Of a DNA stretch of 64,000 nucleotides, positions 1 to 64,000 are shown piece by piece. The notes beneath the pieces are model-generated. The model saw nothing but the letters and a program-made list of their open reading frames with translations, was not told the origin of the DNA and ran no database searches. Source of the stretch: Guillardia theta CCMP2712 (lineage: Eukaryota > Protista > Cryptophyta); the NCBI RefSeq assembly GCF_000315625.1, contig NW_005434668.1, forward strand, positions 1,096,981 to 1,160,980, in the 5' to 3' direction. Position 1 is the first letter of the stretch. Every line of letters starts with the position of its first letter. The translations under genes and the position numbers were made by a program.

Positions 1-807
1 TCCAAGAGAAAGACACTGTGAGCTTTTGCCTGTGATGTTTGTCTTCATTTTCTGTTTTCTTGTCTTCTCTTCATGTTTCGTTCTGCAGTTGACTTGTCCT
101 TGTGCTTTACAGTGCAAGTTCGCCCGAGCGGATGAAGCGCTTCAGTTGTCGACTACTCCATCGTCTCTGCCCTGCCGGTCAAGTGAGGAGGACAGAGGGA
201 GCAGTGCTGACGTGTGACGTAGAGAGGGAGAGCACGAAGAGATCAAGGAGGTTCTGCGGGACGCGATCGCTCGAGGGAAGTCGGGTGGATGTATATACAT
301 ATCAGGTGGGCTGGACTGACAGTGGTGACTCTGATTGTGGGTACGACGGTTTCGATGTTGGAGAACGATTGTTGTGAAGACGATGTTTGTTGTGAAGACT
401 GTGGGAATGTTGTGGTGAAGTTGCCAGAATGATCTCATGCTTGTTGGTCTTGAGCGCTTGATTTCAATTTGATACCCTTCTTGTGCTTGACTTGTTGTGC
501 ATTATACTTGTGTTTTCAATGACGAGTCTTCTAGGAGTTCCAGGGACAGGAAAGACAGCAAGTGTGCATGCAGTGATCAAGGACATGAAAGCTGAATCTG
601 ACAAGGGGGTCAGCAGTTCGACATGGTCTGATGCGACCTTGTGATCTCCTTTCCTCCAGTCTCTTGAACCCTTCATCTACATCGAGATCAACGGGCAACG
701 ACTCCCCAAGCCCAACGTGTTGTACTCCGTACTCTTGCAGGTTCGGAGAAAAACTGATCGGAGACTGTGGAAAGAATGATGATTGAAATGATTTTCTTGG
801 AGATAGT

Positions 808-838
<31 letters not shown>

Positions 839-1086
839 ATTATGATGATGAAAAATGCGATGACGACAATAACGATCATTCTACTTTTCTTTCACAGGGG
901 TTGACAGGGAAGAAGACAGATCCTGTTCAAGCAGCGATCTCTCTTGATTCTTATTTCGGTTCTCGCTCGGGCCTGCGCCGACCAGTCTGGTAAAGAGAGG
1001 AAAAGAAGGAGAAAAGCGTCTTGATGCTTTCGGTTTTAGCGTCTTGCTCGTGGATGAGCTCGATTATCTCATCACAAGAAAGCAGG

Positions 1087-1125
<39 letters not shown>

Positions 1126-2785
1126 CCTTGCTTGTTCACTTCATCAATGATGTGCGAACAGACTGTCCTCTATAATCTCTTCGAGTGGCCGACGCGCAAG
1201 CACGCAAGGTTGATCGTTTTAGGAGGTGAGGAAGAGGAGGAGGACGAAAAGGAGGAGGAGGAGGAGGAGGTGGTGGTGGTGGTGGTGGTGGAGGAGGAGG
1301 AGGAGAGGTCCTCTCTGCTCACTCTACACCTGTCAGTTGCCAACACCATGGATCTGCCGGAGAGAATGCTTCCTCGAGTGTGCAGTCGTCTAGGTTGATC
1401 CCCAAGGATCGTTTGCTGTAGATGACGTCACGCCAGGCCTTCGTCGCATCACTTTTGCTCCTTACAACCATCAGCAGCTCCAGGTCCCCTCCTCAGCTCG
1501 ATTTTCTTCCTGCTCCTCACTTCTTCATGCAGGAGATCATCTCGTCTCGTCTCGCTGATCTGGAGGCCTTCGACGCCAAGGCTGTGGAGTTGTGCTCTCG
1601 CAAGGTGGCAAAGGATGAAGGAGGGAGGAGGGGGAGGCAGGAGGGGAGTGCGGGGAGGATGGCGACGGCAGGAGAGCGGAAGAACAGTTGAGCAGCCAGC
1701 TGACGTTGCATTATTAGGTTGCTGCTGTCTCGGGTGATGTCCGCAAGGCACTGCAACTCTGCCGGTAGGAAGGAAGGAAGGAATGAGGAGGAGGAGGAGG
1801 AGGAGGAGGAGGAGGAGGAGGAGGAGGAGGAGGAGGAGGAGGAGGAGGAGGAGGAGGAGGAGGAGGAGGAGGAGGAGGAGTTGCGATTTACTGGAGGTCA
1901 GATATGCATGCGAGCTCGCCAGGCAAGACAAGTCAGACTTTGTCTCCCTCAAGCACATCGAGGTCTTGATTTGTATTCAAACTTCCTTCTTCCTCCCCTC
2001 TGACTCTCCTTCAGATGGCAGTGAAACAGTTGTTCAGCAACCCGTACGTCGCTGCCGTGCAAGGGGTGAGCATAGACAGTTTGGTCGCCTCCTCTTACTT
2101 TGGTTTGCAGTCTTCTCTGCTGGAGAAGATTGTGATTTGCTCAGCTGTGCAGCTTGTAAATCACATATCCCCTCCTCCTCCCCCCTTCCTCAGTTGTTCC
2201 CCTCCTCTCTTCTCCTTCCCTCCCTCCTCCATCTCCAGGACAGCCACAATCGTCTTGCCGCCCCTGACGCATGGTCAAAGATGAAGGAAACGGGCGATAC
2301 AAACCTGTCTGTAGAGCACATCCACGACCGAACTGTGGAAATACACAGGTGGCTTGACTAGCAAGCAAACATTCAAGAGCAGCTGAAAGCTCTTGGCAGG
2401 CAGCTCAACTTCGAAGACCCTCCTTCCTCGCAGCTCTCAGCTGCTTGTGCCCGCCTGCAGGAGACAAGGGTATTCACTCCACAGGTTCCTCACGTCTCCT
2501 CCCCTTATCGACCTCTCACTCTCTACAGGGTGATTGGTGGCGGCAAACCGACAAGGTGGCGGTGAACATTCAAGGTGAGATACTTCACGCATTGTTGGTC
2601 CACAGTGTCATCTTCAACACTTCCATCTCAACCGCTCTCATCATCATCATCATCATCATCATCATCTTGATATCAGTGTCTACTCTCCCACATGTGTTGA
2701 GACTGTCACAGGGGATGATGTGTGCTTCGCTCTACGTCAAGACAGCATGCTTGCCAGCATCGCCTCTGCTCTTGTTGGCTTTTGA
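1..2785 (+). CDS. ORC1: Origin recognition complex subunit 1 (ORC1/CDC6 AAA+ family), multi-exon, 5' end outside window
   Basis: Spliced exons read LQLSTTPSSLPCR-EGEHEEIKEVLRDAI..GGCIYIS|GVPGTGKTASV (Walker A), IEINGQRL, DELDYLITRK (Walker B), QTVLYNLFEWP, ANTMDLPERMLPRVCSRLG, SGDVRKALQLCR, and end DDVCFALRQD..GF* at 2785. Confidence 0.92.
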
Positions 2786-3013
2786 TCGCACAGCAGAACA
2801 TGGTCAACGTGTAAAATAGATTTTCTTCCTTTATTACACTCATTGCTTCAGCATCCTAGCGAGCAATCAAGACAGGCTTGCCCAAACAAAGGACAGCAGA
2901 GACAATCGTCTGCAAACTGACGACATGCCACTAACCACAAGCAGGGGAGGCAACTCAAACGGCAGCCATGCCTCGGAGATGAGTATACGAACTAGACACT
3001 TTACACGGTATTT

Positions 3014-3932
3014 TTACATGGAGGTTGACGCAGCTTGCTTGGGAGCCTCTTCGACCTTAGCAGCGGCTGGCTGGCTCTTGTTCTTATAGTCCTTGATCGC
3101 GGCCTTGATCGCATCCTCTGCCAGCATAGAGCAGTGAAGCTTCACAGGGGGCAGGCTCAGGTGCTTGGCGATCTCCGTGTTCTTGATCTTGGACGCCTCG
3201 TCGATGTGCATCCCCTTCACCCACTCGGTGGCTACGGAGCTACTGGCGATGGCAGAACCACATCCAAACGTCTGCGAGCATCGTCAGAACTCCAGCGTTG
3301 TCTCCACCCCCTCTGCTCTCACCTTGAAGACTGCATCCTGAATCTTGCCGTCCTCTCCGACCTTGATCTGGAGCTTCATAACGTCACCGCACGCGGGCGC
3401 TCCAACAAGGCCTGATCACCACAAGGTCAACTGGACTCTTATCATGACAGCTGACTTTGAACCTGTTCCAACAGCCTTGTCCCCCTTGTCGAAGGAACCA
3501 ACATTCTTGGGACTTTCGTAATGATCAATCACTTTCTGCAAACAAAGCGTCAGACTTCAGATGGCCATTACATCACGATCGGGTTTTCCATGTTCCAATC
3601 GACAACAAGATCGACATGCTTACTGTATTCGATCACTCCATCTCTCTTTGTCTACGACAATGAGCCCATTTCTTCCGTATCTTGCATCTACAAGTACCTT
3701 CTTACTTCCCTTCCCTTCACCTCCCTTCCTCTCCCCTCCCTCCTTTCCTTTCCCTCATCTTCTGTCTTATGTTCGCTTCGCCTCTCGTCTCGTCTCGTCT
3801 CGTCTCGTCTCGTCTCGTCTCCTCTTGCCTGATCTTCTTCTCTTTCCTCGTCTCGTCTCTGCATCGTCTCACCTGGTGATATCCCCTAGCAGGTGTCGCT
3901 CTCGCGACCAGCGTGGCGCAGCGGCGCAGCAT
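3014..3932 (-). CDS. ISCU: Mitochondrial iron-sulfur cluster scaffold protein IscU/Isu1
   Basis: Arg-rich transit-like start MLRRCATLVARATPARGYHQ, then IDHYESPKNVGSF, LVGAPACGDVMKLQI, TFGCGSAIASSS, LSLPPVKLHCSMLAEDAIKAA (three Cys and the LPPVK motif). Confidence 0.96.
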
Positions 3933-3959
3933 GGCTGATGAAGGCGTCTAAGGTCTCCG

Positions 3960-4140
3960 CTACCTTCTATATGGCCTTCCTGGGGGGTAGGGGTAGAGCT
4001 GACGGGTACAATGGAATGAAGAGGGTCCCCATGACTTGAATAGACGGGGTCATTTAAGGGATAAACATAGGGTACTCGGTGGCATCAGAGGGTGGGGGTG
4101 TCTCGAAGTGTGTGTGCATTCAACCAAGTGGGGTGGTCTC
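3960..4140. promoter_or_regulatory. GGGT(A/G)/GGGTAC motif cluster upstream of ISCU
   Basis: ggggggtaggggtag, cgggtac, gggtactc, gggtgggggtg and ggggtggt lie within ~200 bp of the ISCU start. Similar clusters occur at other gene starts. Confidence 0.45.
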
Positions 4141-4616
4141 GGACGAAGAAGAAGCGCTTTTAAAACATTATAGTTTCCAAATGCTTGTTTTTATTTTGAA
4201 AAATAAGAACAGATGTTTGAATGATGTACAGGCAAAGTACTCATGCACCATTATAACACAGTTTTTAACGTTTCAAATGGAACAAAATTATTGATTTTTC
4301 AATATAGATCAACAGAATTATTCTACAGATCTTCGAAAATTTTCTCCCCTTTTTAAGTATGTTTTAATATCTGTACTGTTTGCGCTTTTGCGGCTCTTTG
4401 TGCATAATTTTAAACTTCTCTAAAACTAATATATATAAACAACTATTTTTAAAATCACAGCCCTCGTCCCCGCAAACTGTTCATGGATAGTTTCGGATAC
4501 TCTCACGGATATTGATATGGATACATGTCGGATCGATTCCCGGATATTTACGGATACGTCGAGTCGTCCGGTTATAGCGCAATGGCCAGTCCGGCATTGC
4601 AGTAAAGAAACATCTG

Positions 4617-4835
4617 TCTTTCTCTCCCTCTCTTTCTCTCCCTCTCTCCCTCTCTCTCTCTTCCTCTCCCTCTCTTTCTCTCCCTCTCTTCCTCTCCCTC
4701 TCTTTCTCTCTCTCTCTTCCTCTCCCTCTCTCCCTCTCCCTCTCTTCCTCTCCCTCTCTTTCTCTCCCTCTCTTTCTCTCCCTCTCTTCCTCTCCCTCTC
4801 TTTCTCTCCCTCTCTTTCTCTCCCTCTCTTCTTCG
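4617..4835. repeat. CT-rich compound microsatellite
   Basis: Long (CT/CCT/CTT) polypyrimidine tract. Confidence 0.9.
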
Positions 4836-5175
4836 CTTCTCCTTGCATTCATTGAGCTGTTGCTACTCCCAGATCGTGACCACAATGTTTCTGTACATTC
4901 ACTGATTTCTCCGAATGTTATTGTTGCGTTTGGTCATGGAGTATTGGATGATTGCTTTTGCATTCCTTGAATCGTCTTGATGTCAGTTCGATGATATTCT
5001 GCCAAATAGGATCGTTCTACATGGCGATGGTGTTTTTTGAATTGGAAGTGTTAGATTGAGCGCTGTGAGTGTAAAATAGAAATCAGAATACCTCACTGTA
5101 GCAAGTCTCTATCGATTCTTCTTGTTCATGCTTTCATGTCCGAGAGAGGCAATCTGATCGTCTTGATCCTAGCAG

Positions 5176-5750
5176 GTACACTATCTAGAGCGTCACTTGG
5201 ATATGTTCGCCTTGGTTCAGCACTTGGACGAGCTCCGAGAAACGGAGCTGATGGCTCCTCGAAACCTTCCTCCCCTCCACAACCAGAACTGCAACATGGG
5301 CCCTCTTTGCGACTCGATCTGGGACCCAACCTTCACTCCTTCTCCTGAGGTAGAAAGCCGTCTCCGCTCCATCTTCGAGCATTCCACGATTGTGAAAGCA
5401 AGCTCCTCTTGATCTGTTCTAGAACGAACTTAGCCTTCTGGAGTGCAGGACAACGGTTCCAGATTAAAACTTGATTAGAAGTTAAATGCTGATTGACGCG
5501 ACAGAGAGATATCATTTGCGGGCTGATAGACTTGTGTTTGCAAGTGTATGCGATATTTTGGTACGAGGATTATGGTACTGTTGTAGGATCTCTCTCCCAG
5601 TCTAGACTTTCAGCCTTCTCAGGGTTAGACTGCGCGACGAGTCATCGGAGGCTTCTGATCGCATTCGTTTCTGAGGCCATGCTTCCGAGGAGGAAAACTG
5701 CGCATCGCGTATGGTCAGCTGTCAATTGCCAGATGAGGACGAAACCGTGA
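5176..5750 (+). CDS. Possible hypothetical protein (fragmentary exons)
   Basis: Acceptor ctagcag followed by an open exon VHYLERHLDMFALVQHLDELRETE...IFEHST. No recognisable domain. Confidence 0.3.
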
Positions 5751-6188
5751 GTGAGGGGAGAACACAAAAGTCGCAATTCATGAAGTCGGCGGTCTAGATC
5801 AGCATGAAAAATTTCGAGCAGTAGAACACTGAGGGAGTTAGGATCATCAGAAATCCGATAGAGGGAGGGAGTTGTTCATCGACCTCTGGTTTCGATTGCA
5901 AAAATCCGTCGAGTGGCTCAAACGGTTGACTTCATCGTCTTCCGCTTGTTGAGAATATGAAACAACCGCCCTTAGAGAAAAGCATGATAGTAGACTCGCT
6001 CTTGACTTGTACCACACCAGTAGCTCAGCACGACCACTGTGAGACAAACTGGTTCAGTAGCCTTGTGGGTGAAAGTTGGAATTCTTAATAATTATGTATA
6101 ATTATCATATTTTATACATAAATTTGTATGATAATACAAAAAGTTAATAATTATATGATCCCCTTGCGAGTTGCTACCGGCAACTGCC

Positions 6189-9100
6189 ATGGCGGCTCCC
6201 TTCAACCCGGAGAGCCTGGCGGAGTGGAAGAAATGGCAGCGTCTGCAAGGGCTGCGAGACGACGAGGTGAGGGACGTGGAAAGTTCGAGGGGAAGAACGC
6301 AGCCATGCAGCTGTCAGTGAGCTGAGATAGAAGCACAAGTCACTCGAGTCTCCTCGCTCCTCTCATCGATACCATGCAGGCGGAGCAGTACGTTCACAAG
6401 TACTCTGTCTTCACCAAGAAAGAGATCTTTGATTTCTGGAAGGTGACTCGTTAAAGCTGGCTCGCATGGTGGCGGGGTTGTTAATCTGTTCCGCAATGCT
6501 CAGGAGTTCGTGGACTACGATCTTGATGGGTCAGGAGAGCTCGACAGTCTGGAGATCATGAGCTTGTTTGGGTGAGTTGAATTCGCTTCCTCCTCTTCTC
6601 GTATCTGCTGAGCGAGCTCTGCTCTAGGAAATTCGGGGAGCCAATCTCGCTGAGGGCAGCCAAGGCGATCGTCTCAGGGTTCGCAGAGGGAGAGGACGGG
6701 ATCAACTTCAACGCGTTCTTGAGGGTGATGTACGGCATCAAGACAGGTCATGCACTCACTTTGCTAGTTCAAGTCATGACATTAAGATGAAGGGACTATC
6801 GATGCGAAGAACATGTTTGTCAGAGCGTATGTTTTGCAAAGGTTGCTTTCTCGAGTGATATCATCCCACCTGTATTGACCGCCTGTTTGAAGGGCAACCA
6901 ACGAGAATGTGCTGGAAATGGCAAGAACAAGCTCGTCCTATCTCACGTGATATTCGTTGTTCATCGATGTTGCTCCTCATTCGCGCTGTGAACAGAGAGC
7001 TCTCCCTCGCGAATCGCAAAGAGCTCGGACAAGATGGCAGAGTTTATGACGCTCTCAAGTTCAACTCAGTCCTCACCAGCCTCGACCTCTCGCTGTGCGA
7101 TCTGGGACCATTACATGCTACTGACATCTCAGAGGTATCCTTGCAGCCTCTTGCATCAGCTGCGGTGATCGTGACGGCCTGCAGGCACTGCTTGACAACT
7201 CCCAGCTGACGCGACTGACTCTGAGTCACAACCCCATTGGCGACGAAGGCTTCCAGAAGCTTGCTAGCTCCCTGTGCATGGCGACGGACTCGCGTTCTGC
7301 TTGGGAGCAGGTCGACAGGTCTGAAGTCTCTTGTCAAAGAGCTTGACGATAGACGGTGTGCAGGTGCAAGACGCCAAGGATGAGATGCAGGACTTGAGGA
7401 GAGACTATTCCTCGGTGAACAGCGAGTACAACAAGTACCTGGCGGAGTTGAGAGAGATGAACGGAATCATTGTACAAAAGAACGGCAACTCTTCCCTTCT
7501 CTGGCGGGATCAAGTCCTCATAATCCAGCTTTTGTTGTTCCTCTGACTCTATTGCAGACGGCAAGAAGGCGATTCGAGGACATGCGGAAGAAGAAAGACT
7601 CCATGCTGAACGAGCTCGAGGTGGCGGGGTTGAGAGAGATCGATGCGGTGCAGTACTACGCGAAGCAGAAGGGAAACGCGTTCCTCAAGGAGCTCAGGTG
7701 CAAGAACTGCTACATCTACGACGAGGGAGGGCACATGATGGCCGAAACCCTTCGATGGAACCGCACGCTCACTGTCCTCGACCTCGGCAGGAACTCCATC
7801 GGTCACAGCGGAACTATTGCTCTCGCTGCAGCCCTCGCCCACCATCCCACCCTGACGAGCTTGAACCTAGAAGGGAACGTGTTCGGGTCCGAGGCTGGGA
7901 AGGCGCTTGCGCAGATGCTGAGGAGCAACACGTGTCTGACCGCGTGCTACCTGGCTGACAACTCGATAGCGGACAACGGGACAGAAGAATTCACTGAGAT
8001 GCTGAAGGTGAACACGACCTTGCAGAGCCTGGACCTCAGCGGCAACATCGTGCAAGCTGACTGCGCGTTGAGGTTTGCAAAGACCATCTCTGAGTGCCAA
8101 GTCACTCCCATCCTCACCGAGTTCAAGCTGCTTCGCAACGACATCGAGATCGAAGTTCAGCATCGCATCACCGTTGTGCTGGGCTACAACTGGATCTGCA
8201 ACAAGGCTGTCAAGGGAATCTCAGGCAAGTACCGCCAGCAGCTCAAGTACGAAGAAGCGATCGCGGCGCTCACCGACGAGCAATCTGCCATGATCTCCAG
8301 CGCCTTCAATGCGTTCGACATGGACGGGTCGGGAGAGCTGGAGCGTGAGGAGTTCGAGGAGGCGCTGGTGCATGTGGGGCTGGAGGTGCCCAAGGAGGAG
8401 GTGGACGAGATGATGGCGGTCATGGACACGGACGGGTCGGGGACGATCAACTTCAGCGAGTTCCAGCGCGCCATGGCTGTCATGCTGATCAAGAAGGGGC
8501 CGGATGAGGGAGACGAGACGTCGGACCTGTCGGACGAGCTCATAGCCGACGAGCTGCTGGTAGAGCAGATGATGTTTGCGGGGGGGCTCTACGACCCAGC
8601 TCAGGTCTTCCCCGAGGCCATGAACTGGTCGGATCAGGGGCTGCGGAAGGAGTCCTACCCTGCTCTCCGGCTGGGCTACAGGATTCTCTGCCAGATGGAG
8701 AAGAACATCTCTCTGTCCGACAAGCATCTTGTCGCTGTGAAACGAATTCTGATGTTCCTCGGGTACGACCGCGTCATGATTAAGACCATGCTGCCGTTCA
8801 CTGCTCGGAGGCTGAGGGAGGACCTGACTAAGTTCGACATCTTCAAAGAGCAGTCGAGCTCTGGGCTCAGCGAGCTGGAGAGCAGGTTGAACTCGGTGGA
8901 AACTCCCGAGGACGATGTTTCTAGACTAGACCAGGCAGTGTTGTGGCTCTTTCGCGGTATCCCAGCATTTAAGGTGTGAGGAAGGCTCTTGTTGATTCTT
9001 GGTGTGGAGAGGGGGATGACTGGAGATTATTCTTTATCAGACATGTTGATTATTCTTTATCAGACATGTTGATTATTCTTTATCAGACATGTTGATTGTT

Positions 9101-9339
9101 CTTTATCAGACATGTTGATTGTTCTTTATCAGACATGTTGATTATTCTTTATCAGACATGTTGATTATTCTTTATCAGACATGTTGATTGTTCTTTATTA
9201 CAGACATAGATCGTACTTATCACAGACATCTCCGTCATCCCTGATTGCCTTCAAACAAACGCATATCAGGAGTATCCCTTGGCTCCCCCGCGCTGATCGA
9301 CCATCTAGCTCCTCCTCCATGTGCCTGCAGCACGTTTAG
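6189..9339 (+). CDS. EF-hand plus RNI-like leucine-rich-repeat protein
   Basis: Start MAAPFNPESLAEW. N-terminal EF hand DYDLDGSGELDSLE, RNI-type LRRs (LTSLDLSLCDLG, LTVLDLGRNSIG, LTSLNLEGNVFG, LQSLDLSGNIV), and a second EF-hand pair DMDGSGELEREE / DTDGSGTINFSE. The 3' end is either 8979 or a final exon ending at 9339. Confidence 0.85.
9025..9207 (+). repeat. 23-bp tandem repeat (GATT(A/G)TTCTTTATCAGACATGTT), 7 copies plus a partial
   Basis: Head-to-tail copies visible directly, with no spacers. Confidence 0.95.
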
Positions 9340-10951
9340 TTCCACCTCCTCCGCCCCCCTGCTGGGCGGCTCTTCTTACCCTCCTCAGCAACCAGGACGT
9401 CCTCCTGCTCCCAGCCGCCTTGGCGCGATCGGCCGGGGTCAACCCATGCCTGCCCAGTGTCAGGGAGGAGGGAAGCAGCATAGGGAGGAGACCAGTTAAT
9501 GACTCGAGCGTTCGAGCCGAGGTTCAAGAGCGTTTGACACGCCTCCTCCCGATCACACGCTGCCGCCCAGTGGAGTGGAGTAGAGCCAAGGCACTGCGAG
9601 GAGGAGCAAGGTGAGACGAGCGTGCTCAGACGTTCCTCCCTCCTCTTACGTTGGGCATGTCAATGACGGCACCGCTCTCAGCCAAGTGCGCGATCTAACG
9701 CCAGGTCGTCAGATGTTCCTCTTGACTTGCTCGCACTCACAACGTCAGTATGTCCACCAGCGGCTGCCAAGTGCATGGAGGTACAGAAGAGCTGGCTGTC
9801 CCTCTTCGCGTTCACATCCGCCCCTTCCTTCAAGGCCTCCTTCAGTAGTTCCATGTCTCCTGCAGACGCAGCCTCCCACAACTTCTCGTTGGCCGCGTCC
9901 TTGAGGACCAGAAGTCAGCGTCAGAGCGGGGAAGAGGAGGAGGAGGAGGAGGAGGAGGAGGGGGAGCTCACGTTCTGCCTCGTCAGGATCTGGGAGTGGT
10001 GGTGATCTGATATGTTCCACTGCAACTTTAGCGTGAAAAAGCTGTGGAGGAGGTTCAGGCATTCTATCGCCTCCTCCTTTCCCCGTGGAGCCGCTTCCAT
10101 GGCAATCTAGGCGCAACGTGAGCTGGGCAAACAACCACCGCGTCTCACATCAAGATCTCCCATCAGCGTCTCTACGTTCAGCGGCAGGGATGGCAGCCGC
10201 TCATCGACCTCTGCGAGGGCTCTCTCTTTCTCCTTCGCGCTATGCTTCCCCTCCTCTTGGACCCGACATCCGTCCAGCGGCGTGAAGTTTTCAAGTTTGA
10301 TCTGGAGGTTCAGTCATGCGAGCAAGAGCGCTAGGACGACATGATCTCACTAAGTCTCTCTTGATCCCAACGAGCTCAGCTTGCACAGGATTCCTCCCCT
10401 CCTGCAGAGCCTGGGGGAATGTATGAGTTTCGAGGGGGAGGAGGAAGAACCTGCTTTCCTGCTCCAACAGCTTCTTGAGGTTCTTTGCAGACATTCGCGA
10501 CTCATCGAGACTCATGAGCTGTCTCAGGTCCACCTCCTCAGGAAGCAGAGCTGCAGTGCGGTAGAACACAGATCGACGAAGCTTGTAGAGGCTCGGATCG
10601 CGCGTCTGCTCCTGGACCCTAGGAGGATTCAAACCATCAGTCATGCCGTCAGCGTACATGTCAGGATCACCCCTCAGATATGACGAGCAGCTGCTCCTCC
10701 CCAATGGCTCGCGGTGAAATAATCTTCCTCCTCGTGCTCAATCCCCTCTGCCGATGATACAGGCTTCCGTGTATCGGTTGCTGCAGGAACAGGATCAGGA
10801 ACGGGATCCTTGCCAGGGATCGTTGGAAGGGACAGGAAGAGAGTTGAGCATGTAGGTCGGGTTTCACCATCATCAGACTCAGCACGAGCAGGATGCATAG
10901 GATCTTCGCACAGGACCATGACGACCATGGCGCTGCTATCGAATCCTTCAT
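9250..10951 (-). CDS. Ankyrin-repeat protein with N-terminal hydrophobic segment (exon joins uncertain; could be two genes)
   Basis: LWEAASAGDMELLKEALKEGADVNAK, TSMHLAAAGGHTDV, GSTPLHWAAACDREEACQTLLNLG and HGLTPAD are ankyrin motifs. Upstream exons read MKDS..KILCILLVLSLMMV and DPSLYKLRRSVFYRTAALLPEEVDLRQL. Confidence 0.7.
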
Positions 10952-11518
10952 TCCACATTTTCCATGTTGCTTCCTGTGCTGGACCACCCTTTGGATCTGT
11001 TTCAGGACCCCCATATCAATATTCCATCACCCATATATTTGACTCAGGGGTAGTAGCACCCCACCCTATCAAAAATATCCAACTGAACGCGGGTAATTTT
11101 GAACGAGATGACGAAAGGGAACGAGCAGTAGAGAAGGAAGGGGAGGGAGGGGGAGGGAGGGGGAGGGAGGGAGGGAGGGAGCGAGGAGCGAGGTCGTTGA
11201 CGACGAGTTGAAGAGACGATGCCATGATGACGATGGTGATGATCGCAAGGAGGCAAGAGTATCCAAGTATGTAGTGATTGATAGTAGGAAGTCCGACAGT
11301 ACGAGCAACGCATGAAGGACGGGTTGAGAGTCGAATGGACCACACAGTTTCTTCAAGTGTTCTCTCTGCGGCATCTGACTCATGTGTTCCTCTCCAGGGG
11401 GGTTGCGAGGCTCTTGGAGGATGAGTTCATGACAGCTTCACTCGCTCCCATATCAAGGAGCAGCTGAGGACTGGGGAGATTGGACAGCAGAGAGTGTGGA
11501 AGGCCTTGGGGACACAGG

Positions 11519-14500
11519 ATGGACAAGTATCAGATCAAGAGCAAGCTCGGGTAACGAGAAGACCAAGTGCGCGCACTCTCTAGATCCTAACACCGTGTCG
11601 CAGCTCTGGAGGGTTTGCGACAGTATGGCTGGTACGTGCAACAAGATAGGGGTGGTCATCGAGCGCTGACGAGCCTTTAGGGAGTGAGAAAGGCGGATGG
11701 GAAGACAGTAGCGATCAAGAAGATTGCGGTCCTGACATGATCACTCGCTCCTTCCTGCCATGATGTTGTGATGTGCAGTGCGAGAATTTCGATGATGCCA
11801 ACCAGGCGCTATCCGAAGGAAAGATGCTCTTGGAGGTAGACCCATCAGCATGCAAGTCATGGCTGTGAGATGTCTCTGATCATTCTCTCAGCTTGATCAC
11901 ACCCATGTCATCCAATACTACGACTTCTTTCTTCACCAGGAGAGAGGAGATACTGGTACTTGATCGTTGTCCTTGCCCCAGACAGCAGCGGTTCAAGGCC
12001 TCTTCTCTTACGTCATGAAAGCAGGAGGAAGGCCGAAGATGTATGTTGTGCTCGTCATGCAGTATGCTCCCGATGGTGAGGCATCAAGTCACTGCTGACT
12101 CGTCCTGCTCTTGCTCTGCGTCACTCGTTCCTCTCAGGCGATCTCTTCTCCCGCCTCGAAAAAGCGCACAAGGAGCAGCGGCATATTCCCGAGGACACCA
12201 TACGCAAATGGCTTCTCCAGGTGGACTCCAGCTCCTCCTCCTCCACCTGCTCATGGTGGATCGCAGCTCTGCAAAGCATTGGATTACATAGCCGGCAAGA
12301 GGATCATCCACAGGTACTCGATCGATCCCTCTTGCCTGGGACGATGTTCACAGCTTCATGTGACTTGTTCCTGCAGAGACGTCAAACTTGCCAACGTTCT
12401 GATAGGTAGCGACGGGCGTCTCCTGCTCCTGCTCGTCTCTTGCCTGACTTGCAGCAAGATGGCGACAACCTCAAGCTTGCAGACTTCGGCATCGCCAAGG
12501 TCCTTGAGCCACGTTGCTTCCCCTCCTGACGTGCGAACCCTCTCAGGTCATGCATGGAAAGTTCGCTCAGACCATCGTCGGGGGAACGCCGTGCTATATG
12601 GTGCTGCTGGCTTCCTTCCTCCCCTCCTCTGACAGCCCAGCAGGCGCCGGAGCTCTTGTACAAGGAGAAGTACGATACCAAGTCCGACATCTGGTCCCTG
12701 GGCTGTATGATATGGGAGCTCTCGTGCCGCTGCCTGCTGAGTCAGAACAAGGGAGTTCTTGGAGCTCAGGTCCGTCCTGTTGAAGAGGGTCGACACGTTG
12801 ACTAGTGGCGCTGCAGGTGCTCAAAGATCCTGGGAGGCTGCGGGAGATGTGGAGCAAGATGGAGCAGGTGAGAAATTGTGCGCTGAGGAGGAGGAGGAGT
12901 GAGAGAGGGAGGAAGCAGATGGGAGGAGAGGGAAGAAGGGAGAAAGCGATGAAGGAGCGAGTGAGGAAGAGGAGAGTGGAGGTGGAGGAGTAGAGGTTGG
13001 ATGGAGGAAGTGATAACTGGTTGACTACAGGCAAACCGAAGTTCCGAGCTGATTCAACTCGTCAAAAAGATGCTCCAGGTGACATTGGCAGACCCGCGGC
13101 CCCTTCAGTGACCCTTTGACGTCAGCCGGAGATCGCTGATCGGTGTACAGCGAGGTAAGGAGCGTTCCTGGCAGCTGAAAGAGGCTTACGGCGTCCGCCT
13201 TGCAACAGAGACATCCTTGAATCGAGCATGTTCAGGCACCAGAAGGAGAGGGAGCAGGTCAGCCCGTGGCTGGCTTCTCTTCCTCTGCTCCTCCTGACCC
13301 GCTAGAGCAGAAAGTAGACTCGATGACTGCTGGTATGCAAACCCTCGGCCTGACAAGGGCTGGTAAGATATTCCTCTTCGACCTTTCCCTTACCACCACC
13401 CTTCCAGTACACCTGGCCCCCTTTCCCTCTCTTGCCTGCTCAGCTCCTCCCTCCTCCCTCCTCCCTCCTCCCTCCTCCCTCCTCCCTCCTCCCTCCTCCC
13501 TCCTCCTGACGATGGTGTAGCGGGAGACACGTACGTAGCACCAAGGGAGGAGAAGCCTGTCCAAAACCAGATCGTCGACCGGCAAGTGAAGGTCAATCCT
13601 GCTTCATCTCCCTTTTCAGCCAGAGCGACGCTTTTCTGAAGACATCCTCCTCCTCCGTCTCCTCCTCCTCCTCCTCCTCCTCCTCCTTCTCGTTCCCCTG
13701 CACTTGTTTGAGTTTCTATTCTCCTCCTCTCCTCCCGTGACCTCTCCCGTGACGGTTACCTACCTGCAGAGAGATTTCCCTGCTGTGGAAGGCAACGAGG
13801 TCAGCCCTCCCCTCCCCTCTTCTCCTCTCTCCTCCTCTCTTCTCCTTCTCTTTCTCCTCCTCTCTCATCTCTTGCATCAAGAACGTGGGGTATGAAGAGA
13901 GGCCTGCGGCTAACCGAGGGAGCCTGAACAAGGCCAACAACGATCTGGGATACAAACCAGGTCTTCCTCCCTCCCTACCCAACCGTTCGTCTCCCCTCCC
14001 TCCCCCACTTCGTCCCCGTCTCCCCTCCCTTCCCCACTTCGTCCCCGCCTCGTCCCCTCCACACTGCCCTCCTGCTCTTCGACGTGCCTCTCCCTCACTC
14101 TAGTTGCAGCAGACGCGCTGTCTGACCAGGAGCTTGATCGCCTCTGTGTGGAGGCGGATCGATACCAGCAGGCAAGGGACTACGAAAGGGCGGAGAGGTG
14201 AGGGAGAAGAGAAGGGAGCGAAGGAGGGAAGACCGAACTTCGAGAGGAAGAGAGCACTGGAGATGGAGAGGAGGAGGAGGCAGGTGGGAATGGTGACTGC
14301 TGCTGCAGATGCTTCAGGAAAGCGCTCGCGATCAATCCGAGACATACGCGCAGCCTATGCAACTATGCCTACATGGTAGGAGACAAGGGAAGGAAGGAGG
14401 TTGGAGGGAGGGGTCGCAGAGAGGTCGCGGGGCAGGGAGGGCGAGGACAGAGACTGACGTGTGGATATGCTCAGCTACACGTGGGAAAGAGAGACTTTGC

Positions 14501-14878
14501 CAAGTCAGAGGAGTTGTACAAGTTGGCCTTGCAGGTCCACTACTCCCTTATGCTGCCATCATACCTCTTTCTCTCCACCCTTCCTCCCTCCCTCACCTCC
14601 CGCCTGACTTGGAGATTCCAGGTTGAGCCCAACCGGACGGCGACGCTTTGCAACTATGCCTACCTGCTCCACTCGGACCAGCGGCTGGCAGAAGCAAGGT
14701 TTGCCTTGCTTTCCTCCTCCTGCCCTTCCTCTGCTCATCCTCCTCCTGCGCAGAAAAATCTTCAAGATGGCAAAGGACTCAAATCCTGGGCATCCCTGGA
14801 TCAAGAAGGTGCGGCACTTGCTCAGTATCTCCTGCTGCTGCTGATCTTACCCGACAGAACGAGCATCTCTTCTCTTAG
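11519..14878 (+). CDS. NIMA-related (NEK-like) Ser/Thr kinase with C-terminal TPR repeats
   Basis: MDKYQIKSKLG-SGGFATV, VAIKKI, IIHR-DVKLAN, DFGIAK, GGTPCYM-APE, KYDTKSDIWSLGC. C-terminal TPR-like FRKALAINPRHTRSLCNYAY and YKLALQ-VEPNRTATLCNYAYLL. Ends NEHLFS*. Confidence 0.9.
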
Positions 14879-15599
14879 CCAGTAAATCCTCTACAGTTTC
14901 TCTTTCGAGGCTTTCCCTTCCGACTTAGTCGCGGCCATGTCACAAGGCCGATCATCCGATGGCGGAGCCATAAATCGGAACCGTCATCGTACATACTGAG
15001 ATGTCTCATGTCAAGTTGCGCATCTCCGGACTCCCGGAGGCTCCGGAGGCCCGGGAGGGCCCGGGACTGAGCAGCCGGAAGGCCGCCCGGCGCCGTGACT
15101 GCCGCCAGACTACGTTCAGGCCTCAGCCCCGATGACTCGCTGCCTGAGCTGAAGTGACTCAATTGAGAAACTCAGGATGGAGTGAAGGTCGAGACTTTCT
15201 CGAGTGAGGGACTAAGTGAGAGAGGCAAAGGTCTTAGGTCGAAGAAGAGAGATGAGGCTGGCAGATTGAAGATAAGGCAGTCACGAGGAGATTCATCTGA
15301 GATCGCACCATTTGACTTACGGCCTCCAACAAGAAAAAACTCCCAAATCACATCGATTCAGTCTGTGCAATTACAAGTATTTTAAAACCTCTCTGCCGGA
15401 CGAACCATTCACTTTGGGTAACTTGCAAAAACAAATTTTTAACATTTGGGAGGCATATTTCTACGAAACGATCTAAGTTCACCCGGTAAATGTTTATTTT
15501 AAATGAAGATACAACCCTCTTTTGGACGAAAAAATGTTATTTCAGATTTCTGACAGAAATTAAAAATTGCATGGAGGCCGTTCCTCTGCTCCTTTTCGT

Positions 15600-16025
15600 T
15601 CAGGGGGTGGGGGTGGCTCTTCTTGAAAGTACCCCTAATTTTGAGACATCTAATTGCTAAGAAGGAGGGTAGGGTACTCGGGGGAGAATCTCTCGAAGCT
15701 CCGAGTGGCTCCGCGGGGTGGGGTAGTGGGGTACTTTTTTTTAGAATGCACTTTTATTATCTTCTACAAGTGTTTTATGAAAAGTAAGGGTGGGGTACTT
15801 TAACGCTGGTTTAGAGGGGTGATTGTAGTGAGTAGCACGGGACGGCACAAAATGAGCTTGGCTTGATGCCTTGGTTTCGTACCCCCTACCCTACTTTGAC
15901 CCGTGATCTCAAGGGAAAAAGAGGGTAGTTATCTGAAAGGGTGGGGTCAGGTGTAGGCAGGCTAGGTCGGGGTGGGTATAAAGATAGGCAAGGGGTGAAC
16001 TCAGGCGCTATGCAGGGTACAGGAA
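15600..16025. promoter_or_regulatory. Dense GGGT(A/G)GGG / GGGTAC motif cluster (putative promoter region)
   Basis: More than a dozen GGGT-core motifs on both strands upstream of a purine-rich leader and the small ORF at 16358. Confidence 0.45.
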
Positions 16026-16357
16026 GGCGAGTCGAGGAGTGAGAAAGAGAAGAGAAGAGAAGAGAAGAGAAGGAGAGAAGAAAACAAGCTCAGCAAAGAA
16101 AACGAACAAGAAAACAAGGAAAGAAGCTGAACGCAGAGCAGAGAGTAGATCTAAGGACAGCGAGGGAGGACCTGACCGAAGGGAGGATACCCGTTCACGA
16201 ATTTAAGGAGACAAGTGCTACCCGGGACTTTGAATCGCATCGACCAGACATTTCGATGCTGGTTTGATCGCATTTTCGGCTTGTCAATCGTCCTCATTGT
16301 CTGCAAACTTGTGTGCTAGAGCGCTTCATTGCTCATTCTCGTCGTAGTCGCCCCACC

Positions 16358-16663
16358 ATGGAGACCAGGGAGAGAAGGTTCTCGGTCGAGTCGGCCACCA
16401 AGAAATGCAGGGCATGCTCTTCCAACTTTGCCTTCCGCACGCAGTCAGCGCCTACACTGCGGCATTATCCCATGATACCAGACACACGAATGGGGGATGC
16501 GAGCTCGGATGGGACGATCGGCATTCCCAGCCCCTCCCCGCCGACCATCCCCATGGACAAAATCAAGTCTCCTCCCCTCAAGTCTGCACAGAATTTCTTC
16601 GAGAACTTCCTGTCTCGCCCGGGATCAAACTGTTCACTTCCCCCTGGCGATTTTGTGATTTGA
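16358..16663 (+). CDS. Small hypothetical protein (101 aa, Ser/Pro-rich)
   Basis: Intronless ORF METRERRFSVESATKKCRACSS... in a strong ccaccATGg context, preceded by a probable 5'UTR intron and followed by an AT-rich 3' region. Confidence 0.55.
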   Translation: METRERRFSVESATKKCRACSSNFAFRTQSAPTLRHYPMIPDTRMGDASSDGTIGIPSPSPPTIPMDKIKSPPLKSAQNFFENFLSRPGSNCSLPPGDFVI

Positions 16664-16869
16664 GATGCGCAACGCTTACTTTCCTTTTTGTGTATGGCGT
16701 GTTGATATAAATACTTTAGTGATTGTAATGATTCTTTTGTTGATCTGGTGCTTTCATAGTAAAATTTATTTATGATATCTTGAAGTTTGCTCCCTCAACA
16801 TGGCGAGATTTGTTCATCTCGTTCCTGTCGTGTGAGATAAAGAATAATTCTACAAGCGTACTGTGACAT

Positions 16870-18416
16870 TTAAAACCCCTCTGATTCCACTGGACATGAC
16901 ATGCCTTCTGCCAACATGTTCATATCACTGTGAAGTTCGCTGTCCATGTCGTCCACCGCCATCTCCTCATCCCCTCCTGCATCGTCCGTCAGCCCCCCTC
17001 CTGACTCAAGGGAGAAGCTTCAATGGCTCACCAGGCGCCTCCTCCTCCTCCATCTGCGCGTCTAGCTCTTCCTCGAGATCAAAGTCGGCCTCCTGCTCCA
17101 GGGTCAACGAGCAAGCAGGTCAGGGGAGACCTCCTCCTCTACCTCTGCCTTCTCCGGCATGCTCTTGGAATCATCTGCAGGACCAGGCGACGCTGGAGCA
17201 GAGCGGCCGACGGCCGGAGTGCCTGAGGGGGTTGAGAAGAGGAAGAGGAAGAGGAAGGGAGAGGGGTACCAGGGTAGGAGGTGCCAGGGGTGCCGACCTT
17301 GGAGTATCCCTTCCACTCCCCCACCATTGTTTCGAGAGTCTTGAGTCTCTCCGAGTGTGAGTTGACCAGCTTCTGCGCCTCTGCCGCCAGTCGATCCGCA
17401 ACAGGGGGGAGGTTGGGGAAGCGATCCTGAAAGGAGAGTGAGCGAGGGAGGGAGAGGTGGAGGGAGAGAGAGGATCGATGCAGATAAAGTGGGGAAAGGG
17501 AGGGAGGGAAGGAGGGAGGGAGGGAGGGAGGGAGGGAGGGAGGGAGGGAGGGAGGGAGGGAGGGANNNNNNNNNNNNNNNNNNNNNNNNNNNNNNNNNNN
17601 NNNNNNNNNNNNNNNNNNNNNNNNNNNNNNNNNNNNNNNNNNNNNNNNNNNNNNNNNNNNNNNNNGGGGGAAAGGGAGGCGAGGGAGGAGGAAGGAAGGG
17701 AGGCAGTAAAGAATAAGGTGAGGGAGGGAGGGAGGGAGGGAGGGAAGGGTTGGTAGGAGCAAGGAGAGGGAGGTAGGAGAGGGGAGTAGCTGTAAGACCT
17801 GCAGGTGGTCAGGAAGGTCTCTTGCTTGCTTCTTCTTAGCGTTGTTGTAGTCCTGGATCGAACCCTTGGAGATCTTGATGAACCCTGCCTTCTCTCTCGG
17901 CCTCTGCTCCTCCTCGTGCGCATCGTTCTCGAAAAAGCCCATCTGATAGTCATGATCATGATCATAATTAGATGAGGAGGAGGAAGGGGAGGAGAAGGAG
18001 GAGAGGGAGTATTGTCAATACCTTCTCTTTCTTCTTCTTCAACCTTCTCTTCTGCTCTTGCAGCCTCTTCTTCTCCCTCCTGCTTGCTGATCAGCTCCTC
18101 CCTGCCCGTGCTCGTGCTCGTGCTCGTGCTCGTCTCCCCCCTCCTCTTCCTCCTCCTCACCTCGCGTCTGCCTTCGCTCGCTCATCGTTTTGATCGTCGT
18201 TCATGTCCACGGCCCGGGCGTTGTGTCGTGCCACAATCTTGGCGACTTCGTCGGCATTCTTGATCAAAGTATGCTGCAGCGACTTGTGATGTCCTAGCAA
18301 GAGAAGAAAGAGCAACAAGGGAGATGGAGGAGGAGGTGAATGCTAAGACAAGCAGGAAATACAGGAGGAGACGTGCACAGGATGAGAATGAGAATGAGGA
18401 TGTGGTGGAGGAGAAC

Positions 18417-18514
<98 letters not shown>

Positions 18515-21500
18515 CGATGACCACGACGATGACGACGACGATGATGAGGATATTAATCGAATGAATGAAATCGTCACCTTCCACTTGCCAGTCCCCGAGT
18601 GAGAATCAAGCTCATATCGCCACCGTCGGGCTATCGTCGATTTCCTCACCCCGACTGTGCTCGAAGGCGCAAACTCCTGCGCATGGCGGTCAGCTGGAGT
18701 CGAGCAGGGCAGGAACAAGTGCCCACGTCGATCTTGTCGTCCTCGTTCTCCTCCTCGCTCGACGACTCGGGCTCGTTCTGAGAGATCGTCTCGAGCATCT
18801 CCTGGAATATGATCTGCTTCCTCCTCGTGTAGTCCAGCTGGAACTTCTTGTCCTTGGGGTCATGCCGAGGGTTGAACATCTGATCTCTGACCGCCGGCTC
18901 TCTTGCCTTCCTGCTGCCCACCAGCAGGGAGAGGTTCAGCGGCACGCGGTGATCCGAGGAGTTGACGAAGGAGTTGGACACGTTCCAGGGGGCCAGGCTG
19001 ACGAGTTCGAGGACGCACTGAGCTGCTGTGGGGATCAACTTGACGTCGTTGTCGGCGGTGGATTCAGCGAAGCTCTTGTCCTTGACGATGTCCTGCACGG
19101 ACGAGGCGATCTCGTCCGCTTTCTGCACAGTCTTGATCCCCAGATTGCGCAGCCTCATCTGCCCCGCCTGCAGGCTCTCGAACAGACAGACGTTCTCTGG
19201 CGTGTCGGAGATCTCCATCACGTCCTTGGGGATCTCAAACCCTTCCTTGAGCGTCCAGTGCCCTCCCTCCCCTCCCTCCCTGTTGAACTGCGCGCAGTCC
19301 TTGAGCTGCTTCCTGATCGCCGTCTCCGACGTCGCCTTGAACTCATCGAACACCTCATGCGTGTGTAGGATCCCTCCTCCCTTCAGCCGGCCGTAGATGA
19401 AGTTGATAAGGTGCCGTTTCTGGTATGCCGCCTGCTCCTTGGAGTTGGGGGCAGGGACCTTGACGAAGGGATGGCACTGCCCAGCGCAGTAGAGCGAGTC
19501 GATGGGCTTCAGAAAGAACTTGTCGCCATTCTTGACGACCAGGAAGTCAGTCGGATGCGGCTCGTGCTTGGCGATCGGGGCTCTCTGCATGTTGTTCTCT
19601 AGGGCAGAAACGAACGAGTTGGCTCCCTCCGGTATGTCGCCGTAGAAGGGAGACTCTTGCTGCACGTCCAGACCGACCGGCTTGCCGTCGTTGAGATGCT
19701 CGGAGGGGATAGAGGGAGCAGGAGCATCGTTGCGGCTTCTGTAGTAGTGCCGGATCCTGGAAGCCATTCCAACGTTGGAGACGACGGGGGGGATCTGCTC
19801 GTAGTACTCGACAAGGAGCGCCTTGGAGTCCGAGCAAGTGACGTCCCGCATCTTCTTGAGCGCCTGGATCTTCTCCTCCGCTCCCTTGAGCATCTTCTTT
19901 TCCTTGGACTTCTCCGACGTCTGCAGCGGCCTGAACGTGATAACCTTGATCTTCTCCCCCTCAAACAGTCTCTGCCGGTGGAAGTTTGTAAGGTGCGCGT
20001 CTTTGACCGTGTTGCTGATGTTCTTCTGCTTCGCCGACTTGGTGCAAGGAGCGTTGAGCACCTGCGGCCGCCCGAGCTTGATCCTCGCCTTCGATCCGCT
20101 GCCTCCCTGATAGTACTGGTCGTGGGAGATGTTCAACCTCACCGACAGGTCCTCCAACGACAGGGAGTTCAGCTCGCATCGAGCGATGGTCCACCATGGC
20201 GGGATGCAGGTGTGGACATGCTCGCGCTTGGTGTGTGGCGCCATGATCACCCGCTGGGCAGAGAAGGAAGTCCCCTTCATCGCTCTCGGCAGCCGTCGAC
20301 CCTTCACGACATACTTCGAGTCCATCTTCGCTGCCTTCCTGTCTTTGTCCTGCCAGATGATGTTGAGCAGCCAGCTCCCGTCTTCCAGCGCTTGATTGTA
20401 CTCTCCTATCCTGACCGTGTTGGTGGGGTTCAACTCATCTCGCTCTATAAAGTACTTCTTCGCTTCCACTAGCCTCTGCTCAATCGTCGGCTCCTCCGAC
20501 TGGCTCTTCCTAACCCTTGATTCGCCAAGAGCCCCCGAGACCCCTCGAGCCTTCTTGGCAACGTTGTTGGTGTGATCGTTACCGTACTGAGCTTCTACCA
20601 TCATCCCGTCATCATCGCCATCAACGTCCTCGAAATCGTCACTGTCAACCTCTTCGCCCTGTCAAACGTTCTCAGCTCCTTCGTCAGGATCATTCTTGCA
20701 TTCATTCACCTCATCTCCCTCTTCCTCTTCGCGCTCACTCTCCTCCTCCGACGACCCCCAGATAATGTTGTCCTCCCACATTTGCGACTCAATCGGAGCA
20801 AGAGGTCTGAAAGCTGCAGCTGCAGGCGCCTTTGCCGCCTCCTCCTGCACCTGCTGGGCTTCAGCCTTCACCGTTTCCTCGGGCATCACCGCCTCGTCTT
20901 GCGGCAAGGCAGGGGGCAGCTCAGGCTGAGATTCGTTGAGGTCCGTGATCTTCTTTTCCTCTTCCACGTCCCCTTCATCCTTGTCTTCCTCCTCCTCCTC
21001 AGGCTCGTTCAGGCCCATGTGATAATCTCGGAACCTCAAGCTTGCAGCTGCGGCTGCTCTCCTTGCAGCCTCGTCGACGAAGCGTTCTTCATCATCGCTC
21101 ATCACTTCCATCTTGACGCTGGACGAGTGGGTGACTTTTCGGTTCTTGGACATGCGCACAGGGATGGAGGGCCCAATGTACATCTGGCTGAGAAGGAGCA
21201 GGCCGTTCTTCCTCAAGCTCGCTTCGGTGGCATGTATCAGCTCTGCTTGTATCACTCCGGCCTGAGACTTAGGAGCCTGCGGTGCGGCTGCCTTGTCCTC
21301 CTTGGATTTCTGATGCTCTTCATCTGCTTGCTCCTGCTCTTCCAGAGATTTCGCGTCTTGTTTGGCTTCATTGTCTTGATCCTTCTTGTCAGCAGCCTTC
21401 TCTTCCGCCTGTCCTTCCCCTTCCTCCTCCTCTTCATCGTAGTCATCATCAACTTTCCTGGTGCTTTGCTGCGCGGACCCTTGAGAAAGGGCGAGCGACT

Positions 21501-21792
21501 TCGCCTTTGCTACGTAAACATCTGTCTTGCTCGTATCCTCTTCCTCTTCCGCCACCTCCGTCTCTTTCGAGAAGTCGATGGCGTTAGCAGCTTTGGGGAT
21601 GTAATCTGCATCATCGGTGACCGCGGTGTCCTGCTCGGTGATCGCATCTCCAACAATCGTGCTCTTCTCCTGCCGTGTTGTCCGCACGAGACCATTGACG
21701 GTATCTTCATCATAACCATCTTGATCAACCTCAAACTTCTCGTTGATGTTTCCCAACCATATCTTCTCAAGGAGCCCCGAACTGTCTGTCAT
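16870..21792 (-). CDS. TAF1: TFIID subunit 1 (TAF1)
   Basis: N-terminal TAND-like WLGNINEKFEVD, WEDNIIW, LNISHDQYY, and the DUF3591 core (FHR, LLVEYYEQIPPVVSNVGMASRIRHYY, LENNMQRAPI, TDFLVVK, IRKQLKDCA, TPENVCLFESLQAGQMRL, LAPWNVSNSF). A 51-nt intron lies at 20659-20709. Confidence 0.93.
17566..17665. other. Assembly gap (100 N) inside a TAF1 intron
   Basis: Run of N flanked by (GGGA)n. Confidence 0.99.
18416..18547. repeat. (GAT)n microsatellite in a TAF1 intron
   Basis: About 40 GAT/GAC units. Confidence 0.95.
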
Positions 21793-22550
21793 GATGATGC
21801 AAGACTCTCGAGAGGAGGTTTAACTCTAGCTTGAGCTATTTCATCCTTGATTGTTGTGGAATCTGCAATGAAAAGCAAAGTTCAGATGTCAAGAGTGTTG
21901 AGAATTCGATTGCTTCTTGTCGAAAATCTGCATTTCATATTTTGACCTGATTCGCCCGCTCAGGCATGCCTACTTTACTGCGGTTACCTTCAAAATCTCA
22001 CTATCTCAAATATCACATTCTCCCTTGGCGACCTATTCCTCGTTTCATCACATGAGTTATTCCATGATGAGACCATCCTTATCTATTCCTTCCCTTTCCA
22101 CCCATTGACCATCATCTGTCAACAAACCGCACTCCACCCCCCTATCCACAAATCGTTACGCTCCGCATTCTGTTCATGTCCCTATATCGCTTGAATGTGC
22201 AGCCCTCCTGCTTGTCCTGTCCTTACGCAAGATCTCCTCTCCTCTCCTCTCCTCTCCTCCCCTCTCCTCTCCTCTCCTCTCCTCTCCTCTCCTCTCTTCT
22301 CTTCTCCTCTCCTCTCCTCCCTTCTCCTCTCCTGTCCTCTCCTCCCTTCTCCTCTCCTGCGTCCTCTCCTCCTCTCCTCTCCTGCCCTGCCTCCCTCCCT
22401 CCCTCTCCTCCCCTCTCCTCCCCTCTCCTCCCCTCTCCTCTCCTCTCCTCCCCTCCCGTCTCCTCCCGTCTCCTCCCCTCCCTTCCTCCCCAACCCTTCC
22501 TGGTGTCCCCATCATTGAAATTTCTGCCAACATTAGTGCGTGCAGAAAAG

Positions 22551-22700
22551 TAACGGAAATATAACGGTTAAATAACGTTGTCATCATTTTCAAAACCTAT
22601 CGTAACCGCCAAGCTAGGAATTCTGGTTGAAATCGATTCCAAGGGTCTTTGAATCGATTTGAGTCGGGATAAAATCGATTCGGATCTATTCAAATCGTCG
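22551..22700. promoter_or_regulatory. Phased TAACG x3 and AATCGATT x3 arrays in the divergent TAF1 / CBM48-GT4 intergenic region
   Basis: TAACG at 22551, 22562 and 22573. Palindromic AATCGATT at 22631, 22652 and 22673. Confidence 0.5.
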
Positions 22701-22960
22701 GGCATGCTATTGATTGTGTCCGCATGACGGAGCCAACAGTCGCGAGCAGCGGGAGGAGGAGGAGCGAGGTGGAGAGCGCGTATGGTCAAGATGAAGTGAG
22801 AATGGCGTGGTAACTTGGACGGTAGAGGACAGAAGCGGGTGCAGCGAGTACAAGGAGACATGGGAAAAGGTTCCCGCACTAGATCGCAACCCTGAATTGC
22901 AGTATCCAATGGTTGACCTGGTGTTGTTTTGATGTGATCATCGGAATGATTCGGAACAGT

Positions 22961-25689
22961 ATGATGGCAACAGTGATCGTAAAACTCAAGTGTCTGATAT
23001 CCCTCTCCTTGGTCGGTTCAGCACGGCTCCCACTTACATCATCGCTGACCACTTCGCCTATAAGGAATCTACTTCTTCGTGGAGGGTCAGAGTCGCCAGG
23101 TGAGTGTGTATGATGCTGAACTATCACTGAGTCAGTGTTGATGTAGGTACAAAATTGGATTGTCACGTCAAGCTGTCCCTGCCTCTGCAAGATTCTCTCA
23201 AGGAAGTGAAGGTCGTGGGGTCATGGGATGGTTGGAAGGCCCGTCACCCGCTGCAGCGGAATGAGGACGCGTTTGAAGCTTCTCTCAGCTTGCCAGAAGG
23301 GTTGTATGAGTTCAAGTTCATCATGGATGGAAGGTGGACAACGAACGATGGGTGGCCGCTATCCAAAGATGGGCATGGAAATGCCAACAATGTCCTCAAC
23401 GTGACGATGCCGGAGGTCAAGATAGAAGAGGTTCAGGCTGCGGAAGAGGTTCAGAATACCAACGTCTGCAAGGCTCCTAGGAGACTGAGGTGACATGTCT
23501 CACTTGTTGAGTACAATGCTCATGGCGATCAAGGTGTGGGCTGTTTGCTTGGGAGAGCCTGCATACAGTAGCAGCTGGCGGGGTTGCCCCGCACGTAACG
23601 GAGTTAGCAGCGGGGCTGGTAAGAGCGAAGGGTGTAGTCACAGTTGTAGCTGATGGCGTAATATGACAGGAAAGAAGAGGACATGAAGTTCATCTTTTCG
23701 TCCGAGCTGGTTTCTCAAGTTTTGTTGGATGACTTCATGTAATACGCCAAACTCTTCAGCTCCAGGTCAAGACCCATACGCTTGTGTGCATGGGGTGCAT
23801 TTGGTATGAATCGCTGAGAATGATGTGAAACGGATGGTGACGTTCGATTCCGACAGCATCGCATCCCGTACGGAAAGCATGGGGATATCGTGAAGGATTG
23901 CGACGTCATGTGTGAGCAGGCGAGACGAGCATGTGAAGATCTTTTTGTTCTGACTTCGTCGCTCCCTTCCAGTTCTTTTGGCTGTGCCAGTGGCTGGAAT
24001 CTTTTCAAGTATATCTACGGGCAATAGCACACTTTTGTTCTGACTTGCTCGTCAGAAAGATTTTCACTTTGACATACTACACGCCCATGACTGGCTAGCT
24101 GCCAAGGTATGTCGCAAAGGGTATCATCCGCACTGATGTCCTTGACAGGTTATCGTCGCAGCCAAACAGTGAAAGAGAAGATTATATACGTTCATGATCT
24201 GATATCTGACTCAGATTCCCGGGAAGGAGGCACAGAGCTGTTGTGACGATGCATTCGACTGAATGGGGACGATGTGGGCAGAAGGTATATACCTGTACAT
24301 ACAAACACGTTCTGAGCTCCCACAGTATGCAAGATGGAAATGTGAAGGGCAGTCAGGCCTTATCAGAGAGATAGAACGTGCTGCCTGCGAGGCGGCCGAC
24401 AGGTTTCACTCGCTGAAGTTGACGTGCCTGACTGCTGTCGCAAAGAGTCATCTGTGTGTCCGGAGTGCTAGAGGAGGAAGTAAGGATGTTGTACGATGTC
24501 CCAGGTCAGTGTGATCTTGCTCCGCCTCGTGATCGTGAGAGGTGGACAAGCGTACAAGACACGTACGATCTACAATGCGATCCATGTCCGTCAGTACGAG
24601 TGTGTTCAGGTGGACCCTGGACAGGTCTCAAACCTCCTGGGACTTTCTGTCGATGACTTCCAAGCAGATCAAGCGGCAGATAGGATTTGACTGGTACAAC
24701 CCGATGATTCTCTTCGTGGGACGTATGGTAGAACAGAAGGTCAGTTGGCTCCTGACTCGCTTGTTCTCCGACCAATTGGACCTTACAGGGTCCTGATATC
24801 TTGCTCGACGCCGTGCCGCAGATCTTAGCAAACAACTCGGAAGCTCGGGTGATTTCATCGTACACATGCCCTTCACAGTCAAACACATCCCTTACGAATC
24901 TGCATCTCCTCCTCATCTCCTTCAGCTCTTAAAAAGGTGTCGCAGATCGTCTTCATCGGAAACGGCCACATGCTCCCTGACATGAAGGAGCGAGCGATTG
25001 TGAGTGATCCTGCCGTCCTCACGGGAGTTGACGCGCCTCTCCAGGCCCTCGGTGTGTCGCATGCCGTGCGTTTCCTTGGGTCAGCATCAGGAGATCCGCT
25101 CAAGATGTACGAGAAAGCCTGCGATGTCCTGGTGTGAACTTGTGGGGGTCAAGTGCAATATATCATGACCTTTCAGGTGGTTCCCAGTCGGAATGAGCCG
25201 TTCGGCATCGTCGTCTTGGAGGGATGGGCTTGCCACAAGGTGATCCGCCTGCTGCTTGCTCGACCCTTCCCCTCCCCTCCCTCCATCGCCCTCGAGTATG
25301 TTCCTGTTCAAGGCCCTCCCTCCCTCCCTCCCTCCCTCCCTCCCTCCCTCCCTCCCTCCCTCCCCTCTCCGTGTGTTTCATTCACTCGTGTCTTGAAGCC
25401 TGTTGTTGCTACCACGTCGGGTGGACCACGGGAGTTCCTGTGCTCTGAGAGGTGAAGGAGGAAGCCGGTAGAAGGTTTTCTGCTGACGATGGTGAACAAC
25501 CAACGTAGGGAGGGTATCCTGAGTGATCCCGTCGCCGAGAACGTGAGCGCAAGCGTCACGAAACTCCTGTCCAACTGGACGAAGTTGCAGGAGATGGGGG
25601 AGAACGGATTCAGGAAGTGTGCAGAACACTTCAACTGGGACTCCATTGCACAACAAACAGAAGAAGTGTACTATGCAGCTGTAGGGTGA
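22961..25689 (+). CDS. CBM48 (AMPK-beta-type glycogen/starch-binding) plus GT4 glycosyltransferase with bipartite presequence
   Basis: MMATVIVKLKCLISLSLVGSA..LLLRGG, then VKVVGSWDGW..YEFKFIMDGRW..DGHGNANN (CBM48), then GT4 motifs LFAWESLHTVAAGGVAPHVTELA, DILHAHDWL, TMHSTEWGR, ILFVGRMVEQK-GPDILLDA, VPSRNEPFGIVVLEGW, FNWDSIAQQT. Extra 5' exons from 22782 are possible. Confidence 0.9.
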
Positions 25690-26027
25690 ACTCCGTTTTT
25701 TCGACTTGTAACATTTATTACTTCGAAAATGAAACCAAGGGAAGAAAACATGTCCTAATCACAACAAACTCTCATGCAACAACACGAATATGTGTTTGTC
25801 TCCTATCTATCTATCTCTTCTACCTGTCTCTACCCGTTCTTCCTCCCTTCTCGCTCCTGGATACTACTTTTCCACTGATTCTTGTATGGATTCGCCATAC
25901 AAGAATGTACTGCCTTTTCCCTTCAAGTTTCGAAAATTCAATATGAATTCTTGGATTAATTTTCAAACTATGAAGAAATACTTCAAGCATTTCATAATGA
26001 AGCCTTCGGGTCTCGGGATTGTTGGCG

Positions 26028-26915
26028 ATGGTAGCGCTTACGGAGGCGCTGGTGCTGGAGAGGACGAGGGCGGAACAGCTGTCGAGCGTCAGGAACCTCA
26101 ACTTGTGGGGGAGCAACCTGGAAGATGTTTCCATCCTCAAGGTCATGCTGCTCTTGCATCCTCTCACTCCGATCCGCTCCTCTCCCCGATCCTTCCCTGA
26201 TCATCATGACAGCAAATGCCCAATGTCGAGGTCCTGTCTCTGTCCGTCAACAGGATCCGAACGCTCTCAGACTTCCGGCATTGCCTGAAGCTAAGTGAAC
26301 TCTACCTGCGTAAGAATGAGGTGAAGAAACAATCGCTGTCATGGTGGGCTAACGCTTGTTTTTGTCAAGATCGTTGACTTGAACGAGCTGCGGCAACTGC
26401 AGCACCTGAAGAATCTGTCGGTCCTATGGCTTTGCGACAATCCATGCGTAAGACTTTCACAACGATCGTCAGAGCTACATGTGTCTTCTTGTTGTCGTCT
26501 CTGATGATTGTCTTGCACGTCATGACAGGTTGGTGATTGTATAGCTACGTACAGAGCACAGACTATAGCCATGTTGCCCAACATTACCAAGCTCGACAAC
26601 ATCGATGTGACAGAAGAGGAAAGGAGAGAAGCATCAGAAACCTATAAGAATCTTTCTCCAACAATGGCACAGGACGAGGATGTTTGCTGCTCGTCGCACG
26701 AGAAGGCAGACGCAGCAGCAGCAGCAGCTGAGCTCGATCGCCAAGAAGCAGACCGTTTCGAAGCTGCAAACAACGCCGTCCATACAGAATCGCAGAACAA
26801 TATTCTTTTTGCTGTTCTTGCTCTGCTCAAAGAGCTTGACCGAGACGCATTGCGGACTGTGGAATCAGAAGTTCTTCACAGGTTGAGGAGCACTGATTCG
26901 TCCAGGAAGCATTGA
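26028..26915 (+). CDS. CFAP410: Cilia- and flagella-associated protein 410 (C21orf2-like LRR protein)
   Basis: MVALTEALVLERTRA..VRNLNLWGSNLEDVSIL, VEVLSLSVNRI, LSELYLRKNE, LWLCDNPC, LPNITKLDN, and C-terminal NILFAVLALLKELD. Confidence 0.9.
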
Positions 26916-27049
26916 GAACATCCTTCAGGACGTAGCCCTTTCTTTTATTGTTTTCCTCTCCGTATCTATTACAATGATTGTATCTTCTTGTCTGCAAAGC
27001 TTACATTTCACCTGGTAGTAGTGTAACAGTTACATATGTTCTTCAACAT

Positions 27050-27793
27050 CTATCTTTCACGACAAGTCGCAAGTCTTTCTTCACTGTACAGCCTGAGTAG
27101 AACGACATCTGGTCTCAGCCGTCGTCAGCAGCGATCATCTTGAAATTTTGAAATGAGAAATGAGACTAGCGGCAGCATCTTCAGCATCTTACTTGCTGCC
27201 GCCGCAGGTGGTGGCAGTGAAGAACAATCGCAGTGCAAGTGTAAGAACTGGAGCTCTGTTTGCTGGTGCTCTGAGATGGATGAACTCTCCTTTCATCATA
27301 GTAGGGCACAGCGAAAGTGATAACAACATCTCCATTGAACTTCCCACCAAGCATTACCCTGTGAGTTAATCCAACAATCGTCGCCATCAAGGATCCTTGA
27401 GATGCAGCTCCGATCCTGCACGAGCCATAGACTCGTGCTGACTATTTCATCGAGTACGTCACATGTGCACCATCAACTTGTATGTGTACAATTCTGTGTG
27501 ATCCCGAACGGGTATATACAATACTCTGTGATGTGATGAACGGCATCCGCTTTCAGCCTCTTCCAGAATCAACCAGTCTGTCGCCCTCTGTAGATCGTGA
27601 CCTGTCATGCTTTCGTTCAGCGATCTACCTGATGATCTCGTCTGCTTCTTCTGCGCATCTTGCAGCCATGTCAGTCCATGCAGCTGTGCTTGCGGCATGC
27701 TGGTCCGCAAGTTGGTGGGATAAAAAAAAAGATCTTTTTTTAGTTGGCATTTCCGAGCCCGCCTCGGAGGGTTTTTGAAAGATGGCGGGAGCC
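27050..27793 (-). CDS. Hypothetical protein
   Basis: Plausible spliced reading MAPAIFQKPSEAG..AWTDMAARCAEEADEII..HRVLYIPVRD..ATIVGLTHRVMLGGKFNGDVVITFAVPYYD. No known domain. Confidence 0.4.
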
Positions 27794-27825
27794 ATGCAGG
27801 TTGAAACGAACAAAGACATCTCGAT

Positions 27826-27978
27826 GACATACAACACACATCATGTTCATCACATGCATTGTGTTCATCACATACTTCATGTGCATCACATAATTCATTT
27901 CCATCACATGCATCATATTCATAACATTCATCACAACCATCACATACCTCGCAATCATCGCATACTTTGTACACATCG
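27826..27978. repeat. Degenerate ~18-bp CAT/CAC-rich tandem repeat
   Basis: Periodic catcaca units giving six-residue periodicity in translation. Confidence 0.7.
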
Positions 27979-28155
27979 CGTACAACACAGACGTATCATG
28001 AATTGATCTGCCTTTCGTCTCAAACTTATCCCGTCTGTAACCACACACTTGTCCGACCTGTCTTGACTAAGTATGTGTCTCACATCACATCATCCATATC
28101 CATCTCTCCTCCTCACCCTCCCCTTGCAAGAGTTTCTACCTCACATCTGCCCAAG

Positions 28156-31100
28156 GTGGTGGATGCATGGGCGGGGATGGTGAAGGCCATCACCAACCCA
28201 AGTCTCGGGAGCAACGAGGAGAGTCTGAAGAGCAGCCTGAAGGTGATCAGTGGCAGCGAACTATCGGAGCACGCAGTGGCATGGTTTCTTAACTTCTCGA
28301 ATGCTGCTGTTTCAAGAGACATCTCGCCCAAGTGAGTGACTTCCTTCAGACGCATCCCTCCCTCCTGACTTTCTTGCAGCTTCTGGAGATTTTTGGAAGC
28401 GTACTCGGATGTCCCGGAAGACGACAAGAGTGCATGGACCAAGGAGAACATCTCGAAAGCGCTGGATCTTGCGAGCTCAAGTCTGGAGCGACAATTGGAG
28501 GTTATGTAGACGTTCTTCCTTTTGTTGTTTGTTTGACGCATGATCAAGGTTGCCAAGTTGGTAGCAGCAAGCCTTGGTTCAGAGTATCAGGTTGAGAGGA
28601 GATGCAAAGCAAACTTCTCTGCTGTCTTGTTTGCCAACGTCCCAGAGCACTTCTATGAGGTATGATGTGGCTGTTTGCGTTGTGTTTTGCCGATGCTGTT
28701 CGAACAGATTCTCTACTCTTTCTTTCAGAGCCATTTTGCTTCTTTCGAAGTTGAGGAGGCTGAATGCAACTACCTCCTGCTGGAAGGTTGAGAGCCAATG
28801 CCCTGCTAGTGAGGTTGGGTCACAGTGAAACAGTTGCGGCCGATGAGAGGAAGAATGATAGATTTCACAAACTTTGTCGTCAACTCCGACAGGTTTTCTT
28901 GACCTTCTGCCTTGACGTATTCTCCTCTTCCTGACTCCTTCGTACAATTCCGCTTTTCAGATCGGAGCGCTATCAATCGTAGAAGAAACTTTCGTGCCTT
29001 CGGAAGCCTGACCTTGCCTTGTCGCCAGGGCCACCATGGCGGAGAAGAAGGCGCTCATGTCGGCAAACAGAGTTCTGTCCATGTGTGAGAAGAAGTGGGA
29101 AAGTCAAGTGCTAGAGGAGGTCACGATATGGGCGAAGCAGAAAGTTTTCCCGTTTCTTCGTCACCTGCTGTTGGACCTGAACGAGGAGCCATGGTATGAC
29201 ATCGAATACCCCGACGACAACCTGGAAAACGCGCACATCAACATAACTCACAATGCCAATCGCTACGTTGTTCTGCAGCGCCGACTAGAGCTGTTCTTGT
29301 ACGAGACTTTTAGGTGGTCGCTGACTTTTGAGCGATCGTATCCTCAGTTGTGTTGACTGCTCTGATCAGCAACCTGCGGATATCAGAGATGTTTGACATC
29401 ATTGTCGAATATCCTGACTCCCTTGCAGCCATTGCGGACCTCAGATATGCCCTGGGCAAGACTCATCAGTACATGACAACCTGGAGCCTGCGAGTTCTCA
29501 AGTTTGGCAGGTTCTCGGAACTTGTGACGTCGTTGAAGATGGTCTTTGAGAAGAGACTCCTGCATGCGGGCGCGAACACGTCAGACATTATCACACAGTA
29601 CATCTCTTCGATGAAGGTAACGGATCTCCTTTCTACATCTTCAGCTTTTCTTTCCTTCTTTCTTCCTCCATCTCCTCCTCTACCATCATCAGCAACACCT
29701 CTTGCACCACCTCCTCCTCCACCACCTCCTCCCTCCCCCCTTTCCTCCTCTACCTCTACCTCAACCATGTCCTCCTCGTATCTGCTTCCTGACAGTTCCT
29801 CCAGGCTCTGCACGACTTGGATCCTTCAGGGACGACGCTTGCCGTTGTGAGCAAGCCCATCCAACAATATCTGCGAGGACGGTCAGACTCGGAGAATTCT
29901 ATCATCTCCTTTCCTTTCTTCCCGCTCTTCCTTCCTTTCTTGCGACTCTTCCTCTTCCTGCTCTTTCTCCTCTGTCTCTCTTCACCCTTGTCCATCCCCT
30001 ACCTCGCTCCTCTCCTCCCTCTCCTTCTCTTCCTTCCCGCTCTTCTTCCCTTCTGCTCACCGACCATGGCAGCAATGACACGGTGCGCTGTATCGTGACG
30101 GGATTGACGGACGACAGCACGAGCGAGCTGTTCCAGGAGCTCAGGAAAGGGGGTTCGGAGAGCAAGTGGCGGCCGAAAGCTGCGGATGGGGATGCAGGAG
30201 ACGAGGAGGACGGGAACTACGACGAGAGCGGGAAGGAGGAGGTGGAGATTTGGAAGCCTGAGGTCGTTCACTTTGGTGCTGCCCAAGTCTCCTACGGGAA
30301 GGTGAGGACGATGAAGCAGCAGGGAGCGAGGATGAGAAGAAGACGAGGATGAGGACGAGGATTTGGTGGTGAAGGAAACTTGCAGCCTCAGTACTTATGG
30401 GAGGAGGGGAGGGCAGGGATGGCTGATGTGTAGGATCAGGGCTCGCTCGACATCATCGGCATGCTGATCGACATCTATGGAAGGCAAGAGATGCTGATGA
30501 CGTTCAGGGAGGAGAGCTGAGCATATCGCAGTGCGGACTTGTTCCTCAATGAATATTGCTCCCTCCTGAGCGACAAGCTGCTGGCTATGACCTCCTACCA
30601 GATCGACAAAGAGGTCCTTTCTACGTCTACTGCTCCTCTCCTCAGACTGCCTCCCTTGCTACCCCTTCTTCCCTTCCCCTCTCCCTCCTTCCTCTTCTAC
30701 CTTCCTTCTTCTTTACCTCCCTTCCTCCCCTCTCCCCCGCCTCTCCTCCCCTCTCTCCTTTCTTCTCCTTCTCTCCTCTCTCCTCCCCTTCCTCCCTTCA
30801 TCTCCTCGCCTCCCTCTCCCTCTCCTCCCTCTCCTCCCTCTCCTCCCTCTCCTCCCTCTCTCTCACTGTCCTTATCCTTGCAGCTTCACAATCTGGAGCT
30901 GCTCAAGATCAGGTTCGGCGAGGGTTCTCTCCACAACTGCGAGGTGAGCGAGGGAGAGCATGGCGGGTGAGAACGTCGAGTGAGGATGAGCAGGTCATGC
31001 TGAAGGACCTCGGGGACTCAAAGAGGCTGGACGCCTACGTACACAACGAGAGCAAGAAGGGAGCACTAGATGCTGAGGTATCTCCACCACCACCACCACC

Positions 31101-33593
31101 TCCTCCTCCTCCTCCTCCTCCTCCTCCTCCTCCTCCCCCTCCCTGCCTCTCCTCCTCCTCCTCCTCCCTGCCTCTCCTCCTCCTCCTCCTCCTCCTCCCT
31201 GCCTGTCCTCTTCCTTCCCAGTCAATCAACATGGAGCAGGTGGCGAGCTGGCTCAACGGGAAGATTTTGTCCGCGTCCTTTTGGCCGTCGCTCAACTCGG
31301 AGAACATCAAGATGCACCCGATGATCGACCAGCAGCTGCAGAGCTACGGGCGCTACTATTCCCTCCTCAAGAAGCCTCGAGCCCTCAAGGTACCCTCGCC
31401 CTCCACTGCATCCCCATCCTCCTCCTGCTGCTGCTCCCCACTCGTGACCCTCCCCCTCCCTTCCGCCTGCTCCTCCTTTTCCTCATCATTGCCTCCTCCT
31501 CCTCCTCCCCCTCCTTCGTGACCCGACCCCTGATCCCTACCCCTCCTCCTCCTCGTCCTCTTCCCCCTTGACGTTCTCCCTCTCCCTCGTTCCTGACTCT
31601 CGTATGGCAGTGGAAGCCAACTCTCGGAGTTGTCAAGCTCAACCTGAGCTTTGAGGACGGGAGGGAAGTACCTTTCACCGTCTCTCCCGTCCTCGCCAAC
31701 CTCATCCTTCACTTCCAAGACAAGCCCTCATGGAAACTCGCGGAGCTCGCGGAAGTCACTGAGCTTGCAGTGGATGCGGTGAGTGAGAAGAGGACGAGGA
31801 CGAGGACGATGCGGCGGGGGTTGTAGGCATCGAGGATGGAGGGGAGGCGGAGGAGGAGGAGGAGGTGGAGGAGGAGGAGGAGGAGGAGGAGGGACTGAGA
31901 ACGGCTCAGGTGAGGAAGAGGATGGTCTTCTGGGTGGGCAACGGGGTATGTCAGGAGCAGCCTCCTCCATCGGGAGCGTGAGTGCAGCAGCAGCTCCTCA
32001 TATGCCTTGAGTGACGAGCGAGCCGAGCAGGGGGATCGGGGAAACAGTGTACACAGTGGTGGAGAAAGCGACCGGACCTGTGATGCAGCAGACGACGTAA
32101 TGTCTTGCTCCTTCCTGCTGATTCTCTTGCTCTGCTTGGCTTACCTCTCTACCTCTCCTCCTCCTCCTCTCTNNNNNNNNNNNNNNNNNNNNNNNNNNNN
32201 NNNNNNNNNNNNNNNNNNNNNNNNNNNNNNNNNNNNNNNNNNNNNNNNNNNNNNNNNNNNNNNNNNNNNNNNAGGGGGGTGGAGTCCGTTTGTTGACAGA
32301 TGATGGCCATGGGTGGAAGGAAGGAATAGATAAGGATGGTCTCATCATGGAATAACTCATGTGATGAAACGAGGAATAGGTCGCCAAGGGAGAATGTGAT
32401 ATTTGAGATAGTGAGATTTTGAAGGTAACCGCAGTAAAGTAGGCATGCCTGAGCGGGCGAATCAGGTCAAAATATGAAATGCAGATTTTCGACAAGAAGC
32501 AATCGAATTCTCAACACTCTTGACATCTGAACTTTGCTTTTCATTGCAGATTCCACAACAATCAAGGATGAAATAGCTCAAGCTAGAGTTAAACCTCCTC
32601 TCGAGAGTCTTGCATCATCATGACAGACAGTTCGGGGCTCCTTGAGAAGATATGGTTGGGAAACATCAACGAGAAGTTTGAGGTTGATCAAGATGGTTAT
32701 GATGAAGATACCGTCAATGGTCTCCTCCTCCCTCCTCCTACTCCTCCTCCCTCCTCCTCTTCCCTCCTCCTCCCTCCTCCCTCCTCCTCCTCCTCCTCCT
32801 CTCACTTGTCTACTTCCGTAACGCCTCCTCCACCTCTTATTTCTCTTCTTCCTTCCACCTCTTGCTCCTTTTCTATCTAGTTGTGCTGCCTCCTGACGAC
32901 ATCTCTTCCGCAGCGACTTTGCCATGGAGGAGGATGACGCAGCTGCACAGGCTAACGATGCTCAGGTACTGGTTGCCTCTTTCTCTGCCTCCTCGTCTGA
33001 CCTCTAGCAGGATGAAGTTATTCGCTCTTACGTCTTCGGCATGTTGACCAACTTCAAGGTGAATTCTTCATCCTCTCTCCACTTTCCTCCCCGTCTCTCT
33101 TCTCTTTCCTTCCCATCTCTTTCTTGTTTCCTGCCTATCCATCTTCTCTCCTCTCCTCTCCTCTCCTCTCCTCTCCTCTCCTCTCATCTCGTCTCCTCTC
33201 CCCTCCTCTCCCCTCCTCTCCTCTCCTCTTTCGTCCTGTTGCTTCGTCACTCCTACCTCTTATCCAATCTTCCTCGTCGTCAACAACTTTCCCTCTTCAC
33301 TCCTCTCCTCGTACCTCTCAAACTTCTCCTTTCCGCACAACTATCCTCCCAGTCAACTTCTCCTAACACGCATCTATCTTCACAGATGTTACCTCTCGAG
33401 CGCATACATAACATGCTCAAAATGTTCGTCTCCGACCCTCCATACACCAAGAAGATCCAGGTAGACCTCTGCACCTTCTGTTTGTCATGACCTGAACATC
33501 TGCAAACAGGAACTAGAAAGTCTGCTCAACGCTCTTATCGCATCTGAGAAGTTGGAGTTTGATGGAAGCAATTATTCTTTGAAATCAAGTTAA
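28156..33593 (+). CDS. ANAPC2: Anaphase-promoting complex subunit 2 (cullin-like)
   Basis: LRISEMFDIIVEYPDS, KRLLHAGANTSDIITQYIS, LDPSG, DTVRCIVTGL, DIIGMLIDIYG, LELLKIRFGEGSLHNCE-VMLKDL, ILSASFWP, and the WHB domain YVFGMLTNF-LPLERIHNMLKMF. Exact start uncertain. Confidence 0.95.
32173..32272. other. Assembly gap (100 N)
   Basis: Run of N inside an APC2 intron. Confidence 0.99.
32273..32724 (+). repeat. Inverted near-identical copy of 21688-22143 (TAF1 upstream region and first ~35 codons)
   Basis: Reverse complement matches directly. The few mismatches and indels all fall in the first ~55 bp next to the gap. Confidence 0.95.
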
Positions 33594-33760
33594 ATTACAA
33601 GTTCTCCCTCCTACAGTCCCACTCTTCTCCTCTCCCTCCTTTGAAGCGCCTCCTCCCTCCTTTCTCATCCTCTCCCTCTTCACCCTCCTCCTCGCCCCCT
33701 CCCTCATTCCACTTCAACTCGCTGCCCTCCCCTCCCCCCTCTCTCTTCCTCCTCACTTTC

Positions 33761-35593
33761 TCACTTCCCGTCGCCATATGCCTCCCCCAGCTCCTGCCCC
33801 AGCAGCTCGTGAAACTCCAGATACTTCAGCTGGACTTCTCCTGGGATATCTCCTCGACGGGAAGGGGGTTCCTCTAGTTTCGCTCGAGCTCGCAGCGCCT
33901 GCATGAAGGAGCCGATGGCGTCGGAGAGCGGTCCGCATGCTACCGCCATCACGTGCTCCTCGTCCACTTGACCCACCTGCCTTGAGCTGAGGGGAGGGGG
34001 GGGGGGGAGAAAAAGGAGGAGGCAAGGAAAAGAGAGGGAGGGAGGAGAGGAAAAGAGGTGGGATGAAGGAAGATAAGTGGGAGGGAGGCAGGGGAAGTGG
34101 TCGATTGTACCTCAAAGCTCCAGTCGCTTCTTGTAACCCCGTCTAGTTTCATCGTCGCCGCGTTCCTCCGCAGGATCCCATGCGTGTCCCTTGGCTGCAC
34201 AAAGTTCAGAACTTATGCTCCCCTCCACCTCCTCCTCCCTCCTCCTCCACCACCTCCCTCCTCCCTCCTCCTCCTCCACATCATCCCGCCTCTGTTACAA
34301 TGCTACACACCAGCTCCGTTCCTGCAAATGGGTGGCAAGCTCCGACAGCTCGGAAGGTGAACCATCAGCGCCTTGAGTGGACTTTCTGTCGGATGCTAGA
34401 AACACACTGGCATCAGATAGGAAGAGTCATTGGCCAGCTATCACTGGGGATTGCGAAGAACCGGTCAGCCGAACTCGAAGTCTTACTGCTATGCTGACAC
34501 GGAGACCAATGGAACTCGTTGAGTAGCGTGCACCAGCTTGTTTAGCATAACCCCCCGACGATGCTGAATGTCCNNNNNNNNNNNNNNNNNNNNNNNNNNN
34601 NNNNNNNNNNNNNNNNNNNNNNNNNNNNNNNNNNNNNNNNNNNNNNNNNNNNNNNNNNNNNNNNNNNNNNNNNTCCCTCCCACCCTCCCTCCCCTCCCTC
34701 CCCTCCCTCCCTCCCTCCCTCCCTCCCTCCCCTCCCTCCTCCTCCCTCCTCCTCCCTCCTCCTCCTCCTCTTCCCTCCTCCTTCTCCTCCTCCTCCTCCT
34801 TACTCGGCTTGACAGAAGTTCCTCCTCCACATCGAACTCGATCCTTGTCAGGGACAAACCAAGTCCAATCCCCACCGCCTTGATGTATGATTCCTTGAGA
34901 GCCCTACATTTCCTTCATGAACATCTCAATCTGACTGAGAGTGAGAATACCAGAACACGAAGAAAGCAAACAGCAACGCATTGCTATCCCTCCTGCAGTA
35001 AGAAAAACAAACTTTCATCACATCGTCCCATTCCAGATCTCGCGATACCCGACTTTTCTTATTTGGTTCCACTCGTGGCCGGTCAGACAGTCAACAAAGT
35101 CGTTGAGAAACGTCTCTGCGTCTTCTCCCTGAAGTTTTCTCAGCGCTGTCATGGCTATCAACATCATTCCTGACCATTCTTTGCGGCTTCACCGTCATCA
35201 CATCTGTTCCCACCAAACAACTCTCTTCTGCCGCCACAACAGCCTGAAAACATCCAGCAAGCTCAAACATCATCAAGAAACTTTCAAGGGCATACCCATG
35301 ATCCGTGGTGCGACAAGTTGAGGTTGTACCAAGGCATGACATGCCGACCTGAAACCACAAATGAGTGAATTCGCAACTACAGGCAACTAGCAATAGAGCC
35401 ACCGTCGTCAGGTCCCTTCACATATGGCTTTCCTTCTGCAGTGCGACCGAAGAGGATCTTTCGACGTCGAGGTCAGTCAAGAGAGATGGTAGTAGAAGTT
35501 TCACCATGCCGAACGGTTGGTTCAAGGCCGTGCTTGCAGCATGCTGAAGCAATGTCCTGCCGGCCTGTATCGTCGGTGAGGACGAGCAGAGGT

Positions 35594-35662
<69 letters not shown>

Positions 35663-36135
35663 AGAGGCAGTCACCAAGGCCAACTTTGCATCTTTCTTGA
35701 AATGAAAACGAGAAATCCTTTGTCTTTCCTACATCAACACTCTCAGAGCATCTTCTAGGTACTTCCCTCCCAACCTCGATAGGCTGCAGCCCCATCAGTA
35801 GCTCCCACTGATGCGGACTGGGCGACCAATGCTCACCAGCATAGACTGTAATCAGGCATTATTCAAACATTTCTGCAACATTAAGTTCGATCCTACTGCT
35901 CCTGATCCTACTGGCCTTAATCTTTCTCGTCCTCGCCAATGTCATTACCGTCGTCATCCTTATCATCACCATGCTTATCACCCTCATCAACATGATCATC
36001 ACCGTCGTCATCGTCGTCATCGTCATCATCGTCGTCGTCATCATCATCATCCGCCTTCTTATCATATACAACTTCTCCATGGCGCTCCTCCCCTTCCCCT
36101 CCTCCTTCTCATCGACCTGCGTATCGGCAACTCAT
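33761..36135 (-). CDS. Sfp-type 4'-phosphopantetheinyl transferase (AASDHPPT/Lys5-like)
   Basis: Spliced reading MSCRYA-VYAGEHWSPSPHQW, ILFGRTAEGKPY, NLNLSHHGSW, VGTDVM, FFVFW-ALKESYIKAVGIGLG, DWSFE-VGQVDEEHVMAVA. Confidence 0.88.
34574..34673. other. Assembly gap (100 N)
   Basis: Run of N. Confidence 0.99.
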
Positions 36136-36164
36136 TGTCGCATCTCGGGACTCATCTAATATAT

Positions 36165-36340
36165 AAACGACCCCTACCCCTCTGCTTGAGTCGTGGTACC
36201 CTGTAAAAAATCTGTGACCGTTGAGATACGAGGGGGGTAGGGGTTACATCCCGTACCCCAACCCCTTAAGAAAGTACCCCCACCCACCTAATTACAGTTC
36301 CCTTGCGTCCCTGTAAAAACTAGTGCAAGGGGGTTGCTAC
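36165..36340. promoter_or_regulatory. GGGT/ACCC motif cluster in the divergent PPTase / PTOX intergenic region
   Basis: acccctacccc, ggtaccct, ggggggtaggggtt, gtaccccaacccc and gtacccccacccacc, plus tataaa at ~36162. Confidence 0.45.
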
Positions 36341-36672
36341 AACATGCACAGCAGGAGTGTAATAAGGCAGGAGGAGGAGGAGGGAGAAGGGGAGAGCAGG
36401 AGAGAGCAGGAGGCCAGGGAAGAGGAGAGATGAAGAGACAACATGAAGGGGAAGCATGAGAAGGTGAAAGTAGACCAATGAACAAGTAATGCTGTTGTAG
36501 AAGTTGAGACGCAAGGAGTAGTTGAGGGGAGAGTGAGAAGAGAGTGAGAAGAGAGAAGACGAGTAAGATAGCTGGAGGAGAAGCAAGAGAAAGGGGCATG
36601 TGAAGGAAGAGAAGGGACTTGATGTGACAATCTCTGTGCATTGATACAGCTGCTGCAGGCGTGTTGCTTGCT

Positions 36673-37787
36673 ATGGCCAGCATGAGATTTGTGCTGTTGT
36701 TCCTCATGCTTATTTCTATCTCCGATGCCTTCATCGGCCATGGCTTCGCTGGCGTCAACCTTCCCCTGCAGAGGAAAGCTTACAGTGCGCACAAATCCCG
36801 CGGGCCCATCGTGAAATGCAACCCCGAGGACTCTCCCGTCATCTCAGAGAATTTTGACAGCATGTTTCGCAAGGACGGCACCACTTGGGGGTCAAAGTCG
36901 TATCCTGTCTCGACCGTCGAAGAGCCCGAGCCTCTGGACATCGTCACCAAGTCCATAGCACAAGCGCTCGTTACAGTGCTCAAAGGCTCGCTCGATTGGT
37001 ATTACCACAAGAAATCTGACTTTGCGCGTTTCTTCGTGCTGGAGACGGTCGCCAGGGTTCCATACTTCGCCTACATGTCTGTTTTGCACCTCTACGAGAG
37101 TTTCGGGTACCACGACAGGGCTCACTGGATCAAGATTCACTACGCAGAGGCTGACAACGAGTAAGACCTTCACTTATACACTATGATACAACAAACATGT
37201 GTGACGATGCTTCTTCTCAGGCTTCACCACCTGCTCATCATGGAGGCGCTGGGAGGGAACAAGGAGTTCTCAGATCGCTGGATCGCTCAGCATGCCGCGT
37301 TCGCCTACTACTGGTTCTGCGTCACCTTCTACTTCCTCCATCCCCGTGGCGCCTACTACGTCATGTCCCTGATCGAGAACCATGCGTACCATACCTACTC
37401 CAAGTGAGCCTCCTCCCTTACTCCTCCTCCTTCCGTACTCCTCCTCCTCCTCCTCCCTCCTCGTACTTGAATCTCTCTCTCTTGCTCTGCCCCTGTCTCC
37501 TCCCCTTCAGTCTCTTCTGCCTTCCCATCGGCTCTCCTTGACTCCCTTCCAGGTACATCGAGGCCAACAAGAGCTGGTTGGCGTCCCAGCCATCGCCAGC
37601 CATTGCCAAGGAGTACTACGAGGGCGGCGACCTGTACCTCTTCGACGCCTTTCACACGACGAGGGCGGAGGAGCAGGAGCGCAGGCCCCGCGTCCAGAGC
37701 CTCCTCGACACATTCGAGAGCATCCGAGACGACGAAAGTCAGCATCATCGGACCATGCTCTCCCTGGTCGAGCGAGGCCGCCCGTAG
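36673..37787 (+). CDS. PTOX: Plastid terminal oxidase (AOX/PTOX di-iron family), stroma-targeted
   Basis: Signal peptide MRFVLLFLMLISISDA|F (ASAFAP-like). RFFVLETVARVPYFAYMSVLHLYE, EADNE-LHHLLIMEALGG, ENHAYHTY, LYLFDAF and IRDDESQH. Confidence 0.95.
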
Positions 37788-37963
37788 GAGCAGAGTCCCT
37801 GTGCTATCTGGATATGGCGCGGGGGCCGGAGGCTCCGCCCTGAGACTTCTCGACGTCCTGCAGAGAGTGAGGAGAGGAGGGAGAGAGTTCGGATAGACCT
37901 CCCGTGCTTGTTGACGAGCAGCTGCTAGCCGTCCTCCCGCCATGGAGCTGGCCTGAACAAGGG

Positions 37964-40010
37964 TCAGGAGAGCAGGTGCTGTAGCAAGGATGCCTTGGAG
38001 GCGTTGGGCGCGTCGCTCCCCCGAGCTGAGAGAGACTTGGATCGCGTCCCCAGCTGCAGGAGGAGAGTGAGAGGTCTGCGAGAAGGGACGGCGGTCACCT
38101 GAGGGAGATGCGTGTGCTCGTACTCGCCCTGCAGCGAAGAGTATCGGCTGATAGTCGCGGCATGAAGTTGTTGATATCTCGAGCTCCCCAATCTGTGCGA
38201 TGCTGCGCTCCTGTCAGTCTCCTGGCTCGACAGATGGCGCAGCAGGTGCTGACCTGTTGTGATCTCGAGGAGCTTCTTCCTCCTCTCCAAGACGCTCTGA
38301 GCAAGAGTCAACTCCTCCTCCTCCTCCTCCTCCTCCTCCTCCTCCTCATCCTCCTCCTCCTCCTCCTCATCCTCATCCTCATCCTCATCCTCATCCTCAT
38401 CCTCATCCTCCTCCTCCTCCTCCTCCTCCTCCTCCTCCTCCTCCTCCTCCTCATCCTCATCCTCATCCTCATCNNNNNNNNNNNNNNNNNNNNNNNNNNN
38501 NNNNNNNNNNNNNNNNNNNNNNNNNNNNNNNNNNNNNNNNNNNNNNNNNNNNNNNNNNNNNNNNNNNNNNNNNCCCCCTTCTGTATAAATACTTCCCCCC
38601 CCGCCGCCCACCGGGGGGGGACGCAAGTTGGTCAATATTGACCACGTCTCACTCACACACCGGTGAACCCTCACTCCTCACTCCTCACTACCTACCTCCT
38701 ACCTCCTCTCCTCCTCCCCTCCCCCCCCCCTCCCTCCTCCTCCTCCTCCTCCTCCCGCACCTTCACAACTTGCTCCTCCTCTTCTCCGTCACTCTCGATC
38801 TCTGGGGCAAGTAGCATGCCTTGCACTGCAAACAAGGTGAACAAGGAGGAAGGAGGGAGGCGGAGCTAGCACCTTCCTCCTCCATTGCCTGCACTTGTTC
38901 GCTTCCGAAATCCGTAAACTGATGGAAGACGGCGTCATGGTAGAGGAGGACGAGTCAGGGAAGGAGAAGCAGTGAACGTAGAGCGGTGGAGGACTGGAAC
39001 TGCAAGCAAGGACAAGCAAGGAGGGCAAGGTGGGGGGGAAGGAGGATGGAGGAGGACAGCAGGAAATCACATCGAACGCGCTGGCTCCACGCTGCACGGA
39101 GCTCATCGGGACTTCATCTTCCCATCCGGCACCTACGTCGAGCGGAGAGGAGGAGCTCTGTAAGAAGCAGTGAGGATGCGCGTCCTCGGAGGGAGGGAGG
39201 GAGAGGAACCTTGGGAGCAAGAGCATTGCTTGCGAGGGCCTCTAGCACCCACTCGTCATGCGCTTCCCTGAAGGAGTCGTCGGCGAGGAAGAGGGTGTCT
39301 CGTCCCGTCAGCTTCTTGAGGGCCGCGTGCTTCGCCTCTTTCTTCGTGGGTTTCTCGATGCGGGGGTGATGGAGAGTCTTGAAGAGTTTGGCTGGAGGAG
39401 GGAACATGTCAGAGGAAGGTGAGGAGAAAGGATCAAGAGAGAACTTGAGGAGAGCAGATGAACATGAGAAGACAAGGTGAGAAGACAAGGTGAGGATGAG
39501 AAGAAAAGATGAGAAGGGACGGTGAATATTCTTACGGGGAGGAGCAACGAGCTGTCTTTCTACAACTTGATCGAACGTGTGGATCGTGTTGAGCTTGTCG
39601 TTCGGCCTGACCTGCTCACAGCAATAAATCGGCGACAAAATTTACCTCCTCCCTCCCTTTTTCTTCCTCCTTCTGTCTCCCTCCCTCCTCCTCCACCACC
39701 ACCACCTCCTCTTCGTCTTCCTCCTCCTCGTGCTCCTGCTCACCTTGTTGATCTTTCGGTCCTTCCTGGGAGGCTCCTGGTTGCTCGACCTCTCCTTCCT
39801 GTCCTGCTGAACTATCTCCCTCACTCGCGGCACCCTGCCTTTCCCCTTCCACAGGCTCTTCCCCTCCGCTGAGGCCTTGCTCACACCTGAGAGCAGGTGA
39901 GAGAGCGTGCGGGTAGGGGATGGATGGGAGTTCATGCGGAGGAGGAAGGAAGGAAGAGGGAGAGGACGTTCAGGACGAAGATCAGGACGAGGACGAGGAC
40001 GAGGACGTTC

Positions 40011-40086
<76 letters not shown>

Positions 40087-43000
40087 ACGAAGAAAGAAGA
40101 AAGAAGGAAGAAGGTGAGAGCGAGAAGAGAGGAGAGCGAAAGGAGGAGAGAGGAGTGGGGTGAGCGAAAGGAGGAGTGGGGTGAGGAGTGGGGTGAGCGT
40201 GTCGCGAGCAGCAGAAGAAGCAAGTAGGAGGGACTTACCAACAATCTTGGAGAGGTCGAGAGAAAGGTTATCTCGGGAGAGACTCCCCTCCTTCCCTTCC
40301 TCCTTGCCTGAACGAGTTTGACACGACGGTTGCCGAGCCTTGTCCTGCATTCCTCTTGACTCGCGAGCAAGCAGACTTGCTGCGAGCACCTCGAACTTGG
40401 TCTTGGATAACCTCGAGTACAAACAACGAGAGAGAAATCTCCTCGCAAGAGACTTGAAACAACAAGTCAACGACATGGTCAACTGATACCGGACTCACTT
40501 GTATCATAACTGCTGAATTCTCCCTCCGCTCCATCAGCAGGATTTGCTGCTCCAGCGCAACGTTCTGAGGCAAGTGAGGGAGAAATTCGGAGCAAACAAT
40601 TCTTTCTCACCCTCCTTTCAGTAAACTTGCAAAATGTTCGCTAGAAACACAAGAGTTGTCAGATGACGAGTGGGATTTGCTGGAGCACAACCTGTATAAT
40701 ACAAGCTGCCATGTCTTCTGACATCTTTCTGACAGTCTCTACTCCTGTATGCAAGGAATGAACAACAAACATCAAGACAAGTAATCATCTACCGGCCGAT
40801 GATGACTTCAGAGAAGATAAGTACATCTAACAAAACAATGAGTACAACATCTGGAAGGGAGACGACAGACGTTGAGATTCTCTCGAAAAGAAATAAGGAG
40901 GTTCATCTCAGCGAACAGATTTCGCGCCAAAGATTTCAAAATCTCATGCCGGCCGAAATCTTCTGCTGAAATTCTCTCCCGGTGTTCAACCTGGTGAGGG
41001 GTGTCAAAGGAAGGTAAAACGAGTACAATCAAACATCACAATCAGACTTTGCTTGACAAAAGCGATGAAGCTGGGACTGAGCTTGCTCAGAATGTTGTTG
41101 TTGCCCCATGACGAGTTTTCTTTCATCGCTTCCCTCATCCTCTTCATACTCTTGTTTGCATACGGTCGATTTCCAGTCGCAAAGAGAAAAGCAAGCATGC
41201 CAACAGACCAAATATCCAGCTTGTGAGGGTCTGAAACCTCCTCCTCCTCCTCCTCCTCCTCCTCCTCCTCCTCCTCCTCCTCCTCCTCCTCCTCCTCCTC
41301 CTCCTCCTTTTCATTGCCGTCATCGTCGCTAGAACTATCATCATCATCATCGTCTTCATCATCATTGTCACCATCATCCCTTCCGTCCTGTTTCCTGCCT
41401 CCTTTTCCCTCCCCTCTCCCCTTTCTTTGGCCCTCGTTTCGCCATCGAGAGGCTTCGGGAGCGACGAACTCGGTATCATCGTCAAGGGAGAAAATGGAGG
41501 TATGCGAGCTCTGCGCGAACAAGCCATATTCTCCGATCTTCAAGCATTCCACTCCCTCCTCTTGTCGACATGAGATGTTGTTAGGTTTGATACCATGCAG
41601 GATGAAGCCGAGGTCATGAACATATTTCATAGCGTCCATCAACTGCAAGCATGTGAGATAGGAGAGAAGAGTACATTGAGATGAGATGAAGTTCACCTGA
41701 CTGACGTATCTGACGATCTTCCCTTCGCTGTGATCAGCATCTGCCATGATGTATGACAACACGTCTTGATGGTATGGCACTGCACTGATGACATAGAGGT
41801 TTGCAATGTCACAACAAACTTCGACCAAGTCTGCCACATTGATGTGCCGCAATTTCCGAAAGCTCTCCAGAGACGATCTCAAGAGAAATTGAAATTTCTT
41901 GGATCGCTGAGGTATCGTGACAAGGGAACAAACAGATTTGTCTCGTCGCCTCCTTGCCTCACTGACCATGAAGGATTTCTTCACAGATTTTGAGCCGAAG
42001 ACATCAAACAGTCTGAAGAGCCTGGCAGAATTCTCATCTTTGGCCTTCCAATACTTGGACCAAGACATCTGAATCCTCTTTGCAGCGTCATCTTCACTGC
42101 ATTTGTGTCTTTCTATAGTACAATGATCATCTTCTACCCTTCCTTCTGTTCTCAGTCCATCGTCCCAATCTCCGTCGCCTCTCCCCTTGGTATCTTCAAC
42201 TTTCATCTCCACTGGTGACTTGTCTTTGCTTTGCCCATCCTTTTCTTCCTCCGTCTCACTGCCGCCTCTTCGAGCCTTGCGATAATTTTTCCATGTCCCT
42301 TGAATCTTGCTTGCTGCAATTTCTGAACTGCTTGTCTGATCTTTTGCACAAGTTTCTAACAAGCCAGATTCTCCCTTGCCATTCACCTCCTCCTCCTCCT
42401 CTTTCACCTCCTCCTCTTTCACCTCCTCCTCTTTCACCTCCTCCTCTTTCACCTCCTCCTCTTTCACCTCCTCCTCTTTCACCTCCTCCTGCTTCTCGTC
42501 TTTCTTCTCCTCCTCCTCCTTCTTGTTCAATCTCTCCACTCGATTCACCCGCTCTGGCCTTGGAATCTCCTTCTTCTTCTTTACGTTCCGATCCGTCAGA
42601 AATCCCCGAGCCTTCTCCTCCCCCACCCTCTTGTTTCTTCTCATCCCACTCCCCCTGAACGTTCTGCTACCTCTCGCACTGAACGGCACTCCATTCTTTC
42701 CTATCTTCGTCCTGAACTCCAACAGCTGCTTGCGAGCCTCCTGCTGACTTCTATCTTCCTCAAGTGACGATGAAAGCGCCAGGCACTTCCGGATCCGATC
42801 TGCCGTCCTCCTCCAGTTCTTCCTCGCTTCCTCGAGCTCAGCTGTGTTCCTCTGCACCAGGGAGGGTCGAGTCTCAGCACGAGGCTGCGTCTCCTCCCCC
42901 ACCTCTTGCTTGTCCCAGCTCAGGTGGCGGAAGAACTCATTGAAAGTTACCATCGTCTCCCGCGACTCTTTGATGTTCATGGCATGCAGCAACTCGCTGC

Positions 43001-46000
43001 TGCGAATCTTTCCTTCCATCCTGAGGTTCTTAAGACCTCTCTCGACCTCCTGCACGCTCAGACTGTCGCCCCTGGACGTTCCCCTCTCGAAGAACACGAA
43101 AACTTCGGCAACGTCGTTGAAGCCTGCTTGCTGGAACAGCTGCTTCACCTCCCTCAAGATCTTCTTCTTCCTCTTCTCCTCCTCCTTCTGCTTCACCGAA
43201 GTGGCATGCTCCTTCTCCCTGGCCGGCTCCCTCGTCCCCGCAGGATCTCCTGCGTCCTTGCTCGTGCTCGCCTCCTCCTCTTGGCCCTCTGTGTCGTTCT
43301 GTGGAGGTATACCCGCCTCCTCTTCTCTACCATCCTCCTCTCCCGCAACGAAATCTCCTCCCTCCTCGCCAGCATCGGCGGGTTCATCAAGGGGCGAAAC
43401 AGGAGCAAAGTCCTCTTGGACCTCGCTCCCGTGCTCTACCACCTGGTTGACATCTGCAACTTGCGGACTTGAAGCTTTCGCATCGTGACGCTCATCTTGA
43501 ATCTGTCGAGTGTTTGCCTTACGATTCCTCGCTCTCCACCTCCTGTAAGTCCTCTGGATCAGAACAGCAGAGAGAATCTGTAGGCGGAGAAGTAATTCAG
43601 GATCAAGCTCTGAAAGATCCTCCTCCTCCTCCTCCTCCTCCTCCTCTTCTTGCCCCTCCCCCTGCTCCTCGTCGTCGTCATCTGAAGAGGAGATGTTGCA
43701 AGGGTCTACCACAGATACAACCTTTCTTTCCCGTGCTGTGCTGATACTCTCCCTATCCTCATTCCTGCCTTGTGACGCGTTGCGAGCTTTCTGGAGGTCA
43801 ATTTGCTCGATGAGAGCTATCCGCTCTTCCGTTCTTGGGGTGTGTCCTTGAGAACCTCTCGAGATTTTCTTCTCCTTCTCCTCAACATTGAAGCGCACAT
43901 TCCTCCTCATTGAATGTTGCGTTTCCCACAGTCTTAACTCAGCCTCGCCATCAACCTCATCAACATTTTCATCTCGGCCTCGTACTCCTCTCTCCTCCTC
44001 CCACGCCTTCTGATCCTCCGCCTCCATCCCTCGCCCTTCCTTCTCCTCCTCAGCACTTTCTTCCTGCCGATCTGCTGCTGTTCTTGATGAGAGCTGAAGA
44101 GCGCTCTCGATGATGTCATCCAGCACGCTCTTTGCTATCAGACCTTTCTGTCGCTTCTCCATCTTCTCCGTTGCTTTCACTCTGTCATCAAGCGCCTCCA
44201 GCTGCTTGCGAAGACGCTCCACCTCCTCCCGTGCATGCGCAGCTTCTTGCTCCGCCTCCTCCCTCCTCCTCTTCTCCTTCTCTGCCTCCTCCGCCGCCAG
44301 CTGGAGCATCAGGGCCTCTCTCTCCAGCCTCTCAGCCTCCGAGTCGAACTTGTTGGTGAACTCTTCGGAGCTCTGAAACTGGGCAGACGCTGACATCATC
44401 ATCTCCTCCTGCTCCTGTGGCGGCTCTTCTCTTATCTGCTCGTCGAGCCTTTGGGACGGCTGGTGAGTTTGAGGCCTTCCCTGCTCCTCCTCCTTCCTTA
44501 GGGGGAGGTCAGCATCAGAGGAGACGTCGCTACCCCATCCTTCTTCCTGCTCCGACTGCAAGTCAGGGTCGACGAACTTGACGGATTTTCTTTGAGTTTC
44601 CGCCGTCCTCTGCCTTTGTGAAAAGGGCGGGGCCTTGGCTCTCTGTCCTTCTCGATGAGGTTGATCAACAGGCTCCTCCTTGGTAGTCTTGGGCTTCAGC
44701 AGAGATTTTGAGATTGGAAAGTCTTTGCGCAGACTGATCTCTTTCTCAGCGACAGAGTTCGTAATGTGTTGCTCACGATGCTTCCAAGCTTGTTCTATGA
44801 GATCATCCGTCACCTCGTCCAAGTTGTCCTCGGCTTCTTGCTTCTCTGCCTTCACTTGCTCCGGTCCAGGTTTCTTCCTGCCTTGGTTTGCATGCTCCCT
44901 TCTCCTCCACCTCCTCCCATCCTCATCCTCGTCATCGTCTCCCTCCTCCTCCGCCTGAGCAAGCTCCTGCTCGGCCTCCTTTCTCAGCCGCTCGACCTCA
45001 GCATTGTAATCCCGAAGGAAGAGAGGCGACGCGAGTCGATCGATAGGACTAGCAGTCTGGGAAGCTGAGTGCGGCGCACCCTCGACCATAGACGCTTCTC
45101 CCTCTGCCTCCTCCTCCTCCTCCTCCCCTCCCTCCCTCCCCTTCTTAACGTGCTTCTCTTCACTTCGCTTCCGCGCTGTCACCTCTCCATCTGACTCCTC
45201 CAGCTCCGGTCGAATCACAAACACGTTGCTCTCCTCCTCGTATCCCTTCACCACCCGGCGCTTCGGCTCCATAGCCTGCACGCTCACATCTGAAATCCAG
45301 CTCCTGCTGGTGTACGGCCTGCCCTCTGCCTGCTGCTGCTGCTGCTGCTGCGCATATCCTCGTGCAAGGATGATCTCTTTCTGCATGCGAAACTCTTCCT
45401 CTGTCAGAACATTCTCGTCCAGCAGAGCCTTCGCCTCCCTCAGCGCTCGAATGACGGCCGGGTCCATCACAGCAGCCGTCATGGAAGAACTGAGCCTCCC
45501 TGTCGACTGACGAGGAGAGGAAGTAGCATGAGAGTCAAACGTCTCCTCGTGCCTGGAGGAGAAGCTCTCTTCCCCCCTGGACCCATAGCTGCTCCTTCCT
45601 CTCCTGCCTTGTCCCCCCGAGACACTGGACCTCATTTTCGTCTCCTCCTTCTTGGTAAGCAGCGACTCGTTGACCCCCTTGAAGAGAGAACCCTCTGTGC
45701 TCGAGCTCCTCTCCTTCCCTCCCTCTCGCTCCTCCCTGCCTTCGCCCCACTTGGCTTTAGGAGCTCGCTTCGGCATTCCCAGGGAGAGCAGGAACGGGTC
45801 CATCCCATCCTCCGCTTCCCTCTTAGGGACAGAAAAAAACGTGACCTCCTCGCTCCTCTTGGGAGGAGCAAAAGCGACCAGCAACGCATCAGCTTCCTCG
45901 ATGGCCGATGCAGGGTCGGCTCGCCCCTGATTACTGTTCTTCATCTCCTCCTTCTTCTCCCTCATTCCCATCACCACCTTCCCATCCTCGTCCTCGTCCT

Positions 46001-47750
46001 CGTCCTCTTCAGGGAGAGGTTTCACTGTCCTTGTTCGATCGAGATCTTCGACCTTCCTTCCCCCGTCCTCAACTTGCAAGATACCTGAAGGCTCCTCCTC
46101 CGTCTTGGAACTTTGTTCCAGTTTCAGCGGTGGGCCTTGAGAAATTGTTCTCCTCCCTTGCGTTTCCTTCTCTTCCCTCTCCTCGTTCTCCCCCCCCTCC
46201 TCCTGCGTCTCCTCCTCCTCATGACCGTAAGGAAGGATTTCCCCACAAGAACAATATTTGTCGTCAGGTCGGTTTGGTTCACCACATGCAGCGCAAACCT
46301 GAGCACCCTTGATATCCACGCTTCGCTCCAGCTCTTCTCTCTCCTCCTCCTCCTCCTCCTCACGCTTCTGACGTTCGTCTTCACTCTCCTCCTCCTCTGA
46401 CTGCTCCTCCCGTTTTGACCATTGAGCAACCTTATCATTGTACAGGATGGCTTCTTGGTCCTGGTGAGAATGAACCTTCTCATTGGCGAAATTCTGCATC
46501 CTCTCAAACTTCTGCTTTCTTGCCTGACTGACCAGATCCCTCTTGTCCACTAACAGGTCAGATTTCTTGACAGACTTCAAGTTCTTCGGAGTTGGCAACC
46601 TTGCGTTCTCTTCTTCAACAGCCAGACGGCTCATCGCGTCTTCGACCTCAACCTCCTCCTCCTTTGGACTGAGAGGTCTCATCTCACTCTCAGAATCCGA
46701 CTCAAAAGTTCGATCCTTGCTCGATCTCTGGGGTGCGATCTTTTTCACCATCCTCGCAGGTCTCAACTTAGCTTTCTCCTGCTCCTGCTCGTCACTTTCC
46801 TCTGATGACGAGATGTCCTGCCGAACAACAGGAGCAACCTGACTTCTCTTTACCCTGCGACGTTTCTCACTGTCATTGTTCACCACTCGCTGCTGGGAGA
46901 CATTGCTATGTGAGTTCTCATCGAAGTTGGTCAATTCAGCCCTCAGAAGCATCAGCTCTCTCTCCAGCTGTAGTCTGTCTGCCCTCTCTTGCGCAATTTC
47001 TGGGTCCTCCTCCTCTATCACCTCTTCCTCCTTCCCACCATCTCTGTCTTGCTCTTCATCATCATGGTCTGGTTGGCTGCCCCTGATCCCTTCCCCTCTC
47101 CTTCTGCCTTCTCCTTCCGCAACGGTAGCATCCCCGTCATCCTGCAAGTCCTTGTCAAACCTTGCCGGAACTTTCGAGTTCGATTGGGAGGCAGCCTTCG
47201 CCTTGAGAGGAGCTAGTTTAGCTTCTGCCCTCAACAGACTTCCTTCATCGAGGTCGAGATTGATTGCACTCATCCCATCTCTCTCAGACCCTGCCCTTCT
47301 GCTCTTCGTGAGGTTCGCATCCGGGTCGAGCAATCCATCAGTCACATTGGGTCCCCTTCCAAACGTATCCATCCCATCCAACTTCGTGATCCTCCTGGGT
47401 TTGTCGCTCTTCCTCGCATTTCTCTTGGGCGCGACGATGTTGTCAGGAGCTTCTTCTTGCTCATCCTGTGCTTGACTCGCCGTGAATTTTGAATGCGCCT
47501 CAGACGGTTTTTGCGATGGAGAGGCTACAGTGCCTTGCTGTGTTGTTGCCATGACCGTGTGGCTCGAGGAGCTGTACACAACGGGGTCCATCTCTTCTCC
47601 ATCCTCGTCATCGTACACTGCAGCCTGCTTCCCGCTCCCTCTGGCCCTGCTCTCCTCCACACCGCCAGCGTTTCTGCGGCGAGCTGTGGTCCTCGACAAA
47701 GTTGAAGGGAGGTCCTGAGGGGGCTCGGAGGCTAATTCTTGAGCCTCCAT
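37964..47750 (-). CDS. Very large (>2300 aa) acidic/coiled-coil protein with zinc ribbon, SHOCT-like, IQ, EF-hand-like and CaMK-like pseudokinase regions
   Basis: 2248-aa ORF containing CAACGEPNRPDDKYCSCG, LREAKALLDENVLTEEEFRMQKEII, three IQ-like motifs (IQRTYRRW, IQGTWKNY, IQMSWSKY) and a kinase fold (IKPNNI, FVAPE, DIWSVG). Further small exons run down to ~37964 and may belong to it or to a separate gene. Confidence 0.75.
38474..38573. other. Assembly gap (100 N)
   Basis: Run of N. Confidence 0.99.
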
Positions 47751-48080
47751 GCTCCCGTCTTAACACGTTTCAAAGTTTCGTCCTGATTTCATAGCGATCC
47801 TGGTCCCTCATGAAGCTGTAAGAGTTCAAGCATCAAACGGGATCTTGACCTTCGAATGGACTTGAAGGCAGCATACAACAATGCTACAACCACGAGCAGC
47901 TCCTTGCAGACTACACCGCTCCATGGTGAGCATAACGCCCAAGGATCAGTCTCATCCCCCTCCCCCTCCTTCTCCTCCATCTCCCGCCATCTCCTTCCAA
48001 CTCTCTTCCCTTCGCCTGTCAAGCCGTTGCTGCCATAGCGAGGGACTGGGCGGGGACGAGGGTAATCGGTCAGAGCGGGG

Positions 48081-49230
<1,150 letters not shown>

Positions 49231-49548
49231 CAGTATCGCCCTGAAAAATTGCAGACCAAGCTCTGGTATGATGAAACGATTGTTTATCTCACTGATCTAA
49301 CTACAAACAAAACAAATCTACTACACCAAATTTAGAAACAAACCTGAATATAGAATACTTTAAGATCTACTTGTAATGTGAGTGCTAATATAAAGTTACA
49401 TTGTGCGGAAGAACTTTCCATTGCTGCCGGCATTATGAGTCAAGAGTTGACACTTGACAGGAGGGCAGCCAAAGTATTCAACTTCTTCATTCGCAAGGTT
49501 TAAGTACAATGGTGTCAGTTTCTATGCGTTCGACTAATGACTAAGGAT

Positions 49549-50650
49549 CTATGGTTTTAAACTAATGGTCTTTGCACGCTTATGGCGACAAAACTTACAG
49601 GTACGAATCTCGTTGTTGCACTGAGGAATGGTGTAATCTGATGACGATTCAATTTCTGAATACCACGAAAACAAGTCAGCACGGAGTTTTTCAGAAAGCA
49701 ATAACTCACAAGAGATCTGAGATTGGATCCTTTGCGGCAATCTTCTCATGGGAATTCTTTCCTGTGCAAGTAGAACAATCGCACATACTATCTCCACTAA
49801 GGCTGGCAAGGTTGTGGGGTTGAATGTCAGATGTTTCTAGAACCCAGGCCATGGATTCTTCTGAAGCGAGGCTATCTTCATTGTCTCCCACTTTCCTTGC
49901 GATGTCGTAAATATTCTCCTGACTGTGAGTTTCCGAGTCTGCTAAAGTCTGATTCAATTCTCCAAACGTGGCCATCGAGTCTTCGCTAGATGCGAAACTT
50001 TTTCCAGATTGCTGCTCTGTATTTTGACCAAGGTACGCATTTTCCTTCTCATCTACATGATGAAGAGTCTCTCGGGCCTTCCTATGTTTTGATTTGAAAT
50101 GCCTTGTCCGCGAACGAAATTTGCGCTTGCCTTGATATCTCTGAATGACGTTGCGTTGATTTAATTCCGTCAAATCAATGCTGCAGTTTTCTTCGTTAAG
50201 TTTCCATGCAAATTTCCGATTTCCTCTAATGTTTACATGATGGTCGCGGTCAAGCAGATGGATATGCACGTCTCTTCCTTCGTATAACACCAAAGACCAA
50301 CCTCTCGTTACCAACCCACGACCATTCGGATTCTTGACCTTCCCATCTGATACTTCCAAAACAACTCCTGCTGACCATCCATCTGTCTCTGGAGACCACT
50401 TTTTGTCCCATTTGACGCAGACCTGTGATCCTTTGGAGACTACAAATTCATTCTGCACGTCACGTGCTCGGTGAGTTGTGAAGGCATGCTTCAATTCATC
50501 ACAGTCTTCTCCACCCTGATCATAACCTTTTACCCCTTCTGCCGATGTTTCATGTGAGAGACTGAAGGGTTCGAAGCTTTCTGCCATCTCCTTTCTCTCC
50601 TTAGCAGCCTCTGCAAGCTTCTCTGTCGTGCCCTTGACTGCGACTGCCAT
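49549..50650 (-). CDS. Hypothetical protein with Tudor/SH3-like segment
   Basis: Long, lower-GC ORF containing GSQVCVKWDKKW..WSAGVVLEV..WSLVLYE. A Cys-containing C-terminus is probably completed by splicing. Confidence 0.5.
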
Positions 50651-50689
50651 GAAGCGAATTCCGAACACAAACTAATAAACATGACCCTC

Positions 50690-50900
50690 AATTGACTACC
50701 CCAACAATGACATCCACTACCGGTACTTTTTACCTTTCTTAACCCCAAGATTCAGCTAACCCTACCCTACTTTTGGAAGAAGGTCATCATCGTAGGCGTG
50801 CTACCCCTACCGGGTACTGGAACCATGCAAAATAGGGTACGTGGTATCAATGATACCGGTTACTTTATCACAATATTTGGGGGTAGGGGTAACAATATAA
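50690..50900. promoter_or_regulatory. GGGT/ACCC motif cluster in divergent intergenic region upstream of LeuRS
   Basis: taaccctaccctact, tacccctaccgggtac, agggtacg and gggggtaggggtaac. Confidence 0.45.
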
Positions 50901-51117
50901 TCTTCATCAGGAACTTTTGAGAGGCCCCGAAAAGAGCTGGTAGGTTTGGAGGAGAAGTACGAACTATTGACGGTATAGGAACTTGTTTTTGTAAACCAAA
51001 CCCTCTCTAACTAAACCTAAACTAATCCTGTTGTTCGATAGAGTAGTGGGGCCATGGCGGTGGAACGGACGCAATGGCTACCAGTCGGAGTGTAACGACA
51101 AACAGAAGACGAGAACA

Positions 51118-54100
51118 ATGCAACTTGGAGGAGAAGAAGAAACAAATGACACTGACCGTTGTGTCCCCAAAAGAAGAGTGGGAATAACGTCGATTTTATC
51201 CTTCCTAGCACTTGTTTTGGCCTCTTGCGAAGCATCGTGGACCTCAAATACGCCTGTTGCCCTTGCTTCGAGAGGATCAAGCAGTTTAAGCTTGAGACTT
51301 CGAGGAGGAGCTGAAGGACAAAAAGAAAAACTTTCAGACAAGGAGGATCCTGTTTTTGAGGCCAGTTCAAAGTCAAGCTTTGCCAAGAGAGATAAGCTCC
51401 TGGAACTACAGAAGGAAGCACAAGCAAGATGGAAACGCGAGAAGGCACGCGATCTTGATTCTTTTGTTCATCTTATAGATGATATTGCTTTTAGGTGTTT
51501 GAAGCAGATTCACCTGATCAGAAAGACATCCAAAAATTCTTCGTAACATTTCCGTAATGCATATATGCAACACTTCCCGGCTTCGCTAACTACATGGATT
51601 GTAGATATCCGTACATGAATGGGCTCTTGCACTTGGGACATGCCTTTTCATTGTGAGATCGATTCTCTCTCAACTTTTTGCAACGTTGTTTGGTGGGAAT
51701 GATTCCGAGTTCTTTAGAACGAAAGCGGAGTTCGCAGTAGGATATTACAGATTGAAAGGTTTTCTCTGCCTTTGGCCATTTGGCTTTCATTGTACAGGTT
51801 TGTCATCTCCCCTCATGGATTTGATCATCAAAGATATGGGCAGCAATAACATCGTAAAAACAGGAATGCCCATCCAAGCTGCTGCAAATCTACTGAAACA
51901 GGAACTGGGAGAAAGCGGTGGGCATTAAACCTCGTTTCACAAGAGATGCACGATTGTCATGCTCGGATATCTGCAGGTTGTCAATCGGATCTGGCTTCGG
52001 TTGGAAAGCAAAATACTTCGACGAGTGCAGGTTGAAAACGGATTTGATCTTTTGAAAGTTCTGAATTCTATTTGACGCAGGGAAATCAAAGAGTCAGCGT
52101 CAGGTTCAACCCCCGTGTATTTATGCTCGGCCACTCAGAAGTAGCCCCAGGTTTTGTTGAGCATGGGGATCCCAGAGGAACAAATTTCACTGTTTACAAA
52201 TGCGTCTCATTGGTTGGAATACTTTCCTCCAAAGGTGAAGGTGGCAGGAAAAGAAATGAGCGGAGCTGAGATATGACAGGCCAAAAGAGATTTACAAGAG
52301 ATGGGTCTCAAGATAGATTGGCGAAGATCATTCATTACGACTGAGGTTTGATTTCTAGCATCTGCATAAGTGCTTGCTGCAGTACCTGCCTGACTAGATA
52401 TCAGGCTTCTCCGTGGTACGACGCTTTCATCAAATGGCAATTCAGAAGGCTTCAGGTCTGCGAACCTGAGCTATCATTTCGTCCAACTTTCTCGTCCTCT
52501 CCTGAGATTTGAAATGCAGTCTCTGGACAAGATCAAATTTGGAAAGAGACATTCAATCTATTCGCCTTTGGACAAGCAGATCTGCGCAGATCATGATCGA
52601 GCGGTCGGGGAGGGAGTCTGTCCGCAATCTTATACGCTGATCAAGATGAAAGTAAGTTTCTTTTGAATGACGTAACACTTGCGGTGACATTGTACAAAAC
52701 AAGTTGTTGGACACATCCAACAAAGTGTTTGAGAACATCTCTTCCTACGACATATACCTGCTTGCCGCAACCTTGAGACCAGAAACAATTTATGCACAGA
52801 CAAACTGTTGGGTCCTTCCACATGACAAAGATGGTAACGACGTGACATACGGGTGCTATCGCTCGCATGTTGCCAACGAGCTGTTCATTGTCGGCGATCA
52901 TGCGGCTCGCAACATGGCGTTCCAGGGTTTGAGTCCCTCCTTTGGCGTCTCTGAATGCGTCGCAAGAATCCGAGGACAGGACCTCCTAGGGCTGAGAGTT
53001 GCTTCTCCCATCAGCCGTTTGGGAGAGCTTCGCATTTTTCCTCTCCTCAACATCTTCATGGACAAGGGGACAGGAATCGTAGCTTGTGTTCCTTCCGTTT
53101 CTCCCGAGGACCACATCGCCCTGCGTGACCTCGAGGCGAAGCCTAAATTTCGTGCCAAGTATGGGATCGAGGATAGCTGGATGGAGGGGCTGCGATCGGA
53201 CACTGTCATCATGGCCCCGTACAAGAAGGATAAGGGGGGAGACAAGGAGGAGGAGGAGGAGAAGTGCGAGTGCATTGCTGAGCGAGCGTGTGAGGAATTC
53301 AAAGTTGCATCGCAGAACGACAGGAATTCACTTGAAATGGCCAAAATCAAAGCATACAAGATCAGTCTCAACGACGGCTCAATGACAGCCGGTCCCTTCG
53401 CTGGTCAACGAGTGAAAGATGTGAAAAATCTGATCAGAGATCAATTCATTGCAGAGAATTTGGCGTATGATTTCTCGGAACCAGAATCAAAGGTGAGGAT
53501 GAGGCGATGGTTGATCTGTGTGACATGATGGAGAAAATATATGATAATGACGACCAAGACAGCAATGACGACCAAATTGAGAAGTAGGAAGAAGAGGAAG
53601 AAGAGAGAGGATGGAAATGACGATGGCGATGATAATGATGATGACGATGGTGTTGACGATAATGATGAAGATGACGATGACGATGATCAGGTGATCTCGA
53701 GGACTGGAGATACGTGTGTCGTGGCTCTTACCGACCAGTGGTATTTGAACTACGGCGAAAAGAAATGGAAGGCGCAGGCAAGTAGATTGGAGAAGTTTCT
53801 TCACTTCTACAACTCCTTTCCTTCCTTCCCTCCTCCTCCTCCTCCTTTCCCTCCACCCCCCTCCCCCCTCTCCATCCCCCCTTGCCGATCCCTCGTCGCT
53901 GCTGTCTCCTTCTCCCCTTACACGTCTTCCCACCTGCTCACCTGCTCACCTGCTCCTTCGCTTCTGCTCAACATTCCACTCATCCTTCCTTCCTCATCAT
54001 CTCAAACCCACTGGCACAGGTGGAGCAGCACATCAGACAGGAGATGGAATTCTTCAGCTCAGACACCAGAGGACGCTTCCTCTCCGCCATCGACTGGCTG

Positions 54101-57100
54101 GAGGACTGGGGCTGCTCGCGCTCCTTTGGACTGGGAACGAAACTGCCGTGGGACGAGACTCAGGTCATCGAGTCGCTCTCCGACTCGTCCATCTACATGT
54201 CATTCTACGCCATTGCGCACCTGGTCTCGTCGTCCTCCCTCCTCAATGATGGCGATGAGGGTGCAAGCGCAGGAGCTGGAGCAGGAGGCAAGGTTGATAT
54301 AGACCCTCACCTGGTCCCTGACGAGGAGTGGGATTACATCTTCCTGGATGCTCGCATGCCGGACCAGACTGTCATCCCGCAGGAACGGCTGAAGATGATG
54401 AGGACAGAGTTCAGATTCTGGTACCCGGTCGACCTAAGGGTGTCGGGCAAGGACTTGATTCAGAACCACCTTCTCTTCTTCCTCTACAACCACATCGCTA
54501 TCTTCCCGCCTGAGCGCTGGCCGAGGGCTGTTCGCACCAACGGGCATGTCATGCTCAACAATGACAAGATGTCAAAGTCCACGGGCAACTTCCTGACGCT
54601 GCGCGAGGCTGTCGACCTTTACTCGGCTGACGGGATGAGATTTGCCCTCGCCTGTGCAGGAGATGCAAACGAAGATGCGAACTTCGAGCATTCAGTTGCC
54701 AACTCCGCTATCTTGAAGCTCACGTAATGATGCGCTACATCAGTTCGTTCTCGTCTTGATGACAGCGTTCACCCTCCCTCCCTCCCTCCCTCCCTCCCTC
54801 CCTCCCTCTCACTTGCCTTCCTCCCCTTCCCTCCCTCCCCTTCCCTCCCTCCCTCCCTCTCCCTCCCTCCCTCCCTCTTTCCCTCCCTCCCTTCTCCTAC
54901 TTTCCCTCCCTCTTTCCCTCCTGTTCATTCTTCCTACTTGGCCCCCTGAGTTTTTTGGCAGGAATGCGTTGAGATTTTTTGAGACTTCAGTTGCGCTGCT
55001 AAAGGTGAGCCAAGAATTCCATGTCTTGACCATCACATCACAGCACACCACATCACATCACATCACATCACATCACATCACATCACATCACATCACATCA
55101 CATCACATCACATCACATCTTCTTCCGTTTGTTTCCGTTCCCTTCGTCTGCTGCTTCTCAGCTCTCTTCCCTCTGCCCTCGTTTCGACCCATCTCAACTC
55201 ACCTGATCTCACCAACTTCGTCAGGGAGAGAGCGGAGAGAAAGATTACACAATTCGCGATGAACCAGAAAGTCTCCACCTTGCCGATCGCATTTTCAGCA
55301 ACGAGCTAGCAAGGTCTGCGAACATGATTGTTCATCTTTCACCTGAGTATGAACTTGTCAGGTACGCACGGATGGCAGACAACCACTATGCAAAGCAACA
55401 GTTTCGAGATGCTCTGATCTGCGGCTTTGACCTTCTGCTAGGCGCAAGAGACAGGTCAAACTCATCGCGCCCCTCGTTACTTGTGATGTCAACCCGTACA
55501 GGTATCGCAACATGGTGCGAGCCATGCACGATGGCGGCTATCTGAAAGATCTCCTCCTCCGCTTCCTTCAGTACCACACCGTCCTCATCGCCCCCATTTG
55601 TCCGCATTACGCTGAGCACGTCTGGTCGATGCTCGGTGTGAAGCAGAGCTTGTAATGGGAGGTGACTGAGATGGCAGGAAACGCGGATAGTGTGATGCAT
55701 GCAAGATGGCCTGAAGTCAAAGAAGAAGATGCAGGTGCGGGGAGCAAGTTGGGTTGTCGTCAGATGCCTTAGGTCGAGGTGACATGGGCTGGGAAATCTG
55801 TGAATGTGCTATGATTTCGACGAGTGAGATGAGCTGAGAAGTGTCTTTTTGTGTTATTTTGTTGACCAGTGCCATGTCGTCATGTTGACATTTGACATGT
55901 CTATCAGCACTTACCAGAATGACCAACTACATCGACAAGCTCGTCGTTGAGCTAAGTGAGACTGTACGACCGCGCCAGCAGCTGGTTGACTGGGATCATG
56001 TCAGGGTTGCAAGTGGAGAAGATGAGCAAGAAGCAGAAGGTTGAAGCCGTGGAGATTTTCATCTCTACCTCCTGCTCCCCCTGGCAGGTCACTTGCTTAG
56101 AGGTAACCTCCTCCTCCTCCTCCTCCTCCTCCTCCTCCTCCTCCTCCTCCTCCTCCTCCTCCTCCTCCTCCTCCTCTCCCTTTCAAGTTGTCGATTATGG
56201 TGTCCTTGTTCACTCAAGACCCCTCTGCTGATACACTTGTATTGTGATATTCTGTGATGTACTTGTATGGTGATATCCTGATGTAGGTATATTGTGATAT
56301 TCTGATGTAGCTGTGTTGTGATATCCTGAGTTACTTGTATGGTGATATCCTGATGTACGTGTATGGTGATATTCTGATGTACTTGTATTGTGATATCCTG
56401 ATGTAGATATATTGTGATATCCTGGTGAAGATGTATTGTGATATCTTGGTGAAGATATATTGTGATATCCTGATGTAGATATATTGTGATATCCTGATGT
56501 AGATATATTGTGATATCTTGGTGAAGATGTATTGTGATGTATTCCGACATCCTTGTAACATGCATCTCAGATTCTTCGTAATCACTTAAAGGATGGGAAA
56601 TCGTTCGACAAAGAATTCAAGAAAAGCCTGCTGAAACACCCTGACTTGCACAATCTGAGCAAGGCCGAGGTCCTCCTCCCTCCTTCTCCTCCCTACTCCT
56701 TCTCCTCCATCCTCCATCTCCTCCCTCCTCCCTCCTCCTTCTCCTCCCTTCTCCTTCTCCTCCCTTCTCTTCTAGTTACACTTCCTGCTGTTCCTCTCCC
56801 CTGACGCCGTTACCCCTTGCAGACGAAAAAAGTCTTGCCTTTCGTGCAGTTCCGCATCGACGAGTTTGAGCAGAGGGGGGAAGAGGTAAGAAATTCTTCC
56901 CCTCCTCCTCAAGGGATTGACTTTGCCTGCAGGCCTTCGAGGACGGGGTTCCCTTTGAGGAGGAGGCAGTTGTGCAGGAACTGACCTCCTTCCTCCTATC
57001 GGAACTTCCGCTCTCCTCTGTCAAGGTGTGCGACTCCTCCTAACTCTCCTTCTCCCTCCCCTTGCCTGTCTTTACTTTTCCCCTCCTCCTCGTCCCTTCT

Positions 57101-57333
57101 CCTCGCTCTGCGCGCCTGCGTCCGCCATCCACGACCTTGCTTTTATCCTCCTTTCCCCCTCCCGTTCCCTTCCGTCTTCTTCCCTTCTTTCCTGTTCTTC
57201 CCTCCTCTTCCTCCCCCTCCTCTGCTCCTCTCGATGTCCGTGAACGAGGAAGCAGGTCGTGAGATGGCAGGAAGAGCATCAGCAGCTGGTTGAGCGACCG
57301 CTGCCTGGAACTCCTTCCTTCCACTTCTCGTGA
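51118..57333 (+). CDS. LARS: Leucyl-tRNA synthetase, eukaryotic cytosolic type, with bipartite presequence
   Basis: [23 protein letters not shown] (HIGH motif), [34 protein letters not shown] (CP1), [30 protein letters not shown] and [10 protein letters not shown]-terminal hydrophobic [14 protein letters not shown] followed by LRLRGG. Confidence 0.97.
55033..55098. repeat. (CACAT)n microsatellite in a LeuRS intron
   Basis: Direct pentanucleotide repeat. Confidence 0.9.
56234..56545. repeat. 24-bp minisatellite (about ATTGTGATATCCTGATGTAGATAT), roughly 12-13 copies, in a LeuRS intron
   Basis: Tandem copies visible directly. The antisense translation repeats HQDITIYL. Confidence 0.92.
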
Positions 57334-57496
57334 GTTCTTGAGGAAATGGAGACTAGGACGAGGAAGAAGAGGTGGGGGAAAGAGGGGGAAGAGGAAGAAG
57401 AGGCGGAGGGGGGAGAGTAAGAAGAGGGAGAAGGGGGGCGGGGGGGGGGGGGGGGGCCTCCCGTGTAGATATGAAAAGACAATTTCAAGTAAAAAT

Positions 57497-58471
57497 ATCA
57501 ACCACGTCTCTCCTTGACACCCTCCACTGTCACAAAGAACCTCCTCCTCCTCCTCCTCCTCCTCCTCCTCCTCCTCCACCACCACCACCACCACCTCTAC
57601 CCACTCTACGCTCCTTCCTCTATCGTTCTCTTCTGTCATCCTGCCTCCTCCACCCTTGATCCTCCTCCCCTAGTTCTCGTCGTCCTCGTTGTCGGATACC
57701 GCACATGCGTCTGCTCCCTTCGCCTGCTGCCTCTTGCAGTAGTCCAGCAAATGATTCCTGTCCACCTCCCGCAAGCCCTCCGCCACTTGCTCAGCAAAAT
57801 CCATGCCCTGATTCAGCAGTCAGCTCCTCCTCCACTACCACCACTTCTCGTCCTCCTCCCCCTCCCCCTCCCCCTCCTCCTCCTCCTTCTCCTCTCATTC
57901 TTCCCATGAACTCCTTTCCCATCCGCCTCCTTCCTCCTCCCCCTCTCTCGCTCTGACCTCGTACAGTCGGAGCAGGTGGATGATGGCGCGTTGGGAGTTA
58001 GCGGCGACCTGACTGTCCTTGTCGCGCAGGGAGGCGAAGACGGGACCAGAGGCAAACTGAAACATCTCCATGCCGAGTCGATCGATTTGCTGCAATCGAC
58101 TTAGAGGCTGGAGGAGGAGGAGGAGGAGGAGGAGGAGGAGGAGGAGGCGGGGGGGGAGGGGGATTGGAGGGATGTCTTGATGGAGGAGGATTTGGGAGGT
58201 TGTGCGGGGGGAGGGGGGTAAAAAGGAAAGAGGGGGGAGACTTACGACAATCCTGCAGGCAAGTTTGAGCTCCACCAGCGCCTGTGCCTTCACTTCCGGG
58301 CTGCTGTCGCTCACAAGCTGCACCAGCCAGCGCCAGAGCTGCTGCTCGACCACCTGCTGCTCCGCATGCGAGAGGAGGAAGCGAAGAGCTCCTCCGATCA
58401 CCTGCCAGGCATGAGCGCCAGACAGAATAAGGACCAGCAAGGGCAGAAGGACTGGGAGAAGGAGGATGAAG

Positions 58472-58512
<41 letters not shown>

Positions 58513-58513
58513 T

Positions 58514-58544
<31 letters not shown>

Positions 58545-58560
58545 GGGATGGGGACGAGGA

Positions 58561-58592
<32 letters not shown>

Positions 58593-58628
58593 AGGATAAG
58601 GACGAGGACGAGGACGAGGATAAGGACA

Positions 58629-58662
<34 letters not shown>

Positions 58663-61600
58663 AGGAGGGTGGTCACACCTTTGCAGCTGCTTCTCTTACT
58701 GGCACTCTATCGTCACCGACAATGGTCTGCACTGACAGTCAGAGGAGGAGAAAAGAAAAGAAAAGAAAAGAAAAGAAAAGAAAAGAAAAGAAGAGGAAAG
58801 ATATGGACCGCGCAGGAGAAGTGCGAGCAGCAGCAGCAAGAGGAGGAAGAAGTTGAGGCGCAGCGGCAGCAGCAAGATGAAAAGGAGGAGGAGGAGGAGT
58901 AGGAGGAGGAGCAGCAGCAGCAGCAGTCGCTCACCTTGAACCTCCCGGTCACCTTGACAACCTGAGGCACAGCAGCCGCGCGTCCCCCGAGGAGGAGATG
59001 CTTCAAGAGCGCGGCGAGCGCGAGAGCCTTCCCGTGCCTCTTGGTCCACTCGGTCTCAGCCTGCAGCAGCTCCTCCAGCTCCTCATCCAGCTTCCCTTCC
59101 TCACTGCTCGCAGCGTGCGCGCCCATGGCGGCAGCTGTGGCGGAACGGACGTCCTCGTCGTCGCTGCGCATGAGCTCGAGGAGGAGGGAGACGACGTTGG
59201 CGATGACGGGAGGGGAGGCGGAGGCGCTGGCTCTGCCCAGCACGACCTCGAGAGCCTCGATGAAGCTGAGCTGGACTCCTCCCTCGTTACTCTTGGCTCC
59301 CGCCAGCAGGTCGTTGAGCAGGGGGTCGACACGGGGGCTCATGCGGACAAGGAAGGACAGAGCGCGAATGGCGCGTCCTCGCACGACCTTGTTGGGCTCG
59401 GAGAGCGACTTGACGAAGGTGGTCTGCAGCTGGGGGAGGAAAGGCTTCATCATGATCCCTCCCTTGACGAGGAGGAGGGAGAGAGTCTTGAGAATCGCGC
59501 TCTTGACCTGCCAGGGAAACCTGTCCCCAATGATGCGAATCAGAGGGCCCGACATCTGTACCACCATCGGCTTCAGCGCCGCCTCTCCCGTTGCCTGCAC
59601 CAGGATCCCCAGCCCTGCCGCTGCCTGCTCGCGCAGCTCGGGGGTCGACCCGTGCATGAGCGCCTGGAGGAAGAAGGGGAGGAGAGGGGCGAGGCCCTTG
59701 GTGCGGTTGAACCCGGGGACTCCAGTAGGAGGAGCCACGGCAGCAAGGGACTTGACCTCCTCGAACACAAGACCGACGTACTCCGAGCAGCTGACTGCTG
59801 GCGCCTTGTCGTCCTCCTCCTTGTCTGCTCGCTCCATCGCTGCTGTGAACGCGAGCAAGGCAGCATGTGCCTGCACCTGCACGGCCTCCTCTTCGTCGCC
59901 AAACAGATGCACCAGCGACCGCACGATCTCCGCCTTGTGATCCTCGTACTCGTGCTGCGTGCCAGCGCAGAAGGCTCGGAGGAGGCGAGCGGCACTGGCC
60001 CGCGTCTGTGCTGTCGTCACGTCCTCCAGGCGGCGCAGCAGCTCCAGCAGCATCATGCGAACGCCGTCCTGAGTGACAGCCAGCACCACCTTCTCGGCTG
60101 ACAGGGCGATCGACTCCGGGTCGTCTCCGTCCACCATCCCGTCGCACAGGGCGGAGAGGATGGTGGGGATCTTGGACGACAAGGCGTCTCCTGCCACTCC
60201 AGCCAGCGCCCCGAGGGCCTTGGCGTTGGACGCGGACATGGGAGGGGCGGCAAGCTGCGGGATGAGGAAGGGGAGGACGATCTTGCCGCGGACTGAGAGG
60301 AGCTGGCGGAGGCCCTCGAGGGAGTTGGACGCCTCGTCCTCGAGGTCGGTAAGCAGAGCAGGAACGATGTCCTCGATCGCTCGCTGCCCAATGGCCTTGA
60401 ACAGGGCGTCGAAGGCTCTGCCGGACGCCACGCGCACATCCCTGTCCCTGTCGCAGAGGGCCTGGCGGACAGTCAGGATGAGCTCGTCCATGTGCTGGAG
60501 GATCTGCTGCTTCTGGCAGTTGGCGATGACTTCGGAGAGTCCGAGGCAGACTCCGGCTCTCTCCAGCTCGTCCTCTGCCTCCAGGCTCCTCTGCAGGATG
60601 GGGATCACGTCGTGCAGGACGCGGTCGCCCAGCTTGCCCACCATCTCTCCCATCGACCTCCCGGCCACGAACTTCCTCTCCTCTGACTTGCTCGACAGGC
60701 AGCGGATAAGAGTGTCCATCAGCGTCCTCAGGATGTTCTTCAGCGTTCGCAGCTGCGACTGCACCACCGACTTCCACACCTGGAAGCTTGCAGAGCACAC
60801 GGACTGATTCACGTCCGAACGCAGCATGTAGACAGCAGCAAGCAGCACGTTGCATCGCTCCTCCCCGAGCACCTCCGCGATCTTCGCCTCGCTGTTCTTG
60901 TCCCCCGTCCCCTCGTCCGAGTCCTCCACGGTCCCGCTTGAGTAGATCTTCCAGTTCCTCCCTGTGATCTTTGACAGCACGTCTCCCAGCAGCTGCACTG
61001 ACGACGATCGGATGCGCCAGGCCTCGTCGAACAGCCCGCGCTCGATGGCGGGCAGCACCAGGGGCATGGCAGTGTCGGCGAAGTGATCGACCACGTTGTG
61101 TCCAGCCTTGAGGGCCACCTGCCGCACGGAGTCGCTCTCGTCGGCGAGCCCGGACAGGATGGCCGGGAGGATGCGAGGGATGAAGGATTCCAGACTCTCC
61201 CCCATCGTGTTCGGGAGCGCAGAGAGCAGCATGAAGTATCCCTCCCGCACATGCGCGGCCTTCGCCTTGCACTGCACCAGCACCTCCTCCAAGATCCCCT
61301 CCAGCCGATCCGTCGGGCAGGAGCCGAGGACCTCGGACAGACCCAACGCTGCTCCTCCTCGCTCCACCACGCTTTGGTCGGACTTCATTGTTGCAAGGAG
61401 GTACCTCTCCAGCTCCTCGTAGTCCTTGTCGTCCATGCTCTTCACCAGCGACCCGAGCGCCTTAGAGGCTGTGCTCCTCATATCGGGCGAGGGATCCAGG
61501 ATCGAGTTCTTGACGATGGGCAGGATCTCCGGCAGGTACGGCGCTACGTCCTTGGGGTCCGCCACCAGGTTGCACATGTTGCCGACGATGGTCGCTGCCT

Positions 61601-64000
61601 TCTTCTTGAGGTCTGTGCTCCTGTGCTTCAGCCCTCGCTGCACCATCGGCACCATGAGAGCGAGCGAGGGAGCGTCGACAGCGTTGACGAAGGTCGTCTC
61701 GATCACAACCTCCAGTGCTCTCGCCGTCTTGTCCGGGTCTGACAAGGACTCGATGAGGATGGGAGCGATGGCCAGGATCTCAGGGTTCTTGATGACACTC
61801 CCGACGTGCCCCAGGGCCACCTGAGCTCCCTCCCTCACCTTCTGGTGCGTGTCTGACACGGCTGACGCCATGACAGGCACGATGGTTGGCAAACAAGTTC
61901 CCAGCTGACGAGGAGCGCAATAGGCCATGGCGCCGAGCAAGTCGAGAGCTGCGGCCTTGGTGCGCCATGCTCTGTCTTCGACACCCTGGAGGAGAGCAGG
62001 CATGACGAGCTTCACACCCTGGCCACTCAGCTGGGACATGACGGCTCGAGCCGACGACTCTCCCGCCTCCCGCACGGACTCGTCCTGGTCGCCGCACGAG
62101 TTGAGGAGGATGGGGAGGATCTGAATGACATAAGGCTCAAAAAGTCTCCCCAATCGATCGGAGAGACACTCGAAGCCGAAGAGAGCTCCCTGCCTCCTCC
62201 ACGCGTTCTTCTTGTCGTTGGCTGCAGCCTGACATGCACGAGTGACAACCCTTCTCTCAAGCCTTCCCTTCCTTCCCCTCTCCTTCTCTCTCTTTCCTTC
62301 TCTTCCCCCTGCGCTCCTCCTCCCTCCCACGTTCTCCTCTCTTCCATGTCTCCTCTCTGCTCCTCAACGAGCCATTTCTCTTCACTCTCATCGTCGGCTC
62401 ACCTGCAACGTCGGCATGATGTCATGCGCCTTGAGCGCTGAGATCCCGATGCCTTTGACCATCCCGGCGAGACCGAACGCAGCCCCTCGCCGATCCCCGT
62501 ACGTTTGACCCTCCAGCATCATCTCGATCATCTCCTTCACCATCCTCTTCACCTCCTCCGCGTCATCAAGCATGTTCATGAGGGGTGACAGGGCCTGGGA
62601 CGCCGATCGCTGAACAGACTCTGACGGGGTTCCGAGGGCGAAGATCAGCCGATTGACCACGTCCTTGACCTGCCCATCAGCAGTCAGCAGTCAGCAGCAC
62701 GATGGCGGGGGCTGCAGACGTCACCTTAGGGTCTCCCTTGGGGAGGAACTTGGCAAGGGAAGCAAGGAAGATGACGCAGCCCTCTCGCAGCAGGTCCGCC
62801 TGCCACGTGCCCGAGTCCGGCTTGTTGAGCTGCGTCTGCAGCATCGTGCTCAGAAGATCCATGGCGCCCTCTCCATGCAGCTCGATGAGCCGAAGGCCGG
62901 CCTTGATGATGTTGGCCCGAACATCTTCGTCGGGGTCGGTGAGGCCCTGCTCCTTGTCGGAGACGAGGAAGGGGAAGAGGATGATAATCTCTCTCTTGGA
63001 GACGTGCTCTGCGATGGAGGAGAGAGCTGTGGCGACTCCGCTGCGGATGACGGGATCTCCCTGCTTCTCCTCCCCCCCCTTGTTCTCCGTGTAGAGGGTC
63101 TTGAGCTGAGCCACCAAGTCCGACGCGAGCCCGGGGCTCTGCTTGATGAGGGTGGACAGACAGTCTCCCGCCGCCTTCCTCGCGTTCTCGTGAGGATGTG
63201 CTAGCAGCTTCGTCAGCTGCTCGGGCTCGAGCGTGTCCGTCTTGAGGTTGCAGGAGGAGGCGATCTCAGACGCCATGCTCGCCACCGTTGCGTCCTCGTC
63301 GTGCTGTAGGAGGAAGAGGGTTGAGAGCAGAGCAGGATGAGGCTCCGGACCCGGAAGCCCCTGGACCCTCCTGAGACCCTCCAAGCAGGTGACGCGGACG
63401 GCAGGAAAAGTAGCCAGGCAGCCGTCGAGGAGCTCGCCGATGTCGTCGGGGGCGAGGAAGGAGCAGTTCCTGTGCAGAATCTCGCTCGCGCTCTTCCTCA
63501 GCCGAGCGTTCTGCGACATCACCTCAACCATCACCCCCACAATCGCAGACCTCGGCAGGTCCTCGTCCCTGTAGTGCATCCCCACCATCTCCACCGCCGC
63601 CTCCACCGCCTCCATCCCCACCGCCGGATTGAGGATCACGTAACGGAGGAGCGGGAAGAAGAGGGAGAAGGAGGCAGCAGACAAGAGGCCCATCATCTGG
63701 ACGTTGCCATGGACAGCGTTGATCGCTCCTCTCGCGATGTTCCTCCTGTCGTAGTCGTCCCTCAGGCTCCCGCAGTGGATGGCATACAGAGCCTCGGCGA
63801 TGAGGAGGGGGAACGATCGTTCGCAGGTGGAGGTCAGCGAGTAGATCACGTCGACGATCATGTCGGAGAGGAGGGGAGAGAAGGAGAGCGAGCAGATGCA
63901 GGAGAGATCCGCCAGGTACGCGTGCGCCCCCTGCTTGTTGCCGTCGCAAAGGGCCTTGAGGACGTTCAGCGCAGTCCTGACCCTGACAACCGCCTCCTGC
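57497..64000 (-). CDS. GCN1: GCN1 translational activator (HEAT repeats), 5' end outside window
   Basis: LGTPSESVQRSAS, YGDRRGAAFGLAGMVKGIG, RQGALFGFECLSDRLGRLFEPYV, GVKLVMPALL, WRTKAAALDLLGAMAYCAPRQL, WRIRSSSVQLLGD, GPLIRIIGDRF, KPFLPQLQTTFVKSL. Confidence 0.97.

What the first reader, a model, noticed from the sequence alone, without database searches (positions are those of the whole stretch)
51118..51330. Ubiquitin-C-terminus mimic (LRLRGG) ends the LeuRS presequence: candidate deubiquitinase-cleaved periplastid targeting signal
Seen: between a signal-like hydrophobic stretch ([14 protein letters not shown]), a short Ser-rich segment and the conserved LeuRS body lies LRLRGG (51292-51309). 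Known: this is identical to the last six residues of ubiquitin, deubiquitinases cut after LRGG, and import across the second membrane of red complex plastids uses SELMA, an ERAD-derived ubiquitin-dependent machinery. Seen: an unrelated gene in this window (CBM48-GT4) has LLLRGG at the equivalent position, while the stroma-type PTOX presequence (A|F) has none. Inference: periplastid-compartment (PPC) cargo may carry a ubiquitin-tail mimic that a PPC deubiquitinase uses as the processing site, or that acts as a sorting tag. RGG-like motifs in such presequences may already have been noted, but I cannot confirm that any mechanism has been described.
Basis: partly seen in the sequence, partly recalled or inferred. 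Interest (0 to 1): 0.85.

Follow-up and report, generated by a model that had tools for sequence, protein, structure and literature searches.

The report
Ubiquitin-tail motif ends periplastid import leader
In the cryptophyte alga Guillardia theta, the leucyl-tRNA synthetase sent to the remnant cytoplasm around the plastid has an import leader ending in LRLRGG, ubiquitin's last six residues. The same ending recurs on many unrelated leaders and is kept in related algae, so it is probably the undescribed site where the leader is cut off.

Summary
Observation confirmed. LRLRGG lies at 51292-51309, in frame with ATG 51118, after a signal-peptide-like stretch and a 19-residue Ser-rich spacer. Spliced RNA contigs from three studies join this exon to the LeuRS body.

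The genome is Guillardia theta CCMP2712, a cryptophyte, not a diatom. Its periplastid compartment (PPC) translates nucleomorph mRNAs, so a PPC LeuRS is expected.

The motif is not chance:
- Of 44 LRLRGG-coding sites sampled genome-wide, 25 lie 29-109 residues after an in-frame ATG plus hydrophobic stretch. The null is 1.8-3.4% (p about 1e-25).
- All four distinct leader-bearing LeuRS relatives keep [L/M]RLRGG, while the rest of the leader cannot be aligned.
- In a PPC-type eEF1A, the residue after LRLRGG aligns with eEF1A residue 2.
- None of 21 light-harvesting (stroma-type) loci, nor PTOX in this window, has it.
- It is not universal: the PPC Nar1 leader lacks it.

Best reading: a leader-end processing site cut after GG by a PPC protease with ubiquitin-C-terminus specificity. 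Neither cleavage nor the enzyme was shown. I could not identify a candidate, and ptDUP is reported absent from cryptophytes.

No searchable paper mentions it. This scan has already noted the same motif many times on other DNA of this genome.

The parts
51062..51117 (+). 5' untranslated region of the LeuRS mRNA. RNA contigs start at 51062, 51073 and 51086. It holds an out-of-frame upstream ATG at 51074.
51118..51234 (+). Start codon and signal-peptide-like part of the leader: n-region [22 protein letters not shown], then hydrophobic [17 protein letters not shown]. The likely cleavage CEA|S was read by eye.
   Evidence: Hydrophobicity heuristic only; no SignalP was available.
51235..51291 (+). 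Transit-peptide-like spacer [19 protein letters not shown]. It is Ser/Thr-rich and has no acidic residue.
   Evidence: The same composition is seen in 31 leaders.
51292..51309 (+). LRLRGG, identical to ubiquitin residues 71-76. Proposed leader-end processing site, cut after GG.
51310..51444 (+). Rest of exon 1. It holds a poorly conserved acidic stretch ([21 protein letters not shown]) and the conserved LeuRS N-terminus [24 protein letters not shown].
51445..51494 (+). Intron 1, a GC-AG type after shifting the reported joint by 2 bases.
51495..57514 (+). Remaining exons and introns of the eukaryote-type leucyl-tRNA synthetase (GUITHDRAFT_157023). The public model lacks the leader and starts at MNGLLHLGH.
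22946..23100 (+). Exon 1 of the CBM48 gene: signal-like stretch, Ser/Thr-rich spacer, LLLRGG (23069-23086), SESP, then a GT donor at 23101. This is the second instance in the window.
   Evidence: RNA support was not tested.
36676..36780 (+). PTOX leader of the stroma type (..ISISDA|FIGHGF..) without any RGG. It serves as the contrast case in the window.

Best explanation
The stretch encodes the bipartite import leader of the Guillardia theta LeuRS that works in the periplastid compartment (PPC).

Proposed route:
1. The signal peptide takes the precursor into the ER lumen around the plastid (inferred).
2. The Ser/Thr-rich, slightly basic spacer acts as the transit-peptide-like part for passage through SELMA across the periplastid membrane (inferred from the known pathway).
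3. LRLRGG marks the end of the leader. It is the site where a PPC-resident protease that recognises ubiquitin's C-terminus cuts after Gly-Gly and releases the mature enzyme starting at AEGQK (inferred).

The enzyme is most likely one that also matures ubiquitin or NEDD8 precursors, or removes ubiquitin after SELMA transport. That would make it a UCH-, USP- or other DUB-type cysteine protease.

What is shown: the motif exists in the mRNA, recurs genome-wide behind signal-like N-termini, is conserved in relatives, sits exactly at the mature N-terminus in eEF1A, and is absent from stroma-type leaders.
For: 1. Gene model. Spliced contigs of three runs join the leader exon to the LeuRS exons.

2. 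Genome-wide association. A DNA pattern for [L/F][R/S][L/F][R/S]GG gives 353 hits against 255 for the backwards control. I read the first 60 listed places. Of the 44 true LRLRGG sites, 25 lie 29-109 residues (median 47) after an in-frame ATG followed by a hydrophobic stretch. The null is 1.8% of all open six-frame positions, or 3.4% in long ORFs (binomial p 1e-32 and 1e-25). None of the 60 is ubiquitin itself.

3. Only the hexapeptide is fixed. The spacers are Ser-rich with net charge +1.4, and the 20 residues after GG have net charge -0.9. Codons differ between copies.

4. Junction. In L017, LRLRGG is followed by [20 protein letters not shown], which aligns from residue 2 of eEF1A. The Pfam GTP_EFTU match begins at profile position 1. 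In L029 the junction LRLRGG|M matches only the polyubiquitin repeat junction in the PDB.

5. Conservation. P0002, P0083, P0151 and P0152 (about 60% identical in the enzyme body) all have a signal-like N-terminus plus [L/M]RLRGG at the same place. The rest of the leader cannot be aligned. No other protein among the 271 LeuRS-related sequences retrieved has it. These four form one clade with the window gene (SH-aLRT 99).

6. Destination contrast. None of 21 LHC loci has RGG in the frame upstream of the domain, and their leaders end in (S/R/K)-M-Q. PTOX has none.

7. Published PPC proteins (PMC6105332). The Nbp35 locus has a signal-like exon and ..GFIRLRGG|SS. The Grx/Dre2 locus has a signal-like stretch plus LCLRGG.

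8. Functions behind the motif fit the PPC or nucleomorph: eEF1A, SAP domain, weak Rad54_N, weak CBM20, CBM48.
Against: - There is no direct evidence of cleavage. No N-terminal proteomics for PPC proteins was found.
- For LeuRS itself, 25-45 poorly conserved residues separate GG from the conserved body, so the junction is not pinned for this gene.
- From general knowledge, UCH and USP enzymes mostly grip the folded ubiquitin body, and short LRGG peptides are poor substrates. Here only 19 residues precede the motif, and Pfam finds no ubiquitin domain.
- ptDUP is reported absent from cryptophytes (PMC12412216).
- Of three UCH loci, two start without a leader and one is unresolved.
- The motif is not universal. 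The PPC-localised Nar1 appears to go from the signal peptide straight into the mature protein.
- The signal-peptide calls rest on a hydrophobicity rule and reading by eye, not on a trained predictor.
Confidence: 0.55

Rival explanations
1. The leader is cut at LRLRGG, but by a protease unrelated to deubiquitinases, for example a PPC metallo- or serine peptidase that evolved this specificity. The likeness to ubiquitin's tail would then be convergent or incidental.
For: The junction and conservation data say nothing about the enzyme class. No leader-bearing DUB was found. ptDUP is absent from cryptophytes (PMC12412216). Stromal leaders here end in a different short motif, (S/R/K)-M-Q, so short end-motifs read by dedicated peptidases seem usual in this alga.
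Against: The match covers the full six residues of ubiquitin (eight with one mismatch in LeuRS: LSLRLRGG against LVLRLRGG), more than a minimal protease site needs. The PPC has a ubiquitin system (SELMA), so enzymes with exactly this specificity should already be there.
Confidence: 0.2
2. LRLRGG is a sorting, retention or handover signal that is not itself the cleavage site. For example, it could bind a ubiquitin-tail-recognising SELMA/Cdc48 cofactor, or stop onward transport into the stroma.
For: The motif is specific to non-aromatic (PPC-type) leaders and absent from LHC and PTOX leaders. SELMA is ubiquitin-dependent.
Against: It lies at the far end of the leader, directly against residue 2 of eEF1A. 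Leaving it attached would add a foreign N-terminal extension to a conserved protein. Artificial transit peptides without it reach the PPC in Phaeodactylum (PMC3017844). The PPC Nar1 lacks it. It is therefore not needed for translocation or retention as such.
Confidence: 0.15
3. The motif is a relic. The leaders descend from one ancestral leader exon (perhaps part of a ubiquitin fusion gene) spread by duplication or exon shuffling, and the hexapeptide has no present function.
For: Many unrelated genes share the same hexapeptide. One tandem pair (L056/L057) is a clear recent duplicate.
Against: Outside the six residues the leaders share nothing, and codons differ. In the LeuRS relatives the motif is kept while the flanks have diverged beyond alignment. 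That is the signature of selection on the motif, not of recent common descent.
Confidence: 0.04
4. Chance occurrence of a six-residue word in this one gene.
For: A single hexapeptide is expected about once per proteome by composition (own estimate).
Against: 25 of 44 sampled sites sit behind signal-like starts against 2-3% expected. The motif is conserved in the four distinct relatives that have their N-termini.
Confidence: 0.01

Closest known systems
Bipartite targeting sequence (signal peptide + transit-peptide-like part) of PPC proteins in cryptophytes and diatoms, with the rule 'non-aromatic residue at +1 = PPC' (Gould et al. 2006 and Gruber et al. 2007, as cited in PMC4494062 and PMC6105332)
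   Same: A signal-like hydrophobic start, a hydroxylated and slightly basic spacer, and a non-aromatic residue after the likely signal cleavage site. G. theta leuRS3 is listed as PPC-targeted in PMC4494062.
   Different: The papers I could search name no conserved motif at the end of the leader and no processing site or peptidase for PPC residents. Here the leader ends in a fixed hexapeptide.
Ubiquitin, polyubiquitin and NEDD8 precursor processing by UCH/USP-type deubiquitinases, which cut after ..LRLRGG or ..LRGG
   Same: The six residues before the proposed cut are identical. The LRLRGG|M junction of L029 matches the polyubiquitin repeat junction.
   Different: No ubiquitin fold precedes the motif: there are only 19 residues between the signal peptide and the motif, and Pfam finds nothing. 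Whether a DUB accepts such a substrate is untested.
[quoted passage not shown]
   Same: It provides a ubiquitin system and a need for ubiquitin-tail-specific proteases in the compartment these leaders enter.
   Different: In SELMA, ubiquitin is thought to be attached to lysines of the transit peptide and later removed. A genetically encoded ubiquitin tail inside the leader is not part of the model. ptDUP has no cryptophyte member (PMC12412216).
Stromal processing peptidase sites of plastid transit peptides
   Same: A leader-end site that defines the mature N-terminus after import.
   Different: G. theta stroma/thylakoid leaders (LHC) end in (S/R/K)-M-Q, not LRGG. That implies a different enzyme in a different compartment.
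Viral papain-like proteases and other LXGG-specific proteases (from general knowledge)
   Same: They cut polyproteins after LXGG without needing a ubiquitin fold, which shows that a bare LRGG tail can serve as a protease site.
   Different: They are unrelated in origin, and no such enzyme was sought or found here.

Membership tests
PPC-type bipartite targeting sequence | N-terminal signal peptide | tested here: inconclusive
   A hydrophobic 17-residue stretch lies 22 residues after the first in-frame ATG. Only a Kyte-Doolittle rule was applied; no trained predictor was available.
PPC-type bipartite targeting sequence | Non-aromatic, non-Leu residue at +1 of the transit-peptide-like part | tested here: inconclusive
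   The likely cleavage CEA|S gives Ser at +1 (Trp at +2). The site was chosen by eye with the -3/-1 rule. By the same reading, none of about 22 other LRLRGG leaders has F/Y/W at +1 (three have Leu), whereas LHC and PTOX have A|F.
PPC-type bipartite targeting sequence | Hydroxylated, net non-negative transit-peptide-like spacer | tested here: met
   [19 protein letters not shown] has 8 Ser/Thr, 1 Arg and no acidic residue. The mean spacer charge over 29 leaders is +1.4.
PPC-type bipartite targeting sequence | Localisation of the protein in the PPC | not testable with these tools
   This needs GFP fusion or immunolocalisation. Indirect support: a second, leaderless-type paralog exists for the host cytosol, and PMC4494062 lists a PPC leuRS3.
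Ubiquitin / ubiquitin-like protein | Beta-grasp fold of about 70 residues preceding the LRGG tail | tested here: not met
   Only 19 residues separate the hydrophobic stretch from the motif, and Pfam finds no domain in exon 1. It is a tail mimic, not a ubiquitin-like domain.
Deubiquitinase substrate | Hydrolysis of the bond after Gly-Gly by a DUB | not testable with these tools
   There is only positional evidence: eEF1A residue 2 follows GG.
Eukaryote/archaeal-type leucyl-tRNA synthetase (class Ia) | Class I catalytic core and the family's conserved N-terminal and editing regions | tested here: met
   Pfam tRNA-synt_1, _1g and _1e match the 53882-54727 exon. The 52704-53528 exon is 98% identical to a cluster containing GUITHDRAFT_157023, 'leucine--tRNA ligase'. 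Exon 2 reads ..KFFVTFP, followed by YPYMNG.

The most novel reading that the evidence does not exclude
Cryptophytes remove the import leader of PPC and nucleomorph proteins with a ubiquitin-C-terminal hydrolase-type enzyme. The leader is a genetically encoded 'ubiquitin tail', and the SELMA-associated ubiquitin system doubles as the presequence peptidase of a whole compartment. This would be a mode of organelle presequence removal not known from mitochondria, primary plastids or the ER.
Probability: 0.4. Interest if true: 0.9.

Novelty: new variant of a known kind. Interest (0 to 1): 0.8.

Why it matters
How PPC-resident proteins lose their transit-peptide-like leader, and which enzyme does it, is an open point in models of import into red-derived complex plastids.

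- **A testable site.** A fixed, conserved hexapeptide at the leader's end gives a precise site to test by N-terminomics and point mutants, and a bait for finding the enzyme (LRGG-based activity probes).
- **A prediction aid.** It offers a simple sequence mark for separating PPC/nucleomorph cargo from stromal and secretory proteins in cryptophyte genomes, where prediction now rests on one residue at an uncertain signal-peptide cleavage site.
- **Better gene models.** The public model of this LeuRS lacks its leader, and the GenBank 'PPC-targeted' label sits on the other paralog.
- **A new mechanism, if a deubiquitinase is the enzyme.** That would tie presequence removal to the ERAD-derived, ubiquitin-dependent translocon.

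Tried and rejected
- **Chance:** rejected.
- **Remnant ubiquitin domain:** rejected. There is no room for one and no Pfam hit.
- **Alternative downstream start giving a cytosolic isoform from this gene:** exon 1 has no second in-frame Met.
- **Oomycete RxLR or Plasmodium PEXEL-type motif:** the residue order does not fit (own reading).
- **Protease candidates:**
  - The UCH family (PF01088) gave three loci. Two have plain starts and one has an unresolved first exon.
No candidate protease emerged.
- **Literature:**
  - 'LRGG' with 'periplastid', 'LRGG' with 'Guillardia', and 'LRLRGG' with 'signal peptide' and 'plastid' each gave 0 papers.
  - ASAFind 2.0, Gile 2015, Grosche 2018 and the 2025 SELMA phylogeny contain no 'RGG'.
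  - Gould et al. 2006 is not held, and Gile's supplements are not held.
- **Raw RNA reads (X13):** almost nothing was laid (1 read), so the 5' end rests on contig ends only.
- Exons were searched one by one by reference, and full-length relatives were reached through database proteins.
- **Diatom PPC leaders:** not checked.
Full report
**What is there**

Window 51292-51309 encodes L-R-L-R-G-G in frame with ATG 51118. Exon 1 reads:
- [22 protein letters not shown] (n-region)
- [17 protein letters not shown] (hydrophobic stretch)
- [19 protein letters not shown] (spacer)
- LRLRGG (motif)
- [45 protein letters not shown]

The last 20 or so residues are the conserved N-terminus of eukaryote-type leucyl-tRNA synthetases. 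The frame is closed upstream of 51031, and the exon holds no other in-frame Met.

Contigs of three sequencing runs from three studies begin at 51062, 51073 and 51086. They run through the leader and are spliced from about 51444 to 51495 (a GC-AG intron once the ambiguous joint is shifted by 2 bases), then through ten more introns into the enzyme body. The tool labels these runs 'RNA?' as a guess, but spliced contigs can only come from RNA. The leader is therefore part of the mature mRNA. The raw-read RNA run gave almost nothing, so the true 5' end is not fixed. An out-of-frame upstream ATG at 51074 lies within two of the three contigs.

I did not build or search a joined spliced protein. Exons were searched singly by reference.

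**Which organism and which gene**

The assembly has 87,145,349 bases in 669 contigs. The 52704-53528 exon is 98% identical to a cluster that contains GUITHDRAFT_157023 of Guillardia theta CCMP2712, on a contig of 1,222,117 bases.

This is a cryptophyte, not a diatom. Its periplastid compartment (PPC) keeps a nucleomorph and 80S translation, so it needs its own cytosolic-type aminoacyl-tRNA synthetases. PMC4494062 lists a PPC leuRS3 for this species.

The public model of the window gene (918 residues) starts at MNGLLHLGH and lacks the leader. A second eukaryote-type paralog lies on contig C83.

**Is the motif more than chance?**

A whole-genome DNA pattern for [L/F][R/S][L/F][R/S]GG gives 353 matches, against 255 for the same pattern read backwards. 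I fetched the first 60 listed places (contigs C1-C14, taken in list order and not chosen by content) and read the frame of each.

- Of the 44 that are true LRLRGG, 25 lie 29-109 residues (median 47) downstream of an in-frame ATG followed within about 40 residues by an 11-residue window of mean Kyte-Doolittle hydropathy of at least 2.2.
- The same rule is met by 1.8% of all open six-frame positions of the window, and by 3.4% of positions in open segments of at least 100 residues.
- The binomial p values are 1e-32 and 1e-25.
- None of the 60 places is a ubiquitin gene.

Scaling 29 of 60 to 353 suggests roughly 170 genes with the strict pattern. This is a rough figure, and shorter x-LRGG forms such as the LLLRGG of the CBM48 gene come on top.

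Across 31 leaders only the six motif positions are fixed. The spacer is Ser-rich with net charge +1.4, and the 20 residues after GG have net charge -0.9. Codons differ between copies.

**Where the motif sits relative to the mature protein**

- In L017 the leader MKCVAVLFLMGLATT...PSM-LRLRGG is followed by [25 protein letters not shown]. This aligns with eEF1A structures from residue 2 onward, and the Pfam GTP_EFTU match begins at profile position 1. The hexapeptide therefore takes the place of the initiator Met.
- In L029 the junction is LRLRGG|MKLFTHNLL. Its only PDB matches are the repeat junctions of polyubiquitin, LRLRGG|MQIF. From memory, MKLLTHNLL is the N-terminus of TRMT112; I did not test this.
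- For LeuRS the junction is looser. Between 25 and 45 poorly conserved residues lie between GG and the conserved PKSFARRD block.

**Conservation**

A search of 1.84 billion representatives with the editing-domain exon, followed by a search with the N-terminal region of the best full N-terminus, found four distinct leader-bearing relatives: P0002, P0083, P0151 and P0152. They come from environmental or transcriptome assemblies and are unnamed.

- They are about 60% identical to the window gene in the enzyme body.
- Each has a hydrophobic N-terminus and then MRLRGG or LRLRGG, 35-45 residues before PKSFARRD.
- In the alignment the RLRGG block lines up in all five sequences, while the rest of the leaders cannot be aligned.
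- Among all 271 LeuRS-related proteins retrieved, no other has this feature.
- In a quick maximum-likelihood tree the window gene and these proteins form one clade (SH-aLRT 99). Its sister (100) holds the C83 paralog and P0154, which starts MADEGAAGTEPKSFARRD without a leader.

The motif has thus been kept through a divergence that erased the rest of the leader.

**Specificity for the destination**

- All 21 light-harvesting-protein loci that I could read lack RGG in the open frame upstream of the domain. Where the leader is visible it shows ASA|F-type signal cleavage and ends in (S/R/K)-M-Q.
- PTOX in this window is ..ISISDA|FIGHGF.. without RGG.
- Read by eye, none of about 22 other LRLRGG leaders has an aromatic residue after the likely signal cleavage site; three have Leu.
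- Domains found behind the motif fit a remnant cytoplasm and nucleus: eEF1A, SAP, LisH, a methyltransferase, weak Rad54_N, weak CBM20, and CBM48 in this window. Starch is made in the cryptophyte PPC (PMC4494062).

Of the PPC iron-sulfur assembly factors whose leaders were localised by GFP in PMC6105332:

| Locus | Leader |
|---|---|
| Nbp35 (C39) | Signal-like exon, then ..GFIRLRGG\|SS after an apparent intron |
| Grx/Dre2 (C8) | Signal-like stretch plus LCLRGG |
| Second Dre2 locus (C16) | No motif |
| Nar1 (C33) | Appears to splice from the signal peptide straight into the mature protein, with no LRGG |

The motif is therefore common but not obligatory.

**Mechanism**

The best reading is that LRLRGG is the leader-end processing site of PPC and nucleomorph cargo, cut after Gly-Gly inside the PPC. 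The most economical candidate is a protease already needed there for ubiquitin or NEDD8 precursor maturation, or for removing ubiquitin after SELMA transport.

Shown: presence in the mRNA, recurrence, conservation, junction position and destination contrast. Inferred: the cleavage itself and the enzyme class.

Points against the deubiquitinase part:
- No ubiquitin fold precedes the tail.
- ptDUP has no cryptophyte member. The authors themselves call its absence surprising and propose an alternative enzyme (PMC12412216).
- I could not find a leader-bearing UCH, and I could not read the USP genes.

A pure sorting-tag role is less likely:
- Artificial transit peptides without the motif reach the diatom PPC (PMC3017844).
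- Nar1 lacks the motif.
- Leaving the leader attached would add an extension to the N-terminus of eEF1A.

**Novelty**

Full-text searches for LRGG or LRLRGG together with periplastid, Guillardia or plastid terms found nothing. The key papers on PPC targeting that I could read contain no 'RGG'. Subscription papers, including Gould et al. 2006, could not be read, so prior description cannot be excluded.

Within this scan the same motif has been noted many times on other windows of this genome (63 notes). My tests here were made independently of those notes.

Noticed in passing
G000:C83 (L109 5429-5900; L002): The GenBank protein named 'leucyl-tRNA synthetase, PPC-targeted [Guillardia theta]' (P0224) lies on contig C83, not on the window gene. 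Its modelled N-terminus MLLLLLFLPLPLPLLLF... skips a conserved exon, SFARRDKLIEIQKQ, that has a splice acceptor just upstream. Its closest relative P0154 has no leader. The PPC label probably belongs to the window gene, and C83 is probably the host-cytosol enzyme.
   Followed up: partly
L063-L086 (21 LHC loci of G000): Leaders of light-harvesting proteins end in a recurrent (S/R/K)-M-Q just before the mature protein (..GPSMQ, ..LRMQS, ..GMKMQ). This is a candidate stromal processing-site motif, distinct from LRGG.
   Followed up: no
window 51445-51494: Intron 1 of the LeuRS gene is GC-AG rather than GT-AG once the ambiguous joint is shifted by 2 bases. The other ten introns seen are GT-AG and 45-66 bases long.
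   Followed up: no
window 51074-51187: An out-of-frame upstream ATG opens a 37-codon upstream ORF that overlaps the main start codon. It lies inside two of the three RNA contigs.
   Followed up: no
window 51118-51653; protein P0270: The public gene model GUITHDRAFT_157023 (918 aa) starts at MNGLLHLGH. It misses about 150 N-terminal residues, including the whole leader.
   Followed up: partly
L096 935-1110 (G000:C33): The Nar1 gene seems to splice from the signal peptide (MVKMLRRPSQLLLVAVLFAAIERTCEG) directly into the conserved N-terminus (IRFTDGDLNDF). There is no spacer and no LRGG, which is an unusually short PPC leader if the published localisation refers to this gene.
   Followed up: partly
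protein P0153: A protein labelled 'MAG: class I tRNA ligase family protein, partial [Promethearchaeia archaeon]' is a fragment of the leader-bearing, cryptophyte-like LeuRS and begins exactly at RGGQGSPP. It is likely a eukaryotic contig mis-binned into an archaeal MAG.
   Followed up: no
tree: The leader-bearing LeuRS clade is sister to the leaderless cryptophyte LeuRS clade, not to the red alga Hildenbrandia. The PPC enzyme may be a retargeted duplicate of the host gene rather than of endosymbiont origin (quick tree, 30 rows).
   Followed up: partly
L056 and L057 (G000:C13:130769 and 133887, minus strand): Two copies 3 kb apart share ..VPAR-LRLRGG-GHHEFTISSDEQHFASAVRYANQRSGNAAG. One has a signal-like start in frame and the other has none visible, which suggests a recent tandem duplication of a leader-bearing gene.
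   Followed up: no
L094 (G000:C8:983600-984300, minus strand): A signal-like stretch plus an LCLRGG leader is followed by a glutaredoxin-like stretch (VVYIYGTPEEP..), about 670 bases upstream of a Dre2 (CIAPIN1) domain on the same strand. This is either a Grx-Dre2 fusion or two adjacent PPC iron-sulfur assembly genes.
   Followed up: no
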